Of a stretch of 64,000 bases of DNA, positions 1 through 64,000 are shown one piece after another. This stretch comes from Nitrosopumilaceae archaeon (lineage in GTDB: Archaea > Thermoproteota > Nitrososphaeria > Nitrososphaerales > Nitrosopumilaceae). The notes beneath the pieces were generated by a model. That model ran no database searches. It was not told where the DNA came from and saw only the letters and a list, made by a program, of their open reading frames with translations. The position numbers were made by a program, and so were the translations under genes. The stretch is taken from the NCBI GenBank assembly GCA_965208905.1, contig OZ242365.1, positions 896,001 to 960,000 on the forward strand. The letters run 5' to 3'. The stretch's first letter is position 1, and each line of letters opens with the position of its first letter.

Positions 1-248
1 ATCATAAAAAAGACTGCACCCACTGTTGTACAGTTGGCGTAGATCGCGACGTCAATGCAGTGGAGAATATACGGCGAACAAGCGCCGTATCCCGATATGG
101 TCGTCAGGTTTCGGCCAGTCTGGGCGAAGTCCGTCGTGATGTGGATGTAATCCTCGATCCCACACCACTCATACAGGGTTGCTGGAGCAACTGGGCTGAC
201 AGACTATCCCGCATGGTGGTGTAATCACCCGACTTTGCGGGAGGAACC
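1..248 (+). mobile_element. tnpB: 3' end of TIR-bounded tnpB element, group A (truncated by window start)
   Basis: Near-identical to 51009-51257 (encodes HKKDCTHC..VDRDVNAVENI.. tail, stop TAA at 222-224); ends in TIR CACCCGACTTTGCGGGAGGAACC at 226-248. Confidence 0.9.
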
Positions 249-298
249 TGTATTTACCAACAGCATGCATAAAATACAGAACATAATGTAAGTACATT

Positions 299-2083
299 AT
301 GACACATCGTGTGGCTGTTCTAGACAGCGATCTCTGCCAACCGCGAAAATGCGGCTTGGAATGCATAAAATATTGTCCAGTAAACAAGAGCGGCGCAGAC
401 TGCATAGTATTGGATGAGGGTGAAAAAAAAGCTCAGATTGATGAAGACATATGCAATGGATGTGGAATCTGCGTCAAAGTCTGCCCCTTTGATGCTATTA
501 CAATAGTGAATTTGGCATCCGAGTTAAAGACGGACAAGATACATCAGTACGACCAAAACTCATTTAGATTGTATAGACTTCCCACGCCTAGAAAAGGAGA
601 GGTGGTTGGGCTGCTTGGCCGCAATGGCATGGGAAAGAGTACCGTGGTGAATATACTTTCAGGTGGATTAATACCAAACTTGGGAGACTATGAGACTGAC
701 CCAAGTTGGGACGGCATAATCAAACACTTTGCTGGAACCGAACTGAAACAGCATTTTGAAAGCATACGCGATGGGAATATTGTATCATCCATCAAACCAC
801 AACAGGTACACCGAGTGGCATCTGCATTTAATGGTACAGGCAAAGATCTGATTGAGCAGTTTGATCAGAGAGGCGTGGGCAGACAGATGATACAAGAGTT
901 GGACTTGACCAATGCTATCCATCAACCTCTGAATGAGCTCAGCGGAGGTGAACTGCAGCGAATATCCATAGCTGTGGCCGCCTGTAAAAAGGCCGACTTT
1001 TACTTCTTTGATGAACCCTCCTCGTATAATGACATATTTCAAAGGACTGGTGTCGCCCGGGTAATTCAAAGTCTGGCCAATGCAGGGAGTAGCGTGATGG
1101 TAGTGGAGCACGACCTGACACTTTTGGACTTTCTGAGCGACTACATAGAGGTTCTGTATGGTGAGCCAGGTGCATACGGTATAGTCTCCAATGTTTTATC
1201 CACAAAGGTTGGAATAAACGTATTTCTGGATGGCTATCTACCTCAAGAGAATGTGAGGTTTCGAGAGAAAAAGTTCACATTTGTGGCATCATCTAGTAGT
1301 GATGACTTTACAAACTCTCCACCGATGGTGGAGTATACTGATATAACAAAAAAGTACGAGTCGTTCTCACTTTCGGTACATTCTGGAATGGTGAGAAAAG
1401 GTGAGATTTTAGGTATAATGGGTGCCAATGCTTTAGGCAAAACCACATTTATGAAGATCTTGGCGGGGGTTGAGGAGTCCGACTCGGGTACGGTTACAGG
1501 AGATATCAAGCTCTCTTACAAACCTCAATATTTACAAGCAGATACGGATATGGAGGTATCTGAACTGTTGAGTCGAACCATTGATGGTACTATAGAAGGT
1601 AGTGATGAGGAAGAGCGCATCGTATACCCACTAAGGGTGACCAAACTATACACAAAAAAGATAAACAGTCTCTCTGGAGGCGAACTGCAGAAGGTGGCCG
1701 TAGCTGCTTCTTTACTGCGAAAGGCAGACTTGTACTGTTTGGATGAACCATCGGCATTTTTGGATGTTGAAGATAGGATAGCGGTTGCCAAGTTTATTCA
1801 AAAGTTTGTCAGATCATTTGGTAAATCTGCAGTGATCATTGATCATGATTTACAGCTTATGGATTTGGTCTCTGACAGGATTGTGATATTTGAGGGAGAG
1901 TCCGGCAGGTCGGGTATAGCTCATCCTCCCACAACCAAATCTGATGCGATGAATAAATTTTTAGAGACACTGAATATCTCTTTTCGGCGAGATGAAAAGA
2001 GCATGAGACCCCGTGTAAATAAAACAAACAGTAGACTAGACAAGCAGCAGAAGGCAAGTGGCACATTTTATCTTTCTCGTTGA
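299..2083 (+). CDS. rli: ABCE1/RLI ribosome recycling ATPase
   Basis: N-terminal Fe-S cysteine motifs (CQPRKCGLECIKYCP; CNGCGICVKVCP) and two ABC domains (GRNGMGKS, GANALGKT, LSGGELQ). Confidence 0.97.
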   Translation: MTHRVAVLDSDLCQPRKCGLECIKYCPVNKSGADCIVLDEGEKKAQIDEDICNGCGICVKVCPFDAITIVNLASELKTDKIHQYDQNSFRLYRLPTPRKGEVVGLLGRNGMGKSTVVNILSGGLIPNLGDYETDPSWDGIIKHFAGTELKQHFESIRDGNIVSSIKPQQVHRVASAFNGTGKDLIEQFDQRGVGRQMIQELDLTNAIHQPLNELSGGELQRISIAVAACKKADFYFFDEPSSYNDIFQRTGVARVIQSLANAGSSVMVVEHDLTLLDFLSDYIEVLYGEPGAYGIVSNVLSTKVGINVFLDGYLPQENVRFREKKFTFVASSSSDDFTNSPPMVEYTDITKKYESFSLSVHSGMVRKGEILGIMGANALGKTTFMKILAGVEESDSGTVTGDIKLSYKPQYLQADTDMEVSELLSRTIDGTIEGSDEEERIVYPLRVTKLYTKKINSLSGGELQKVAVAASLLRKADLYCLDEPSAFLDVEDRIAVAKFIQKFVRSFGKSAVIIDHDLQLMDLVSDRIVIFEGESGRSGIAHPPTTKSDAMNKFLETLNISFRRDEKSMRPRVNKTNSRLDKQQKASGTFYLSR

Positions 2084-2931
2084 CCCGATTTTTAAAACGC
2101 CTTCTGGCTGATACACTAAACGATTATGAACTTGACAGTCTGATATCGGCATTTGATCAAATTGGCGACATTATAATAATTCGCATACCATCATCATTAT
2201 ACCCTAAAAGGATGGAGATTGGCAATGTTCTCTTAAATGAGATAAATGTGGTGAACCGTGTGTTTTGCCAGATAACTGATATCGGCGGCGAATATCGCAC
2301 CCGGAGTTTAGAGTTGGTGGCCGGTCAGGGAGACACTACTACTACATACAAAGAGAACGGCTGCACATTCGAGGTGGATGTGGAGAGGGTCTTTTTTACA
2401 CCACGTCTGGCAACGGAGAGAGCAAGGATATCTACAATGGTTCAGCCAAATGAAAAAGTACTGAACATGTTTGGCGGTGCAGGCATGTTCTCTATACAGA
2501 TGGCCAAAGACACTAACTGTACTGTGTATAATGTAGACATAAATCCTCAAGCTACTACTTTGTGTATACGCAATACACAACTGAACCGTCTAAAGGGCAG
2601 TGTCATATCTATCACAAACAATGCCAGTGCTATATGCCAAAGCATGCCAGATACCTTTGATAGGATTGTAATGCCGCTACCCGAGAGGACAGACGAATTT
2701 CTCAAAGATGCCGTATCGGCTATAAAAGATACTGGAGTAATACACTACTACTCCCACGTACATGCAGACCGCAAACAAAATGCCGTATCGGTTTTAAAAG
2801 AGCACTTTGATGATATATCGCCAACTTTACATAAAATAACTGATGGCCGGTTGGTACGGGCAGTTGGGCCCAGATACTATCAGGTCGTAATTGATGTTAT
2901 AATATACAAAATACTAGGCATCTGTGATTGA
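2080..2931 (+). CDS. Trm5/Tyw2 (Met-10+) family SAM-dependent tRNA methyltransferase
   Basis: FDQIGDI, YKENGC.F.VD, FTPRL..ER, NMFGGAG, DRIVMPLP motifs. Confidence 0.88.
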   Translation: MTRFLKRLLADTLNDYELDSLISAFDQIGDIIIIRIPSSLYPKRMEIGNVLLNEINVVNRVFCQITDIGGEYRTRSLELVAGQGDTTTTYKENGCTFEVDVERVFFTPRLATERARISTMVQPNEKVLNMFGGAGMFSIQMAKDTNCTVYNVDINPQATTLCIRNTQLNRLKGSVISITNNASAICQSMPDTFDRIVMPLPERTDEFLKDAVSAIKDTGVIHYYSHVHADRKQNAVSVLKEHFDDISPTLHKITDGRLVRAVGPRYYQVVIDVIIYKILGICD

Positions 2932-3129
2932 TGCAGAGGAGCGACGTGTAGTTGCCATGGAGTATCCTATCCAAGCTATTACGGCTAGCAGCGCACCTAC
3001 AATCATGAGCATGGATAACTGCATCACTATGGGACTCCATTCAGAGAGCATCAACAAGTATGCGTATGTGAAGAAGCCACCTATGCATAGTATGAATATC
3101 ATCAGACCTCCAGCTTTTCGCCTGTCCAT
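2914..3129 (-). CDS. small two-TM membrane protein
   Basis: Two hydrophobic helices, WIGYSMATT motif seen in small conserved archaeal membrane proteins. Confidence 0.65.
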   Translation of the reverse strand: MDRRKAGGLMIFILCIGGFFTYAYLLMLSEWSPIVMQLSMLMIVGALLAVIAWIGYSMATTRRSSASITDA

Positions 3130-3157
3130 CGAATTGTATCTACAAGTACCTAATTTA

Positions 3158-3673
3158 TCACTTTGAAGGAAATTCTATTGCCATGAGAAAAGCATCCTCA
3201 CCATCTCTATAGTATGAATTTAGTTGTTGCTTTATGACAAAGCCCAACCTTTCATATAGTCGTACAGCTCCATTGTTACTACATCTCACTTCAAGATACA
3301 TCTCTACACACTGCTTGCTTTGTATGCCTTTGATGGACTCCTCGACTAAAATGCGGCCTATGCCCCGTTTACGATAGTCGGGGAGTACTGCTACTGATAC
3401 CATGTGGCCCTTTTTGACAAATCCCAATCGTCGAAAAGACGAAAAACCATACTCGGTCTTGCACATTATATAACCAACATACTTGTCGCCTTCTAAAGCC
3501 ACTATGAAGGCTTCAGGTATCTCTGCTAGAAGGCTCTCATAAAAGTAGTCCGAATAGTGTTCTGGTAATGTCTTTAGATTTATCTCCATTATGGGTATGA
3601 GGTCTGATGGTTGTGCACGTCTGTATATACACCCATCACTCTCTCGCAATATGGATTGCATCGTAAACAACAC
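3158..3673 (-). CDS. rimI: GNAT N-terminal acetyltransferase (RimI/Ard1-like)
   Basis: LPEHY, GHMVSVAV, RKRGIG, LEVRCSN, YYRDGEDA. Confidence 0.92.
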   Translation of the reverse strand: MLFTMQSILRESDGCIYRRAQPSDLIPIMEINLKTLPEHYSDYFYESLLAEIPEAFIVALEGDKYVGYIMCKTEYGFSSFRRLGFVKKGHMVSVAVLPDYRKRGIGRILVEESIKGIQSKQCVEMYLEVRCSNNGAVRLYERLGFVIKQQLNSYYRDGEDAFLMAIEFPSK

Positions 3674-3698
3674 AAACTATGTTTTAATTAAATCATCA

Positions 3699-4070
3699 CT
3701 AAATACTATCTCTGGGAACTTCAAATGGTATGTGCCGACTATGAGTAACCAGGCTATATGAACGAAGAAGTATGTTACATTCATTAGAGCATTTTGCATC
3801 ATCGTGTTTCATCCCTAGACCGTCTTTGGTGGTAAGAATAGATTGGATTAATGGTATTATGGCTGCCCTGCCGCCATATGCGCCAATTTTAGTTATAACC
3901 CAGAACATATCTGTGGCAGTATCATCTAGAATTTGTTTTCTGATTCGTTTACCCTCAGGCGTATAATGGCCAATTATGGTGAGATTGCTGCCTGAAAGTG
4001 CATCCACAACAAGGGCAAAGCGATGGCACATCTTACAGGTATCATCATATAACATTATTGGCAACTGCAC
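3699..4070 (-). CDS. DCC/DUF393 thiol-disulfide oxidoreductase-like protein
   Basis: N-terminal LYDDTCKMC (DxxCxxC). Confidence 0.65.
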   Translation of the reverse strand: MQLPIMLYDDTCKMCHRFALVVDALSGSNLTIIGHYTPEGKRIRKQILDDTATDMFWVITKIGAYGGRAAIIPLIQSILTTKDGLGMKHDDAKCSNECNILLRSYSLVTHSRHIPFEVPRDSI

Positions 4071-4201
4071 AATGAATATACGGTGTATGGTGGTTAAAAA
4101 TTTTCAGCGTTGTATATTTTCTGAAACAATAGTGTGGTATTGCCCACATCCAAGATAATTACTTTGTCACACTTATAACACAGAGCATTGATCTTTCACC
4201 A

Positions 4202-5407
4202 ATGAATAGAATATTCGCTACTTTAGTGGCGATAACAATTGTAAGTATGATGTCTGGTGCCGGCGTTGCATTAGCCGAGATACCAGAAGAGGTAACCGTA
4301 GGCGGCGTGTTTGACATTACAGGCAGCTGGTCTGAGGAGGGCAGCTTGAGCAGGACGGCCGCGCAATACGCGGTGGACGACTTCAATGCGTATCTGGTGG
4401 ATATAGGCGCCGAATGGCAAATGAAACTGCTCATCGAAGACTCACAGGCATTGGGGCCTGTCGCGTTTGATAAAGTGTCGTCGCTCAATAGCCGCGGTGC
4501 TGATATAATAATTGGTATGGGGTTTAGCTCGCACCTTCAGCAATCGGCCGCATACGTGGATAACCACAACATGCTGGTCATATCCCACGCCTCGCAGGCC
4601 GCCAACTTGGAGATTGACGATAACATGTTCCGGTTGGTGCCCAGTGACAGTAACCAGGCGCCGGCCGTTGTGGCCATGATAGAGAATGCTGGCATTGAGG
4701 TACTAGTTCCCTTTGTACGAGATGATACTTGGGGCAACGGAATGCTGAATGCAGTAAAGGAACAGTATAGCGGCACCATACCCGATGAGTTCAAGTATGC
4801 TACTACGAATCTGGAGTTCTCTGCTGAGATAGGCACGCTAGATCTGCGCATTGGAGACCTGATAGAAGAGCATGGAGCCGACAAGGTGGGCGTACTATAC
4901 GTGGGAACCGATGAGTTCCTGACAATAATAGAAGGAACGAAACTATACGACAATGTGGATAATGTCAGGTGGTTCAGCACCAACACACAAGCGACCAATG
5001 AAGCGCTGTTCCAAAACGAGGATGCCGCCGAGTTCGTCGATACCGTGATGTTGACAGTGACCAAGCAGGGCAGCACGAGTGCAAACCACGTTACCGCGCA
5101 CGTTGATGACATACTGAACGCCACCTCTGAAAGAGCCCCATCGCAGTACACCTACGCGTCGTACGATTCAGTCTGGCTTTTGGGTGTGACCATCCTGCAG
5201 ACTGGTACCACTGATATATCGACTTTAGTGAATGCCATACCATTGGTAGCGGAGCATATGATTGGCTCTGCCGGTCCACTAAGGCTTACTGATAACGGCG
5301 ACCTGGCATATGCCGAATACTCCATACTACAAGCCTCCGGTGGAGAGTTTGTGACCATATATGACTACGATCCGGCTACAGACTCGCTGATTGATGTGGG
5401 GAACTAG
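4202..5407 (+). CDS. ABC-type branched-chain amino acid substrate-binding protein
   Basis: Signal peptide; type I PBP motifs (GGVFDITG, AVDDFN, FRLVPSD, YDSVWLL); no permease nearby. Confidence 0.85.
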   Translation: MNRIFATLVAITIVSMMSGAGVALAEIPEEVTVGGVFDITGSWSEEGSLSRTAAQYAVDDFNAYLVDIGAEWQMKLLIEDSQALGPVAFDKVSSLNSRGADIIIGMGFSSHLQQSAAYVDNHNMLVISHASQAANLEIDDNMFRLVPSDSNQAPAVVAMIENAGIEVLVPFVRDDTWGNGMLNAVKEQYSGTIPDEFKYATTNLEFSAEIGTLDLRIGDLIEEHGADKVGVLYVGTDEFLTIIEGTKLYDNVDNVRWFSTNTQATNEALFQNEDAAEFVDTVMLTVTKQGSTSANHVTAHVDDILNATSERAPSQYTYASYDSVWLLGVTILQTGTTDISTLVNAIPLVAEHMIGSAGPLRLTDNGDLAYAEYSILQASGGEFVTIYDYDPATDSLIDVGN

Positions 5408-5700
5408 CCTATTTCCAAAACTGTGTTATTTTTATGATCTTTTTATAATGTGACTTGGATGTCGTGCGATGCCGGATGGTTCCGTATGGCAGCCCATATG
5501 CAGGGATCTTCTGGTGATCTAACTCTGACTGAATACGGTGATCTGGTTGGGTCAAAATTTGTGATAACGCAAGTTGTAGACGGTACTTGTGTCGAGCTCG
5601 CAGAAGAGTGATTCTTTTTTTAATAGTGAATCTCCACACTGATGGCTCAGATGGGTATGGCTTGCTCGAACTTTACAAGAGCGACTAATGGTGCCGCTCA

Positions 5701-6492
5701 TCACTTGCCCATGCGACGCTTACGTTTCTGAAACGTACGTATTGCTCTTAACAAATCTATTTTTCTAAATTCTGGCCATAATATGTCCATAAAGACAAGC
5801 TCACTATATGCTCCTTGCCACAGTAAAAATCCACTTAATCTCTTCTCCCCTGATGTGCGCAGTATCATATCTGGTGATGATTGGGGAAGGTGTGATGTAT
5901 ACAAGTTTGACTCAATCTCTTTGGCAGTAATGTCGTTCACATGAATTTCTCCTCTGCAAACCTTTGCAACAATCTTCTTTATTGCATCTAATACCTCATC
6001 TTGGCCGCCATACGCCATTGCTATGTTTAGATATCTACGGCTATACGACTTGGTTGCCTCATCCAGTTTTTTTAGTGCATCAAGTATGCTATCAGGTAAA
6101 AGTTCCATTTTGCCTATGGCACATACTCTGGTTTGATTGCGATGTATTCGAGGATCATTGTATAACTTCCAGAGCCGGGCCTCTATCAATTGATAGAGAT
6201 ACGATAACTCTTCATCTTCTCTAGATAGATTTTCTGCGGATAATACGTATAATGTAACTATTTTGATGCCTAACTCCTCGCACCAATCCAACAAGTTCTC
6301 TACAGCGTCGGCTCCACGAAAATGGCCTGCTTTCTCCAGAACAAGTTGTTTTTTTGCCCACCGCCTATTTCCATCAAGTATTACTGCTATGTGGCCAGGT
6401 ATGGTTCCTTGCTTTATCTCATGTTCTAATCGTCGTGAGTATATGTTGTACAGCCCCAAATAGCGAAGTATGATGTCGTGAGGATATCTCAT
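5701..6492 (-). CDS. uppS: polyprenyl (undecaprenyl) diphosphate synthase
   Basis: HIAVILDGNRRWA, YGGQDE, RTSGEKRLSGFLLWQ. Confidence 0.96.
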   Translation of the reverse strand: MRYPHDIILRYLGLYNIYSRRLEHEIKQGTIPGHIAVILDGNRRWAKKQLVLEKAGHFRGADAVENLLDWCEELGIKIVTLYVLSAENLSREDEELSYLYQLIEARLWKLYNDPRIHRNQTRVCAIGKMELLPDSILDALKKLDEATKSYSRRYLNIAMAYGGQDEVLDAIKKIVAKVCRGEIHVNDITAKEIESNLYTSHLPQSSPDMILRTSGEKRLSGFLLWQGAYSELVFMDILWPEFRKIDLLRAIRTFQKRKRRMGK

Positions 6493-6530
6493 TACTATGT
6501 TTGTGTGGTGGAGTTATATAGAAAGTATGA

Positions 6531-6745
6531 GCTGGTAACTAAACGTCGCGTCAGTTACCGGCCTGCCGTGCGGCAGATGTTGGTGGCGAACCACCATCCA
6601 GAGGAGTTACATTGAGACGTTCTTTGTTGGTTGGACTTTGACACCCGACCTTTGAACAGCCTGTACCGGCCATCACGTCACCAACGACACTGGGTATTGT
6701 GAGTGTCGCGAGATGTATCTTTCCTCTCAAGACCATTCCAGCCTG
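6531..6745. ncRNA. candidate structured non-coding RNA (unknown family)
   Basis: Dense hairpins plus a long-range stem 6600-6612/6713-6727; G(UUCG)C loop on the minus strand. Confidence 0.35.
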
Positions 6746-6830
6746 TCGTATAGCGAATAAACGGCCTATGGTTTCTAAACTTATTATTCTACTCAATGTG
6801 TAGTGAGAGATGTTGACTGTGGCATCCATA

Positions 6831-7115
6831 TGCGCAATCCCAAAATTAGTTTGCAATCTACGTGACATCATGTGCCCTCCCAGACTACTCGTCTACTATG
6901 GTGAATTCTTTAGGTAGCATCTTGCGTATAAACGCCTTGGCAGGATTTTCCAAATTGTCCCAACCCCGGGACATGTGAGGTCTGTGGTTCCCCTAGTGTA
7001 TAATCTCATGTATGTCTGAAAGCCACTTTTACTTGCGCGGTATCTCACCGTGAAACTACTCTAATTTGCCGTTTGTCTGGGCATGTTGCTTTATCTTTGT
7101 GGGCTGTATCTGCAT
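6831..7115 (-). pseudogene. IS481-family transposase remnant with right end
   Basis: Minus strand reads HAQTNGKLE*FHGEI..HRPHMS.. with stops, homologous to the 54963-55913 C-terminus; TIR-like end near 6831. Confidence 0.7.
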
Positions 7116-7119
7116 AAAC

Positions 7120-8256
7120 TCATGGTTGAGACTCAGTCTCGTCTTTGTGTTTACGCTTCCTCCAAAACAGTAACGCTGCAATCGTTAGTGTTGCCGCCAA
7201 ACCTGCCAATAGTGGAGGTATCAGTGTGAATGAGGTCTCATCATGCAACACAATGTTGGTAAATTGATACACAATGGGATACAGTGATGCTAATACCGCC
7301 AGCCGAAGTATGTCTATGGTGTGGGCCCTATTACTGCCAACCATATTTCCTAGAAGTGTACCAGCAAAGATGACTCCTATTCCTACCCATAATATGGGGA
7401 GCGCTCCGGCCACAAACTGACCTAGTATCTCTTTGTCAGTTATGGCAGATATGATATCTGTTCCTCCACTAAGCACTATGGGATCCAGTGCTGTTAACCC
7501 AGCAGGTATGGATGATAGTATCAGTATAATTCCGCCTACCAGCATAAACAACCGAATGAATCCAGATGGGGTTGGCCGTGTCCACTTGTAGAGAGTCTTG
7601 TCCACATCAAAGGCACGCACCAACAGTGCTCCACCAAATATGCTGACTAGTACGGCAAATATCTCTGCAGTGTATCCAAAGACACTACCAATGCCTCCTA
7701 TAAGTAACAATATACCCGGTAGACCCAAGAAGAACTTGGAGTATTTGGGGTCATACGCTATCATATTTAGATACTTGCCAAAGACTGCGTACGAGTACTC
7801 GACACTTCGGCTTACCTTCATGACTACCCGCTTTACCGACACCACAGGCACAACCCCTTGTATTATGGGTATGACTGATTCATCATCCTCGCCATCTGAA
7901 ACAACTATGACACCTGTCGCCGGAAACTTTTCTATTGTGTATTTGACTTCCTTGATTATCTTTTCATCGGCGGCAACACCACGATCCGCTGATCCTGCTA
8001 CGGTGACTACTTCGGCTTTGTACCCCTGACTCACCAAATCCTCATACATCTTTATAGCTGCAAATATGGAGTTGGAGTCTGCATCTTCAGGGTCTTCCAG
8101 TGCCAACCGTTGTGCAGCCTCTATACACGCGTCTCTTCCTACTGCTGGCGTCTCTATATTGGCTTTATCACCAATGTCGTTGTCTCTATCTACACATATC
8201 ACCAGCAATCGACTGTCTTTGGTTTGGATTTTAGAATCTTTTATAGATTGTTTCAT
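7120..8256 (-). CDS. DUF373 family membrane protein
   Basis: LVICVDRDNDIG, DPEDADSN, VSDGEDDE followed by TM helices. Confidence 0.9.
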   Translation of the reverse strand: MKQSIKDSKIQTKDSRLLVICVDRDNDIGDKANIETPAVGRDACIEAAQRLALEDPEDADSNSIFAAIKMYEDLVSQGYKAEVVTVAGSADRGVAADEKIIKEVKYTIEKFPATGVIVVSDGEDDESVIPIIQGVVPVVSVKRVVMKVSRSVEYSYAVFGKYLNMIAYDPKYSKFFLGLPGILLLIGGIGSVFGYTAEIFAVLVSIFGGALLVRAFDVDKTLYKWTRPTPSGFIRLFMLVGGIILILSSIPAGLTALDPIVLSGGTDIISAITDKEILGQFVAGALPILWVGIGVIFAGTLLGNMVGSNRAHTIDILRLAVLASLYPIVYQFTNIVLHDETSFTLIPPLLAGLAATLTIAALLFWRKRKHKDETESQP

Positions 8257-8567
8257 TGGTGATCTAGGTAATATTTTGTTTTTAACGATTACGCATTTTG
8301 GGTTCTGGAATTATATACTCGAGTCTACCGTGTGTATTGTTACTGGATTAGTAGGCGCGAACCCTCCCATTAAAAATGCATAGAGTAAGCCGGTCGTATA
8401 CCAGAAATATATGCTGGCAAAATAGATATGCAAACCTTGTACCTTTGGAACTATTATATCACTTGGTTAAACACAAGTTTTGTAACGCTGTTTTACTAGT
8501 ATATGTTTGTGGAATACATTTTCAGCCGAAGAATATTTTAAATACGCTTTGCATCATATTATACAAT

Positions 8568-8675
8568 ATGGATACTGTCGAGGAGCAGCTAAAAGAGATA
8601 GCTAGAATAAATACCAAAATCGATCGTCTTAGGAGTGATCTGAGAGATTGGAGAGCAAGATTGGATAAACTCTAG
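8568..8675 (+). CDS. very small coiled-coil protein
   Basis: TATA-like TTTTAAATA about 25 nt upstream of ATG; heptad-like sequence. Confidence 0.4.
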   Translation: MDTVEEQLKEIARINTKIDRLRSDLRDWRARLDKL

Positions 8676-8920
8676 TAAATATCATTCCTTGTTTTCAAAT
8701 TGTATATCTCCCGCTCAATCTTCTCGTCATCCTCATAGATGAGCGTTAACTTTTGTTCTAACTCTTTACACTCTAGTCCCAACTCATTATACCTCCTAAC
8801 CAACTCCTCACGTTCGTGTTGTTTCTTTTGTAGATCGGAGCGTCCTTTCTCAAGCTCGTTTTTCAGCTCACTATATTTTGCTTCTAGTTCCGTCAGTTCA
8901 TCCTTAACAGAGTTACCCAT
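8672..8920 (-). CDS. small coiled-coil hypothetical protein
   Basis: E/K/L-rich heptads; TATA-like TATTTAA upstream. Confidence 0.6.
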   Translation of the reverse strand: MGNSVKDELTELEAKYSELKNELEKGRSDLQKKQHEREELVRRYNELGLECKELEQKLTLIYEDDEKIEREIYNLKTRNDIY

Positions 8921-9079
8921 ACCGTAATATCAGTTGGTGTTCGTTAAATAGCTACAGGGTTTTAGCAGATGTTATGTCACCTATAATGCAACTCTATTAA
9001 TGTGAATCAACAAAAATTGATGATTTACTTATTATTTTTTAACTTTGTACATTATAACGTATTCTGTGATTACTAATAA

Positions 9080-10471
9080 ATGAAAATTGTAATAATGCTC
9101 TTACTATTAGTTGCGGTGGGAACAGCATATGATGCATATGCACAGACCAATTCAGAACGTATACGGACTATAGAGTCGACCACATCTGACATAAAGGATG
9201 CAGTCGACGGTATTGTTGAGACTCTATCCCCAATCGCTGATATGGTGGCAAAACTTGACAATGTACTTGTATCTACAGCAGCAATAAACTCAGATCTGTC
9301 TGAGGTAAAGTCAACCATATCTGGATTTAACACTGCATTGTTGGCCATACAGACTACTGCAGAATCCAACAGGAACCAGCTAAATGGCCTCACATCTCAG
9401 ATACTAGAGATGAATTCAAAGATTGACTCTATTCAAACTGTACTTGGCAGTGGAGGTAGCTCTGGCATTGAGCAACGTCTGGATCTATTAAAGACAACTG
9501 TAGATAACAACAATCTTGCTATCAGTACACGCCTGCAAGCGATAGAGACTAGCCTAGGCTCTCTGGGAACACAACTTCAAGAACCGGCACAAGTTTCTTC
9601 AGCCAACCTAGTTCGTAAGGTACTCAATCAGGATGTAAACAGCTATGACTACAAAGTTAGTGGCAACAAGAGAACCGTATCTGGAGATACAGTCTACTTT
9701 TTGGACATGACGTTTAGTTGTGATGGACCTGTAAGCATAGACAGTGTCAGCACTGATGTTCGCACACCACAAACTCCCATAATACCAACGAACAGTCCTA
9801 ACTCTAGTACTAAAGAGAACTATCTGAAGGTGGATAACAGGGACTTGTATAACAGCAGATTTGAGATATCCTCGGGTAGTTATAGTGTCTTTAATCATGA
9901 TGCTGAGTTTAACCTAAGGCACCTACTTGTTGGAAGCACACTGGACTTTTCCAGTAGACAAGTTGAAGATGGCACAAGGATAGCTGACTCTACACGATCA
10001 TCGTACTCATTTGAATATCAGATCACAGTGGAATATCTAGGAAGCCAGTCTGTCACCTGCACTTTGGATACTGGTCGTGGTACCAGCTCCAATCCAACAC
10101 TGACCAATAGCGACACACTTCTTTTGACTATAACTGCTGATACTACTAGCAGCATCATAAAGCCATTCAGACAGGTTATATCATGTAACAATGACCCAGT
10201 ACAGATAACTAACATAATCGGCAATGCAGTAGGCAGTGGATGGAGTCCAGACTTGGCGAGCTTTGCAAGCTTTGATTTACAATTCCCCAACGATGCTAGT
10301 TCTAATGTATCAATAGGATTTGATTCGGACGGCGCAATATCGCCTACTGAATACCCAATATCGTTTAGTAATAGCAACATGGAAGTTCGCGGCAGCATGC
10401 CGAATGTAAGTCAGCTGTTGGTGCAGATACAATACTCTACAGTAGCTGGCGGCTCTTGTACGGCCCAGTAG
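9080..10471 (+). CDS. secreted surface protein (coiled-coil stalk plus beta-rich domains)
   Basis: Signal peptide, about 150 aa heptad region, S/T-rich C-terminal domains with paired Cys; T-rich terminator follows. Confidence 0.75.
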   Translation: MKIVIMLLLLVAVGTAYDAYAQTNSERIRTIESTTSDIKDAVDGIVETLSPIADMVAKLDNVLVSTAAINSDLSEVKSTISGFNTALLAIQTTAESNRNQLNGLTSQILEMNSKIDSIQTVLGSGGSSGIEQRLDLLKTTVDNNNLAISTRLQAIETSLGSLGTQLQEPAQVSSANLVRKVLNQDVNSYDYKVSGNKRTVSGDTVYFLDMTFSCDGPVSIDSVSTDVRTPQTPIIPTNSPNSSTKENYLKVDNRDLYNSRFEISSGSYSVFNHDAEFNLRHLLVGSTLDFSSRQVEDGTRIADSTRSSYSFEYQITVEYLGSQSVTCTLDTGRGTSSNPTLTNSDTLLLTITADTTSSIIKPFRQVISCNNDPVQITNIIGNAVGSGWSPDLASFASFDLQFPNDASSNVSIGFDSDGAISPTEYPISFSNSNMEVRGSMPNVSQLLVQIQYSTVAGGSCTAQ

Positions 10472-10660
10472 AAAAACTCTTCTTTTTTTAATTTGTTTTC
10501 TATATTTAGTCTTTCTATATAAAATGAGGTACATACCCTAAACTGTCATGATGCCGTCTATACCAGTGATGCATCCTGCATGGAAAAAATTTTAGGTCTA
10601 TGGAGGTCTGCCAGACATACACAAGACCACTGTCAGCCTGCCACACGTTATTTAGTTCTG

Positions 10661-12304
10661 GGTTCCTCCCGCAAAGTCGGGTGATTACACCCCCGCCATG
10701 CGGGATAGTCTGTCGGCCCAGTTGCTCCAGCAACCCTGTATGAGTGGTGTGGGATCGAGTATTACATCCACACCACGACGGACTTCGCCCAGACTGGCCG
10801 AAACCTGACGACCATACCGGGATACGGCGCTTGTTCGCCGTATGTTCTCCACTGCATTGACGTCGCGATCTACGCCAACTGTACAACAGTGGGTGCAGTC
10901 TTTTTTATGATAAGTTCCAGTTAGTGGGGTTCTACATACAGCACATAGCTTGGATGTGTTGTGTGGGCGCATATGTAATGCCTCCACTCCCAAAAATTGG
11001 GACTTTTCATAAATTAAATTCGATGCTTTCCGCATCATGGCAGAATATAATCTGCGACGCATATTATGGAAATCCTCCAACATCACCAAGCACCCGGATT
11101 GTGCGGCCCACTGTGCTATACATAATGCATCCCAAACTTCCCATTCTTCTATCCAACATCACCAAGCACCCGGATTGTGCGGCCCACTGTGCTATACATA
11201 ATGCTATTACATTCAGCACGTTCGTGGCGGCGCACGGCTTTGGCCACCCTGCGTTTTTTATCATTCTTTTTTGACTTTGTGTGGTTATGCGGTATGCTCA
11301 ATATGCATCTGCTCATCTGCCTCTTTATTTCGGCGGCCTTCTTGTGTTTGCCCTCCCTCTTGAGTTTATTGTATCTGCGTTTGAGTTTGCTGTGTAACTT
11401 GTGACCACCATGTGTGACTTGTTGCCTTTCTCTGCGCTCCTCTTTTTTGTGTACAACGCGCCTTCCGGTACGTGCCGCATATGCGATATTATCATGTGTA
11501 CGTGTATACGTATTGTTTGCATCCGCAGTCTTTGCCTCCTCAATGGCCTGTATGGTATCGGATAGATCAAACCGTACCATCGTGTTTTTATCACCTACGG
11601 TGATGTTCTTTTCATTGATGTCTATGCCAATTACATCCCTTGGTGTACCGCCCACATACCCCACATCCGTAAGTAGTTCAATAATCTCTGACTTGCCGTG
11701 TGGGTGGGGGTTTTCAACCTTTGGTACTTTGTTGTAATATGTAATTGTATATGTGGTTGGCGTGATCCACAACTCACCTAGTTCATTTTGTCCTATTCTG
11801 CGTACCACATCTGAAGAGACGGGAATTGCTATCATGTGTCGGTGTTTTGATGAGCCAACATTTGCAACAGCCATATATCCACCCGCTATCGGATTCAGTC
11901 TCCAATCTTGGTTTTTCAACTTTACAACCGGATTACGAAATATAGGCTCAGACACCTTCATGCCCTGCGCAGTCTTTGTTTTGTGCGTTTTATAGGCGAC
12001 GACCCCGTCCCGTATGGCGGTCTGCGTTATAGATGAACGTACTTTGGGGTCAGGGCCGCGCATTGTACTATACATCAATGCATTAACACCATAGGTATCC
12101 TTTCCCGTATTATTCGCTATAATGTACGCCACCTCTGCCACCTTCCTGACATGTTCAAACACATGCCGCATACCCAAATTTTTTGTGAGTGGGCGCGTTA
12201 TAGCCCTGCTATTTTTTACTGATGCCACTACATAGTACGGTTCAATGGTGTATTTAACATCATCCAACACACAACAACCACCACCCGTCCTTGCGGGAGG
12301 AACC
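10661..12304 (-). mobile_element. TIR-bounded non-autonomous element carrying tnpB group A, 8-bp TSD TAGTTCTG
   Basis: TIRs at 10661-10683 and 12282-12304; TAGTTCTG at 10653-10660 and 12305-12312. Confidence 0.93.
10685..12270 (-). pseudogene. tnpB: tnpB group A, frameshifted and internally rearranged
   Basis: Split ORFs 11149-12270, 11064-11264 and 10685-11089 match the intact 49678-51231 copy; 53-bp duplication at 11076-11128/11152-11204. Confidence 0.9.
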
Positions 12305-12318
12305 TAGTTCTGTATGTA

Positions 12319-15150
12319 TTATTGCTCATCGCTTGTATCTGCGGTATATCCTTCTATGAATATTGCAGGATGGTATGACCTGGCAAACTTTGCCTTTCTA
12401 CCAGGATCATTAGATGCATCAGTATCGTTTGTATATACGTGAACATCGCAATCAAACTCTGTCTTTATCATGTATCTCATTTCAGACGCTAAAATACCCT
12501 CTTCATCAAATGTACTGTTGTTCAATCGAGCCTTACGTATGTCTGCAGGTTCTGAGAGTATGTCTTTGAGATACTTTGCAATTTTGTTGGGATGTCTCCT
12601 CAGGTGTGTGGTCTTGGGATTTGATGATATATCACTCATTACATCTTTCATGTTGGTCTTGTCATTCTGTACACAGTTTAACACGGCTTGATATATGTCG
12701 GTGGATTTATCTACGTATAATCGAATAATACTGGGCTTTATACCAGACACCTTTACTATGTTTGTAGTGTCTTTCAGAATAGACTTCATGTACCACTCTG
12801 CGTGTATTGTGTCATGATACTTGTTGGTAGACTCTGGCCATGCCGCCATAGATATTATGTTATCGTGCCCCAAATCACTCCACATCTGCTCGGCAACATG
12901 GGGGGCAAACGGCGCAAGCAGTCGAGCCCTGACATCTAATATGTAATGTGTAATGCCTGGCGGCGCCCTCCGTCCCTTTGCCAAGAGACGTCGGCGGTAC
13001 CATTGCACATCTTGCTCTAATGTATACAATATGTCATGTAAGGCTTCACGTAACCTCATTATCTCCATATTATACGTGACACGATTGATTATCTGATCTA
13101 GTTTAGCATGAATCCATCTATCCTCATGTGTATCATAGTTTTGTAACCCTGTCTGCACACCTTGGCATTCTTGTATCATGCGCTTTAGGCGATCTCCTAT
13201 ATTTGTCACTGACTCAAGGTTGATGTCTGAATCCTGTAGTAGTTCGGCAGAGATAACTATTCCCAGACGTATGGGATCCGCACCATATCTTTTGATGGCG
13301 CTGCGCAGAGGCACTATGTTTCCCATACTCTTTGACATCTTTTTACCATTCATCAGTACAGAACCATTGACTACTATCTGATGCGGCCAATGTTCTTTGG
13401 GGAATAATGCAACATGATTCATAACAAAGAAAGTAAGGTGGTTTGGTACCAAGTCCCGGCCAGAGTGGCGCGTATCCACTGGATAGTAGTATAGAAATTC
13501 ACTGCGAATCTTCTCCATCTGAGATGTAACGTGGCTATGTCTTTTACCATAAAATACATAATTGAAAAAGTCTTGGTCCATCAAATCTGGTGTTATATCG
13601 CCACTATTCACAAACTTCATAATTATGTAGAATGCCATGTATATGGTAGAATCCGACAGACTCTCCACTATCCAGTCATCATCCCAGGGTAGATTGGTTC
13701 CCATGCCGTGTTGTCTGGCACAGGCCCTCTCCCGTAGCCAATCTACAACATTGTTAAACTCTCCTGATATCTCATCTGGAAGTATGCTCATCCCATTTAG
13801 ACACTCTTTTGTCTTCTGCTTCCATGTGTGCTCACCGTAATTTAGAAACCATTGATCTGTAAGCGTCTTTACAACACACACTGTACCACATCTACATCGC
13901 ACCTCCCCATTTAGCTCGCGAAATATCTCCGAGTTGTGTTCTCTCTGTATCCACTCACGAATGTCGTCTTTGCATTCGGATACTATGCGACCTGCAAATT
14001 TGCCACATATACCTAACAGTCTTCCTGTATAGAACTCTTTGTTGTATATCTCCGATGTGGCCTCCTCTAACTTTGTATCGTTTTGATCTCTTATCTCTAA
14101 CTTTTGACAGACTTCTCTGGCTGGCACATCCCCATAATCAGGAACCGCAATCACCGGTATGGGCGATATACTGTAATCCTCTGATATATCATGCAGTGCC
14201 ATATAATCAAAGGGCGCATGCGCAGGAACCGACATCACAAAACCGGTTCCAGTATCTGGTTTAGCGAACTGCGCCGGCAGTACGGGTATGTATACGCCCA
14301 ATGGAGTCTTGACTGTGTTACCTATTATGTTTGCGCCTGGCATACTACCAATCTTTTTTACATCACTTCCTTGAAACTGCAATTTGGTGGTGCACTCTTT
14401 GGATACAATCCATTTTTCATCATTGCGCAGTATTATGTCATATATGACATCTGGATTTACCCACAAGTTGGTCACACCAAATATGGTCTCGGGTCGTAGA
14501 GTTGCTGTTGGAATTATGTAATCTTTCCAGATGAATCGAGCCAGAACATACTCTATAAAGTCCGGCTCCACATCACCTAATGTATCGTGCTGTGAGACTG
14601 GATTTTGATCTTCGGGACACCATCCGACCGGATGTGACCCTTGTATTATCAAATTTTTATCTCGCAGTGATGATATCTGCCACTCTATGAACTTTTTATA
14701 TGCTTCATCTATGGTGGTGAACTCGCGGCGCCAGTCTATCGAATAACCCATCTCCATCATTCCAGTCTTTATCTCATCACGAAAGTAGTTGGCTATGTTT
14801 ATTGGTTTGACAAATCCTTCTATGATTTGCTCGGGCACACCAAATGTATCGCGTAACCCCACCAACAATTCACTATCTCTGTTTAATACGCGCTTTGCCA
14901 TGCCCAGTATGGGCGTCCCCGTATAATGAAATCCCATTGGAAATAGTACATTGTACCCCCGCATGCGCCAGAACCTGGCGTTGACATCTGCTAGCGTGTA
15001 AGTACGACCATGTCCTATATGTTGGGGTGAGTTGGGATATGGATAAGCTACGGTGATTGTCTTTTTTGGTCGGTGATCAGGTTCAGCATCAAATGTATGG
15101 TTGTCTGCCCATACGTGTTGCCAGCGACCTTCAATCTCTTGCCATGTCAT
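12319..15150 (-). CDS. leuS: leucyl-tRNA synthetase (archaeal type)
   Basis: YPYPNSPQHIGH, KMSKS, TLRPET; ATGA overlap with alaS stop. Confidence 0.97.
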   Translation of the reverse strand: MTWQEIEGRWQHVWADNHTFDAEPDHRPKKTITVAYPYPNSPQHIGHGRTYTLADVNARFWRMRGYNVLFPMGFHYTGTPILGMAKRVLNRDSELLVGLRDTFGVPEQIIEGFVKPINIANYFRDEIKTGMMEMGYSIDWRREFTTIDEAYKKFIEWQISSLRDKNLIIQGSHPVGWCPEDQNPVSQHDTLGDVEPDFIEYVLARFIWKDYIIPTATLRPETIFGVTNLWVNPDVIYDIILRNDEKWIVSKECTTKLQFQGSDVKKIGSMPGANIIGNTVKTPLGVYIPVLPAQFAKPDTGTGFVMSVPAHAPFDYMALHDISEDYSISPIPVIAVPDYGDVPAREVCQKLEIRDQNDTKLEEATSEIYNKEFYTGRLLGICGKFAGRIVSECKDDIREWIQREHNSEIFRELNGEVRCRCGTVCVVKTLTDQWFLNYGEHTWKQKTKECLNGMSILPDEISGEFNNVVDWLRERACARQHGMGTNLPWDDDWIVESLSDSTIYMAFYIIMKFVNSGDITPDLMDQDFFNYVFYGKRHSHVTSQMEKIRSEFLYYYPVDTRHSGRDLVPNHLTFFVMNHVALFPKEHWPHQIVVNGSVLMNGKKMSKSMGNIVPLRSAIKRYGADPIRLGIVISAELLQDSDINLESVTNIGDRLKRMIQECQGVQTGLQNYDTHEDRWIHAKLDQIINRVTYNMEIMRLREALHDILYTLEQDVQWYRRRLLAKGRRAPPGITHYILDVRARLLAPFAPHVAEQMWSDLGHDNIISMAAWPESTNKYHDTIHAEWYMKSILKDTTNIVKVSGIKPSIIRLYVDKSTDIYQAVLNCVQNDKTNMKDVMSDISSNPKTTHLRRHPNKIAKYLKDILSEPADIRKARLNNSTFDEEGILASEMRYMIKTEFDCDVHVYTNDTDASNDPGRKAKFARSYHPAIFIEGYTADTSDEQ

Positions 15151-17756
15151 GGTAATAACTCCGTCTTTATCCACGATATGGCTGTATCTATATGCTCGGC
15201 TCCCCTGCCGCCTCCCTGTGCAAATCTTTGGTCTCCAGACGCTCTCCCCTCTAGCATACTTGATGCTGTATTAGCTATATGGAGTGCATCGTGTGTAGAG
15301 TCACTGCCACTATACACCATTATACGTATGGCCGGACCACTCTGAAATATGCCACAGTATGTGGCCATACTGTGAGCCTTTACCAATCTTTTCCCCATAT
15401 TTACATGAAAGTATTCATCGTATCTGTCACCATATATGATACATACTCCCTTGTTGTATGATATATCCTGAGTGTGTAGTGATTCAGTTGGTATCTTTTC
15501 TACTAGTGCAGATATAATCTCTCGATACTCTTTGCGCTTATCTGTATGATCCTTCTTTACTGTAGTGCTGACTGATTTAATGGTGGATGTATTACCTGCT
15601 ACAAACTCTAACCGCACTACTCCATCCTGTATTCTTTTGGCGCGAATTATTCTTATGGCCTTGACTTGCGAGGTGCGTGCCACATGCGTACCTCCACAGG
15701 CCTCTATGTCTATATCTCCTATGGAGACTATTCTGACTTTGTCCACAGGTACGACGCCCCCCTGATATATGCGAAAGCCGTACTTCTCTTCTGCCTCTCC
15801 TCGGTCCATATACTGTATTGATATGGGTATGTCTTGTTGTACTATACGGTTGGCCATATCTTCAATATCTTGAATCTCCGTCTTTGTGAGCGCCGAGTGA
15901 TGTGTTATGTCTAGACGGGCTTTGCCTTGGTCCTTATGGGCTGAGTGCTGCCAGACCCATGATCCCAATGTTAATCGCGATGATGCATTAAGAATATGAG
16001 TTGCTGTGTGATTCTTTGTTATGTCTGTGCGCCTCTCTGTATCTATTATACACTGTACTGTATCTCCACTTTGAGGTGGTGTGTCGTTGGTATAGTGTAG
16101 TATGGCATTCCCATATCTTTGAACATCGGTTATCTTGCAGTCGTTTATGGTGCCAAAGTCCGGCTCTTGTCCGCCACCCCGGGGATAGAATGATGTCTTG
16201 TCGAGTATAATGGCATTATCTACTATCTTGAGTACCTTGGCGGTGAATTGATGTGGATCACTACTGTAGTATAGTGGATCTGTAGATGGTAGTGACCCCA
16301 AGTCGTGCTCCTCTTTTGCCTTCTTTTGTCTCTGGTGTAGCTCAGACAGTCTCTCGTAAAATTCACTGGGGATCTCCTTAATGGCTCCTGTCTCTTTTAG
16401 ATACTCGGGGGTTATCCCATCCGACTCGTATAATGTTAATAACTCCTGCACTGTGGGCGGAGCATCCTGCTTTTGTATATGGTTAGATATCCTTGCCATG
16501 CGGCTCTTTGAGGCGCTATATCTGCCCAGTTCTATCTCTAGTATAGTTTGTACTTCTGAGCGTTTTTCGTCAAGTTCTGGATATGTCCCAGATAGATAGT
16601 CTATATGATGCCGTACCATCTCTGCCAAGTCGTAACCTTCTAGAACCTTGGCTATGCGCCGTATCATCATTCTTAGGTTGTATCCGCCCCCTACATTGCT
16701 GGGGAGAGAGCCATCACATATGGCAAATATCAGGCTTCTGAGATGATCTGTAATCACATATATGGATTCTAGAGGCTCTATGATGCTCTTGTATCTGTCA
16801 TCGGATATGCCCGCCTGTGACGCTGCCTGGCGCCGGAGTATGTTTATGTCGGTGCGCTCTAGACCCTGCGCTATCATGGTATAGTATGACTTTAAAATCT
16901 CAGTATCCCTATCTATTCCCGCTGAATCGGTCATTATGTCTAGTATGGGCCCAAAACAACAATCGTATGCGGTGGGGGTCCCCATGGTAATCCATGAAAA
17001 TCTCTCAAGACCCGCACCCATGTCTATTATGCGATTGTCCAGCACGCTGTGATTGTCTAGTGTGCCTTGGAACTCTGTAAATACCGCGTTGCCCAACTCC
17101 AACCCTCTTACAAAATACTCTAGTGATGAGCCAAAGGATCCTCCCCCCACCCAGACATCTTCCACGAATACTATCTCGTGGGGATTTAGCCCAAATGTTC
17201 GAGTCAATAAATCATAGTCCAACTGTATGCACTTGTCTTTCCAATACCCACCCTCCATGTCTGGTACTGCATGCTGTCCTACCATGCAAAAACTAGAAAA
17301 GTGCCTTCCGCTCACACCGACATTCTCTATATCCTTGAATCGAAGGCATGTCTGGGGTACGATTAGTGGGTTGGCTGGAAACTGAAAGGTTACTCTGCCT
17401 CCTGCCACCCTTTGAAAGTCCACTATGGATGCTATTGTGTAGTATAGGTCAGGACGCCATCTACATACCACCGGATATCTGGGTATTGAAGTGTGATTAT
17501 TTGATACAAAGAACGACTCTATCTGCTTCCATGCCTGAGCGTAATCAAAACGTTTTGTCGTTGGGGGCTCCCCTATGAATGAATACGTATCCAGCCCATC
17601 ATCAGGACATCGGTCTCTGGATGAATCCATAGACCAAAAGAATCTACCACACACACTGCATGCCTTCCTCTCAAACCCCTTCTCTGCAAATAGATCAACT
17701 GTATAGTATCGGTCAGGCTTCGAAGAGAACTTTTTGAGTATTTGAGACTTGTTCAT
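15147..17756 (-). CDS. alaS: alanyl-tRNA synthetase
   Basis: QTCLRF, IDMGAGLER, HTATH and EACGGTH editing motifs. Confidence 0.97.
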   Translation of the reverse strand: MNKSQILKKFSSKPDRYYTVDLFAEKGFERKACSVCGRFFWSMDSSRDRCPDDGLDTYSFIGEPPTTKRFDYAQAWKQIESFFVSNNHTSIPRYPVVCRWRPDLYYTIASIVDFQRVAGGRVTFQFPANPLIVPQTCLRFKDIENVGVSGRHFSSFCMVGQHAVPDMEGGYWKDKCIQLDYDLLTRTFGLNPHEIVFVEDVWVGGGSFGSSLEYFVRGLELGNAVFTEFQGTLDNHSVLDNRIIDMGAGLERFSWITMGTPTAYDCCFGPILDIMTDSAGIDRDTEILKSYYTMIAQGLERTDINILRRQAASQAGISDDRYKSIIEPLESIYVITDHLRSLIFAICDGSLPSNVGGGYNLRMMIRRIAKVLEGYDLAEMVRHHIDYLSGTYPELDEKRSEVQTILEIELGRYSASKSRMARISNHIQKQDAPPTVQELLTLYESDGITPEYLKETGAIKEIPSEFYERLSELHQRQKKAKEEHDLGSLPSTDPLYYSSDPHQFTAKVLKIVDNAIILDKTSFYPRGGGQEPDFGTINDCKITDVQRYGNAILHYTNDTPPQSGDTVQCIIDTERRTDITKNHTATHILNASSRLTLGSWVWQHSAHKDQGKARLDITHHSALTKTEIQDIEDMANRIVQQDIPISIQYMDRGEAEEKYGFRIYQGGVVPVDKVRIVSIGDIDIEACGGTHVARTSQVKAIRIIRAKRIQDGVVRLEFVAGNTSTIKSVSTTVKKDHTDKRKEYREIISALVEKIPTESLHTQDISYNKGVCIIYGDRYDEYFHVNMGKRLVKAHSMATYCGIFQSGPAIRIMVYSGSDSTHDALHIANTASSMLEGRASGDQRFAQGGGRGAEHIDTAISWIKTELLP

Positions 17757-17844
17757 CGTATCAAACAGTATGCATCACATTATGAGTATTTGCCTATCTT
17801 TTTTGTGTTGATGTTCCATTATATAGTACATAGATGATTTGAAC

Positions 17845-19398
17845 GGGAATTATATGGAACAGTGAACATTGGATGCTCATTCAAGTATGGAAACATGTGG
17901 TACATGACCACATACAACTTTATATCTGAAATATCATAATATATCATGCAGACCAAGAAAAACATAATCTATAGAACCCACAAATACAGGTTAAAGACCA
18001 ACAGTAATATCACATCATATGTTGAAAACCTAGAGGCCGAAAACCGTATGTGGGTTGAACTTGGCGTTATGGCACGCAACCTAAACGTACCGTTCACGGC
18101 CGGCAGCAGTCCTGACCCATACCCCCGAAGTATACTGAGGTGCGTTACGGTTGCTAAAGATATGATGGCGGAATGGGAGAACGTCAGTCCTAAATCAATA
18201 TCCATGATTCGCGGCGCAATACTGGCAGGTATTGAGATGAAGGACTGCAAACATCTTAAGGACGGTAAAATCTATCCGATATTCTTTCTTGGTGCGCCAA
18301 AACAAATTAAACATAATATGATATGGTTTACGAAATCCAACGTGCAATTCAGTATAGTACGGGGACGACTGCCCGACGGTACAACAATAGCATCACACAA
18401 AATAGTTGACATAACGAATGATGCAGACCGTAGGCGCGGCCACCGCCAATTCGAACTACACCTAACTATACAAGAACGCATCCCGGATAGAAAGATAACC
18501 AGTCTGACCGCTGGCGTTGATATGGGTAAGTTAACAGCATACGTAGCCTTATCGGACGGCACTACCCGCGTTCTTAGATTATATGATACGGAGATAAACA
18601 AACACATCAGAAAACTTCAATCAGAACGTGACAGGTGCACACATAACAGCAACAAATGGAATAGGATAAACAATCGCATTAGGCGGCAACGCAAGGTATT
18701 GTACAACTGGCAACTAAACGAATATAGACACTTTTGTAAAAAACTGTGTGTGGATTGTGATTTGATAAAATTCGAGAATCTTAACCTGATAAATATAACC
18801 CGCAAGGGAGGTGGCAGGATAAAAGGTAAGAACCGCACACTAAAAGAGAGTAAGGCCGGTGAGGTCCGTGATTGGTGTGTCAAGAAAGCACCCGAATATA
18901 ACACGGAAATAAGAGAGGTTAGACCACATAACACATCCAAAAAATGCCATATATGTCAGAGTAAAAACACTGAACGTTATGGCGGTTTTAAGACATGGCA
19001 TAATGACAAAATCATATATGAAAATTGGAGCCATAACCGAAAGTTCAAATGTAAAAATTGTGGCAACCTCACACACGCCGACTATAATGGTGCTTTCAAC
19101 ATCATGTATGGTCACGATAATAATTATAACAATAATTACGATTACACAAAACCAAACTCGAGACGCGCCCAGAAGGCAAGTCGTTTGTGTATAAAGTCCG
19201 GGTCGGACTTGAGGGACAGGATAAATCTACGCAACCGCACGCCCCCACCGGTTGTAAATGACTGGCAGGTAGTAAAGACCGCACTTCCCAAAAGGGAGAG
19301 CGCGCCAACCAAACACACCCTGAATGGTGTTGACAACACTCAACACCAACGAAAATTATCTCTGAATGAACATGTGTTCACTTAAAGATGTAATTCCC
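17845..19398 (+). mobile_element. TIR-bounded non-autonomous element carrying tnpB group B, 8-bp TSD ATTTGAAC
   Basis: Left end GGGAATTATATGGAACAGTGAACA..; right end reverse complement GGGAATTACATCTTTAAGTGAACA..; ATTTGAAC at 17837-17844 and 19399-19406. Confidence 0.88.
17946..19385 (+). CDS. tnpB: TnpB-family RNA-guided endonuclease (group B)
   Basis: RTHKYRL N-terminus; RuvC AGVDMG / FENL / HADYNGAFNI; Zn finger CHIC..CKNC; TTTATA promoter upstream. Confidence 0.9.
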   Translation: MQTKKNIIYRTHKYRLKTNSNITSYVENLEAENRMWVELGVMARNLNVPFTAGSSPDPYPRSILRCVTVAKDMMAEWENVSPKSISMIRGAILAGIEMKDCKHLKDGKIYPIFFLGAPKQIKHNMIWFTKSNVQFSIVRGRLPDGTTIASHKIVDITNDADRRRGHRQFELHLTIQERIPDRKITSLTAGVDMGKLTAYVALSDGTTRVLRLYDTEINKHIRKLQSERDRCTHNSNKWNRINNRIRRQRKVLYNWQLNEYRHFCKKLCVDCDLIKFENLNLINITRKGGGRIKGKNRTLKESKAGEVRDWCVKKAPEYNTEIREVRPHNTSKKCHICQSKNTERYGGFKTWHNDKIIYENWSHNRKFKCKNCGNLTHADYNGAFNIMYGHDNNYNNNYDYTKPNSRRAQKASRLCIKSGSDLRDRINLRNRTPPPVVNDWQVVKTALPKRESAPTKHTLNGVDNTQHQRKLSLNEHVFT

Positions 19399-19480
19399 AT
19401 TTGAACAGATTTTGGAGCAGCAAAAGTCTCATCTGAGATATACCCCACCGTTAATAAACAAGATGCACAACTGCTTTATC

Positions 19481-20761
19481 ATGGCTATATCAACAGAGGT
19501 GTCTGCGCAGCTATACGATGAATCTGTCGGTGTCATTCCCGGCGGGGTAAACAGTCCTGTCCGACGCTATGACCCATACCCCTTCTTTGCATCAAAGTCT
19601 GATGGGTGCAATATATGGGATGTTGATGGTAACAGATTCATTGATTTGTGTAACGGGTATGGTTCGATGTTGCTGGGACACAGATATGATGATGTCATAC
19701 AGGCAGTTATTGCGCAGCTAAAGAGAGGCACATTATACTGTACTCCCACACAACTTGAAACTACACTGTCAAGTCTGATTGCAGAGAGTTATGCCTCCAT
19801 TGATATGGCGCGAGCTGTCAACACCGGCAGTGAGGCCACAATGACCGCTGTGCGATTGGCACGTGGTTACACTGAAAATACCAAGGTGGTAACATTTGAA
19901 GGTGGCTATCATGGGGCCCATGATTCAGTACTGGTAAAGGCCGGTAGTGGTTCTGCCACATTACCTACATCCAAAGGTGTACTTTCACAGACCACAGAGC
20001 AGACACTAGTTGCCAAATACAACGATACAGAGGGGTTTGCAGATGTTGTAGAGTCCTCTGAGGATGTGGCTGCTGTAATAATGGAGCCTGTAATGGCAAA
20101 TATGGGACTCATACTGCCTGACAAAAAATTTCTGGATGCGGTACGCCACATCACAAAACAGAGAGGCATAGTACTGATCTTTGATGAGGTGGTGACCGGC
20201 TTTCGAGTATCTGATGGTGGAGCCCAGAGATACTTTGGAGTTACACCAGATATCACAACACTGGCAAAGGCTCTGGGAAATGGCTTTGGTGTTGCCGCAG
20301 TGGGAGGCAGGCGAGATATAATGGAGATGCTAGCCCCACTAGGCGATGTCTATCAGGCCAGCACATTTGCTGGAAACCCTGTTGCCACTACTGCTGCTAT
20401 ATCATCCATACGTGCCATGAAAAGTATGGGCAGCAAGCTATACGATACACTTGATGTATACTGCACAAGGATATCTAACACAATACATGATGTGGCTGCA
20501 GATAATAAAATACCACATAGAGTACACCATATATCCTCAATGTTTCAGGTATTCTTTAGTGAGGAGGATGTATATGATTATGCGACTGCTAAAAAATCTG
20601 ACACTGTAAAATTTAAACAACTATTTAATTTATTATTAAATAGAGGTGTGTTTATTCCGCCATCTCAATTTGAAACTGCATTTTTGTCCGGAGCCATGAC
20701 TGATGATGACATTAATGATATAGTGACTGCGTATACTGAGTCGATGGAGGCGTTAGCATAA
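19481..20761 (+). CDS. hemL: glutamate-1-semialdehyde 2,1-aminomutase
   Basis: PGGVNSPVR, FEGGYHG, FDEVVTGFR, PPSQFE. Confidence 0.96.
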   Translation: MAISTEVSAQLYDESVGVIPGGVNSPVRRYDPYPFFASKSDGCNIWDVDGNRFIDLCNGYGSMLLGHRYDDVIQAVIAQLKRGTLYCTPTQLETTLSSLIAESYASIDMARAVNTGSEATMTAVRLARGYTENTKVVTFEGGYHGAHDSVLVKAGSGSATLPTSKGVLSQTTEQTLVAKYNDTEGFADVVESSEDVAAVIMEPVMANMGLILPDKKFLDAVRHITKQRGIVLIFDEVVTGFRVSDGGAQRYFGVTPDITTLAKALGNGFGVAAVGGRRDIMEMLAPLGDVYQASTFAGNPVATTAAISSIRAMKSMGSKLYDTLDVYCTRISNTIHDVAADNKIPHRVHHISSMFQVFFSEEDVYDYATAKKSDTVKFKQLFNLLLNRGVFIPPSQFETAFLSGAMTDDDINDIVTAYTESMEALA

Positions 20762-21672
20762 TAAAATATACTGTTGCTACACGTGGGAGCAAACTCTCTT
20801 TGGCACAGACTAATCAAACATTACTGCAACTTAAAGAGGTCAACCCAAATATGGAGTTTGACATACTGAAGGTTACCACTCAGGGTGACCGTGTATCAAA
20901 ACCACTGTTTCAGATTGACAGACGCGGAATATTTGAAAAGGAGGTGGATCAGGCCGTGGCAGATGGGCGGGCTGACTTTGCTGTACACAGCATGAAGGAT
21001 GTGCCCTCAAATGTACCATCAGATCTTGTAATATCCAGCGTTCCACGTAGGGCTACTCCAAATGATGTAGTACTGTATAGGGATGATCTTGATACTGATG
21101 TAGAGATGCTAGTGGGCACTAGTAGCTTGCGCCGATTGGCACAGGCTCGTCGGTACTTTCCAGAGGTAAATGTTAGACCAATTCGAGGTAACGTGGACAC
21201 ACGCATATCTTGTCTGGGTAAACCATTTGATGCAGTAATACTTGCAAAAGCTGGAATAGAGCGTCTGAAAATCAACATACCTCATACAGTACTGCCAACC
21301 AGCGAGTTTATACCATCACCCGGCCAGGGGGCCTTGGCTATCGTATCTAGACGGGATGATCATGACACAACCCTGGTTTTGGAGTCTATACAACATATGC
21401 CCTCACGAGCTGAATCTGAAGCAGAGCGTGCATTCTCCCAGGTGATTGAATCCGGCTGTCGCTTTCCGGTGGGCGCCTATGCAAAAAGCCACAATGGCAC
21501 AATACATCTGCTATGCGCAGCATACCCTTTAGATGACTCTGCACCTATAAAGTGTGAGGCCAGTGGTGTGGACCCCACATCTGTGGGTATCTCTGCAGGA
21601 CGCCAAATGATAAAACAGGGCACTTCATCGTTTGCATTAAAATGGAGGCAAGCTGTAGAAGAGTGGAAATGA
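20758..21672 (+). CDS. hemC: hydroxymethylbilane synthase (probable ATA start)
   Basis: TRGSKLSLAQT lies upstream of the tracked TTG; VHSMKDVP, GTSSLRR, IRGNVDTR. Confidence 0.93.
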   Translation: MIKYTVATRGSKLSLAQTNQTLLQLKEVNPNMEFDILKVTTQGDRVSKPLFQIDRRGIFEKEVDQAVADGRADFAVHSMKDVPSNVPSDLVISSVPRRATPNDVVLYRDDLDTDVEMLVGTSSLRRLAQARRYFPEVNVRPIRGNVDTRISCLGKPFDAVILAKAGIERLKINIPHTVLPTSEFIPSPGQGALAIVSRRDDHDTTLVLESIQHMPSRAESEAERAFSQVIESGCRFPVGAYAKSHNGTIHLLCAAYPLDDSAPIKCEASGVDPTSVGISAGRQMIKQGTSSFALKWRQAVEEWK

Positions 21673-22403
21673 CCGTCTATCTTGTGGGTGCTGGACCTGG
21701 AGATCCGGGATTGCTAACTATGCGGGCAGCTGAGCTTCTGCAGCAGGCTGATGTTGTATTATATGATAGATTGGTCGATGACTCTATCATTGCCATGATT
21801 CCCGATGACACTAAAAAAGTATATGTGGGTCGAACCGTGGGCGATGATACCTCACATCAGAATGATACTAACCAACAGATGTTGTATCATGCAAAAAGTA
21901 TGAAAAAAGTTGTACGTCTAAAGGGCGGAGACCCAATAATATTTGGGCGGGGTGGCGAAGAAGCCCAATTTCTTAAAAGACACAGCATCAAATATGAAAT
22001 AATCCCTGGAATCACTTCGGGGATAGGCTCGGCTACATACTCTGGAATACCCCTGACTTATAGGGGTCACTCATCCTCTGTTGTATTTGTCACCGGGCAC
22101 GAAGATCCACTAAAGAAGACTGAGTCTGTTCGATGGCAAAACCTAGCTAAATCAGTCGATACAATTGTAATCATGATGGGATTAAGTCGAATTAGAACAA
22201 TATGCAGTGAGCTGGCGCGTGGTGGCATGGACTTGGAGACCCCCGTCTCTGTAATACAGAATGGTACCACAACAAAACACAAAATGATCACAGGCACAAT
22301 ATCTGATATAGCCGATATTGTTGAGGAGAGTGGCATATCGCCTCCGGCCAACATAATAGTTGGCAGCGTAGTGAACCTTCATGAGGAGCTGAAATGGAGA
22401 TGA
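21669..22403 (+). CDS. cobA: uroporphyrinogen-III C-methyltransferase
   Basis: VGAGPGDPGLLT, RLKGGDP.IFGRGGEE. Confidence 0.95.
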   Translation: MTVYLVGAGPGDPGLLTMRAAELLQQADVVLYDRLVDDSIIAMIPDDTKKVYVGRTVGDDTSHQNDTNQQMLYHAKSMKKVVRLKGGDPIIFGRGGEEAQFLKRHSIKYEIIPGITSGIGSATYSGIPLTYRGHSSSVVFVTGHEDPLKKTESVRWQNLAKSVDTIVIMMGLSRIRTICSELARGGMDLETPVSVIQNGTTTKHKMITGTISDIADIVEESGISPPANIIVGSVVNLHEELKWR

Positions 22404-23194
22404 CATTATCAAAAAAAAACTTGGCCATAACACGTAGCGCGGCAGACGCCGCTGAATTTGTAAATGCAGTAGAGTCCGAGGGTGGATGTGCCATGCCTCT
22501 TCCTACGATACAACTAGTGGCGTGTAGCTCTAAAATATCCCAAGATTATATGGATATCTGCAGATCGTACAAGCCTGATTATACTGTATTTATGAGCTCA
22601 AAAGCAGTTAAATTATTGTTTGATGATGCCAAAGAGAACCACATATTTGATAAAGTGCGCCTAGCTGTTGCTAACACAACAGTGGTCTCTGTTGGCCCAA
22701 AGACCAGTATGATGTTGGAAAATTACGAGATAAAGGTAAATCTTGTACCAAAATCAATATTTTCGTCGGTTGGCATAGGCGAAGTCTTTAGTTACATGTC
22801 CCGGGATAAAAATAAAGTATTAATTCCCCGTAGCGGCGCCTCGCCCCCATTTCTAAAAGACTTGCTGGTAAAAGAAGGGTTTGATGTTCGTGAATTATAT
22901 CTGTATGATGTCAAACCCCATCAGGGTGGAGATATCTGGGAGAAGTTTTATGCCATGTTGTGTAATGGTGAAATACATGGCGTGGTCTTTACAAGCGTCT
23001 CGTCGGTTCGGGCGTTCTTTGATATAATTTCACGTATGGACTCGGCAGATATAGTTCCGCTATTAAACGGCACAACCATAATTTCAATTGGTCCTTTTAC
23101 TTCTGAAGAATTGAATAAACTAGGAATTAATCACTATGTCTCTGCAGTACACACTGTGGGCGGCTCATTAAACGAGATGCGCCTTCGTATCTGA
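22400..23194 (+). CDS. hemD: uroporphyrinogen-III synthase
   Basis: AITR, VGPKT, FTSVSSV, IGPFT; operon context. Confidence 0.9.
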   Translation: MTLSKKNLAITRSAADAAEFVNAVESEGGCAMPLPTIQLVACSSKISQDYMDICRSYKPDYTVFMSSKAVKLLFDDAKENHIFDKVRLAVANTTVVSVGPKTSMMLENYEIKVNLVPKSIFSSVGIGEVFSYMSRDKNKVLIPRSGASPPFLKDLLVKEGFDVRELYLYDVKPHQGGDIWEKFYAMLCNGEIHGVVFTSVSSVRAFFDIISRMDSADIVPLLNGTTIISIGPFTSEELNKLGINHYVSAVHTVGGSLNEMRLRI

Positions 23195-23597
23195 TATATG
23201 ATATAATCTGAAAATTTTTCAATCTTTAAACACATTTAGTGGCACAAAAGGTAGGCAAAAATTAAAGTATTTTAAATCTCATATTTTATCCTGCCAAAAA
23301 TTTCCATATGGCAAAGAAATTAAAAAAAATTTAATCTGAAAAACATAACAAAATCATTATACGCTAAATATCATTTGAAACAGAATGAAACAATTCTAAC
23401 AAAGTATAAAATAAATATAAACGGAATTTATCATCAGTTGTAACTTTAGCTATTAAATATATCTAGACGTACATAACCATGATGTTGCACAAGATCATTA
23501 ACCCAAATTTGTGATCATGTCTTTGCATTCTTCAATTTTGTAAAATACTCTGAAACAGAGATTTCATAGACATATATGTTTACTATGTGTATAGTGC

Positions 23598-24074
23598 ATG
23601 ATGATTGTGTTTCTGCTTCGGCATGGCAAGGCAGCGAGACCCTCAACTCTTATTCATAGCGATCATATGCGTCCTTTGACCAATGAGGGTCGTAGCGAAA
23701 TGGTAAAGATTGGTAGAGCTTTGAAGCACCTAGACATACAACCTGACATGCTCGTATCCAGCCCACTTGTAAGATCTGTTCAGACTGCAGAGATTGTGTC
23801 TGAATATGTAGATGCCAGCATAACATTATGGGATGAGCTCAAACCCGAGTCGCATCCATCTGCAACATTGAAACTGATACAAAGTCTGCACGTTAAATCG
23901 ATAATGTTAGTGGGGCATGAACCTCATCTAACAGATCTCATATCACATATGATATCTGCAACCATGCTGCCCATATCGTTAAAGAAAGGAGGCCTGGCAT
24001 GTATACGCATGCCTGCAAAGGGGTTTGCATCTTTACGATATCTACTGACACCTAGGCAAATGGGAAAGATGTGA
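23598..24074 (+). CDS. sixA: phosphohistidine phosphatase SixA
   Basis: LRHGKA, SSPLVRSVQTA, VGHEP. Confidence 0.9.
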   Translation: MMIVFLLRHGKAARPSTLIHSDHMRPLTNEGRSEMVKIGRALKHLDIQPDMLVSSPLVRSVQTAEIVSEYVDASITLWDELKPESHPSATLKLIQSLHVKSIMLVGHEPHLTDLISHMISATMLPISLKKGGLACIRMPAKGFASLRYLLTPRQMGKM

Positions 24075-25579
24075 TGTGTGCTTTGACTATACAATCCAAT
24101 AAATACCCAAAAAAGATGGCCGTAATTGATGTAGGTTCTAATTCCGTTAAAATGGTCTGTTATTCCGCAGATCGCACTGGCATATATAGACCATATAATC
24201 GGGAGTCGTTTAGAGTGAGACTTGACAAGTATGGCGATGGTATTATACATGATTCACTCACAAGCAGTCTGATAGACGTACTCTTACTATTTCGTAATAT
24301 TGCAGCACACGAGAATGTAGATCGTATATTGCCTGTAGCGACAAGCGCCTTGCGTAGCGCTAAAAACCAAAAATTAGTATTAGACCGTGTATATGCAGAG
24401 ACTGGCTTTATACTTAATGTACTCTCAGGAAGTAGCGAGGCACTGTATTCATACGCTGGCGCTGCAAATAATTTGAATATTCCGTCTTGTATCTTTTTTG
24501 ATCTAGGCGGGGGCTCCATAGAACTTGTATCATCACGAAATCATACCATAATTAAGGCCCTCTCAGTTCCATTAGGCGCGTTAGTATTAACCCAAAAATT
24601 CACCGAAAATAATGATTTTAACAATAATACTATCCATCAATTACGCCAATATGTGAAAGAAACATTACCATCTGCTAGTAGTATGGGCCCACTGGGGAAC
24701 GATACAATTTTAGTTGGGGTGGGCGGAACGCTACGCACAGTTGCAAAGTATGTTCAGACACATATGGGCTATCCTTTGAATAAATTACATAATTACACCA
24801 TGAGTGCACATTCAATAAACATGGCAACCAATGATATATTATCCAAAAATATATCTGATTTAGCTGAAACATACGAGGTTGGTAGGGGCCGCGCTGATAT
24901 AATAAAGGCCGGTATTGTTACAATATCTGAGATATTATCCAAGTACAGCTTCAAAGAAGTACGGGTCTGCTCTACGGGTCTTCGAGAGGGTGTACTTGCT
25001 ATGGCTGCTCGTTATACAGGATTTGATAAGATGATTGTGTCTCCGTATCATGTTCGCGAGTTGATACGCGCACCCTCGGGGACTCCATCTATTCCACCTT
25101 TGGTACAGGGTATAATAAATTCATTTAAGTTATCAAATTTATTGTATAATGAAGAACCTACAATATTACAATCTGCTGCAATTAATTTAGGTTTATTAAG
25201 AACATTTCGTGATGCGGACGACTTTCTGTATAGTGTAATGGATGTGCCCACCGTGCTCTCACACCGTCAACAACTTTTGGCCTCATTATGTTTGACTTAT
25301 TCTAAAAAACCAAAAAGAACGAGACTACTAATAAAAAAATATTATTCTATAATAAATAAATTCGATGTGCAAATGATAAAAAAACTGGCCCCAATTTTGG
25401 AGTTGTGTGATCTGTTAATTACTACAGATGCTAACTCCTATGTACAATTTGATGATAATAGTCTGTCAATTACAATAAAGCGTAACCAAAGAGAGTTACC
25501 ATACATAATGTTTGGTCAAACATGCCAAAGTATAGGTGAGGCATTGGGCGCAAAGGTTACCACAAAGTTTATTCTATAA
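24071..25579 (+). CDS. ppx: Ppx/GppA exopolyphosphatase
   Basis: IDVGSNS, ATSALR, DLGGGSIE, GLREG. Confidence 0.9.
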   Translation: MMCALTIQSNKYPKKMAVIDVGSNSVKMVCYSADRTGIYRPYNRESFRVRLDKYGDGIIHDSLTSSLIDVLLLFRNIAAHENVDRILPVATSALRSAKNQKLVLDRVYAETGFILNVLSGSSEALYSYAGAANNLNIPSCIFFDLGGGSIELVSSRNHTIIKALSVPLGALVLTQKFTENNDFNNNTIHQLRQYVKETLPSASSMGPLGNDTILVGVGGTLRTVAKYVQTHMGYPLNKLHNYTMSAHSINMATNDILSKNISDLAETYEVGRGRADIIKAGIVTISEILSKYSFKEVRVCSTGLREGVLAMAARYTGFDKMIVSPYHVRELIRAPSGTPSIPPLVQGIINSFKLSNLLYNEEPTILQSAAINLGLLRTFRDADDFLYSVMDVPTVLSHRQQLLASLCLTYSKKPKRTRLLIKKYYSIINKFDVQMIKKLAPILELCDLLITTDANSYVQFDDNSLSITIKRNQRELPYIMFGQTCQSIGEALGAKVTTKFIL

Positions 25580-25623
25580 CCAACAGTTTAAATTGTCAAT
25601 TGAATGAATATTGACGATTTAAA

Positions 25624-27066
25624 ATGTCTAGCAGGACTCCAAAAAAAACCAAAGATGGTCAGTACATAATTGAACCGTCTGGCGACATGAAAGTTCCGGT
25701 TCGTATATACGCAACTGATTCACTTTTATCAAAAATGTTACATGATCGTACACTGCGCCAGGCATGTAATGTTGCATCCATGCCCGGAATACTAAGTCAT
25801 GGTGTAGTCTTGCCTGATGGCCATGAGGGATATGGGTTTCCAGTGGGCGGTGTGGCTGCTATGGATGTCGAAGAGGGCATGATAAGTCCTGGTGGTGTAG
25901 GCTATGACATAAACTGTGGTGTACGACTGTTGCGCAGTGAACTGACCGAGAGTGAATTACGACCACAACTAAAGGATTTGGTCTTTGATCTCTTTAATAC
26001 AATACCTTCCGGCGTAGGCTCCAAAGGAACAAGAAAACTATCTCATTCCGAGTTAGATGAGGTGCTGGTACGAGGCGTAAATTGGGCAGTTGATCACGGG
26101 TATGGTTCTATTGGTGATGCTGATGTGTGTGAGGAGAGTGGGTGTATTGCCGGTGCAGACCCTAACTCTGTATCTGATCGTGCACGGAAACGAGGCGCCC
26201 CACAACTAGGAAGTCTAGGCTCTGGCAATCACTTTTTAGAAGTTCAGAAGGTAGATCAAATCTACGATGAGGAAGCAGCTCAGCTTATGGGTCTAAAGAA
26301 GGATACAATCACAGTATTGATACATTGCGGATCCCGAGGATTTGGACACCAGGTATGTACCGATTACTTGCGAATATCCGAGAGGGCACTGACCAAGTAT
26401 GACATAGCACTGCAGGATAAGGAACTGGCATGCGTACCCATCACATCTGATGAGGGTGAATCTTATCGCAAAGCAATGTTTGCAGCACTTAATTTTGCAT
26501 GGAGTAATCGACAAATGATCACCCATTGGACCCGTAAGTCATTTGAGCGAGTATTTGGCCAGAGCGAGTCGGACTTGGACATGGATATGGTATATGATGT
26601 TGCGCACAACATCGCTAAAATAGAGACACATAATATAGATGGACGCAATCGCAAAGTTGTGGTACATCGTAAGGGTGCAACAAGGGCATTTCCAGCAGAT
26701 GCGCCTGAGGTTTCATCTAGATACCGCTCTGTGGGTCAGCCTGTATTGATACCTGGTTCGATGGGAACTTCCAGCTGGGTTTTATTGGGCCGCCCTGCAT
26801 CCATGGGACTTAGTTTTGGTTCTACAGCCCATGGTGCTGGACGGGTTATGTCTCGATCCAAGGCTCGCCGAAGTTATACTGAGTCAGGCATTCGTCAATC
26901 TTTGAATGAGCAGGGCATATTTGTAAAGTCGACTACCGGTAATGGTATAGTTGAAGAATCTCCTCAGGCATACAAGGATGTGGATGCAGTGGTTGAAGTC
27001 TCTCACAAGCTGGGCATTGCCACAAAGGTGGCCCGCTTAGTTCCTATTGGGGTGATCAAAGGTTGA
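25624..27066 (+). CDS. rtcB: RNA-splicing ligase RtcB
   Basis: LPDGHEGYGFP, GYDINCG, GSGNHF, HCGSRG, HGAGR. Confidence 0.97.
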   Translation: MSSRTPKKTKDGQYIIEPSGDMKVPVRIYATDSLLSKMLHDRTLRQACNVASMPGILSHGVVLPDGHEGYGFPVGGVAAMDVEEGMISPGGVGYDINCGVRLLRSELTESELRPQLKDLVFDLFNTIPSGVGSKGTRKLSHSELDEVLVRGVNWAVDHGYGSIGDADVCEESGCIAGADPNSVSDRARKRGAPQLGSLGSGNHFLEVQKVDQIYDEEAAQLMGLKKDTITVLIHCGSRGFGHQVCTDYLRISERALTKYDIALQDKELACVPITSDEGESYRKAMFAALNFAWSNRQMITHWTRKSFERVFGQSESDLDMDMVYDVAHNIAKIETHNIDGRNRKVVVHRKGATRAFPADAPEVSSRYRSVGQPVLIPGSMGTSSWVLLGRPASMGLSFGSTAHGAGRVMSRSKARRSYTESGIRQSLNEQGIFVKSTTGNGIVEESPQAYKDVDAVVEVSHKLGIATKVARLVPIGVIKG

Positions 27067-27440
27067 GCAATGATGCTGAGCTGAACCGGCTAATGTCCAA
27101 AAGACTGGCTGAGATGCAACAACATGCCCAGGAACATCATACCACAGATAAAGGCGGTGAGCCATCACCCCGAGAGATTGTAGTATCAATGTTGGGATAT
27201 AGAGGACTTGAGGTACTAGAGACTGCCGAGAGACAGTTTCCCTCCCAAACCTCTGTATTAGTATCTGGTTTGGCCAAGATTATATCTTCTGGCAATCTAG
27301 ATCACAAACTCGATGGTGGAGACTTGATGCGTGTTTTTGCTCTTTCTGGATTGTCTCTGCGCATGAATACGCGTATAAATGTGGTAAAAGATGGGAAAAC
27401 CATATCTCTATCGGATAAACTAAGTGGTAAAAAACCTTGA
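27063..27440 (+). CDS. PDCD5-like dsDNA-binding protein
   Basis: DAELNRL..KRLAEMQ N-terminus typical of archaeal PDCD5 homologues. Confidence 0.6.
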   Translation: MSNDAELNRLMSKRLAEMQQHAQEHHTTDKGGEPSPREIVVSMLGYRGLEVLETAERQFPSQTSVLVSGLAKIISSGNLDHKLDGGDLMRVFALSGLSLRMNTRINVVKDGKTISLSDKLSGKKP

Positions 27441-27760
27441 GCCAGGCTGTACTACGAGTGGGCACAAAAGATTATGCTACTGATGTCGTTCTTTTAAAGA
27501 AGGCCATGTCCCAAATGGAGTCGTTGTTATCGGCCTATAATGGATATGCTCTTAGTGACCCCACCTCTAAACTTGGTTGGACGTTTTTTAGTATGGCATT
27601 CAAGGCTGACCTACAACAGAAGATTGAGCAGCGATTTGCAGACATGATAGGCCAATATCGCTGGGGCAGTTCTGATGAAAAGTTTACAAAATTTATGCAA
27701 GAGTACCTACATGCTCGGGGCTGTAATGTAGAGTTAAAACTGGACAAGCAGCGAATGTGA
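27437..27760 (+). CDS. hypothetical protein
   Basis: 4-bp overlap in operon, clean ORF. Confidence 0.7.
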   Translation: MSQAVLRVGTKDYATDVVLLKKAMSQMESLLSAYNGYALSDPTSKLGWTFFSMAFKADLQQKIEQRFADMIGQYRWGSSDEKFTKFMQEYLHARGCNVELKLDKQRM

Positions 27761-27820
27761 GCAGATTATTATTGGTATAATTCCCAATGTTTTTTAAACC
27801 CATATTGGCATAACTGTTAC

Positions 27821-28717
27821 TTGACTGCTGATGTGAGCAAAGACATAGAAAACGTGGAGACAGATGTAACTGATTCTGTCACTGAAACAGACGCAAACTT
27901 GGATGCGACTGCAGAACCGGCAACTGACACAACACCTGATGATGTGATTGAACCTGATATGTCTGCTGCAGAACCTAGTGATGCTGACATTGAGACAGAC
28001 CAGTTGAGCAAGGATTCGGGTATAGAGTACGATGATTCTGCAGAACCTAGTGATGCTGACATTGAGACAGACCAGTTGAGCAAGGATTCGGGTATAGAGT
28101 CCGATGATGCTGACATTGAGACAGACCAGTTGAGCAAGGATTTGGGTATAGAGTCCGATGATGCTGCAGAACCCGACCCAAAAAAACCCCGTGAATTATC
28201 CGAGGAGGCGCGTGCTAAAATTGATGCTATGATCGCAGATGGAAGACTTGATGATGACTTTGGCGATGGACAGCCTGCAGTTATAGCTGATAAACCTGAA
28301 AAATGGGGCATAGCCCACATCTTTAGTAGTTTTAACAATACAATAATACATTTGACTGACCTTACGGGTGCTGAAACCATAGCCATAAGCTCTGGCGGAC
28401 AGCACTCTAATGCAGATAGATATGAGTCATCCCCATTTGCCGCCATGAAGGCAGCCAATGCGGTGGTAGATGTTGCACGTGCTAGAGGGTTTACAGGATT
28501 TCACATTCGCGTCCGTGCAGTTGGTGGCGTGGGCTCTCGAGTTCCAGGACCTGGTGCGCAGGCAGCCATTAGGGCACTGGCAAGGGCCACATCAAACAAA
28601 GATGATGATCCAGATTCTGGACTGGGTGCATTCCGTATAGGCCGTATAGATGATGTCACACCAATTCCTCATGATACCACTAGGAAGAAAGGCGGAAAAC
28701 GCGGAAGACGAGTCTAA
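27821..28717 (+). CDS. rps11: 30S ribosomal protein S11 with long acidic N-terminal extension
   Basis: [46 protein letters not shown]. Confidence 0.95.
27966..28170 (+). repeat. in-frame tandem repeats in rps11 (periods 72 and 54 bp)
   Basis: Core TGATGCTGACATTGAGACAGACCAGTTGAGCAAGGATT.GGGTATAGAGT at 27979, 28051 and 28105. Confidence 0.92.
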
Positions 28718-28821
28718 CAGGTTTGTCTCTAGAACTGTTTCTTGAGTTGTCAATATGTCCTATATCTGTGGTTAAACTCGGTTCCTACTGCAAGCACGGG
28801 GGTTCCCACACCTACAATACA

Positions 28822-30216
28822 TTACACGTCACGCCAGAGGACGACGGTGCATGACACATCTCGTTCCCCGGTCTGTGCTTGACGTTTCTCAGGGGAGCTA
28901 ACGCAAGAACCCTCCACGTCCAGACACCCCTTAACATGGGTGCTGCCGGTATTGTCCGGCAAGTTTCGTAAGTTTAGTTGACCATGTCTGGCCCTCGGGC
29001 CGAGTTTCTTCAGCCCCACATCCTCTATGTTTGAGCCCGCATTACAGTCGGCATGATACCTGTAGCCACACTTTTTACACAAGAACCGTCTACCATCCCG
29101 GTTATCTTTATGTGTATAACCGCACGAGTAGCACCGTTGGCTTGTATACGCTGCCGCAACCCAAATTATCTCTCCAGCCAACTTGTACGCCAATAGAGCG
29201 GCGAGCAGCCCCCAGCACTGCTCTAGGATGGCCTTATTGAGACCAGATTTTTGCGCAACGTTCTTGCCGGGTTTTTCTTTGGTACCTTTGACGGACTTTG
29301 CCATATTTTGTATGGGTAGATTCTCCATGGCTGCATGTGTGGTACTGTCCGATATAACGCGTGATATTTTATGCGCGGTGGTCTTTCGAATATTTGCGGC
29401 TTTGCGTTTGTTCTTGGCGGCACGTTTACTGGCTTTGGCCCACCGTCGGGAGCCGGGCTTGCGATTCGTATAATTGGGTTTATGCCTGCGCGAGGCTATC
29501 TTTTGCGCCTTAGAGGCTGTTTTTTCGGCGTTATTCATGCGACGTGTGACCTTTTCGGGTACCATTATTACACAGTCAGGTGTGGCCACATTACCGACAT
29601 TCCGGTCTATGCCAATAACGGTCTGCTCGGTCACGGTTGGCTTCTCGTCTGGTACATCACAAGATATGGTAATCCTCCACCCACCATCCGGTAGTTGAAA
29701 TAGTTGCGCGGTCTTGTATCGGTAATTCAGGACGGGAAACTCCCGAGACAGTTTAACCTCGCCCATCTTGGCTATCTTGATTGTACGTGTATCGGTGAAG
29801 CGCGCTTGGCCGACGGTGCCATCATGCGTTATTATAAACGGGATGGAGATTCGCTCACCGTGTCGTTTAAAGTGTGGTTCACCAAACTCCGCCTTAGGTT
29901 TGATGTCAGCAGCCTTCAGCCTCTCTGTTTCCACATATTGGTCATAATGCCTTCCCAAGTCATATAATATTTGGCGCGTCACCCCGGATATAGACTGACG
30001 CAGCCAACACGGACCCGAACGGTTGCGCAAGTCCGTATACCAGGCGTTTATCCTACCCTGTGTGGTGTTGACCCTTCCAGCTCGACGGTACTCCTCCTTG
30101 AAGGTTTCCAATAATTTGTTATACACGTACCTGTCCATGCCGGCCTGTCTGGCCAACATCTCCTTCTTGAACCCTTTACGGAATCTAACGCCGAATGTGT
30201 ATGTACGTAGTACCAT
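28822..30216 (-). CDS. tnpB: TnpB-family RNA-guided endonuclease (group C, IS605 OrfB-like)
   Basis: HTH-like N-terminus; GIDRNV, MENL, KPGKNVAQKSGLNKAI, YTSQRCYSCG..CKKCG..HADCNA; TTTAAA promoter upstream. Confidence 0.95.
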   Translation of the reverse strand: MVLRTYTFGVRFRKGFKKEMLARQAGMDRYVYNKLLETFKEEYRRAGRVNTTQGRINAWYTDLRNRSGPCWLRQSISGVTRQILYDLGRHYDQYVETERLKAADIKPKAEFGEPHFKRHGERISIPFIITHDGTVGQARFTDTRTIKIAKMGEVKLSREFPVLNYRYKTAQLFQLPDGGWRITISCDVPDEKPTVTEQTVIGIDRNVGNVATPDCVIMVPEKVTRRMNNAEKTASKAQKIASRRHKPNYTNRKPGSRRWAKASKRAAKNKRKAANIRKTTAHKISRVISDSTTHAAMENLPIQNMAKSVKGTKEKPGKNVAQKSGLNKAILEQCWGLLAALLAYKLAGEIIWVAAAYTSQRCYSCGYTHKDNRDGRRFLCKKCGYRYHADCNAGSNIEDVGLKKLGPRARHGQLNLRNLPDNTGSTHVKGCLDVEGSCVSSPEKRQAQTGERDVSCTVVLWRDV

Positions 30217-30481
30217 TAGCGTATAGTACGGTCCACATGTTTAAAAAGATAGTTGAGGTGTGATATATGGCACCCGTCCTTGCGGGAGGAACCAGCGTTG
30301 AGGTTCCTCCCGCAAGGACGGGTGGTGGGGTAATTGTTTAGTCACTTTACGACTAGTGATTTTTGTACCAGATTGGGTCAAAATCGTCCCCGATTGCCGG
30401 CATCTTGAGAGTGGTGTTGAAAAGTTACGTAATTGGTTAAGAAATCTTCTCCTATGATCTTAAATAATATGATAAATTGGA

Positions 30482-31650
30482 GTATGTATGGGACAGAAGA
30501 ACACCCGCAAGCCCCGGAATGGCAGGGCCTCGGGGAATGGTATAACGCGCCGCGGCTTCACATATACCAGAAGGGCGACCAGATCAAGACCCTGACCGGG
30601 AATCGTTGGGGCGTGGCCTCCCAGAGTGAGAATGTGTGGTATCGTGTATAGTTTGCGGACAAGAGCCCCACATGCGAGTGCGCTTACCACACCACCGGGA
30701 ATGGGTGCCGCGACATAGCACATGGCTGCGGTCGAGCACTATCTACTCGTATAGTCCGAGACCGCCCTCGGCAAGAATATCGAAATCAACGAGCATAAAC
30801 TGATGTGTCCAAAGTGCAAGGAAACAAAGTACCCCCGCGACGGATGGTATTGCGGCAAGCACAAAAAGAGGCAGAGGTACAAGTGTACCAAATGCGGGCG
30901 GCGGTTCGCAGGACAACCTGGGCTTTGAGTACCGACAGGTGCCGCGCCTGTACATCACGCTGGCCCTGATATTGTCGGGGATAGGGATGTCGGTGACCAA
31001 CACCCAAATGGCGCTCGGCCACCTGGGTGTAAAGGTGCACGTGGACACTACACCCAGGATACTGGAGCACTATTTTGAGGTGGTGCAAAGTACCCAGAGA
31101 CCATCAAGCCTCCGTGCGTGGGGGACAAGTGGGGCTGCGAGGGGAAGCACCAGAAGGTCCGCGGCAGGGAGTTATACGTCACGGTCATTATGTGTATCTC
31201 CACCCAATTCATACTGGCATTGAACACGACGCCCACCAAAAAGGGGTACGACACCGTCCCCCTACTGCAGAAGGCCCGAAATATGGCGGGGAAGGTTCTC
31301 AGGCTGTTCATTACAGACGGTACACACCAGTACCATGTGGCCTTCAAGAAGGTATTCCTCACGCTGAAGGGCCTCAGATGTATACACATACGCGACATCC
31401 ACATCCGGAACTTCATCTGCAACACCAACAAGCAGGAGCGGCTCAACGGAGAGCTGGCAGGCCACCATACGGTACGCCCGCGGCATAAACAGAGAAGAGT
31501 CGCCGATATTCCGCATGGCGATTATACGCCACAACTACATTAAACCCCACGGCGGCATAATGTACAGGACGCCGGCAGAGGCCGCTGGCATGGACATACG
31601 CGGCTCCAACATATGGCTGACGCTCATACAGAGTGCTGTAGCCGTCTGAG
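30482..31650 (+). pseudogene. IS6-family (IS240-type DDE) transposase with SWIM-like and Zn-ribbon N-terminus, disrupted
   Basis: CECAYH (SWIM-like), CPKC..QRYKCTKCGRRF, FITDG..Y, NTNKQERLNG, HNYIKPH in shifting frames; internal stop; first catalytic motif reads WGCEG. Confidence 0.8.
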
Positions 31651-31872
31651 GAGCCCCAAACGCCCGACATCGTCGAACAGAATGGATTTTTACCCCCTCA
31701 CCCGTCCTGTTCCGGCAGGACTTTACAAAAAACCGGTCCGAAATGCATCCCGGCGGCCCCTGTATGCCCGGTTTGTACAGGATTGCGGCCCGGATCCAGA
31801 CCATTTAGAGCGACCGCCCGACTTTGCGGGAGGAACCTTAAACTCTAATGTAGCTCAACTAGAGTCTTCATA

Positions 31873-32316
31873 ATGTGGACCATGGATCAGGATGAGACAT
31901 ATTTTCGCATATTTGATTCAGAAAAACGTATCGCTGGATACTTTGATCCCCAATACGGTGAGCATGCCGATGATGATGAAATTGAATTAATGCTTAAAAA
32001 AAAGCACGCTATACCCGGAGGATTTCTTGTCGTCCCAATGATAAAATTTAATCTGTTTGATGCAGACCTAAGTATAGATGTACATACGCTGAAATCCAGA
32101 CTTGAGGAGGTCAACAGATCATTTGCGCGATGGCATAACTACATTCTATCTAAAAACCCACCATTTCATGTAATCCGAATTTCACATACTGATCAGGATA
32201 TGCTCACCATGACACTCCCCATACGATTTCGTAAACCTATACGTTTGGACAAGAAAGACTTGGCCGCTGAACTATCCTTTACGATGGATACCTTTCAGCG
32301 TCTGGGGTTTTTGTAA
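31873..32316 (+). CDS. hypothetical protein
   Basis: Clean 147-aa ORF. Confidence 0.7.
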   Translation: MWTMDQDETYFRIFDSEKRIAGYFDPQYGEHADDDEIELMLKKKHAIPGGFLVVPMIKFNLFDADLSIDVHTLKSRLEEVNRSFARWHNYILSKNPPFHVIRISHTDQDMLTMTLPIRFRKPIRLDKKDLAAELSFTMDTFQRLGFL

Positions 32317-33058
32317 TAATCGACATGGATGGATGTCTATTTAGCATAATGTATGCTATCAGTGATATCACTAGTATTAGCGATGTACTTAGGGGAAACT
32401 CGGGCACTGCTGCATATTCTTCTGACTCTGCTACTAATGTATAGTGCGCTATCTCTAATGTTTGGTCTTTCTCTGGTACTGATACTACAAAGACTCCTTG
32501 ATGTTCTGCTCGTAAATGGTCTAGTTCTGATGGTGCGCGGGCAACTGTTGCTACATTACCATCTCTGTCATATATTGTGGCAACCACGGATATCATATTT
32601 GCGGTAATATCGCCTCTATTGACTATGGTACCAGTTATGAAGAGATCTCCCTGACTACTTCTCTTTAACTCTGCTGATGTAACATCAATAACTTGACTCT
32701 TTGGAGCATGTATGGAGTACTTTGCAGATAGGGAATAATCGACCATGTCGCTCATGCCCGGCTTATACACCACAATATCAAAAGGTCCTTTCATACCTGG
32801 CATTATTGTGTTTATTAGCGACCACCCTTCAGTAGTCAATAACTCTTTACCGTCCATGTCGTATATGGTGGCTTCCACACTGACACGGCCTAGTGGGACC
32901 TCAAGATCATTAAACACCTCGCCTACTATGTGCAGAGAACCATCATGACCAACATAGGCACGATCGTTCTGTATGGTAACATCTGCCCATGCTTGGGGCA
33001 CCATTAATGTTATGGCGGCGAATACTGCAAATATTCCAAGAACGATATACACCTTCAC
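32279..33058 (-). CDS. secreted FxLYD-like domain protein with PEF-CTERM-type sorting signal
   Basis: Signal peptide, two repeats (VGEV.N / ATIYD.DG), C-terminal VPEFP plus TM helix. Confidence 0.8.
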   Translation of the reverse strand: MKVYIVLGIFAVFAAITLMVPQAWADVTIQNDRAYVGHDGSLHIVGEVFNDLEVPLGRVSVEATIYDMDGKELLTTEGWSLINTIMPGMKGPFDIVVYKPGMSDMVDYSLSAKYSIHAPKSQVIDVTSAELKRSSQGDLFITGTIVNRGDITANMISVVATIYDRDGNVATVARAPSELDHLRAEHQGVFVVSVPEKDQTLEIAHYTLVAESEEYAAVPEFPLSTSLILVISLIAYIMLNRHPSMSIITKTPDAERYPS

Positions 33059-33261
33059 ATAGTAATGATGTTCACAACCTTAAAGGATGTTGCTATATAC
33101 CTAGAGTAAACCATAAACATCTATCAATCAACAAAATTTGAACAAAAACACGCGATACTACACACAGCTAGTAATATGAATAACTCAGTTTGATAAGATG
33201 TCTTTGGTCTGTCTGTACGGTTGAGAGTAGAGAACGCCACTATGATTTGGAATGTAAATGA

Positions 33262-35046
33262 TTACGGGTAAAACCCAGCTACAAAGACGTAGCCGGAACT
33301 GGACTTGGCCCAACTGATCTTTCTTTCCGCCTCATCTGTCTCAGTAGCTGGATTGGGCCACCAGTACTCCAGCCATTGACCGTATGGTGATGGACGTTCC
33401 AATAAGAGATCTCCCATGTTAGTACCTTGTACATCAACAAGATCATAGTTACTCACACCCACCAGATCTGGTGCGACGCCATGAGCAACCATGGTTCCAT
33501 TTGTGTGAACTACAACGACATATAATTCTCCATCGTGATACAGTGGGTTTGTCGTATCTGCTATGGCCTTGCTGGCAGAAACAGGATCCTTGGAGTACGC
33601 GGCAATGGCCTTCTCTACCATGGCCTTTGCAATCCGCCGCTTCTCAGACTCATCTGTATCAATCATACACGTTCCTTCCATCTTTGGGTACGTGCCCACC
33701 GTGAAGGTATATCCACCACGATCCACAATGATGGCCGTCTTTAACTCTCCCTCGTCTGTTATAGTAGTCGGATTGGGCCACCAGTACTCCGCCCACTTGT
33801 CATACGGTGAACGGTTATCAATTAACAGATCGCCAAGATTAGTGCCACGGGTATCGATGAGCGCAAAGGAATCTGCACCCACCAAATCTGGTCTGATACC
33901 ATGCGCAACTATAACTGCGTCACTGTCCAACACAGTTACGTATAGTTCTTCATCATGATACAAGTTGTTATCAGGGTCTTGTATGGCGCTTGTGGCTGAG
34001 GTTGGATCTGCCTCAAATGCCTCGGCAGCGTTGGTAGCCATCTGCCAAGCTACCTCTTGACGCTCCTTATCTTCCATAGACAGCGCTACTCTCTGAACAA
34101 GACCAGCATCTGGATGTGTGCCCACACCAAAGATGTGGCCTGCATGGCTCTTTACCCAGGCAACCTTTCTTTCCTCCTCATCGGTCTCAGTGGCCGGATT
34201 GAGAAACCAATATTCATACCACTTTCCATATGATGATCTATTATCCAATATGAGTTCGCCAAGATTGGTACCCTGCGTATCTGTCAAGGAGTAACTATCT
34301 ACACCCACAAGTTCGGGCGTGACTCCATGCGCCACTATCTTTCCAGCATGACTATTTACAAAGACGTACAGTTCCCCATCATGATATAGCGAGTTTGTGG
34401 GATCTTGAATGGCCGCTATGGCCGAGTCCTTGTCGGCGACAAATGCATCTATGGCATTATCCACCATCTGATAGATTATCCTCTTGGTCTGTCCATCTAC
34501 ATCATCTAGTTTGACCATACTGGTAGTACCCGGATACATGCCAACCGCAAATTGATAGTTCCCATATGTCTTTGTCCATGTTATCTTTATCTCTGGATCA
34601 TTGGTCTCAGTAGCCGGATTGGGCCACCAATACTCCGCCCACTTGCCATATGGTGAACGGCTCTCATTCAAGATATCGCCAATATTGGTGCCCCGAATGT
34701 CAATGAGTGAATAGGTGCTAACCCCCACAAGATCCGGAGTGATGCCGTGCGCCACTATGGTGCCGTTTATATCCAACATAAAGACATACAATTCACCATC
34801 ATGGTATAGGGGATTTGCCGTATCCTGTATCTGTGCCATGGCAGTTGTCGGGTCGAGTGCAAACGCCTCTATGGCCCTGTCTAGCATCTGCTGTGCTAAG
34901 ATTTGGCGCGTTTGATCATAATCGCTAAGTCCAGAATCATTAGTCATAGAGTCACTCTGACATATGGGGTAGTCATCTATCTGCGCCTCTGCCAAGGTGA
35001 TGGCCAGTGTTATGGATACTGCCGCCACCAAAAATACACTCTTCAT
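33262..35046 (-). CDS. secreted protein with four tandem single-Cache (sCache_2-like) domains
   Basis: Signal peptide; four repeats of LYHD.ELYV..V.HG..P.LVG..D..GTN.G..W.EYW..NP..K..F.VG. Confidence 0.8.
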   Translation of the reverse strand: MKSVFLVAAVSITLAITLAEAQIDDYPICQSDSMTNDSGLSDYDQTRQILAQQMLDRAIEAFALDPTTAMAQIQDTANPLYHDGELYVFMLDINGTIVAHGITPDLVGVSTYSLIDIRGTNIGDILNESRSPYGKWAEYWWPNPATETNDPEIKITWTKTYGNYQFAVGMYPGTTSMVKLDDVDGQTKRIIYQMVDNAIDAFVADKDSAIAAIQDPTNSLYHDGELYVFVNSHAGKIVAHGVTPELVGVDSYSLTDTQGTNLGELILDNRSSYGKWYEYWFLNPATETDEEERKVAWVKSHAGHIFGVGTHPDAGLVQRVALSMEDKERQEVAWQMATNAAEAFEADPTSATSAIQDPDNNLYHDEELYVTVLDSDAVIVAHGIRPDLVGADSFALIDTRGTNLGDLLIDNRSPYDKWAEYWWPNPTTITDEGELKTAIIVDRGGYTFTVGTYPKMEGTCMIDTDESEKRRIAKAMVEKAIAAYSKDPVSASKAIADTTNPLYHDGELYVVVVHTNGTMVAHGVAPDLVGVSNYDLVDVQGTNMGDLLLERPSPYGQWLEYWWPNPATETDEAERKISWAKSSSGYVFVAGFYP

Positions 35047-35491
35047 AATATCTAATGAGAGTCCACTAATATATGATTTTTTAGCGGTTTTGGTGTGGGA
35101 TTGTATGCATCACGACGTGCTTACTTATCAATATAGTCTCCTATTAATTGAAGAAGAGTCCCAAAAGATACTGGCATTCTAGGCGATGTTGGCCAGACTC
35201 CAAAATGAATCTCTAGAACGATTGAGTATGTCACAGGAAGCTGGAACTATATAGATTAAATCCGTGCTGAATCGTGATATGACTCAGCTCAGAGGAAAAC
35301 TAGGAATAAAAGTCGAGTCGTACGGCATTACATGTAACAATATGCACCAAAAAAGTACCTGTCCGAATCCTTGTGTGTTGATGAATATGACTCGCTTGAG
35401 CTCCTTGCATACGTGGGAAGGTAGTGTATACAAACACATTTTTTTAAAAACTGCCAAAACATTATTTATGCCTGCAATACTAATTCTGTAA

Positions 35492-36106
35492 ATGTCAAGT
35501 GTAGATAAAGCTGCGATTGGATGGTCGATTGGAATTGCTGCAGTTGCAGTGGCAATTGCATTTGCAGGGACGTCAAACCAACTTCCATCAATTGATGCGC
35601 CTATTGCTATGCCAACCACCTCCTCAGCACCCAGCACAAGTACTGCTACCAATGATCCCTTTGCGGATGATGCAGCACAGGTAAGAGAACAGTCTGATAC
35701 CATGCCTGAAGAGGCAGCCGATGCTGCTGTACCTGAAGAGGCAGCCGATGATACCATGCCTGAAGAGATAGAATCTGAAATCATTGAAGAGGTCCCTGTA
35801 GGCCCTCTCGCATGGGATGTAATAACTCCTGAAGGAACATCTGTTCCGGGCTGCGAACTAGATGATACATGCTTTCAACCCTCATACCTTACTATTCTGG
35901 TGGGTGATACAGTAAACTGGGTGAATAATGATGTTGCTGCCCACACTGTAACTTCTGGGTCTCCTCAAGATGGGCCTAGTGGCGTCTTTGATAGTAGTCT
36001 TGTTATGGGAGGTACAGTCTTTTCACATACATTTGAAGAGCCTGGCACATATCCATACTTCTGTCTCGTACATCCTTGGATGATTGGCAGTGTAATAGTC
36101 GAGTAA
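35492..36106 (+). CDS. membrane-anchored plastocyanin/azurin-family blue copper protein
   Basis: N-terminal TM, acidic linker, HTVTSG and YFCLVHPWM type-1 Cu ligands. Confidence 0.92.
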   Translation: MSSVDKAAIGWSIGIAAVAVAIAFAGTSNQLPSIDAPIAMPTTSSAPSTSTATNDPFADDAAQVREQSDTMPEEAADAAVPEEAADDTMPEEIESEIIEEVPVGPLAWDVITPEGTSVPGCELDDTCFQPSYLTILVGDTVNWVNNDVAAHTVTSGSPQDGPSGVFDSSLVMGGTVFSHTFEEPGTYPYFCLVHPWMIGSVIVE

Positions 36107-36137
36107 AAACTCTTTTTCTTATTTTTACATGTATATT

Positions 36138-37712
36138 CTATAGTTTAGAGCGTCGTATTGCATTATTATACGCAACACCAAACCTGTGAGCCTCATCTCT
36201 GGCATATTGCAGTATGTGTAGAGAGACGCTGTTTGATGGCATAATGATGGGCTCTGATGTACCTGGTACGTATACCTCCTCATTCTCTTTGGCCAATGAT
36301 GCACAAGGCAGTCTCACTTCTGCCTTCTGTAAGGCTGCAACTGCACTACTCAGTTGACCCTTGCCACCATCTATCAGTACCAAGTCTGGCATTATGCCGC
36401 CCTCCTTCTTTAACCGTTTATACCGTCGGAGTACCACCTCATGTATCATTGAGTAGTCGTCTTGGCCCAAGACGGTCTTTATGCGAAATCGTCTATACCT
36501 GGATTTTTCAGGTTTACCGTCCACCAAACATGACATGGCGCCCACAGCAAACTCGGTACCATGATTCGATATGTCAAAACACTCTATAATATTAGGCGAA
36601 CTTGTAAGTTTGAGGGCTTGTTGCAGCTCTGCATGTAGGTTCGTAGAAAGGCCAGAATCTATATTCTTCAAGAGCAGTTTTATCATGCTGTGCCGCATGG
36701 GAGTATCCGGAGTTATAATGTCTATGGAGTGGCCTGCCTGCTGAGATAACAACTGGACTAGTACGTCACGCTCTGGAGGCATCTCACTCAATATTATAAA
36801 ATCTGGAATGGGATGAGTGCTATAATATTGAAAGATAAAGTTTCCCAGATTGTTATCTCCTATGGTCTCAAAGGTGAACTTGTCACTGTCCCTAATTACG
36901 CCCGCCACGAGTTTAAAATTCATTATTGTGGCGGTCATGTCGTGTATGCGAACTCCAAAGAACTCTTCATCGTCTTTGGATATGGTGGACATCTTTTGTT
37001 CGTACTGCAGACTCCCCAACCGCTGTAACGTGTCCCGAATCTCCCGAGCCCGCTCAAACTGCCGCATATCTGCGGCTTCTGTCATCTCGACCCGTAATTT
37101 GTCTGTAAATGCTTCAGACTGGTTCGGATGTTTTAGCACACCCTTCAAATCTTCAACATGCGTTTTGTATCTCTCTTGCGCATCAACAAACTCACAGGGC
37201 CCCTCACAATTTCCCAGATGATACTCTAGACATACCTTCTTTGGCAGCTTCTTGCAGGTGCGTATCTTGAAGGATTTTCGCAAGGTTCCTATGGTGAGCA
37301 GTTTTGAGCTTCCATATACAAATGGCCCATACACATCTCCTCTTCCTAAAAAATGACCTGTGCGACTTCGCCGCGCCACCACCAGACGTGGATACTGCTC
37401 ATCGGTCACCTTCAGATAGGTATATCTCTCCTGATCCTTCAACTCAATGTTAAATTTTGGCCGGTGTCGCTTTATCATACCTGACTCTAACAGATAAGCC
37501 TCACTCTCCGTATCTGTCAGTATGTACTCTATTGCATGTATGCTCTCCACTAGTCTGGCAGTCTTGTAGTCTTGTGTGCGATTAAAGTATGAGCGAACCC
37601 GTCGTTTTAGATCTTTTGCTTTTCCGATGTAGATTATCGTATCGTCCTCATCCTTCATTATGTATATGCCAGGATGCTGGGGTATGTTTTTAGTGTCTAT
37701 AACTTCATACAA
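36138..37712 (-). CDS. uvrC: excinuclease ABC subunit C
   Basis: GIY-YIG (PGIY..YIGKA), ECFDIS, DGGKGQ, RDEAHRF. Confidence 0.96.
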   Translation of the reverse strand: MYEVIDTKNIPQHPGIYIMKDEDDTIIYIGKAKDLKRRVRSYFNRTQDYKTARLVESIHAIEYILTDTESEAYLLESGMIKRHRPKFNIELKDQERYTYLKVTDEQYPRLVVARRSRTGHFLGRGDVYGPFVYGSSKLLTIGTLRKSFKIRTCKKLPKKVCLEYHLGNCEGPCEFVDAQERYKTHVEDLKGVLKHPNQSEAFTDKLRVEMTEAADMRQFERAREIRDTLQRLGSLQYEQKMSTISKDDEEFFGVRIHDMTATIMNFKLVAGVIRDSDKFTFETIGDNNLGNFIFQYYSTHPIPDFIILSEMPPERDVLVQLLSQQAGHSIDIITPDTPMRHSMIKLLLKNIDSGLSTNLHAELQQALKLTSSPNIIECFDISNHGTEFAVGAMSCLVDGKPEKSRYRRFRIKTVLGQDDYSMIHEVVLRRYKRLKKEGGIMPDLVLIDGGKGQLSSAVAALQKAEVRLPCASLAKENEEVYVPGTSEPIIMPSNSVSLHILQYARDEAHRFGVAYNNAIRRSKL

Positions 37713-40500
37713 CTTTTAACATCTTTTTAAGATATTTGCCTGTATGTGTGGATGTTTGGGATACGTGCTGAGGGGTGCCTTGAGCAACTATTGTGCCGCC
37801 CTCATCTCCACCCTCGGGGCCCATGTCTATGATCCAATCTGCATTTGCAATGACATCCATGTTGTGCTCTATTATGATGACACTATTTCCTCTGTTTACT
37901 AACTCGTTGAGTACATCTAATAGTTTATCGACATCTGCAAAATGTAGACCTGTTGTGGGCTCATCTAACAGGTATATTGTTTTACCCGTCTCCCTCTTGG
38001 ATAACTCACTGGCCAACTTTACGCGCTGCGCCTCACCTCCAGAGAGCGTCTTTGAGGACTGGCCCAGCTTTAGGTATCCCAAGCCTACCTGCTGCAAGGT
38101 ATGAAGCTTGGTGTACACTGCCCTATGATTCTTGAAGAAGTCTACTGCTTCATCTACAGTCATGTCCAGTATGTCGTATATGTTCTTGCCCCGGTATCGT
38201 ACTTGCAGTATCTGTGAGTCAAAGCGTTTGCCACGACACTTATCACACCTGACATATACATCTGCTAGAAACTGCATCTGTATGTGACGCAGACCACTTC
38301 CCTCACATTCGGCACATCTTCCTTTCTGTACGTTGAACGAAAAGTGTCCTGGTGTATAGCCCCGACTTCTGGCTAACTGCGTCTTTACAAATATGTCCCG
38401 AATGGGCTTGAAGGCATCTATATATGTGGCTGGGTTGGAACGTGGCGTTCTGCCTATGGGTGATTGGTCTATTGATATGACACTGTCTATGTCTTCAGTA
38501 CCCTGGATCTTGCCATGCAAGCCAGATTTATTACTCCCTCCAACCAGTTGACGCTTTAACTCATTGTATAGTATTGTATTAACCAAAGTAGATTTGCCCG
38601 AACCTGATACGCCAGTTACACACACCAACATGCCCAAGGGAAACTTGACATCTATATTCTTGAGGTTGTTCTGGCAGGCGCCCTGTACGACCAATTCGCT
38701 GTGACGTTTACGCACCTTTTTGTCTATTTTTATGCGCGTATCTCCGCGTATATATCTGCCTGTGATGGAGTTTGCATCATTTAGCATATCTTTTACGGTC
38801 CCCTCAAAGATGACCTCGCCGCCATGCACTCCTGCTTTGGGACCCAAATCTACCAACCAGTCTGAACTACGTATGACCTCCTCGTCATGCTCGACAACGA
38901 TTACTGTATTTCCCAGATCGCGTAACTTTTTGAGTGTCTCTATCAGTCTACTGTTGTCTCGTTGATGCAGTCCTATTGTGGGTTCATCTAATATGTATAG
39001 GACTCCTGTCAGTCTGGATCCTATCTGAGTTGCCAGCCGTATGCGTTGTGACTCTCCTCCAGATAATGTGGTACTGCGGCGACTCAGTGTCAGATATGAT
39101 AAACCTACAGTATCTAAAAATTCCAGCCGACTCTTTATCTCTTTTAGTATGTCTTTTGCTATGTATGCCTGAGTGGGGTTCAGTGTAATACTATCAAAGA
39201 ACCTTTGGCATTCCTGTATAGACATATCGCAGACATCAACTATATTCTTTCCAGATATGTGCACGGATAGTGGCTCTGGACGTAGTCTTGCCCCATTGCA
39301 TGCAGGACATGCCGCTTCACGAATGTAGTTGCTCTTAAAACTTGTTTTGATATGACTGTTACTGTACATTATTATGTGACGCATGATCCCGATGACCCCT
39401 TCTGTGGCATAATCTCTCCTGAATACATCAAATGTCGACCGTGTCTGATCTTTTTTACCGTATAGCAGATGCTTCAATTGAGTCTTGGTCAAGTCCTTCA
39501 GTGGCGTGTCCACATCAAGCCCATGTCTATGACACAGCAGGTTAAGCTGGTCCCATATGGGGGGAGGTGTCTCCTCAGTAAACGGATGCAGTCCGCCCTC
39601 TCGAATACTCTTTGTTTTGTCTGGGATTATCAGGTCAGGATCAAAGTCGGTTACAAGACCGGATCCGGTACAGTTGTTGCACATACCCATGGGCGAGTTG
39701 AACGAGAATACCCGCGGTTCCAGCTCACCCATGGTTATGCCACAGTATGGGCAGGAATTATGCTGTGAATATAGTCCGGTCTTCTTATCTGACTGTACCA
39801 TTATGTTGCCATCTGATGCATCCACTGTGGTCTGCACACTCTCAAACAGTCTGGAACGCTCTGCCTTTACAGCTGCAAGTCTGTCTACAACTATCTGTAT
39901 GTCATGCCACTGCTGCCGGTTTAGGGGCGGTATATCATCATCCAAATTATATATTGTACCGTCTATGCGAATTCTAGAGTATCCATCTGATATGGCACTT
40001 GCTATGATGTTGGTGTGAGTGCCTTTTTTGTGTTGTACACGGGGGGCTAAAACAAGTATGTCCGAACCTGCAAACTCCTTTAGTATGGAGTCGCAGATGG
40101 TCTCCACTGACTGACTGGATATCTCGCGTTTGCATCTGTGACATAGCGGTGTGCCTACCCTTGAGTATAGCAGTCTAAGATAGTCGTATATCTCGGTTAC
40201 GGTCCCCACAGTGGAGCGCTTGTTGCTGCTGGTCGTCTTTTGTTGTATGGCTATAGCCGGCGCCAATCCCTCCATGGTATCAACATCTGGCTTGTCCATT
40301 ATGTCTAAAAACTGTCTTGCATATGCGGTGAGCGAGTTGACGTATCGGCGTTGACCTTCGGCATATATTATATCAAAGGCTAGTGTTGACTTGCCAGAAC
40401 CTGACATACCGCTTATCACCAAAAGACGGTTCTTTGGGAGCTCGACATTTATATTTTTGAGGTTGTGATGCCTAGCGCCCCGCACTATAAGTTTAGCCAC
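37705..40500 (-). CDS. uvrA: excinuclease ABC subunit A
   Basis: Two ABC domains (GMSGSGKS, GVSGSGKS), Zn fingers, LSGGE. Confidence 0.97.
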   Translation of the reverse strand: MAKLIVRGARHHNLKNINVELPKNRLLVISGMSGSGKSTLAFDIIYAEGQRRYVNSLTAYARQFLDIMDKPDVDTMEGLAPAIAIQQKTTSSNKRSTVGTVTEIYDYLRLLYSRVGTPLCHRCKREISSQSVETICDSILKEFAGSDILVLAPRVQHKKGTHTNIIASAISDGYSRIRIDGTIYNLDDDIPPLNRQQWHDIQIVVDRLAAVKAERSRLFESVQTTVDASDGNIMVQSDKKTGLYSQHNSCPYCGITMGELEPRVFSFNSPMGMCNNCTGSGLVTDFDPDLIIPDKTKSIREGGLHPFTEETPPPIWDQLNLLCHRHGLDVDTPLKDLTKTQLKHLLYGKKDQTRSTFDVFRRDYATEGVIGIMRHIIMYSNSHIKTSFKSNYIREAACPACNGARLRPEPLSVHISGKNIVDVCDMSIQECQRFFDSITLNPTQAYIAKDILKEIKSRLEFLDTVGLSYLTLSRRSTTLSGGESQRIRLATQIGSRLTGVLYILDEPTIGLHQRDNSRLIETLKKLRDLGNTVIVVEHDEEVIRSSDWLVDLGPKAGVHGGEVIFEGTVKDMLNDANSITGRYIRGDTRIKIDKKVRKRHSELVVQGACQNNLKNIDVKFPLGMLVCVTGVSGSGKSTLVNTILYNELKRQLVGGSNKSGLHGKIQGTEDIDSVISIDQSPIGRTPRSNPATYIDAFKPIRDIFVKTQLARSRGYTPGHFSFNVQKGRCAECEGSGLRHIQMQFLADVYVRCDKCRGKRFDSQILQVRYRGKNIYDILDMTVDEAVDFFKNHRAVYTKLHTLQQVGLGYLKLGQSSKTLSGGEAQRVKLASELSKRETGKTIYLLDEPTTGLHFADVDKLLDVLNELVNRGNSVIIIEHNMDVIANADWIIDMGPEGGDEGGTIVAQGTPQHVSQTSTHTGKYLKKMLKVV

Positions 40501-42430
40501 GCCTCTTTAACTCCTGCTCCAACTCTGCTATGTGGTCTCTACACTCTGCTGCTCTCTCAAAGTTCAGACTGTCTGCACATATCTTCATTTCAGTCTCCAG
40601 CTCAATTATTCTCTTGCGTATGTCAGAGTTGGACTTTGATACGTCCACCTCTTCATGCTTGGTGGTCGCTTCCGGAATTGGCTTTGATATTGTGCGGGGT
40701 GTTATGTTGTGTTTCTTGTTGTACTGTAGTTGGCGTTCCCTCCGTCTCTGAGTCTCTTCCATGGCTTGGCGCATTGAATCGGTAACTGTATCCGCATACA
40801 TTATTACGGCACCATTGGAATTTCGGGATGCCCTTCCAAATGTCTGTATCAGACTGGTGTAGTTGCGCAGAAAACCTTCCTTGTCCGCATCTAGTATGGC
40901 AACTAAAGACACTTCGGGTATGTCTAACCCTTCCCGTAACAGGTTTATCCCCACTAGAACATCAAATTCACCAAGTCGCAACTGGCGTATTATCTCGGTT
41001 CTCTGCAGTCCTTCTATCTCAGAGTGCATGTATCGCACTTGCACACCCTTCTTTGATAGGTACTCTGCCAAGTCTTCGGCCATGCGCTTTGTAAGCGTGG
41101 TTATGAGCGTGCGCTCGGAGCGACTTACACGTACATTTATCTCCTGTATTATATCATCCATCTGGCCTTCTGTTGGTCTGACCTCTACGGGAGGATCGAC
41201 TAAACCAGTGGGTCTTACAAGTTGCTCCACCACACAGCTGGATACGTTGCGGGCGTACGAGCCTGGAGTTGCCGACACCAGCAATGTATTCTTCATGTAT
41301 GACTCAAACTCTTCAAACTTTAGTGGCCTATTGTCATAAGCACTGGGCAGTCTGAAACCATAATCTATCAACTGTTGTTTACGAGAGCGATCTCCTTTAT
41401 ACATGGCGTGCAATTGTGGTAGTGTTACGTGGCACTCGTCTATGACCAGTAGAAAGTCATCACCAAAAAAATCCAGTAGACAGAATGCTTTCTCTCCTGG
41501 TATTCGTCCATCAAAGTGTCTAGAGTAGTTCTCTATACCAGAGCAGTATCCTATCTCCTCTATCATCTCCATGTCGTACTGTGTCCGGTTCTTTAATCGC
41601 TGCCTCTCTAATTCTGGGAGTTGTTCCAACCTGTCTTCCAGCTCTTCTCTTATGGTCTTTAGGGCCTCTTCGCGCCTATCCTTGGCAGTTAGGTAGTGTT
41701 TGGCCGGATATATTGTAATCTGAGGCAACTGTGACACTTCTTTTATGGTGATGGGATTTCGTACAGATATCTTCTCTACTACATCACCAAATAATGATAT
41801 TCTTATCATGTCACTGGTGTATGCTGGACTGATATCAATCGTGTCTCCCTTTACGCGAAAGTTACCTGGCGCCACTTCAGTATCGTTCCTCTCGTAACGT
41901 GCATCCATGAGTTTGCGCACAAGCGCATCTCTTGATAGTTTCATGTTGACGTTTATGGTTATGGCCAGATCCTTCCAGTCTTGTGGATTCCCCAGTGAGT
42001 ATATGCAGGACACTGTCGCCACTATGACCGTGGGAAGTCCCGAGAGTAGCATGGCGGTGGCTTCCAGGCGCATCTTCTCTATCACATCGTTTCTCCGAGT
42101 GTCTTTTTCAATGTACGTATCTGTTTGGGCTATGTAACTCTCAGGCTGGTAGTAGTCATAGAATGATACAAAGTATCCCACATTATTATTTGGGAAAAAA
42201 TGTTTCAGCTCCGAGTATAGCTGCGCCGCCAATGTCTTGTTGTGCGATATGACAAGTGCATTTTTACCACTTCTCTCTATTACATTGGCCACGGTGAATG
42301 TTTTACCACTTCCTGTTACGCCAAGCAGTGTCTGCGTGTCGCCTTTTTTGGCACCCTGTACAAGTTTTGTAATTGCCTGTGGCTGGTCACCTGTGGGCTC
42401 AAACTCTGACTTTAGCTTGAAGCATTCCAT
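40493..42430 (-). CDS. uvrB: excinuclease ABC subunit B
   Basis: GVTGSGKT, YDYYQPE, DNRPL, GINLLREGLD. Confidence 0.97.
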   Translation of the reverse strand: MECFKLKSEFEPTGDQPQAITKLVQGAKKGDTQTLLGVTGSGKTFTVANVIERSGKNALVISHNKTLAAQLYSELKHFFPNNNVGYFVSFYDYYQPESYIAQTDTYIEKDTRRNDVIEKMRLEATAMLLSGLPTVIVATVSCIYSLGNPQDWKDLAITINVNMKLSRDALVRKLMDARYERNDTEVAPGNFRVKGDTIDISPAYTSDMIRISLFGDVVEKISVRNPITIKEVSQLPQITIYPAKHYLTAKDRREEALKTIREELEDRLEQLPELERQRLKNRTQYDMEMIEEIGYCSGIENYSRHFDGRIPGEKAFCLLDFFGDDFLLVIDECHVTLPQLHAMYKGDRSRKQQLIDYGFRLPSAYDNRPLKFEEFESYMKNTLLVSATPGSYARNVSSCVVEQLVRPTGLVDPPVEVRPTEGQMDDIIQEINVRVSRSERTLITTLTKRMAEDLAEYLSKKGVQVRYMHSEIEGLQRTEIIRQLRLGEFDVLVGINLLREGLDIPEVSLVAILDADKEGFLRNYTSLIQTFGRASRNSNGAVIMYADTVTDSMRQAMEETQRRRERQLQYNKKHNITPRTISKPIPEATTKHEEVDVSKSNSDIRKRIIELETEMKICADSLNFERAAECRDHIAELEQELKRRG

Positions 42431-42586
42431 ATCTCTTGGCGCATTTTTTCCAAAATATATCTATAGTTCTGTGTGGTTAGTGAGAAATACATTGGTGTGA
42501 CTATACAACTGTATGACTACTGTAAGATTATACTGGCGATGTGAATGATGTTTTATTTGTGGTTTTTGGAGCGACATGACCATATA

Positions 42587-45244
42587 TTATTGGTTTAATG
42601 CCTCTAGAGGTTTTTTGGCATAATTGTGTATGGTGGGCTCTTGGCAAAACTGTAGACGTATATCTTTAATTGTATCATTAGATACTTTTAGCATCTCAGA
42701 GATGGCATCATCTATCATGTGTCTGGTCTTATCTATATGCGCGTAGCAGGCAGGCAACATCGCTGATGATGATACTTGATCAAAGAATTTGGCCACCATG
42801 CACAATGTAGAGTCATCTAGTGTATCAAATCTTGGACATGGTATGTTTTTTATGGCCTTTACTTGAGCGGTAGCCCGTCCCGGTTCGCTCCGGGATGCTT
42901 GCGACCAATGTGTCATTAAACCTAATGTAGAGTTAAACCACAAGGCTGCAGCCTTTAGTATTCGTACATCGGAATGTCCTAGACCCAGCCATCCATTACC
43001 GCCCATGATTTTGTCGTTAGTGGTGGCACCCAATAGTGCGTTCACACTCCAACTCAATCTGCGGTTGTAAAATAGGGTTGTGTTGTGTTGTGTGATATTA
43101 TCTACTCTACCCATGGGAATGCCGTAGTGTGTCGGCGATATGATTAATCTATCCTGACTCTTACTAACGTTCCACAGTGAATAATGTGCATCATCCTTTG
43201 GCGTATGCCCATCATCAATTTTGCGCAGCTCAAAGGCACCCATTGGCGAGCTGCCCTTGGTGTGTCCTATTATGTGGTGCGTTGGCCCTATACAGAATAT
43301 GTCCTGTATGCGAGCCATCTGTATGTTGATGGGCATTATTGTACCATCTATCTTGCGGAACCTACCTTGTATGAGCAAGTCCGTAAATAATGCCACACCT
43401 GAATCTTTCACACCTAGAGGACTCCATGGTTGGCCGGGCTTTGCATCATATTTGTACATACTTCCTATAGTGTCACCTAGTTGTATCTGCCATGATAAGT
43501 TTGATGTGCTATTGCACGAATCTTGTATTGCTCTTGCCATCTCACCTGCTTCTGGTGGGGTGGCGGGTGCCTTGTTTAGTGTAACACAGTAGATGCTTGA
43601 TGGTCTCTCTTTTGGTTGCGGCGTCTTGGTGGCTATAAGCAGCATCTCTGTAAGGTGGGTACCATGCGAGAGTGACTTACCAGAACTGATGGTTATAGCA
43701 ATTATCTCTGTGTAGTTGTACTGTATGAACCTTCGAGTCTCTGCCCATGCCTCGGCAAATGCCGCCGTTATTGGGAGTACAAAACCAATTCGTCCATAAT
43801 CTTTTATTTTTTTGGATGCAATTATGATGAAGGTAGGTGCCATGCCTGCCACCTTCTTTGCTGGATATGTGCGTATGAGGCCTTCCCAGCGGGCCTGACA
43901 GGCACTTCGTTCGGCCTCTGTGAGATTTGCCACATCAAAGGATGCCTGCCCGTTTCGTGATCTTGAATATGGCGGATTCATCAATATGTAGTCGATGGAT
44001 TTGTCTGGTATACGGGGGATGTCTGTCTGTTCATCACCTGTATTGGGATGTTCTTGTCCTGTGATGTATTCGATTGCACCTGTCATGCCGGCGGGTCCGC
44101 CAACCCCTACATGCGTTATACCAGATGGGTTGTACCATTCATCATCTGTAAGAAGCAGTGATACGCTTGCCAAATATGTCGCCACAGGGGATATGTCTAT
44201 ACCCACCAGTCCTCCGTTTAAGGCGCCATGACGCAGCTCTGCCATGCCGCTCAAACCATAATATCTTTGATGCAGTGACCGCATGCGGCGATATCCGGCC
44301 CTCAACAGGGCTCCGGTCCCACACGTCAAATCAGCTATTTTATGTTCTCTGAAATAGTCCATATCGTGTATGGCCTCTTTTATTGTGAGACGTGTCAGCA
44401 TCTCGGCTATGGCATCCCTTGTATAGTACTCTGCAGCAGTACTTCTATCATCAGAGATGTACGGAAGCAGTGTCATACCTGCATTGATGGTGGATTTTGG
44501 AGTATCTTTTGTATTTATTATTGCATCAATTAACGGTTGTAGTGTATTATTGGTAGATGTGATGGATTCGGCGACCAACAGGTCTAGAATATCTGTAGGC
44601 GGCTTGAATATGTCAAACTGTTTTAAATTAATTATATGCTTCCAAGTTTTTAATACTGATGTAGCATCTGCAACACTGTTTAGTGGCGGTATGTCGTCTC
44701 TATATTTTGATAAGTGTTGCTGCATGAGAATTCCACTGAATAATATCAAAGATGCAGACTGTGAGGCACCTAACCATGATTTTTGTACTGTTTTTTTAAT
44801 TATATTTTTTTGGTGCTCAGTCTGCAATTTATCTGCAGAGGCACGAACGGCCCTAATTGAACTCTGAACTATCTTGTTGGTATCCCCTTCTAGTGTTGAT
44901 ATACTAGCCACCAAATTATGTATGTCTCCAGATATGAAATGTTTATCCGAGTGGGGGAGTCGGTATACGTCTTTGCCAACCTTTTGGTATATGGCGTATT
45001 GTATTATCTGGTTTGATTCTAGTCTCTCTACTATGGCATCATATGTGTTATTTTGCATATTCTGCGGAATTATAACTGATATGACCGTCTTGGTGTTGTC
45101 ATTTATGAGACTTTTGGATATGTAATTTATTTTATTATAGTCTGATGCTGTTACAATACTGCCCTTATACTCTTGAAGATCTAAATACCTCTGTAATGTA
45201 TCTGTTAGTGCCGAGTCAAATATACTCATTATATAATTATACAT
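42587..45244 (-). CDS. large N6-adenine DNA methyltransferase (type IIG-like RM protein)
   Basis: EYYT, DLTCGTGALL (motif I), ILMNPPY (motif IV), GFVLP; long C-terminal putative TRD. Confidence 0.8.
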   Translation of the reverse strand: MYNYIMSIFDSALTDTLQRYLDLQEYKGSIVTASDYNKINYISKSLINDNTKTVISVIIPQNMQNNTYDAIVERLESNQIIQYAIYQKVGKDVYRLPHSDKHFISGDIHNLVASISTLEGDTNKIVQSSIRAVRASADKLQTEHQKNIIKKTVQKSWLGASQSASLILFSGILMQQHLSKYRDDIPPLNSVADATSVLKTWKHIINLKQFDIFKPPTDILDLLVAESITSTNNTLQPLIDAIINTKDTPKSTINAGMTLLPYISDDRSTAAEYYTRDAIAEMLTRLTIKEAIHDMDYFREHKIADLTCGTGALLRAGYRRMRSLHQRYYGLSGMAELRHGALNGGLVGIDISPVATYLASVSLLLTDDEWYNPSGITHVGVGGPAGMTGAIEYITGQEHPNTGDEQTDIPRIPDKSIDYILMNPPYSRSRNGQASFDVANLTEAERSACQARWEGLIRTYPAKKVAGMAPTFIIIASKKIKDYGRIGFVLPITAAFAEAWAETRRFIQYNYTEIIAITISSGKSLSHGTHLTEMLLIATKTPQPKERPSSIYCVTLNKAPATPPEAGEMARAIQDSCNSTSNLSWQIQLGDTIGSMYKYDAKPGQPWSPLGVKDSGVALFTDLLIQGRFRKIDGTIMPINIQMARIQDIFCIGPTHHIIGHTKGSSPMGAFELRKIDDGHTPKDDAHYSLWNVSKSQDRLIISPTHYGIPMGRVDNITQHNTTLFYNRRLSWSVNALLGATTNDKIMGGNGWLGLGHSDVRILKAAALWFNSTLGLMTHWSQASRSEPGRATAQVKAIKNIPCPRFDTLDDSTLCMVAKFFDQVSSSAMLPACYAHIDKTRHMIDDAISEMLKVSNDTIKDIRLQFCQEPTIHNYAKKPLEALNQ

Positions 45245-45261
45245 GTATTACCGGATTATAA

Positions 45262-45645
45262 TTATACATCTGTATTTTGTAATAAAGCAATATTTTGTGT
45301 AGGCTCTATACTGCTTATGTTGGCGGTCAGCTCTTTCTGCTCTATCAATAAATTTACAAACCGTATACGGTGCCCTATGAACTTGTCATTGGTGCCATCT
45401 ACAAGATACGGAACCATGTCTTTGCTGTCTATCATCATGTTTACATGATCACCTTTCTTAATGGCAAAGACACCAATTCCCCAAAATAATCCTACATGAA
45501 GCGCCATAAATTTGGCTTGAATCTCTGATACTATTCCACGATATATGCTTGCTTGGTTACGACGTTGCATGATGTTTTTTTGGTCAGTACGTATGGCCCA
45601 TGATATGTGGTATGCATCACCATCAATGTATAACTCATGTATCAT
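45262..45645 (-). CDS. hypothetical protein (RNase H-like fold possible)
   Basis: LYIDG..A.F.AL..GL..DS pattern. Confidence 0.6.
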   Translation of the reverse strand: MIHELYIDGDAYHISWAIRTDQKNIMQRRNQASIYRGIVSEIQAKFMALHVGLFWGIGVFAIKKGDHVNMMIDSKDMVPYLVDGTNDKFIGHRIRFVNLLIEQKELTANISSIEPTQNIALLQNTDV

Positions 45646-45648
45646 CTT

Positions 45649-46830
45649 TTATGCACGAAGATTGATTGGCTTGTACTCGCATCCGTCAGGACCACAGTCC
45701 TTGCCCACATATACTGCCTTTGGTCTGTACAGTGCGGGCTTTGGAGCTGCCTCGGCAAACTTCTCTTCTATGACGTGTGCGGCCCACCCCGCCACGCGCG
45801 ATATGGCGAATATGGGCGTGTTCAAATCCATGGGTATGTCCAGCATGTAGTATATGGAGGCGCTGTATAAGTCCACATTGGGATATATATCCATGTTCTT
45901 TTTTCTCTTTATCTCGGCTATTGTGGCCTCTTCGACCTTCTCTGTTATGGCAAACCATGGTTGTTTAGTCTTTGCGGCCAACTGTCTTGACATGTCTTTT
46001 AGTACTTGGGCGCGCGGGTCAAATGTCTTGTATACGGCATGGCCCATTCCCATGACCCTTTGATTCGTGTCTACCCTCTCTTTAATCCATGATTCGGCTT
46101 TGTCTATGTGGTTTATCTCTAGTAGCATCTTCATCACCTCGTAGTTGGCCCCCCCATGTAACTCGCCACTGAGCGCGCCGATGGCGGCACTGGCCGCCGA
46201 GTACATGTGGGCACGTGTGGATGCAACCTGTCTTGCCGTAAAGGTGGATGCGTTAAAGGTATGCTCGGCGTGCAGTATGAGACATACATCAAATATCCTT
46301 TCAACCTCCTTGTCGGGTTTTTCACCCGACATCATGTATAGAAAGTTGGCCGCATGACTTAGTGTGGGATCCGGATCAATAATACTCATACCGTTTCGTA
46401 TGCGTTGCCAGCTGGCTATTATGGTGGGTACTTTGGCTATGAGGTTTATGGCCCTCTCGTAACTGGACTCCTTACTGGAGAACTCTTCATCGTAGTATCC
46501 GGCCAAAGCAGCCACAAAGGCCTGCAACATATCCATGGGATCTGCATCCTTACGCCAGTTTCCCATATTCTTTTGCATCTGTTTTGGTATGAATCTAGCG
46601 TTCGAGATCATGGATTTAAACTGCCTCATCTCTTTCATGGATGGTAGTCTGTCATGCAGTAAGAGATATGCTGTCTCCTCATAGTTGGAGTTCTCTGTTA
46701 AGTCTAGTATGTTATATCCGCGGTATATCAGCTTGCCTTCCATGCCATTAATGTCTGATATGCGGGTATCTGCTACCTTGATTCCCCGCAGGCCAATATT
46801 CTTAGTCTCCATCTCATTTGAATCTCCCAT
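45649..46830 (-). CDS. gltA: citrate synthase
   Basis: HAEHTFNAST, LHGGAN, GMGHAVY, YPNVD. Confidence 0.96.
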   Translation of the reverse strand: MGDSNEMETKNIGLRGIKVADTRISDINGMEGKLIYRGYNILDLTENSNYEETAYLLLHDRLPSMKEMRQFKSMISNARFIPKQMQKNMGNWRKDADPMDMLQAFVAALAGYYDEEFSSKESSYERAINLIAKVPTIIASWQRIRNGMSIIDPDPTLSHAANFLYMMSGEKPDKEVERIFDVCLILHAEHTFNASTFTARQVASTRAHMYSAASAAIGALSGELHGGANYEVMKMLLEINHIDKAESWIKERVDTNQRVMGMGHAVYKTFDPRAQVLKDMSRQLAAKTKQPWFAITEKVEEATIAEIKRKKNMDIYPNVDLYSASIYYMLDIPMDLNTPIFAISRVAGWAAHVIEEKFAEAAPKPALYRPKAVYVGKDCGPDGCEYKPINLRA

Positions 46831-47189
46831 GAATAACCATCTGTATTGGATTATATAATATTTCAGAGAATTTTTTAGGGAGGTATCAAGGTACCTAAAA
46901 TTCTACAACTTTTAGGATATGACACATGATACGCAGATGAAGCGCCTACTTGATGCTGTTTGATCTTTTTTGAGTGAATATTAGAGCGCACGCCAGTATG
47001 GCGATATGGCAAACATGGTGCATAACCGGAGATACTGACTATGAAACCAGCGAACACCCTCTGCTAAGAGTCTGGTGGGCTCTTGTATCAACCTTCTATG
47101 AAGCGTCCGATGCTACTCTCTATTTGATATTTTGTGGCATATATTTGTGGAACACAGCCGTTTAAATGGGAGATTGTAAAAGGTGCTTT

Positions 47190-48188
47190 ATGGGATCGGT
47201 GAAAAAAACCCGCTTGGTCTGTATATCACACAAAGAAGACCTGGATGGTCTTGGATCTGCTGCCTTAGTACGGCAAGCTACAGGCGCCGAGCCCATTTTG
47301 GTAGATTATGTGGGCCAAATGTCAAAACTTAAAGAGATATCTGAGGATCTTTCACTCAAAGTTTTACACATATGTGATCTGGGTTTGAGTAAGAAGAATG
47401 AGGCTGAGTTTGTAGATGTGATGGCAACACTGCGTCGTCGCCATGTGCGAGTTACATATGTGGACCATCATGATATACGGCCTGACATAGTGACCAAGCT
47501 AGCTGATATGGGTGTTAACGTGATACATAGTACTGACGAGTGCACAGCAGTGCAGGTATACCACAAATACGAGAAGAGACTACCTGAGGGTGCATCATTT
47601 ATTGCCGCATGCGCAGCCATCACTGACTATATGGACAGTAAGCCTCTGGCAGCAAAATTGCTTCAGAAGTATGATCGACAGTTCGCCCTGATAAGTGCCA
47701 CCGTCTTGACGTATAATATAGTGGGTCATCAGAAGGATACTGAATATCTACTATATCTGGTGGATCAACTAACTGAACTTAAGTTTCCACATGAAATTCC
47801 GAATGCCTATGAGAATGCCCAGCTTCAAGTGGGATATTTGGCTGATACAATGAGTCGTGTACGTCAAGGCTACAAAAAGATGCGTAATTTGGCTCACATG
47901 GAGATGACTGATACTGGTGCCAGTGGTGCAGTTAACTTTGTACTGGGATTCTCGGGCAAACCTGTGGGTGTGGCCTATAAGGAGCGTATTGAGCAGGGTG
48001 CCTACGCTATATCTATTCGAGGTGCACCTGACTTGAATGTACATTTGGGTCGTATTGTAAGCTCACTGGCCGCTGACTTTGATGGTACCGGTGGAGGTCA
48101 TGCTGTGGCGTGTGGTGCTTTAATACCAAAAAAGCAGATGAAGGTGTTTCTTCGAACCCTCAACGAAAGATTGGGCGAGTCACTCTAA
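47190..48188 (+). CDS. DHH/DHHA1 phosphoesterase
   Basis: SHKEDLDG, VDHH, GGGHAVACG. Confidence 0.9.
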   Translation: MGSVKKTRLVCISHKEDLDGLGSAALVRQATGAEPILVDYVGQMSKLKEISEDLSLKVLHICDLGLSKKNEAEFVDVMATLRRRHVRVTYVDHHDIRPDIVTKLADMGVNVIHSTDECTAVQVYHKYEKRLPEGASFIAACAAITDYMDSKPLAAKLLQKYDRQFALISATVLTYNIVGHQKDTEYLLYLVDQLTELKFPHEIPNAYENAQLQVGYLADTMSRVRQGYKKMRNLAHMEMTDTGASGAVNFVLGFSGKPVGVAYKERIEQGAYAISIRGAPDLNVHLGRIVSSLAADFDGTGGGHAVACGALIPKKQMKVFLRTLNERLGESL

Positions 48189-48304
48189 CTTGTATGGCTG
48201 GCAATTACTTCTGAACAATACTGGGGATGACCTAAATACACACACTTGGCAGAGATGTTACGCACGATCAACTTCAAAAAGTGAAACAGTTACACAAAAT
48301 TCTG

Positions 48305-48757
48305 TTAAATTTGAACTATTGCATCTATCTCAGTCATTGAGCCCAACGGCAAACTAATTGTTCCCACCGCTACTCTGGTATGTCTGCCCCTCTCGCCAAA
48401 CACACTAAATATGAGATTGGATGCTGCATCAATGACCTGTGGATGTGCTGTAAAGTCAGGGTCTGACCTTACAAATCCACTTAAGCGAATAAATTTCTGT
48501 ACCCTGTCTAGACCTACCTTCTTTTGCAACTGAGCCAGTATGTTGATGGCACACAACTTGGCGGACTCTTTTGCCATATCGATGTTGGCATCATTTACAA
48601 CCCCCTTGTATATGACGGCACCATCCTGCATGGGAACTTGACCTGAGACAAACGCTAGATTCTTTGATATTGTAACTGGTGTGTAAGCGCCGGCCGGCTG
48701 AGGAGGGTTTGGCAATGTAATGTTTAACTCCTTTAATCTCTCATCAATCATGCTCAT
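48305..48757 (-). CDS. RidA/YjgF family protein
   Basis: FVSGQVP, GRHTRVAVG..LP..EID. Confidence 0.9.
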   Translation of the reverse strand: MSMIDERLKELNITLPNPPQPAGAYTPVTISKNLAFVSGQVPMQDGAVIYKGVVNDANIDMAKESAKLCAINILAQLQKKVGLDRVQKFIRLSGFVRSDPDFTAHPQVIDAASNLIFSVFGERGRHTRVAVGTISLPLGSMTEIDAIVQI

Positions 48758-49180
48758 ACGTTATACACTGCATTAATTAGAGCTTATGTATGGTTAGCGA
48801 CTTTTCAAACAATCTACTATATTTTTACAGTTGACTAAATCTTCTAATTTTGATCCAAAATACAATTTTAACAGTACATTATGTCGTCCCAAGAAGAACT
48901 GAAACTAGTAATCAGAGATGTCCATCAGACAATGACAACAACACACATCCAAACCAATTAGACGCGTCGTACTGTATTCTGTTATGGCTGGTATTTGTCA
49001 AAAATATGTCCAAAAATACCATGTAGTTCTTTTCTCACCATCTATATTATACAATTTAGTTCAATACCAACTTTGGGCGAGGAGTCATCATATGTAACAG
49101 TGATTTATCTGACATATGGATATCTTCACATGCGACCAAAAAACTAAAGATTCAATATTATATTATATTCTACATAATAC

Positions 49181-49570
49181 GTGACCATTGCATTAGAGTC
49201 CATATTACGTGACCTGAAGAGTGATGCCACCAGATATACATTAACTCTAAATGATGTACAATATACCTTGGAGAATGTTGATGTGATACAGATTGATACT
49301 CCAGCTCGCAGACCCACTGCCCGCGGAAATGTATACTTGGAGGATAGTCGTTCGTACCGAATAAAAGCCAATATACAAAATGATGTTGTACCATGCCTAT
49401 CAGTGATGATGCTGGGACCTAGCAAAGAGTTTGGCGGTCTACATATTGTGGCCCAGACCGCATCATCTGACTCCTTTAATATACTGGGCAGTCTGTTGAA
49501 CATCATATCCGTAAAGGGTCTTGTGACGCTGAGTATTTCAATTGTAAGTTTGGAGCGTATACAAAATTAA
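49181..49570 (+). CDS. hypothetical protein
   Basis: Clean ORF; RRPTARGNVY motif. Confidence 0.65.
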   Translation: MTIALESILRDLKSDATRYTLTLNDVQYTLENVDVIQIDTPARRPTARGNVYLEDSRSYRIKANIQNDVVPCLSVMMLGPSKEFGGLHIVAQTASSDSFNILGSLLNIISVKGLVTLSISIVSLERIQN

Positions 49571-49643
49571 TAAAATTTCTGTATATTCAAAATAATTCGA
49601 TATAATAAACACTGAGAATTCTGGCCTACATATTACAGATGCT

Positions 49644-51257
49644 GGTTCCTCCCGCAAAGTCGGGTGTTGGTTGATGTGTGTTAGATGATGTTAAATACAC
49701 CATTGAACCGTACTGTATAGTGTCATCAGTAAAAAATAGCAGGGCAGTAACACGTCCATACGCAAAAAATTTGGATATGTGGCATGTGTTTGGGCATGTC
49801 AGGAAGGTGGCAGAAGTGGCGTACATTATAGCAAATAACACGGGGAAGGATACCTATGGTGTTAATGCATTGATGTATAGTACAATGCGCGATCCTGACC
49901 CCAAAGTACGTTCATCCATAACGCAGACCGCCATACGGGACGGGGTTGCCGCCCATAAAACGTACAATACGAAGACTGCGCAGGGCATGAAGGTGTCTGA
50001 GCCCGTCTTTCGTAATCCGGTTGTAAAGTTGAAAAACCAAGATTGGAGGCTGAATCCGATAGCGGGTGGATATATGGCTGTTGCAAATGTTGGCTCATCA
50101 AAATATCCACATATGATAGCAATTCCCGTCTCTTCAGATGTGGTACGCAGAATAGGACAAAATGAACTAGGTGAGTTGTGGATCACGCCAACCATATATA
50201 CGATAACATATTACAACAAAGTGCCCAAGGTTGAAAAACCCCACCCATACGGCAAGTCGGAGATTATTGAACTACTTACGGATGTGGGGTATGTGGGCGG
50301 CACACCAAAAGATGTGATTGGCGTTGATATTAATGAAAAGAACATCACCGTAGGTGATAAAAACACGATGGTACGGTTTGATCTATCTAATACCATACAG
50401 GCCATTGAGGAGGCAAAGACTGAGGATGCAAACAATACGTATACACGTATACATGATAATATCACATATGCGGCACGTACCGGAAGGCGCGTTGTACACA
50501 AGAAAGAGGAGGAGCGCAGAGAAAGGCAACAAGTCACACATGGCGGTCCCAAACTATATGGCAAACTCAAACGCAGATACAAGAAACTCAAGAGGGAGGG
50601 CAAACACAAGAAGGCCGCCGAGATAAAGTGGCAGATGAATAAATGCATATTAAACATACAGCATAACCACACAAAGTCAAAAAAGAATGATAAAAAACAC
50701 AGGGTGACTAAAGCCATGCGCCGCCACGAACACGTGCTGAACGTAATAGCATTATGTATAGCACAGTGGGCCGCACAATCCGGGTGTTTGGTTATGTTGG
50801 AGGATTTAACCCATATATCGTATAATTGGCAGAAGGGGGGAAAGTTTGGACGCAGCTTGCGTCGCAGATTATATTCTGCCATGATGCGAAAGGCATCGAA
50901 TTTAATTTATGAAAAGTCCCAATTTTTGGGAGTGGAGGCACTACATATGCGTCCACACAACACATCCAAGTTGTGTGCTGGATGTAGAACCCTACTAACT
51001 GGAACTTATCATAAAAAAGACTGCACCCACTGCCGTATGGTTGGCGTAGACCGAGACGTCAACGCAGTGGAGAACATACGGCGAACAAGCGCCGTATCCC
51101 GGTATGGTCGTAAGGTTTCGACCAGTCTGGGCGAAGTCCGTCGTGGTGTGGATGTAATACTCGATCCCACCCCACTCATACAGGGTTGCTGGAGCAACTG
51201 GGCCGACAGACTATCCCGCGTGGTGATGTGACATCACCCGACTTTGCGGGAGGAACC
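49644..51257 (+). mobile_element. TIR-bounded element carrying intact tnpB group A (no TSD)
   Basis: Perfect 23-bp TIRs at 49644-49666 and 51235-51257; flanks CAGATGCT and CGTCCGCT differ. Confidence 0.9.
49678..51231 (+). CDS. tnpB: TnpB/Cas12f-like RNA-guided endonuclease (group A)
   Basis: RuvC GVDINEKN / MLEDL / DRDVNAVENI; Zn finger CAGC..CTHC; long basic region between RuvC-I and RuvC-II. Confidence 0.88.
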   Translation: MLDDVKYTIEPYCIVSSVKNSRAVTRPYAKNLDMWHVFGHVRKVAEVAYIIANNTGKDTYGVNALMYSTMRDPDPKVRSSITQTAIRDGVAAHKTYNTKTAQGMKVSEPVFRNPVVKLKNQDWRLNPIAGGYMAVANVGSSKYPHMIAIPVSSDVVRRIGQNELGELWITPTIYTITYYNKVPKVEKPHPYGKSEIIELLTDVGYVGGTPKDVIGVDINEKNITVGDKNTMVRFDLSNTIQAIEEAKTEDANNTYTRIHDNITYAARTGRRVVHKKEEERRERQQVTHGGPKLYGKLKRRYKKLKREGKHKKAAEIKWQMNKCILNIQHNHTKSKKNDKKHRVTKAMRRHEHVLNVIALCIAQWAAQSGCLVMLEDLTHISYNWQKGGKFGRSLRRRLYSAMMRKASNLIYEKSQFLGVEALHMRPHNTSKLCAGCRTLLTGTYHKKDCTHCRMVGVDRDVNAVENIRRTSAVSRYGRKVSTSLGEVRRGVDVILDPTPLIQGCWSNWADRLSRVVM

Positions 51258-51464
51258 CGTCCGCTCTGAATAAACAAGAGCGTTCACACCGCCTGACCTT
51301 GTGCTGCCCAACACACCCGCAACCAGTATGCGCTTGTAATCCGATGATTCTTCAGACTCAATTACAGGCATACCGCTCACAGCGTGCTTTAATTATGGAT
51401 GCTTAATAAAGTCACCGTATATGGAATATCTGGTAGTTTTAGTCAAGATAGTGTGCCGTATAAT

Positions 51465-52604
51465 TTAGACCGCCTTCTCTAGACGAATGTGTATTTTCTT
51501 TGACTTTCCGTGTTGTATAATTCGTGTACCATACCCATGCTTCTGTAGGTATGCCTCTAGTATTAGTGCCCAAGATAGGGCATGACCGTTGTTATCTTTG
51601 GACTTTAAGTGTATGGTGCCATTACTTGGGTCTAATTTTGCTATACCATAACCCATTATCTTTAAAGTTGTTGAAGCTAACTCGACTAGATCATTGAGCG
51701 TTCGTGAATATATGGGAACACCACCAAACTCTAAGAGATCTGCCAATGCAGGGATCTTAGCTGCCATTGCAGCCTGCAATGAAACAGATAAGCTGGACTC
51801 TTTTAGTATGGATATGGCTGTATAGGCATCTTTGGACTCGGTACTGTTTAAATCTAATAGTTCATCTGCCTGTATGCTATTATCCCAGAGGTATTTGAAG
51901 AGCGCAGATAAATTATGCATTATACCATCTGCCATAGTTAACACCTCTCCGCCCCCAAATTGGTTCAGTATCAGTATGTTGCCACCATCGGCTACAACAT
52001 AGTTGTAATCATGTGTGATTGTACGAATCTGAGCACCACCCGGGAGTATGCCGTCCCCCTCGGCATTCGCCTCTATTAATGGAAGTATTATACGCACCAA
52101 AACCCCGCGACGATTTGCAGCAACTATCTGTTTACGACTCTCAGTTATATAGCTACGTTGACTTACTATCAGGTCGATACTATGACTTGCACCATCGATT
52201 ATTCTGTGCAACTCTGAGATTATGTTTCCTGTAGACAACTGTTGATATCTCCTCTCTTCAACTCCGCGGCTCTTCCGACATTCATCATTGACAGTCTTTA
52301 AACTGGACACCAGCGAGTTCATGGCATTGACACGGTTTATCTGATCTTGTATTGTAGAGTCAAAGGCTTCCTCCGGAGCCACTGCAGCACACATTATCGG
52401 CTTTGTATCTGATGTGGTGGCAAGATTCTTCTTGCGAAGTTTCTCTAATGTAGAGTACACCTTTGTGCGCGGAATCTCTGAATAATATGATAGCTCTGCT
52501 GCTGATACGGGCCCCTTTGATATCATTGTAAAATATGCCCGGGCCTCATACTGACTAAGGCCGAACTCTTCTAGACTAACCGTCAATGATTTATCCATAC
52601 TCAT
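51465..52604 (-). CDS. TrmB family transcriptional regulator
   Basis: FGLSQYEARAY..SEIPRTKVY HTH. Confidence 0.9.
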   Translation of the reverse strand: MSMDKSLTVSLEEFGLSQYEARAYFTMISKGPVSAAELSYYSEIPRTKVYSTLEKLRKKNLATTSDTKPIMCAAVAPEEAFDSTIQDQINRVNAMNSLVSSLKTVNDECRKSRGVEERRYQQLSTGNIISELHRIIDGASHSIDLIVSQRSYITESRKQIVAANRRGVLVRIILPLIEANAEGDGILPGGAQIRTITHDYNYVVADGGNILILNQFGGGEVLTMADGIMHNLSALFKYLWDNSIQADELLDLNSTESKDAYTAISILKESSLSVSLQAAMAAKIPALADLLEFGGVPIYSRTLNDLVELASTTLKIMGYGIAKLDPSNGTIHLKSKDNNGHALSWALILEAYLQKHGYGTRIIQHGKSKKIHIRLEKAV

Positions 52605-52759
52605 TATTCACTTCACCACAAAGATAACTGTTAAACCACAACAGCTAAATTTCTTAACATATAGCTCAAATTGCTTGTACCAAACCACACTGTCACCATG
52701 GTTAATGATTGCGCAGTTACTCTGTTTTGATATATGTTGTATTGTACAATTATGTATAA

Positions 52760-53239
52760 TTGAGCGTTATACAACAAGTTGCACTAGCACCACGACTGAA
52801 CTACTCTAAGCAACTATTACGTGATGTCATGGATACACTACAGAGGTGTGGTATTGATGCAGAGAAGGATGATGATACAAAATACTCTCTGATAAAGCGC
52901 CAGTACACCATAATGTTTTGTATGGAGGCCCTCGCCAAGGTTAGACAAGCTTTAGAGAGCATTCGTGGCATGGACCAAATACCAAACAATGTGCCACCAA
53001 CCATTGGTGTATTACGGGCAGTGGGAGTCCAGCTCTCCTCTGAGTTTCCCCATTGTAATAATACGCTGTGTGAGCTGGCAGTGCACTTGGGAAGTGTATC
53101 TATGGATTCTGCACTATTGAGACGTATTGACATAAAGTATTCGGGAACTAGATCTGAAGATATGATAAAGAAGTCTCGTATGATGGCAGAGAAGAAGATT
53201 AGAAAGTTATATCCTAACTTTACCACAATACCACAATGA
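52760..53239 (+). CDS. helical hypothetical protein upstream of cdvC
   Basis: Operon with the Vps4-like ATPase; helical composition. Confidence 0.65.
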   Translation: MSVIQQVALAPRLNYSKQLLRDVMDTLQRCGIDAEKDDDTKYSLIKRQYTIMFCMEALAKVRQALESIRGMDQIPNNVPPTIGVLRAVGVQLSSEFPHCNNTLCELAVHLGSVSMDSALLRRIDIKYSGTRSEDMIKKSRMMAEKKIRKLYPNFTTIPQ

Positions 53240-53673
53240 CACAATTTACAGACTTACGTACTGATGCTGAGCGGATACGCCAACTTCGATTGACAATAAA
53301 CTCGTTGAACATAAACCCTTCTGTCATAAGAAAGATGTCTCACACTGAACTAGACGACGTATCTGATGTACTGCTTCATTTAGAATCACTACTGCTAAAG
53401 TATCAGAGTCAAAGAGAGATGCTGCACCTTCTAGAGAGTTTAGGTGATATAATGCATGAGGCTGCTGACGGTATAGTATCTGTCAATACTGAATTAAATG
53501 ATATAATGGTGAACAATGAGATATCATGCAAGCGCATACAAGAAGTACAGCTCTCCATATGCGGCGAATCAATAAAAAACATTCTTGATGAGAAAAGTTC
53601 AAAAAACTTTACCAAAAGTGAAAAGAAAGTTGACAATGTAAATTATAACCTACAAGATATAACAGAATGGTAA
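53236..53673 (+). CDS. helical hypothetical protein
   Basis: ATGA overlap with upstream ORF; abuts cdvC. Confidence 0.6.
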   Translation: MTQFTDLRTDAERIRQLRLTINSLNINPSVIRKMSHTELDDVSDVLLHLESLLLKYQSQREMLHLLESLGDIMHEAADGIVSVNTELNDIMVNNEISCKRIQEVQLSICGESIKNILDEKSSKNFTKSEKKVDNVNYNLQDITEW

Positions 53674-54866
53674 TGAGCACTGTTCCTCAAGAATTAGAGA
53701 ATAATGCTAGTAGATATGCCTCTGATGCTATACGATTTGACTCTCAGGGTGCTAGAGGAATGGCAGTCGCCAACTACCAAAAAGCCATAGCATCACTGGC
53801 AAAATTGATAGAGTTGTATCCTGGCAGTAAGCTGAATCCAATATACAAAGATAGGTGCCAGTCATACTACAATAGAATCACACTACTCCAAAACAACAGA
53901 AAACTCGAACCGGCTGTGGACCCCGGCTCTAGTGCGCAGGATCAAAGAACATCTATACAGCGGCAAGAAGAAGCGAATAACTTTGAAGAGCTGATAATGC
54001 ACGAAAAGCCCAACATTACTTGGGCCGAGGTGATTGGACTTGAAGATGCCAAGAGTGCCCTACGTGAATCTATAATATATCCGACCAAAAGACCGGATCT
54101 ATTTCCACTAGGTTGGCCGAAAGGAATGTTGTTGTATGGCCCACCTGGAACTGGCAAGACCATGCTAGCTGCCGCCACCGCCAGTGAGATGGATGGATAC
54201 TTCATAAACGTAGATGCCTCGGCTATGATGAGTAAGTGGCTTGGTGAGGCTGAGAAGAATGTCTCAAAGATATTCAGAATAGCTCGTAAACACGCTGAAC
54301 AGGAGAATAAACCTGTGATATTGTTTGTCGATGAGGTGGACTCTCTTTTGGGTTCTCGAAGCAGTGAAGTGGGCGGTGAGGTGCGCACAAAGAACCAGTT
54401 TCTAACTGAGATGGATGGTGTAAATGGTAAAGGCCACGACCTAATGCTGTACGTTATAGGCGCCACCAACAAGCCTTGGACATTGGATTGGCCATTCTTG
54501 CGACGATTCCAAAAGAGAATATACGTGGCTCTACCAGACTTGCAAGCACGAGTATCTCTGTTTAGGCAATATACAGAAGACTTGCATACGGACTCTTCCA
54601 TTCGCCCTGAGGAACTATCTCGTCTCTTTGATGGGTATAGCGCTAGTGATATACGTGATGTATGTCAGGGCGCCCAGCTAAAGACTGTGCATGAACTATT
54701 CGAGTCACCTGATTATAGGGATCCTGTGGAGGGTGAAGATCTACAGAAGCCCCGGAATTTGACTCTTGATGACTTTCATCAAATAGCATCCCGCCGCAAA
54801 CCTAGTGTCTCTCAAGAGATGGTCATGGCGCATCATCGATGGAGCGAGGAGTTCCGCGCCCTGTAG
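53667..54866 (+). CDS. cdvC: Vps4/CdvC AAA+ ATPase with MIT domain
   Basis: N-terminal MIT-like helices, GPPGTGKT, SKWLGEAEK, DEVD, RRFQKR. Confidence 0.9.
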   Translation: MVMSTVPQELENNASRYASDAIRFDSQGARGMAVANYQKAIASLAKLIELYPGSKLNPIYKDRCQSYYNRITLLQNNRKLEPAVDPGSSAQDQRTSIQRQEEANNFEELIMHEKPNITWAEVIGLEDAKSALRESIIYPTKRPDLFPLGWPKGMLLYGPPGTGKTMLAAATASEMDGYFINVDASAMMSKWLGEAEKNVSKIFRIARKHAEQENKPVILFVDEVDSLLGSRSSEVGGEVRTKNQFLTEMDGVNGKGHDLMLYVIGATNKPWTLDWPFLRRFQKRIYVALPDLQARVSLFRQYTEDLHTDSSIRPEELSRLFDGYSASDIRDVCQGAQLKTVHELFESPDYRDPVEGEDLQKPRNLTLDDFHQIASRRKPSVSQEMVMAHHRWSEEFRAL

Positions 54867-54881
54867 CTGCAAAAAGATTCT

Positions 54882-55937
54882 TCTGTTGTACAAAAATTAG
54901 GTTCGACTAAGTTCTGGTTGCAAGCAAAGGAATACTTCACGCTTTATCGATCACGAAAAAAGATGAAAATGACAAAGTTGACGGATAAACAGATACGATA
55001 CGCCATAAGGGAACGTGGTAAGGGTAAGACGCTTGTTGACATAGCAGACGATATAGGTGTAACACCACAACATGTAGGACGACTATGTGCAGAGTTTACA
55101 AGAACAGGACAGATACACGTGCAACAAAAGCCAGGCCGGCCAGTCCACCCACCACCGTCGGCAGAGGAGGTCCGAACCGTGTTGAACAAACATGCAGAGG
55201 AAGATGTAGGCATCATACGAACAGCAAGGAGGGTCAGAAAAGACAATCCGAATATAAGCTATGCCACCATATATCGCATAATGAAAGAACATGGACTAGT
55301 CACATCATCTGTAGCAAAATCCAAAAAAAGAAAATACGTTAGGTATGAGCGCAAATATTCCAATGCCATGTGGCATGTTGACTGGCATATAATGAAGGAT
55401 CAACGCTTTGCAGGGCTCAACCTAGTCACATTTCTAGATGATTCATCAAGGTGTATAACGGGTGCTGCCCTATTCAAGGAAGCCACCTCAGAAAACGTAG
55501 TAGATGTGCTGCGACAAGCAATAGCGAGATTTGGTACACCGGCCACTATCCTCTCAGATAATGGTAGGTGTTTTAACGGGGGAAGAAGGCATGACGATTC
55601 ACCTAAGGGCAAATGGAAGCCTACTGCGTTTGAGGCCGAGTTGTTAGACCGTGGAATCGAGATGATAAACTCACGACCGTATCATCCGCAGACAAACGGC
55701 AAACTGGAACGCTTTCACGGTAGTATAGAGACAGAGATACATCATTATGATAGTCTATCTTCCTATATAGAGTACTATAATGAGCGCAGACTTCACTTTT
55801 CGTTGGATATTGACAACTACGAGACACCACTACAGGCATTTTCTGTCAGAAAGGCCACAAAAGCGATCAGAGAAAAGGACCCAAAATGGATGGAGAGAGA
55901 TACCGATGATTAACGAACATAATTTTCATATAAAACA
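54882..55937 (+). mobile_element. IS481-family insertion sequence, 15-bp TSD
   Basis: CTGCAAAAAGATTCT at 54867-54881 and 55938-55952; imperfect 24-bp TIRs. Confidence 0.88.
54963..55913 (+). CDS. IS481-family transposase (HTH plus rve)
   Basis: WHVDW, LDDSSR, LSDNG, PYHPQTNGKLERF, YNERRLH.SL. Confidence 0.92.
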   Translation: MKMTKLTDKQIRYAIRERGKGKTLVDIADDIGVTPQHVGRLCAEFTRTGQIHVQQKPGRPVHPPPSAEEVRTVLNKHAEEDVGIIRTARRVRKDNPNISYATIYRIMKEHGLVTSSVAKSKKRKYVRYERKYSNAMWHVDWHIMKDQRFAGLNLVTFLDDSSRCITGAALFKEATSENVVDVLRQAIARFGTPATILSDNGRCFNGGRRHDDSPKGKWKPTAFEAELLDRGIEMINSRPYHPQTNGKLERFHGSIETEIHHYDSLSSYIEYYNERRLHFSLDIDNYETPLQAFSVRKATKAIREKDPKWMERDTDD

Positions 55938-55989
55938 CTGCAAAAAGATTCTGCAAAGACTTTTAAATATACATTGCATTGATTTCCTA

Positions 55990-57294
55990 ATGAATAAATT
56001 TACTTTACCAGTAATTGTAGCTGGACTGGCAATTATGTTCGTATCGACTCCTACTGTTCTAGCACAGGAGATGATGAGCAATGAGATGCCAAGCTTTATT
56101 CTTACAATTGCATGTACTGTATATGGTGACACCACAGATGATATTATATCGTTGGTCTTTGGCCTTGATGGCTCAGACTGTACTATATCGACTGAGCATG
56201 TGGAGGTTTTGGAACATGATCCGCCAACAATAGTAACTATGGTTGAGGGGTCACTACTCCCTGACTGTCAAGTTACTGATGACTGCTTTGACCCCAATAC
56301 TGTCACAATAAGTCCGGGCGATACAGTTGCGTGGGTTAATGAAGACTCTCTAATTCACACAGTCACCGCTCTTAATCCACATCCTGATGGTGTACTGGAC
56401 AGCTTTGTCAATCCAGGAGATCAGTTTGAGTTTACATTTGATACTCCCGGAGAGTATCCCTACCACTGTGTTCTTCACCCATGGGCTGTTGGAAAAGTAA
56501 TTGTGGAATCTTCTGAATCAATTGATGGTGAAAACCGTCATGCAGAGGTAATGGATGAAATAATTGCGCAGTATGATGTCCGCGGCGATGCCATACTCAA
56601 GTATATCAATGAGTCTGTAGGCTCATTATACACAGATGTTTCGGTATTTGTTGTAGACAAAGAGAGTCTGACTCTTGTGGCTCATAGTACTGCTCCTCAA
56701 TATATCGGCATAGATGCAAATGCGGTGCTTAATCAAGCTGCAATTCCTGCAGAATATTTAATTGAACTATTACAGACACAAACTGATGGTGTCTGGATTA
56801 GCTATCCGGTACCGGATCCAACCGACCCAACCAATGTACTGTTCTATGATCGTGGCTGGTTCAAATCCTCTGGCGACTACTACTTTGCCGTAAGAACCTC
56901 ATTAACTAATGAATCCACTGTTCAAAATGTAGTTAATGAACTTGTTCGAGTGCATGCACTGTATCCAGCTGATACAATAAACAATATCAACACGCGTACG
57001 ACAGGGGATCCTAATTACCCGTTCATTCTGAGCCCTGCAGATTATACAGTTCTGGCACATGGTGCAAACCCTGATAGAGTGGGCGCAACTTCCATTGCCC
57101 TAACTGATGCCGACCGACCTGTTGACGAGATTATCGCTGATCTGCAAAACAATGATGGTACGTGGGTAGAATACACATTTGCACATCCCACTACTGGTAT
57201 GGATCAGAGTAAGCGCACATGGCTTGTATTGTATGACGACCTCATATTCGGTGCAGGCTATTACATAGATGATAACTCTATGACATCTCCATAG
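55990..57294 (+). CDS. secreted cupredoxin fused to two Cache-like domains
   Basis: Signal peptide; HTVT / YHCVLHPWA; then VAHS..W.SY and LAHG.NPDRVG..WVEYTF..P..KRTW..FGAGYY. Confidence 0.8.
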   Translation: MNKFTLPVIVAGLAIMFVSTPTVLAQEMMSNEMPSFILTIACTVYGDTTDDIISLVFGLDGSDCTISTEHVEVLEHDPPTIVTMVEGSLLPDCQVTDDCFDPNTVTISPGDTVAWVNEDSLIHTVTALNPHPDGVLDSFVNPGDQFEFTFDTPGEYPYHCVLHPWAVGKVIVESSESIDGENRHAEVMDEIIAQYDVRGDAILKYINESVGSLYTDVSVFVVDKESLTLVAHSTAPQYIGIDANAVLNQAAIPAEYLIELLQTQTDGVWISYPVPDPTDPTNVLFYDRGWFKSSGDYYFAVRTSLTNESTVQNVVNELVRVHALYPADTINNINTRTTGDPNYPFILSPADYTVLAHGANPDRVGATSIALTDADRPVDEIIADLQNNDGTWVEYTFAHPTTGMDQSKRTWLVLYDDLIFGAGYYIDDNSMTSP

Positions 57295-57340
57295 TGCATA
57301 AAAATATAGATTTTTATTAATTTTAACCGGTATTCCAGAT

Positions 57341-59008
57341 ATGGATTCTAGATATAGTATCATTCGACGCAACACACTAAAGGCTCGAGCATTAGTCATC
57401 AGGGCTACTGCCGCGGCCGGCTCTGGACATCCGGGTGGCTCGTTCTCCATGGCTGAGATACTAGGTTGCCTATTCTACAAACATATGACATATGATACTA
57501 ACAATCCACTCTGGAAAGATAGGGACAGACTGGTATTATCCAAGGGTCATGCAGCACCTGGACTCTTCTCCCATTTGGCCATATCTGGATTTATACAGGA
57601 GTCTGAAGTAGAGACGCTCCGCTCCTTGGGTAGCAGACTACAAGGACACCCTGATATGAAATGTCCTGGTGTGGAATTTTGTGGGGGTTCATTAGGTACT
57701 GGCCTGTCATATTCAGTAGGTATGGCACTTGCTGCGCGCCTAGATGGATTGAGCAGTCGCATATATACTGTGGTTGGCGATGGAGAGTCCAACGAGGGGC
57801 AGATATGGGAGGCGACCATGACCGCAGCAAAGTTCAAACTGGATAACCTAACGGTAATCTTAGATAGAAACTACGTCCAGCAAGACTCGTATACGGAAGG
57901 AGTTATGCCACTTGATGCCGCGACTAAAAGTTCTGACCCTGTTGCGGCCAGAGGAGATCCCACTGCGTGGCGAACCTCTGATAAATGGCGCGCCTTTGGC
58001 TGGCATGTGATAGAGGTTGATGGCCACCGTATAGAGCAGATAGACTCTGCCATCACTGAATCCAAAAGGATATCTGGGAAGCCCACCATAATAATATCTA
58101 GAACCGTAAAAGGCAAGGGCGTGCAACACATGGAGGATAACCCCAAATGGCATGGCAAAGCGCCCTCCAAATCAATGGTTCCAATAATACTTGATGAATT
58201 AAAGTCCCAGAGTTTGGTGGCACCATCAATTATTGCTGGTGATATGACTCGCCTGGACTTGGAGGTAAAACGTTGTGATGAGGCTGGTTCTGATTACATA
58301 CATATGGATGTGATGGATGGTGCCTTTGTTCCTGTCGTTACCTTTGATCATGAAAAACTAAAAGAACTCCGTCCTTTAACTGATATACCCTTTGACTCAC
58401 ATCTAATGATATCTGAACCTGTAAAACATGTAAAGAGGTACGCTGAAGCCGGCAGTGACATAATAACTGTCCATGCTGAAGCATGTAATGTATCGGAGTT
58501 TGGTGAGATACACGACTATCTGAGGAGTGTTGGTGTTGGTGTGGGCATAGCAATAAACCCCAAAACGTCTCTGCCTGTATGGCTAAAAGAGTTTGTACCC
58601 ACACTAGACCAAGTTATAGTGATGTCTGTGGTTCCCGGATATTCGGGTCAGAGTTACATACCTGAATCACACAAAAAGACCCGAGACGTAATTCAATCAC
58701 TAAATAAGATGGGCTTTAATGGTGTAGTGGAGGCTGATGGTGGCGTAAATGTATCAAATGTCGCAGACTGCTTTGATGATGGCGCCCGCGTCTTTGTGGG
58801 TGGCAGCTCCATGGTGGGGCAACCTGATATGAGACGAGCAATTGATGATATCAAAAATAGTATATCATACGCTCGCCGTAGAATGTTGTTACACAGGGCG
58901 CACATACTGGGAGGTTCTGATATGGTAAATAATTGGATTGCACTACATGAAGTTGGAGAGCAGCATAATGTATTGCATCAGATTGCGCAGGAGTGTGGTG
59001 TATTGTGA
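57341..59008 (+). CDS. transketolase N-terminal subunit fused to ribulose-phosphate 3-epimerase
   Basis: SGHPGGS, GDGE..EG; then APSI, HMDVMDG.FVP, DSHLM, EADGG. Confidence 0.93.
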   Translation: MDSRYSIIRRNTLKARALVIRATAAAGSGHPGGSFSMAEILGCLFYKHMTYDTNNPLWKDRDRLVLSKGHAAPGLFSHLAISGFIQESEVETLRSLGSRLQGHPDMKCPGVEFCGGSLGTGLSYSVGMALAARLDGLSSRIYTVVGDGESNEGQIWEATMTAAKFKLDNLTVILDRNYVQQDSYTEGVMPLDAATKSSDPVAARGDPTAWRTSDKWRAFGWHVIEVDGHRIEQIDSAITESKRISGKPTIIISRTVKGKGVQHMEDNPKWHGKAPSKSMVPIILDELKSQSLVAPSIIAGDMTRLDLEVKRCDEAGSDYIHMDVMDGAFVPVVTFDHEKLKELRPLTDIPFDSHLMISEPVKHVKRYAEAGSDIITVHAEACNVSEFGEIHDYLRSVGVGVGIAINPKTSLPVWLKEFVPTLDQVIVMSVVPGYSGQSYIPESHKKTRDVIQSLNKMGFNGVVEADGGVNVSNVADCFDDGARVFVGGSSMVGQPDMRRAIDDIKNSISYARRRMLLHRAHILGGSDMVNNWIALHEVGEQHNVLHQIAQECGVL

Positions 59009-59958
59009 CGCCAGATATGCGCACCGAGTATGGCCGGGCATTACTTGAGATAGGGCGGGACAATGATGATGTGGTCGTACTAGGTGCGGATACCACCGAC
59101 TCTTTAAAGACTGCCGGCTTTGGCCGCGAATTTCCTGATAGATTGTTCAACGTGGGAATTGCCGAAGGAAATATGGTGTCCATGGCTGCCGGATTGGCAT
59201 ACTCGGGCAAGATACCGTTTGCCAGCACATATGCGATATTTCTTCCTGGTCGCGCAGTTGATCAAATTCGCAATAATGTGGCATATCCCACAAGAGATGA
59301 CAGACGAGGTCTCAATGTGAAACTTGTAGCATCCCATGGTGGCCTCTCGGTTGGAGCCGATGGTGGCTCACACCAACAACTTGAGGATATTGCCATAATG
59401 CGCGCCATCCCCAACTTTACAGTACTAGTCCCGGCCGACTCTGCATCGGTATACTCCCTAACACATACCATGGCCAAAGTATATGGTCCATTTTACATGC
59501 GAATGGCCCGCTCAAAGACCACCATGGTATATGATGACAACTGTGATATACTTCCCGGAAAGGCTACAATTCTGCGAGATGGCTCAGACTGTACCATTGC
59601 TGCATGTGGCATCACAGTTGCTATGGCTCTAGAGGCTGCATCCACACTACATAAAGAAGGCATAAGCTGTCAGGTCTTGGATGTATTCTCGATAAAACCC
59701 ATTGATGATATCACACTTGAGAAGGCCGCACGTCATACCGGACGTATACTGACATGTGAAGAACACAATATAATTGGCGGCATGGGCTCTGCAGTGGCAG
59801 AGTCGGTCTCATCATCGTATCCTGTTATAGTGAGGCGAGTGGGAGTGAACGATACATTTGGTGAGTCTGCGCGTGATGCGCAGGTACCTGAGTTGTTGGC
59901 GCAGCATGGTCTGTCATCCATTAATATTACCAAGCAAGTCAGAGAACTTGTAAGATGA
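59005..59958 (+). CDS. transketolase C-terminal subunit
   Basis: GIAEGNM, DGGSHQ, EEHN..GGMG. Confidence 0.93.
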   Translation: MTPDMRTEYGRALLEIGRDNDDVVVLGADTTDSLKTAGFGREFPDRLFNVGIAEGNMVSMAAGLAYSGKIPFASTYAIFLPGRAVDQIRNNVAYPTRDDRRGLNVKLVASHGGLSVGADGGSHQQLEDIAIMRAIPNFTVLVPADSASVYSLTHTMAKVYGPFYMRMARSKTTMVYDDNCDILPGKATILRDGSDCTIAACGITVAMALEAASTLHKEGISCQVLDVFSIKPIDDITLEKAARHTGRILTCEEHNIIGGMGSAVAESVSSSYPVIVRRVGVNDTFGESARDAQVPELLAQHGLSSINITKQVRELVR

Positions 59959-60608
59959 AGATCTTTCTAGACACCGCAAATATAGATGAGATTCGTCGCT
60001 TCAATGACATGGGTCTGCTTGATGGTATAACCACCAATCCCTCACTGCTGTTTCGTGAGGGGCAAGACCCAGACAGTGTTATGAGGCAGATAACATCCAT
60101 GATAGATGGTGATGTTAGTCTAGAGGTTGTATCCACCAAGTATGAAGAGATGGTTCAGGAAGGCCTGAATCTATACAGGACAGGTGATAATGTGGTGGTA
60201 AAGGTTCCCATGACTCCTGATGGCCTTCATGCATGTCAAACACTCTCATCTAGAAATATACCTGTTAATGTTACACTGATATTCTCTGCCAATCAGGCAG
60301 TGTTGGCTGCCAAATCTGGAGCCAAGTATGTCTCTCCCTTTATAGGCAGGCTAGATGATATAGGTCATGACGGTATGGATTTAATTCGTACAATACTGGA
60401 GATATTCCGACATTACGACTTTGACACACAGGTGCTAGTTGCCAGTGTCCGGCACCCATTACATGTAGTTGAGGCAGCTCGCTTGGGGGCTCATGTAGTT
60501 ACACTGCCACCAAACGTGCTAGACAAGATGATCAAGCACCCATTAACTGATATTGGTTTGGACAGCTTTTTGTCTGATTGGAGACTCTTACAAGAGTCAC
60601 AAAAGTGA
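59955..60608 (+). CDS. tal: transaldolase (FSA-like)
   Basis: FLDTA, TTNPSL, VVKVP, SPFIGRLDD. Confidence 0.95.
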   Translation: MKIFLDTANIDEIRRFNDMGLLDGITTNPSLLFREGQDPDSVMRQITSMIDGDVSLEVVSTKYEEMVQEGLNLYRTGDNVVVKVPMTPDGLHACQTLSSRNIPVNVTLIFSANQAVLAAKSGAKYVSPFIGRLDDIGHDGMDLIRTILEIFRHYDFDTQVLVASVRHPLHVVEAARLGAHVVTLPPNVLDKMIKHPLTDIGLDSFLSDWRLLQESQK

Positions 60609-61213
60609 TTATCGATAACTTGTGTAATTGTACATGTCGTGTATGGCGGCATTGTTGCAAATCCGACTGATACAGCAAAGTAGGTATATCTCAGACTAAA
60701 TTTTATCTAAACCATGATATTTTGTTAAAGTCATCGATTCCATATGCCATGATAGTCTGCAAATTAAAGTCTCCACTTGTACATATACATAGTTGACACA
60801 TTTGCTCTAAACCACATGAGTCATTATTTCCTTTCACGCAGCTGTAGCTTCAATAACGTCAAAATTTTGTCGTTGCCCTCTATGAATATTCCTGACATTT
60901 CAGTTGGGGTCTTGCCGTTAAGTCTTATATATGATCTGAAAAAGTTATGAGCAAGTATACCCATCTGTATAATTGCCGGATTATTTGTCTTCAAGCTGCC
61001 CTGCTTGCAAATCAGGGGCTTTATGGTCCTGATGATGCTTTCCTGAATATTGTTATGATTAAATTCATTTCGGATATGTATCTCGTATAGTACACTAGAC
61101 GGCGCCCTGCTCTACACTTGAACGTCTTTTTGACGGGCTTGCAAAAGTCATGCAGACCGTCCGTGATAAAGACCCTGAGAACTACCTCCGCTTACTACCT
61201 CCTGGAACATATA

Positions 61214-62323
61214 TAGTTGGGAGCATAAATAATCCTACATTCTGTTAGAAAGGCATAAATGATCAAAATCACTAACTAATTATATGAGTAACCAAACTGA
61301 TGCCCAAAAAATAAAGGCTGCACTAAAACAGACTAAGAGTACAACGCAATACGCCCGTATCGTAGCCGTAAATATGGTGCGCATTAAAGGATATACCATC
61401 TCTGCGGCAGCGGATGTGCTTGGTGTCGATCGTAGCACCATATATGATTGGCTTAATGTCTACGACCATAAAGGCCTGGATGGCCTCGCCGATGGTGCGA
61501 GGCCTGGCCGTCCATCTTTTGTACCGCGCCACACATTAGAGAATATAATTAACAATACCAAGCAATTCACCGCCTACGGATTTGTTAAACTGGCTGAGAA
61601 AAAGACCGGCATAAAATACAGCGAATCGCAAGCGCGCCGTATCCTTAGGTCTCTTGGCTTCACTATACGGAAGACTCCCCGGATATCCGACCGAATTCCA
61701 CCAAGGAAAGATCTCGAAATCTGGCAGAAAGATACTACAAATGAGATAAAAATACTGAAAAAAGATGGATTCACGCCTATAATGTCGGACGAAAGTCACC
61801 AAAATTTGAGCATGTTTGGCAGCGGCGCAGTCTATACACGCGGTGATGCCATACCGGTACAAACGCCACTCGGCAACCAGCGCCAGACCATATACGGCGG
61901 CATCACGCTGGACGGGCAGACATGCTATATGGCCGCTAGCAAGGCCAACGACAGGTCCTTTATCCGGTATTTGAACAAGACGAAAAAACGGTTCGGCAAG
62001 GTTGCCGTAATATTGGATAATGCCGCATATCACAACTCTAACCGCGTAAAGCGATACTTGAAAAAGAATAATAATTTCGTCAAACTGATATTCTTGCCTC
62101 CGTACTCGCCGTTTTTAAATCCGGCCGAATGGTTATGGCTCAACGGCAAGGCAAGGATACGGCGAACTTTCAGGCGGCCGGCCAAAAGATATTTCCGAAG
62201 AAAAATCATGCTGATATACGAGTCACTGGAAATAAAGTTTGATCCGCGCAATATTCTATTCAGAAATTTAGACAAAATCCTACCGGTGTAAAACTGGTGT
62301 CGGGTTATTTATGCACCTAACTA
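61214..62323 (+). mobile_element. IS630-family insertion sequence, TA duplication
   Basis: TA|TAGTTGGGAGCATAAATAATCC ... GGGTTATTTATGCACCTAACTA|TA. Confidence 0.92.
61284..62291 (+). CDS. IS630-family transposase
   Basis: HTH, RPGRP, SDES, LDNAAYH, LPPYSPFLNPAE. Confidence 0.95.
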   Translation: MSNQTDAQKIKAALKQTKSTTQYARIVAVNMVRIKGYTISAAADVLGVDRSTIYDWLNVYDHKGLDGLADGARPGRPSFVPRHTLENIINNTKQFTAYGFVKLAEKKTGIKYSESQARRILRSLGFTIRKTPRISDRIPPRKDLEIWQKDTTNEIKILKKDGFTPIMSDESHQNLSMFGSGAVYTRGDAIPVQTPLGNQRQTIYGGITLDGQTCYMAASKANDRSFIRYLNKTKKRFGKVAVILDNAAYHNSNRVKRYLKKNNNFVKLIFLPPYSPFLNPAEWLWLNGKARIRRTFRRPAKRYFRRKIMLIYESLEIKFDPRNILFRNLDKILPV

Positions 62324-62533
62324 TACCGTAGCTTTACGTCAAATTTTACGGGGAAGGCCATATGAGACAGTATAAACCGTGAGGAGTTATCCATAACTGC
62401 AAACAGATACGGGTTGCCCCTTAACATTCGAAAACATATCTCATCACAATTCCATTGGTGTCCCGTATTTGGTCGAAATTTTGTTAACTGGTGTATAAAA
62501 AAACTTTATAGGAAAATAATACATGATTATTTC

Positions 62534-62878
62534 ATGTCCAAAACTGAAACGATAGATTACAATGAGGTCGCGAAACCGGTACTGAAAATGATGGTAGATC
62601 GCATCGTCAGGAATTTTAATCCGGAGCGAATAATACTGTTCGGCTCTTACGCGCGCGGCACACCGAATTTTCACAGCGACATTGATCTGTTGGTTATAAT
62701 GGAGAACGGCGCTAAAAGACGGGAAACTGCAGTAAAAATACGCAAACTACTGAGAAATTCACCTATAGCGAAAGATGTGGTTGTGACCACCACCGGAAAT
62801 ATTGAAAAGTACGGTAACGTTCCGGGTTATGTAATCTACAACGCTCTCCGGGAGGGAGTAATGCTTTATGAACGATGA
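62534..62878 (+). CDS. minimal nucleotidyltransferase (MNT) antitoxin
   Basis: LFGSYARG..SDIDLLV; EG..LYE C-terminus. Confidence 0.92.
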   Translation: MSKTETIDYNEVAKPVLKMMVDRIVRNFNPERIILFGSYARGTPNFHSDIDLLVIMENGAKRRETAVKIRKLLRNSPIAKDVVVTTTGNIEKYGNVPGYVIYNALREGVMLYER

Positions 62879-63263
62879 TGCTGTAAACGGGTGGCTAAAA
62901 AAGGCCGATAATGAACTCAATAGGGCCCAAAACTGCGCCAGCGGCTTGGATGTGGACGGCGCGTGTTACAATTCACAACAATCGATTGAAAAAGCACTGA
63001 AAGCGGCATTGGTCTTTGAGAACATAAACCCCCCGTATGTGCACGATTTGGAAAACCTGTGCGACTTACTGCCGGACGGATGGTCTGTAAAAAGTACGCC
63101 GTACAATCTGGAACGAATTTCAGTATGGAATGTAACGACGCGCTACCCGATAGAAGACGACGGTGAAGCGCTGGATGGAGACGACGCATCGTATGGTCTA
63201 TCTGCAGCACAAAACATTTGCAATTCGATAAAGAATGAAATAAATCGGCGCAGACATGGTTAG
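62868..63263 (+). CDS. HEPN domain protein
   Basis: W...A, QQSIEKALKA, HDL..L, RYP; overlaps MNT. Confidence 0.9.
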   Translation: MNDDAVNGWLKKADNELNRAQNCASGLDVDGACYNSQQSIEKALKAALVFENINPPYVHDLENLCDLLPDGWSVKSTPYNLERISVWNVTTRYPIEDDGEALDGDDASYGLSAAQNICNSIKNEINRRRHG

Positions 63264-63479
63264 TATCACCTACGTAAACCGGTACCGCGTGTGTGATGAC
63301 TGGGATCATAATTAACCATCCATTACTTTACGTCAAAAATATTTTATCCAGGCTTCTGGGCAGGATGTTGCGCATGGTTCCGACGGCGGTTATACGCCCA
63401 TTCGCTTCAGACTCATTACATTTAGTCTGTGAGGAAGACAATCCACGTAATTGCAAATTATTAAAAATATTATATTCAA

Positions 63480-63900
63480 ACCTCATATTCCTGATTTTGG
63501 TATATGGGCGATTTTTTTAACAGAATTTTGTGGTGCCAATGGGGCTTGTGGCAATGTCGATATCTTTTGCCTGTGTTCGACATCCTCTGCTAATAGTCTC
63601 TGGTTCTATACCCTCAAGATCACAATTATTACAACGACAAGCGTATATACGGTGTAATTTGGTCAACACCTCTATTATTAGTGGAATGTCAGTAAGAACA
63701 TTGTTTTCACATTTTTTCACCACTAGGCCATTCATACCGCCGTTTGGACATTTTTCTGGCACATGTGCTACGATTTCGTCTGGAACCAACATTTATCTCG
63801 TTTTTTATGCCCGCGGCGTGCTCTGCAATTTTGGGAAAGTTATAGCATCTGGTTTTTTCTTTCGATTTTTTTTGAACGCATTTTGTGATTACGGGCCAAG
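63480..63900 (-). pseudogene. IS66-family transposase fragment
   Basis: PDEIVAH.PEKCP..DIP..HRIY.C.C..C zinc-finger pattern, broken frames. Confidence 0.6.
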
Positions 63901-64000
63901 ATCCAGCACATTTAATGTTATATTAACAAGGGAACTGGTAAGAAATGCTGACCTAGACAAGAGTGGTAAAAAACTGATCCAAAGCGGTAAGACATACTGA

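Follow-up and report, generated by a model that had tools for sequence, protein, structure and literature searches.

The alaS-hemL intergenic region of this archaeal genome contains an insertion of 1554 bp (about 1.55 kb; positions 17845-19398 of the window, the whole 64,000-nucleotide stretch analysed here). The insertion, referred to as element A, has terminal inverted repeats (TIRs) and a true 8-bp target site duplication (TSD), and its one gene specifies a TnpB-family protein whose catalytic motifs are intact. Four intact IS1595-family elements with the same termini and duplication length are present elsewhere in the genome. We propose, with a probability of about 0.6, that element A is a non-autonomous member of this IS1595-type (DDE) group which carries as cargo a TnpB nuclease gene with a 3'-overlapping guide-RNA scaffold and is moved in trans. 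TnpB within a DDE-type transposon is already known in kind, and element A would be a variant of this. The features of element A and its flanks are as follows.

17834..17836, + strand: candidate target-adjacent motif (TAM), ATG, adjoining the 5' side of the left TSD; family pattern (A)T-n-G from flank counts, function predicted
17837..17844, no strand: left 8-bp TSD, ATTTGAAC, in single copy at the empty site of sister genome G005
17845..17883, + strand: left TIR, 39 nt, beginning GGGAATTATAT; placed by the 28-match alignment, its first 11 nt being those of IS1595-family ends
17919..17926, + strand: TATA-box-like TTTATATC, read from the sequence 20 nt 5' of the start codon; candidate archaeal promoter of a leaderless mRNA
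17946..19385, + strand: tnpB, encoding the 479-aa TnpB-family (RuvC plus zinc-ribbon TNB) protein P0001; profile scores and catalytic motifs
19148..19398, + strand: candidate omega-RNA scaffold, a conserved and structured 3' region overlapping the last ~80 codons, predicted from a six-sequence alignment
19363..19398, - strand: right TIR, 36 nt, placed by the TIR alignment; holds the tnpB stop codon (19383-19385)
19399..19406, no strand: right 8-bp TSD, ATTTGAAC, read from the sequence
19399..19418, + strand: predicted guide template, the TSD plus ~12 nt of flank, if transcription crosses the right end; from the canonical TnpB arrangement and the flank motif

The bounds of element A follow from ATTTGAAC, which was read directly at 17837-17844 and again at 19399-19406 as a perfect 8-bp duplication, just where the original prediction had placed it (17837..19406). 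In G005 the flanks are joined at an empty site which contains the 8-mer only once (ATTTGGAC); thus, ATTTGAAC is a true target duplication, and the empty alaS-hemL site that had been sought does exist. Other elements sit at this site in another population. When the left 39 nt were aligned, with gaps allowed, to the reverse-complemented right 36 nt, 28 positions matched and one 3-nt gap was needed; the match is perfect over the outermost 8 nt (GGGAATTA) and over AGTGAACA, a block further in. None of 2000 shuffles scored as well, in agreement with the imperfect TIR of roughly 40 bp that had been described. The sole long ORF is tnpB (17946-19385, 479 aa), and its stop codon is 13 nt from the right end, hence inside the right TIR as predicted. 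Upstream of it, 27 nt around TTTATATC are identical in element A and in element B; from the archaeal promoter consensus we take TTTATATC to be a candidate promoter. Element A is single-copy in this genome and is also found at the same site in a 2.7%-diverged strain (X7), which gives no hint that A itself has moved recently.

Cas12 descends from TnpB, whose biology has been worked out almost entirely in IS200/IS605 and IS607, elements that excise scarlessly. P0001 scored 53.8 bits against Pfam Cas12f1-like_TNB (PF07282, cut-off 26.3), which places in it a zinc-ribbon TNB domain (CxxC...CxxC between RuvC-II and RuvC-III). Its scores for OrfB_IS605 (22.2 bits) and NCBIfam guided_TnpB (84.4 bits, cut-off 100, residues 163-387 only) were under the respective cut-offs. 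By motif alignment, P0001 has the RuvC-like D-E-D triad of TnpB/OMEGA nucleases that the original prediction had called intact: GVDMG, FENL and HADYN fall opposite the catalytic D, E and D of TnpB/Cas12f chains, and D192, E277 and D379 are invariant in a 15-sequence alignment. The structure predicted from a 15-row alignment was too poor for use (pLDDT 45). A homologous-protein search found only 16 close relatives (72-98% identity), all without context, and the genome has 75 TnpB TNB-domain matches in about eight families. To call this TnpB unrelated to the others, as had been done, is too strong, since P0001 is homologous to family C (27% identity, E 9e-24), to the GGTTCC-family protein of the window (24%, E 1e-4) and to T440 (40% over the full P0001 length).

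The link to IS1595 comes from the ends. The four intact IS1595-family DDE elements all end in GGGAATTAT, more fully GGGAATTATATA(C/G) or GGGAATTATAGTG, and have perfect 8-bp TSDs in 4 of 4 cases; their transposases score 173-177 bits with NCBIfam (cut-off 75). Recent activity is indicated by two of the copies, which are identical but for 1 nt in 2131. The same GGGAATTAT termini are found in three TnpB-only families and in three gene-less MITEs of 115, 372 and 430 bp with perfect TSDs. Terminal identity to the IS1595-family elements extends over 13 nt for family C, element B (right end) and T474a; in element A it covers 11 nt at the left end and 8 nt at the right. Further in than these 8-13 nt, A and the IS1595 copies have different TIR sequences, and the inner TIR is the usual binding place of a transposase. 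Both have the terminal GG; ends of the ISNwi1 subgroup read ggnnatTAT. Family C (about 1.47 kb; 17 ORF copies) has the same 22-nt TIR as element B. Among the 21 GGGAATTA-ended pairs listed, 14 have a perfect 8-bp TSD and one more has 7 of 8 positions matched. As had been proposed, element A is a tnpB-only element with TIRs and an 8-bp TSD, its TIR type is distinct from that of the GGTTCC elements, and IS1595, one of the two transposase families named beforehand, does occur elsewhere in the genome with these termini. In the available text of PMC8101967, the IS1595 family is described as having 8-bp TSDs and a transposase with a zinc finger and a DDE_Tnp_IS1595 domain, and terminal GG is noted in the related Merlin elements. 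Like IS1595 insertion sequences with passenger genes and their MITEs, element A has the terminal GG, TIRs and 8-bp TSDs, but it has no transposase.

Indeed, no DDE_Tnp_IS1595 transposase is encoded in element A, and with tnpB as its only long ORF the element is non-autonomous at best. The genome scanned is a single contig, 99.57% complete, and none of its 11 PF12762 matches falls in the window (genome 896001-960000), where no other matching transposase was seen either, as the original prediction had noted. We propose that IS1595 transposases would bind the shared GGGAATTAT ends and mobilise A in trans, as for the MITEs with those ends; judged by its termini, A probably borrows an IS1595 transposase for its movement. 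No element with both an IS1595 transposase and tnpB was found in the genome, so that capture of tnpB by IS1595 is inferred from shared ends only. Three kinds of candidate for a combined transposase-tnpB element were rejected. The second ORFs of the transposase-bearing IS1595 copies are not tnpB; their cargo is a DNA methyltransferase-HNH gene, intact or broken. The larger GGGAATTA-like pairs, spanning genome positions 791624-795801 and 877208-882782, enclose host-type genes (transporters, dehydrogenase). The copy at genome 1972621-1975198, which could pass for a transposase-bearing family C element, contains a 335-aa gene that belongs to an IS630-type insertion nested in a broken tnpB.

The same ends recur in related genomes. 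All 9 of the other genomes examined in the genus gave IS1595 DDE matches, against 2 of 21 from outside the genus. Of the 12 IS1595 loci scanned (one of them this genome's own, G000; two others broken off by contig ends), 5 have a GGGAATTAT end upstream of the transposase, and these ends stand beside IS1595 transposases in G001, G004, G005 and G008. Rather than showing other boundaries or lacking duplications, the related copies in G005 keep the GGGAATTA boundaries, with 8-bp duplications in 4 of 4 copies whose two ends were recovered (three perfect, one 7 of 8). Relatives in G006 (56% amino acid identity to family C) also keep the ends; a TSD is present in one of three at the boundaries as given, and in another once its boundary is moved by 2 nt.

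It is also conceivable, though a good deal less probable, that A was moved in trans by a transposase outside the IS1595 family, such as a different DDE enzyme encoded in the genome (the diverse 498-aa SWIM plus DDE_Tnp_IS240-like family being an example), an enzyme from a plasmid or virus missing from the assembly, or one that has since disappeared, the GGGAATTAT tips then reflecting common descent or convergence. The restriction of TIR identity to the first 8-13 nt would fit such an origin, as would the SWIM/DDE family with its 12-13 diverged copies and the other TIR types of the genome that have no visible partner. TIRs are found in all of the roughly eight TnpB families, and 8-bp TSDs in most (one perfect case in T523), with no 8-bp TSD recovered for T467. 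Four further TnpB TIR types were seen (GGTTCC, GGnCTGT, GGGTGTG and TATGCGTAAT), three of them with an 8-bp TSD in at least one copy, and no DDE gene with ends matching any of the four was found in the genome. A trans model based on one transposase family does not obviously cover these types. However, neither TIRs nor TSDs of their own were found for the SWIM/DDE genes, some of which are inside large segmental repeats; no TIRs were found around either these genes or the 324-aa IS1595-like remnants, and both were rejected as partners of the other TIR types. Among units with a transposase, this combination of tips and 8-bp TSDs is seen only in the recently active IS1595 elements, and other genomes of the genus have the same ends flanking IS1595 transposases.

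In the TnpB tree, A and B group with the T440 family, which bears other ends (SH-aLRT 97), and a single clade for all GGGAATTA-ended TnpBs was rejected (AU p = 0.0098). The GGGAATTA-ended lineages are not one clade, and tnpB and IS1595-type ends would therefore have been joined more than once. As far as the phylogeny goes, this supports repeated linkage of tnpB to IS1595-type ends and not one capture. Of the original proposal that TIR/DDE elements had captured tnpB repeatedly, the repeated association has held; the capture itself is indirect, as no element with both genes was found. Nor did the genome yield a transposase with ends matching GGTTCC, GGnCTGT or the other types.

Several known systems resemble element A in part. 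In the available text of Altae-Tran et al. 2023 (PMC10691335), six DDE-associated TnpB branches with inverted repeats are described, together with solo TnpBs in the same ends that are taken as mobilised in trans; as here, TnpB lies within an inverted-repeat transposon and the 3' end of tnpB is near the transposon end. The DDE partners named in the available portions of that paper and of PMC13565253 are IS630, ISL2 and IS1031, not IS1595. Further differences from the systems of PMC10691335, as far as described there, are that no cis transposase-tnpB element was found here, the TSD is a variable 8-mer and the candidate TAM is outside the TSD. We found no paper on TnpB with IS1595 or ISNwi1, although the supplements of PMC10691335 may list further DDE partners.

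The eukaryotic or viral Fanzor1 and Fanzor2* systems, as presented in the portions available of PMC10711439, PMC13565253 and PMC3627910, are also alike in that a non-autonomous TIR/TSD element can carry a TnpB-type nuclease and no other gene, as in the ascovirus element that encodes Fanzor alone. In the same portions, the guide RNA runs over the right end, distinct nuclease lineages were taken independently by cut-and-paste transposons, and the 5' TSDs of CRe Fanzor elements, according to Bao and Jurka, are just downstream of a T-rich tetranucleotide. Unlike these, element A has an archaeal host and IS1595-type ends (the prokaryotic kin of Merlin). In the available Fanzor accounts the TAM is taken to include the 5' TSD, and the 3' TSD goes into the RNA scaffold, whereas the sequence of the 8-bp TSD is not fixed here, which would place the TAM on the 5' side of the TSD and make the TSD belong to the guide. 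An RNA-guided homing nuclease serving a DDE-type transposon with variable duplications has so far been addressed mainly in the eukaryotic Fanzors. A compact prokaryotic counterpart is available in this genome, with dozens of TnpB-only TIR/TSD elements, no TnpA, a candidate helper transposase (IS1595 family) and natural empty and filled sites.

A further property of these elements concerns the flank. With 20 A, B and C copies of this genome oriented by tnpB, G is directly 5' of the left TSD in 18 (binomial p = 3e-10), and the mirror position has C in 5 of the 20, with no bias (p = 0.49). T474 has identical termini and G at that position in 0 of 6 copies (Fisher p = 1.2e-4 against the A/B/C copies), and the T568 family has W-T-A in 9 of 9. 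G is also found there in 5 of 5 G005 copies and 3 of 3 G006 copies. From its position, the orientation-specific G looks like a TnpB TAM placed so that the guide of each copy would match its own empty site. In the proposed mechanism, RNA from the 3' end of tnpB would run over the right end, so that the guide would consist of the TSD plus flank. TnpB would recognise (A)T-n-G directly 5' of the TSD at an unoccupied site, so that every copy would direct cleavage of its own empty allele; repair templated by an occupied copy would then restore or spread the element (homing or retention), as has been shown for IS200/IS605 TnpB. A symmetric DDE transpososome should give no orientation-specific motif, and an extra assumption (selection or homing) is needed. 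Given this motif, the selective benefit of tnpB carriage suggested in the original prediction is plausible. The flank motif predicts a TAM and a guide for each copy, and these compact nucleases (445-480 aa) thus have candidate TAMs readable from genomic flanks.

The flank motif could also be taken to mean that TnpB decides where TIR/TSD elements insert or which of them persist and, at the extreme, moves those lacking a DDE partner. We regard this as improbable; if true, a prokaryotic RNA-guided nuclease would be part of a TIR-type transposition system or would itself constitute one. Slightly more doubtful still is the explicit form in which TnpB itself, with its RNA or the TIRs, performs or directs TIR-dependent insertion, the elements being autonomous and the 8-bp duplication and (A)T-n-G being its footprints. 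Such activity would account for an asymmetric motif that tracks tnpB orientation and, with the same ends, differs by TnpB lineage (A/B/C versus T474), for the uniform W-T-A of T568, and for the abundance of TnpB in a genome where no Y1 or serine transposase was matched and only one TIR type has a DDE partner. However, TnpB is known to cut distal to its TAM and not at 0 and 8 nt, and the ends of A are those of IS1595 elements without tnpB. The MITEs likewise have these ends and TSDs without tnpB, so a trans-acting enzyme is needed anyway. There is also no known precedent for such insertion, and TnpB is dispensable for IS608/ISDra2 transposition according to the available text of PMC13565253 and PMC3119063.

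Two other explanations fare much worse. A TnpB that has been domesticated (as an RNA-guided regulator, for example) and is now fixed and immobile in the divergent alaS/hemL promoter region would agree with the single copy, the shared site in X7 and the location between two divergent housekeeping genes; it is very unlikely, as the catalytic D-E-D is intact, the site is empty in G005 and taken by other elements in another population, and close relatives are multi-copy with fresh TSDs. An ordinary tnpB-only element of the IS1341 group of IS200/IS605, moved by Y1 TnpA and with incidental inverted ends and 8-mer, shares the single multi-copy tnpB gene without its own transposase and agrees with the Pfam and NCBIfam placement of P0001 with IS200/IS605/IS607 TnpB, but this identity was rejected as scarcely credible, because such elements, in the available accounts of PMC13565253, PMC3627910 and PMC3119063, have no TIRs, have no TSDs and depend on Y1 TnpA, all three of which fail here: the TIR outscored every shuffle, the TSDs are found at 14 of 21 related pairs here and 4 of 4 in G005 with the 8-mer once at the empty site, and the single-contig genome gave 0 matches each to PF01797 (Y1_Tnp) and to Resolvase (serine TnpA).

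Lastly, we considered the RNA predicted at the 3' end of the gene. Rfam gave no match other than one sub-threshold U4 hit. In RNA-library run X1, where contigs cannot show RNA ends, no contig crosses the right end, and one 190-nt contig inside tnpB (17990-18179), which may be DNA carry-over, is weak evidence of tnpB expression. Third-codon identity rises only slightly over the 3' region, from about 0.55 to 0.67-0.70, and was rejected as proof of an overlapping RNA. RNAalifold on the six-sequence alignment of 19148-19398 gave a structure of -45.7 kcal/mol with 49 pairs, 6 of them with compensatory changes.

Element A occupies 1554 bp between two copies of the 8-mer ATTTGAAC in the genome of the Nitrosopumilaceae archaeon (G000), which is a single contig of 2,214,775 bp (99.57% complete). 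Its features and neighbours, in coordinates of the window, which spans G000:C1:896001-960000, are:

15147-17756, minus strand, alaS, neighbour of A
17837-17844, left target-site duplication (TSD) of A, ATTTGAAC
17946-19385, tnpB (product P0001, 479 aa), the sole long open reading frame of A, with its stop 13 nt from the right end
19399-19406, right TSD of A, ATTTGAAC
Other neighbour of A, class-III aminotransferase gene, hemL type

The left terminus of A reads GGGAATTATATGG, and its right terminus is the reverse complement of GGGAATTACATC. Gapped alignment of its terminal inverted repeat (TIR), a 39-nt left arm against a 36-nt right arm, gave 28 matches and a score that was equalled by none of 2000 shuffles. 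In Pfam, P0001 exceeds the cut-off for the Cas12f1-like TNB zinc ribbon and gives a match to OrfB_IS605 that stays below threshold; against NCBIfam guided_TnpB it scored 84.4 bits, below the cut-off of 100. Its GVDMG, FENL and HADYN motifs align to the D-E-D catalytic residues of TnpB-like and Cas12f chains, and these residues are invariant across a 15-row alignment. A search for the empty alaS-hemL site found it in the sister genome G005 (about 96-97% identical to G000 in alaS/hemL), where both flanks are contiguous and the 8-mer is single, as ATTTGGAC; the G005 matches to window 15001-17844 and 19399-19454 overlap by precisely the 8-mer. Thus, the coordinates, the shuffle-tested TIR, the aligned motifs and the empty site confirmed the original prediction of a tnpB reading frame with an intact D-E-D inside TIRs flanked by an 8-bp TSD. 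In the more distant G008 (about 78-80% identity), the alaS-hemL spacer is only about 104 bp. A contig of sequencing run X7, from another population, has A in the identical position and shows 96 differences over 3.6 kb, so the insertion is older than that population split.

The alaS-hemL spacer is a repeated insertion target (window 17822 and 19445-19454; L041:1392-3092). In G005 it holds, 40 bp downstream of the site of A, a tnpB-only element of 1701 bp (532 aa; L041:1392-3092) with GGTTCTC ends and the TSD ACCGTTAA. In run X5, from another population, the A-bearing form has a depth of about 2x versus about 60x for the dominant strain, in which a GGTTCC-type end adjoins window 17821 and a GGGAAC-type end adjoins 19451.

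Element A belongs to a wider set of tnpB-only elements with similar tips. Element B is present in G000 as two identical 1639-bp copies with 77% nucleotide identity to A and a TIR of 84 nt at 92% identity. Several A/B-like copies were found in G005, and all four with both ends recovered have 8-bp duplications (AAAATTAT, AAAGATTT and AATAAAAA perfect; AAAACTAG/AAGACTAG at 7/8). The other copies therefore keep the same boundaries and TSDs, and the differing boundaries or missing TSDs that would argue against the original prediction were not seen. The first 22 nt of the B right TIR are also the ends of family C (about 1.47 kb; 17 ORF copies by clustering), which codes solely for a 450-451-aa TnpB with 27% identity to P0001 over 263 aa (E 9e-24). 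These tips and 8-bp duplications recur in T474 (1420-1438 bp), a third family of TnpB elements, and three gene-less miniature elements (115, 372 and 430 bp) with the same ends are flanked by perfect duplications. Of 21 listed pairs with GGGAATTA ends, 14 are flanked by a perfect 8-bp duplication and another by one matching at 7/8.

The two B copies (genome 1455264-1456902, L003, and 2049469-2051107, L002) are direct repeats separated by 593 kb. Individually they lack a TSD, but the outer flanks of the pair have one 8-mer in common, a pattern characteristic of a replicative cointegrate (replicon fusion) or a very large composite; this 8-mer sits within sequence resembling a TIR tip. One family C copy (genome 1972621-1975198, L006) is split by an IS630-type insertion sequence with a 335-aa DDE_3 transposase and about 15 copies genome-wide.

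We propose, with a probability of about 0.6, that A is a non-autonomous IS1595-type element which carries TnpB and omega-RNA as cargo and depends on a transposase supplied in trans, while TnpB promotes its retention or homing via a target-adjacent motif (TAM) in the flank. Profile searches of the whole G000 genome returned no matches for Y1_Tnp or Resolvase; TnpB TNB gave 75 matches in G000. The genome-wide search for a transposase with A-type ends recovered four IS1595 elements (2131, 2131, 2690 and 2837 bp), all with perfect 8-bp duplications and with TIRs beginning GGGAATTATATA(C/G) or GGGAATTATAGTG. Their four intact transposase genes (316-320 aa) match PF12762 at about 1e-41 and NCBIfam transpos_IS1595 at 173-177 bits (cut-off 75). 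The two 2131-bp copies are a single base apart, which indicates recent transposition. The tips are identical to those of the IS1595 elements over 13 nt for C, the right end of B and T474a; for A the identity covers 11 nt at the left end and 8 nt at the right, and its inner TIR sequence differs from that of the IS1595 copies. IS1595 DDE matches were obtained from all 9 other genomes in the genus versus 2 of the 21 sampled elsewhere. Of 12 such loci scanned, 5 have a GGGAATTAT end upstream of the transposase; one of the 12 is G000's own and two were truncated by contig ends. Ends of the ISNwi1 subgroup read ggnnatTAT. The available text of PMC8101967 describes 8-bp duplications for the IS1595 family, a zinc finger combined with the DDE_Tnp_IS1595 domain and, in its Merlin relatives, terminal GG.

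Instead of tnpB, the IS1595 elements have as their second gene a fusion of DNA methyltransferase and HNH nuclease, in intact or broken form; this passenger lies at genome 1043578-1046414 (L025) and 1770047-1772736 (L026), complete in one element but split in another. A 4178-bp stretch at genome 791624-795801 (L028) has GGGAATTAT-like ends, which agree at only 12/25 positions, and a perfect 8-bp duplication, ATTTATAA. A formate/nitrite transporter gene lies inside, and the stretch may represent an IS1595-type transposon that carries metabolic cargo, or two solo ends paired by chance.

The nearest other G000 family to P0001 is T440 (40% identity, full length), whose TIR type, (x)GGnCTGT..., differs from that of A. 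In a maximum-likelihood tree of 27 TnpB representatives, the GGGAATTA ends did not form one clade: A/B grouped with T440 (SH-aLRT 97), while C and T474 were separate long branches. The GGGAATTA label requires at least two changes on the tree, a single clade for all eight GGGAATTA-ended rows was rejected (AU p = 0.0098), and the GGTTCC label falls in two places. These sequence comparisons support the predicted repeated association of tnpB with TIRs, or end exchange, but, the branches being long, fall short of proof. The original interpretation thus holds in part: repeated association and IS1595 elements with the same tips are supported, but no element with an IS1595 transposase and tnpB in cis was found as an ancestor.

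To analyze the flanks, we oriented every element by tnpB (G frequency in G000, 0.229). Among the 20 copies of A, B and C in G000, 18 have a G directly 5' of the left TSD (binomial p = 3e-10), usually as A-T-n-G, and the two copies without it also have no TSD. At the mirror position past the right TSD, C occurs in 5/20 (p = 0.49). The flank G was also present at 5/5 left ends in G005 and in 3/3 family C relatives of another genome, G006, where the protein is only 56% identical and the boundary of two copies was moved 1-2 nt from that printed. A symmetric DDE transpososome is expected to give a palindromic preference, and the one-sided G is unlike this. T474, with the same 13-nt tips as C, has the flank G in 0/6 (Fisher p = 1.2e-4), and the IS1595 elements in 2/4. 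Further families show motifs of their own: T568 (GGTTCC ends) has W-T-A in 9/9 and, with the flanks read by eye, TA at the mirror position in 0/9; T490 has TTG in 4/7 copies, the same four having G directly 5' of the TSD, and one further T490 copy is listed without a TSD. The simplest reading is that the flank motif is a candidate TAM of TnpB, which would be of real interest if true. The bias may arise at insertion or by preferential survival or homing.

With the empty site read as motif, 8-mer and right flank, an RNA across the right end of A would have the 8-mer and right flank as its guide, and the candidate target would be ATG followed by ATTTGAACAGATTTTGGAGC. The last ~250 nt of A, B and four G005 copies are strongly conserved and have a common fold (RNAalifold -45.7 kcal/mol, 49 pairs) in which six pairs, mostly in one hairpin, are kept by changes on both sides. 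Since identity at third codon positions of A and B shows no more than a slight rise in the 3' part (from about 0.55 to 0.67-0.70), Rfam had no match to the 3' region of A, and the sole RNA-library contig on A covers window 17990-18179 only, we infer the guide RNA at the 3' end of A as a candidate.

According to the available texts of PMC13565253, PMC3627910 and PMC3119063, IS200/IS605 and IS607 elements, including the tnpB-only IS1341-type, have no TIRs and no TSDs. Unlike them, A has both and does not show their membership features. TnpB in DDE-type transposons with inverted repeats is already known, as are solo TnpBs in such ends (PMC10691335, available text), and A is a variant of that kind with IS1595-type ends. 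The DDE partners named there are IS630 and, via the review PMC13565253, ISL2 and IS1031; IS1595 is not named as a partner in the available text of either source (supplements aside) nor by a literature search. As a functional analogue, the eukaryotic Fanzors of TIR/TSD transposons come closest; these include a non-autonomous element with Fanzor as its sole gene. In Fanzor transposons the TAM includes the 5' TSD, and the RNA scaffold incorporates the 3' TSD in its fold (PMC10711439, PMC13565253, available text), whereas here the 8-mer varies and the candidate TAM is external to it.

TnpB families with other ends occur at window 28822-30216, 49644-51257, 10661-12304 and 1-248, and genome-wide. 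All of the GGTTCC (T490, T568), GGnCTGT and GGGTGTG families show TIRs, and a perfect 8-bp TSD flanks one or more copies of each; T467 (TATGCGTAAT ends) has TIRs, but none of its copies yielded a TSD. No transposase gene with any of these four other TIR types was found in G000. A SWIM/DDE family comprises 12-13 diverged proteins (53-78% identity, about 370-500 aa) genome-wide, for example at 1257326-1258822, and its 498-aa representative combines a SWIM zinc finger with a DDE_Tnp_IS240/rve-like domain; no TIRs or TSDs were found around these genes, which may be domesticated or mobile. Directly after the right end of one T440 element, more than 35 units of a 5-nt tandem repeat extend over genome ~1691200-1691430.

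Follow-up and report, generated by a model that had tools for sequence, protein, structure and literature searches.

The accepted role of TnpB is the restoration of IS605/IS607 elements after scarless excision. A different principle of mobility operates in compound transposons of the Tn5/Tn10 type, where the transposase uses the outermost ends and the whole moves under one TSD. Branches of TnpB that are associated with DDE transposases have also been described, including solo tnpB genes with the ends of transposase elements, for which mobilization in trans was proposed (Altae-Tran et al. 2023, PMC10691335). The main text of that study names only IS630 as a partner, and a 2026 review (PMC13565253), in the parts consulted, lists ISL2, IS630 and IS1031 partners, calls the prokaryotic pairing of TnpB with DDE transposases rare and asks what use TnpB has there. 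Neither the main text of the former nor the latter, supplements apart, names IS6-like or IS1595-type partners, and no association of TnpB with IS6 or IS1595 was evident in the literature at the level of titles and abstract openings. Here we describe a locus at which a tnpB element and an IS6-like insertion sequence are joined, and we compare it with solo elements of the same families. All coordinates refer to the window, the whole stretch of 64 kb of DNA that was analysed, unless a genome or contig is named; the genome analysed (G000) was compared with nine other genomes of its genus.

Results

The locus is a compound insert in the spacer downstream of rps11, and the flanking spacer diverges by roughly 3-4%. 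The insert is composed of two abutted elements, A and B, which belong to one TIR family and have 8 bp (AGCGTTGA) between them (Table 1). Its left arm begins with GGTTCCTACTGCAAGCACGGG and its right arm finishes with GCGGGAGGAACC, and by our own reading of the sequence the outer arms match at 16 of 21 positions. An earlier note on this DNA had pointed to flanking octamers and TIRs, and both were found at the positions it gave, with TTAAACTC directly on either side of the insert; the probability that an 8-mer recurs at a given place by chance is 4^-8. The left TIR had been called degenerate in that note, a description that we do not retain: all nine copies examined keep the same variant at the tnpB-3' end, four of them with no more than a single base changed.

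Table 1. Features of the compound insert and its flanks in the window (strand "." where no strand applies)
Feature	Position	Strand	Basis or remark
Left TSD copy TTAAACTC, 8 bp	28772..28779	.	sequence; single copy in empty sites
Compound insert, 3,058 bp	28780..31837	.	8-mer TTAAACTC on both sides
Element A, 1,514 bp, non-autonomous TIR element with tnpB as sole gene	28780..30293	-	7 other full-length copies
tnpB-3' TIR of A, GGTTCCTACTGCAAGCACGGGGG, the outer left end	28780..28802	.	kept in 9 copies examined
42 nt from tnpB stop to element end, proposed last guide-RNA stem	28780..28821	-	folding
Candidate omega-RNA scaffold, overlapping the tnpB 3' end	28822..28994	-	46 predicted pairs, 6 compensatory
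tnpB, 464 aa, intact, RuvC D-E-D	28822..30216	-	open frame, profile match, structure alignment
TATA-like box TTTTTAAA	30240..30247	-	about 25-30 nt upstream of tnpB ATG; read from sequence
tnpB-5' TIR of A, the inner end in the compound insert	30271..30293	.	100% complementary to 30302-30324
Inner 8-mer AGCGTTGA between abutted ends	30294..30301	.	sequence; putative relic of a donor-site TSD
Element B, IS6-like insertion sequence, 1,536 bp	30302..31837	+	genome's only full-length copy
Broken DDE transposase gene	30488..31649 (about)	+	tblastn against intact G009 protein
Right TIR of B, the outer right end of the compound insert	31815..31837	.	
Right TSD copy TTAAACTC, 8 bp	31838..31845	.	sequence; single copy in G005 empty site
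TAAT (ATTA in tnpB sense), candidate TAM	31846..31849	-	5' of target (TSD plus left flank) in the empty site

A check for the empty site in relatives had been proposed, and it yielded a clear result. The closest relative, G005, holds a single TTAAACTC rather than two, with no insert and with both flanks contiguous (L057, 7101-7108), and the flanks of this empty site are 96.6% and 98.4% identical. Similarly, an independent 27-kb contig from run X9 joins 28771 to 31838 across 8 shared letters, with the insert absent. Furthermore, the outer TTAAACTC is missing from the inner junction, where the 8-mer is a different one. Because the empty site is present in both G005 and X9 and the inner and outer 8-mers are unlike, these data show that the 3.06-kb segment entered the chromosome as one insertion, as had been claimed for a joint move of the two units under one TSD. 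Most likely, moreover, two members of a single TIR family make up the insert, which would be a one-off compound element.

The inner ends are notably regular in their arrangement, as the arms at 30271-30293 and 30302-30324 are 100% complementary over 23 nt and spaced by 8 nt, and the inner TIR of A matches the left TIR of B in 23 of 23 positions. The sequence common to A and B is limited to these 23-nt ends. A precedent for insertion next to the end of another element is found in G006, where a MITE and an IS flank the 8-mer TGTTTTTT, which is repeated on the other side of the MITE. It is extremely improbable that the assembly produced the A-B junction at 30294-30301 by joining two repeat ends in error, even though A is a multi-copy repeat and short-read contigs end inside it. 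The genome was assembled as a single 2.21-Mb contig, a 741-nt contig spans 28300-28853, and a 19,450-nt contig from X5, which runs from the last 30 nt of A through the 8-mer and the whole of B into the right flank, spans 30264-32300 with zero differences, although X5 may be the source data and its contig is therefore not independent support. Support for the inner junction consists of the assembly and one short-read contig that reaches no further than 30 nt into A.

Two independent insertions, or recombination between copies, could in principle imitate a single TSD, given that IS copies can swap flanks by homologous recombination and that one A copy and several C copies lack matching TSDs. Had a second insertion taken place next to the first, the middle of the insert would contain either TTAAACTC or a freshly duplicated 8-mer; however, the middle holds an unrelated 8-mer, and both outer TTAAACTC copies are intact. 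Recombination fares no better: since A and B have only their 23-nt ends in common, there is no homology for an exchange of flanks. We therefore regard both routes as very unlikely and retain entry as one unit.

Element B was described in the earlier note as carrying a divergently oriented, broken DDE transposase with IS6-like identity. Indeed, its plus-strand transposase gene can be read only by combining three frames (tblastn with the intact G009 protein places the pieces in frames 1, 3 and 2), and it contains five stops in the longest frame as well as frameshifts. The family assignment was drawn from an intact relative (L043:1697-2863) and not from this broken gene. The relative reaches 31.8 bits against Pfam PF13610 (DDE_Tnp_IS240), for which the gathering score is 27, and its best NCBIfam match is transpos_IS6 (E 1.4e-21), at 77 bits and so below the cut-off of 125. 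Taken together with the 8-bp TSDs, these profile matches support an IS6-like transposase. The broken gene has a SWIM-like Cys/His motif (our own reading), a zinc ribbon and a DDE domain. Relatives of B share 76-79% identity with it as well as its TIRs; they have 8-bp TSDs and encode intact transposases of 385-388 aa. Perfect 8-bp TSDs flank 7 of the 12 B-type elements examined in relatives, and the longest frames, of 385-427 aa, belong to these seven; the longest frame of L074 and that of L080, two B-type elements, run antisense to the transposase. Judged by the seven copies with perfect TSDs, B is a real insertion sequence. Neither G000 nor the G005 matches examined yielded an intact B-type transposase, and a brute-force search around 13 open frames for distant IS6-like transposases in G000 (30-35% identical) returned no convincing TIR or TSD; none of these frames could be linked to a tnpB family.

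Element A is a discrete mobile unit, with seven more full-length copies (89-94% identity), most of which have their own TSDs (8/8 in four copies, 7/8 in two and 0/8 in one). Its minus-strand tnpB had been reported as intact, with the D-E-D residues and a TATA box of its own, and all three points were recovered here; the TATA-like box is also kept in TIR-type-2 relatives. The product scores 157.8 bits against NCBIfam guided_TnpB (cut-off 100) and 120 bits against IS200_TnpB (cut-off 425). The RuvC D/E/D motifs GIDRN, AMENL and HADCNAGSNI align to the solved TnpB structures 9j09, 9yyg and 8h1j, and the protein has both the RuvC D-E-D triad and the zinc finger of the TnpB fold. Among four intact copies of tnpB, dN/dS is 0.16-0.21. 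By these sequence measures, namely the intact frame, the D-E-D residues and the dN/dS values, the tnpB gene is functional.

The earlier note had read the composite as the means by which tnpB is linked to its mobilizer. This interpretation did not survive comparison, because A is self-contained and transposase-only B-type insertion sequences with their own TSDs occur in relatives. Clade-A tnpB is found solo in four IS6-type TIR sets across the genus, and another large tnpB family has TIRs in common with IS1595-type transposase elements; open IS1595-type transposase frames sit in G000 elements with the TIRs of that tnpB family. The genome has dozens of tnpB-only elements with DDE-type TIRs and 8-bp TSDs, and TIR elements of this kind would seem to be the usual vehicle of its tnpB genes.

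A search for further composites had also been proposed, and it revealed one deleted relic in G000 but no pair in the match lists of the nine other genomes. The relic (G000 1047821-1048609) is made up of A 1-387, B 691-835 and B 1283-1536, is bounded by the left TIR of A and the right TIR of B, and has a TSD matching at only 2/8. With its TSD lacking and its inner junction deleted, the relic is no proof that the same composite transposed a second time. In G000 we found no donor copy of the compound element and, apart from the relic, no other A+B arrangement, and our own comparison of match-list coordinates gave no adjacent A-like and B-like pair in the nine other genomes. A scan for abutted ends with the pattern GGAACC N6-10 GGTTCC produced matches in 6 of 10 genomes, and a reversed control pattern also matched. 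No abutted tnpB element and transposase IS was present among the eight junctions followed up in this exact-end scan, which is blind to other TIR types and left eight matches uninspected (two in G007, four in G009 and one each in G003 and G001). The only credible end pairs were the G000 composite, G006:1041943 and G009:1814515, the last on the basis of pattern and flank only and with 7-bp spacing. Paired matches in G009, where a 457-aa frame of a 1.47-kb repeat contains them, and in G007, where they fall in or next to open frames, were rejected as end pairs. Likewise, a 2.8-kb insert in a G005 tnpB element near the locus was rejected as a composite of tnpB and cognate transposase, as it contains nested IS4/5-like and IS630-like transposases.

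Because A and B exist solo and composites are otherwise unseen save for the relic, we attribute the physical fusion to an accident of end-adjacent insertion. The A+B fusion is thus the exception; the rule is a functional link through common ends, with tnpB as solo cargo that is presumably mobilized in trans. One could instead suppose that the 3-kb unit is an ancestral autonomous two-gene element from which solo A and solo B were derived, and the single TSD around the unit and the relic's joining of the left end of A to the right end of B would fit this. However, we think such a derivation very improbable. The unit contains a complete inner end pair, with 23/23 complementarity and a gap of exactly the length of one TSD, and solo A copies, like solo B-type elements, come with TIR pairs and TSDs of their own. 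Solo clade-A tnpB spans four TIR types in the genus, and no composite was met in the nine other genomes within the match lists and the pattern scan.

According to the end-adjacent insertion that we favour, A or B would have inserted, at an earlier site, into 8 bp flanking the end of the other. This would have left the inner ends abutted and spaced by that 8-mer, AGCGTTGA. An IS6-like transposase would then have used the outermost ends, that is, the tnpB-3' TIR of A and the right TIR of B, and the whole piece would have moved into the spacer downstream of rps11, duplicating TTAAACTC. Which enzyme copy acted, and whether it did so by copy-in or cut-and-paste, we infer rather than observe. Later, B would have decayed, or it may already have been defective on arrival, and tnpB remained intact.

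The flanks of the tnpB elements are marked by short motifs. In clade A, for example, NTTR is an orientation-specific motif found directly 5' of the upstream TSD at 17 of 19 insertion sites: all 19 sites have T at -3, 18 have T at -2 and 17 have G or A at -1, and the mirror side has TT in 2/19 (binomial p = 8e-20). Clade C, which has the same TIR family and a different TnpB, has T at -2 in 13/14 sites and A at -1 likewise in 13/14, and G at -1 distinguishes the two clades (12/19 in clade A vs 0/14 in clade C; Fisher p = 1.6e-4). The IS1595-type tnpB family has G at -1 in 12/17 sites as compared to 3/17 on the mirror side. In G005, ATTG stands ahead of the relic's right flank. The flank motif of the tnpB elements looks like a TAM, and the three different one-sided flank motifs would predict TAMs.

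Alternatively, the flank motif might reflect a target-site preference of the DDE transposase, with TnpB irrelevant to the location of copies, an explanation that we consider possible but on the whole doubtful. Weak target preferences are a property of many DDE elements. Consistent with this, transposase-only B-type insertion sequences have TT at -3/-2 in 3/12 cases upstream and in 5/12 on the other side, against a background of about 7-12%. However, tnpB carriers show the motif with hardly any variation and in a one-sided manner (18/19 vs 2/19 on the mirror side), and it differs between clades A and C despite their common TIR family. Moreover, the clade-A motif persists in three of four TIR types, which presumably depend on different transposases; the single type-4 TIR site, L070, reads ATCA and is without it. 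In the composite the motif lies beyond the end of B and not beside A's own 5' TIR, and the IS1595-type tnpB family has a different one-sided motif.

At the 3' end of tnpB the predicted RNA structure is conserved, with compensatory changes in 6 of 46 predicted pairs. Identity to G006/G009 relatives is 83-85% over the last 128-142 nt, whereas it is only 64-69% for the whole elements. The RNA of the 42-nt tail folds into a predicted 15-bp hairpin (-16.9 kcal/mol, z = -2.87) with GGAACC free at the 3' end, and equivalent terminal hairpins of unrelated sequence are predicted in three other TIR types (z = -2.3 to -3.1); this hairpin appears only when each TIR type is folded singly, as the alignment fold leaves the 42-nt tail unpaired. 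No Rfam family matched, apart from two chance microRNA matches on the palindrome (E 0.34 and 0.85). Metatranscriptome contigs from X1 and X2, the only RNA runs that contained any of this DNA, cover parts of the tnpB body and of rps11 at 90-95% likeness, and none in these runs lies over 28702-28969.

These features are compatible with an omega RNA that would come from the conserved 3' part of tnpB together with the TIR-embedded hairpin. Such an RNA would read over the element end, and its guide would consist of the 8-bp TSD and the adjoining flank. The target in an empty allele would then lie directly 3' of NTTR, which would serve as TAM; empty alleles would be cleaved by TnpB, and repair templated by the occupied copy would allow the insertion to spread or persist. 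We hold this guide, TAM and cleavage model with confidence only slightly short of even. More tentatively, and with clearer reservation, we propose that TnpB in this genus is a standard cargo and RNA-guided homing drive of TSD-making DDE elements from at least two families (IS6-like and IS1595-type). For such a drive, the variable TSD would enter the guide by way of the hairpin in the TIR, and the TAM would lie on the far side of the insertion. If only insertions that land 3' of a TAM were driven to fixation, this would explain the near-invariant, one-sided motif.

Discussion

The genome offers a natural test bed, with dozens of tnpB-only DDE-type elements, cognate transposase elements and empty sites in a close relative. 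If the flank motifs are TAMs, these elements would show how RNA-guided homing can work with a variable TSD in the guide, and they would be a source of archaeal nucleases that are compact and have simple predicted TAMs. From the composite itself it is evident that tnpB carriers can fuse with a mobilizer, which is a plausible route to autonomous elements that combine tnpB with a DDE transposase.

As in Tn5/Tn10-type compound transposons, the outermost ends of adjacent TIR elements appear to have been used here under one TSD. In contrast to those transposons, the units are not copies of one IS, they have 8 bp and no passenger DNA between them, and one of them is non-autonomous and carries tnpB. 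Element B resembles the IS6 family (IS26, IS257) in its DDE_Tnp_IS240 domain, its 8-bp TSD and its ends starting GGTTC, and TIR type 4 (GGTTCTGTTGCAAAC...) resembles classical IS6 ends. It differs from that family in a match to the NCBIfam IS6 model that, for the intact relative, stays below the cut-off (77 vs 125 bits), in the additional N-terminal SWIM-like motif and zinc ribbon, and in a length of 1.44-1.54 kb.

Element A, for its part, is similar to the tnpB-only elements of IS200/IS605 (the IS1341 group), which likewise have a single tnpB and a non-autonomous mode of mobility, and whose 3'-encoded guide RNA would have its counterpart in the candidate scaffold of A. Those elements are without TIRs and make no TSD (PMC13565253, parts consulted), whereas A has TIRs of 21-23 bp and 8-bp TSDs. 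Membership of A in that group was rejected on account of these TIRs and TSDs and of the IS200_TnpB score given above. Fanzor proteins in eukaryotic DDE transposons are also comparable, being TnpB homologues inside elements with TIRs and TSDs, and in the parts of the sources consulted (PMC10530073, PMC13565253) their guide RNA overlaps the TIR and their TAM sometimes agrees with the insertion site. The fixed TSD of Fanzor elements (TA, TTAA) is described in the same sources as part of the TAM, whereas the 8-bp TSD here is variable and would belong to the guide, with the motif outside the TSD.

A close likeness is to the DDE-associated TnpB of PMC10691335. There, according to the main text, tnpB lies between inverted terminal repeats with its 3' end near the transposon end, and in our genome both tnpB families are surrounded by inverted terminal repeats that are common to a DDE-transposase element. 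DDE-associated TnpB is already published; the parts of the literature consulted name neither these families nor the flank motif. Unlike the elements described in that main text, the transposase here normally resides on a separate element, and the fused form consists of two complete elements.

A tnpB element and an IS6-like element under one target-site duplication

The composite is made up of two complete units, each with its own TIR pair, that abut: a tnpB-only element (A) and an IS6-like DDE insertion sequence (B). This follows from its inner arms (30271-30293 and 30302-30324), which are 100% complementary across 23 nt and lie 8 nt apart. As an earlier note had rightly observed, TTAAACTC stands on both sides of the two TIR units with their tnpB and broken transposase; the two copies enclose 3,058 bp, starting GGTTCCTACTGCAAGCACGGG and ending ...GCGGGAGGAACC, within an archaeal genome (G000) assembled as one contig of 2.21 Mb, of which the window takes up C1:896001-960000. 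That the two units moved as one is borne out by an empty site in G005, the closest relative, where window positions 28105-28779 match 7775-7101 of the extracted locus L057 and 31838-32322 match 7108-6624, the two matches sharing exactly 8 bp, TTAAACTC. A 27-kb contig from sequencing run X9, a separate study, likewise joins 28771 to 31838 with 8 letters in common, so that the single TTAAACTC for which the note had proposed to look is present in both. Contigs of run X5, possibly the source data of the assembly, matched 28300-28853 and 30264-32300 with zero differences. Had a second insertion settled side by side with the first, the outer 8-mer would be repeated centrally; the middle 8-mer, AGCGTTGA, is unrelated to it, and therefore the composite entered by a single insertion event.

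Upstream of the insertion sits the gene for ribosomal protein S11 (27821-28717, plus strand), whose product carries an acidic N-terminal extension of about 160 aa with tandem repeats, the S11 domain occupying residues 163-294 only. In G005 the gene matching window 31873-32316 is interrupted, some 480 bp away from where the composite would lie, by a tnpB element with type-2 TIRs (2331-6624 of L057, G005:C1:1049000-1059000; TSD TAATAATC), itself split by a 2.8-kb insert with IS4/5-like and IS630-like transposases.

Coordinates of the composite, element C material and IS1595-type partners (window positions unless marked G000:C1)
Feature	Position	Strand	Remark
TSD octamer TTAAACTC	28772-28779 and 31838-31845		read from window sequence
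Element A	28780-30293	-	complete TIR-bounded unit
tnpB, 464-aa open frame	28822-30216	-	sole frame of element A
Inner 8-mer AGCGTTGA	between 30293 and 30302		8-nt spacer of inner TIR arms
Element B	30302-31837	+	complete TIR-bounded unit
C family material	1-248		listed with C copies
C copy, broken	10661-12304	-	same TIR family as A/B
C copy	49644-51257	+	same TIR family as A/B
IS1595-type transposase partners	G000:C1 1211856-1213986 and 1043578-1046414		TIR in common with largest tnpB family

Both components are ordinary, separate mobile units

The protein of element A matches Pfam OrfB_IS605 / Cas12f1-like_TNB and NCBIfam guided_TnpB (157.8 bits; cut-off 100), and its RuvC motifs can be aligned to solved TnpB structures. 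G000 holds seven other full-length copies at 89-94% identity, together with one interrupted copy, one 355-bp deletion derivative and fragments; individual 8-bp TSDs are perfect in four of the seven and match at 7/8 in two, the remaining copy having none. An open tnpB is retained in 4 of the 8 full-length copies (dN/dS 0.16-0.21 among these four). The family-A tnpB copies within G000 differ by a dS of about 0.3 and are strongly constrained by purifying selection. Even so, the six matching TSDs of full-length copies include none that equals a TSD of the two type-1 copies examined in G005, which suggests that A insertions were drawn from an old, diverse pool rather than from one recent burst.

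The transposase gene of element B can be read only by switching among three frames, the longest of which contains five stops. An intact 388-aa relative (L043:1697-2863, in G009) has a zinc ribbon, a DDE domain and a Cys/His motif that we read as SWIM-like. Since this protein exceeds the gathering score of Pfam DDE_Tnp_IS240 (31.8 bits; gathering score 27), yet its best NCBIfam match, IS6 (1.4e-21), falls under the model cut-off, 'IS6-like' is a fair label for element B that does not imply full IS6 membership. G000 has no other full-length copy of element B; B-type DNA is present in seven of the nine other genomes of the genus and in none of the 31 genomes of other genera searched. All 12 B-type elements examined in relatives have TIRs identical in type, and the seven with perfect 8-bp TSDs are also those with the longest frames (385-427 aa). 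Thirteen open G000 frames (356-501 aa; for example 158389-159477, 18782-19906 and 1337792-1338886) share 30-35% identity with the B-type transposase; no TIR or TSD was recognisable around them, and they may be domesticated or belong to other IS types.

The fusion is a rare by-product

In locus L078 of G006 (G006:C1:1041700-1043600, positions 87-1696), a MITE of 163 bp lies next to a B-type IS, and the 8-mer that separates their ends, TGTTTTTT, recurs on the outer side of the MITE, the mark of an insertion that hit the 8 bp next to an end already in place. The best reading of the A|AGCGTTGA|B junction is analogous: it would have formed at an earlier site by insertion beside an existing end. The only other A+B arrangement in G000 is a 789-bp relic (1047821-1048609; A 1-387, B 691-835 and B 1283-1536), bounded by the left TIR of A and the right TIR of B, without a TSD and with its inner junction deleted. 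Hit coordinates in the nine other genomes of the genus revealed no adjacent A-like/B-like pair, and a scan for exact ends, which is blind to TIR types 2-4, gave no tnpB element joined to a transposase IS among the eight junctions followed up, eight further pattern matches lying outside that count. With one deleted relic and no pair among these matches or junctions, fusion is exceptional. The earlier note's view of the composite as what links tnpB to its mobiliser was thus too strong: the link is the common ends, and the fusion a rare by-product.

Common ends recur across tnpB families

A search of 301 genomes of the class (E <= 1e-50) found clade A, the tnpB clade of element A, in four, all of this genus. 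Wherever the element end could be located, 38-42 nt separate the end of the clade A gene from an IS6-type terminus, while the TIR varies: type 1, GGTTCCTCCCGCAAGG, in G000 and G005; type 2, GGTTCTCGGACAAACTCTGG, in G005; type 3, GGTTCTTGTGCAAACGCGGG, in G001 and G006, with 9-bp TSDs in 3/4; and type 4, GGTTCTGTTGCAAAC, at the tnpB-3' end in G009. Between TIR types, the final 128-142 nt of tnpB share 83-85% identity (whole elements, 64-69%), and a 12-sequence alignment yields 46 predicted pairs, six with compensatory changes. The 38-42 nt past the stop codon differ entirely in sequence between types; each is predicted to form a 10-15-bp hairpin with the last 4-7 nt unpaired (z -2.3 to -3.1). 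Three short orphan pieces (G000:C1 1249355-1249512, 238078-238167 and 2196986-2197115) combine the 3'-terminal 90-160 nt of a clade-A-like tnpB with a type-3-like TIR end, and are possibly solo guide-RNA remnants.

Among 35 other tnpB-like matches in G000, 23 have TIR pairs (>=16/18 matching) with TSDs matching at >=5/8, 14 of them perfectly. The largest family (GGGAATTATATA... TIRs, 8-bp TSDs; for example 456223, 340547 and 103109) has its stop codon 5 nt from the element end in all 17 copies analysed. Two further GGGAATTATATA-TIR elements with perfect TSDs encode IS1595-type DDE transposases instead of tnpB (Pfam DDE_Tnp_IS1595, 1e-40 and 2e-40); one also carries a passenger, a DNA methylase-HNH fusion gene.

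A third family, C (about 1.6 kb; 12 paired copies in G000, 13 near-full-length DNA matches), encodes a divergent TnpB-like protein of 517 aa with weak TnpB/Cas12f matches only (E 7e-7, 0.004) and a stop codon 26 nt from the element end. C and its derived MITEs belong to the TIR family of A and B, and perfect TSDs (8 bp in C) flank 8/12 copies and 2/2 MITEs.

A one-sided motif outside the duplication

Flanks were oriented by tnpB, and the bases upstream of the TSD compared with the mirror side. At the 19 clade A sites, position -3 is always T, -2 is T in 18 and -1 is G or A in 17 (mirror TT, 2; p = 8e-20), and at 14 sites of clade C and its MITEs, -2 is T in 13 and -1 is A in 13 (mirror TT, 1); G at -1 occurs in 12/19 versus 0/14 (Fisher p = 1.6e-4). 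The tnpB family with IS1595-type partners has an upstream G at -1 in 12 of 17 sites (mirror, 3; p = 4e-5), and 12 transposase-only B-type IS give a weak, two-sided signal (upstream TT 3, mirror TT 5). The composite has its motif, ATTA, on the far side of B's outer end; at the relic's locus in G005, ATTG directly precedes sequence matching the relic's right flank. Motif, TSD and tnpB-3' flank are contiguous in the empty site, an order that is the layout of a TAM (the motif 5' of a TnpB target) plus target, the TAM being a candidate from sequence.

Comparison with known systems

DDE-associated TnpB as a kind is already known. Altae-Tran et al. (2023, PMC10691335) describe six such branches with inverted terminal repeats and solo tnpB with the same ends, propose mobilisation in trans, and in the main text name IS630 as sole partner; a 2026 review (PMC13565253), which regards these pairings as rare in prokaryotes, lists ISL2, IS630 and IS1031. 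The 5' TSD is counted as part of the TAM in Fanzor (PMC13565253), whose guide RNAs and TIR overlap and whose TAMs in some cases agree with the insertion site (PMC10530073). Titles and abstract openings gave no association of TnpB with IS6 or IS1595; as far as these portions of the literature reach, the partner families, the compound form and a one-sided motif outside a variable TSD appear to be new.
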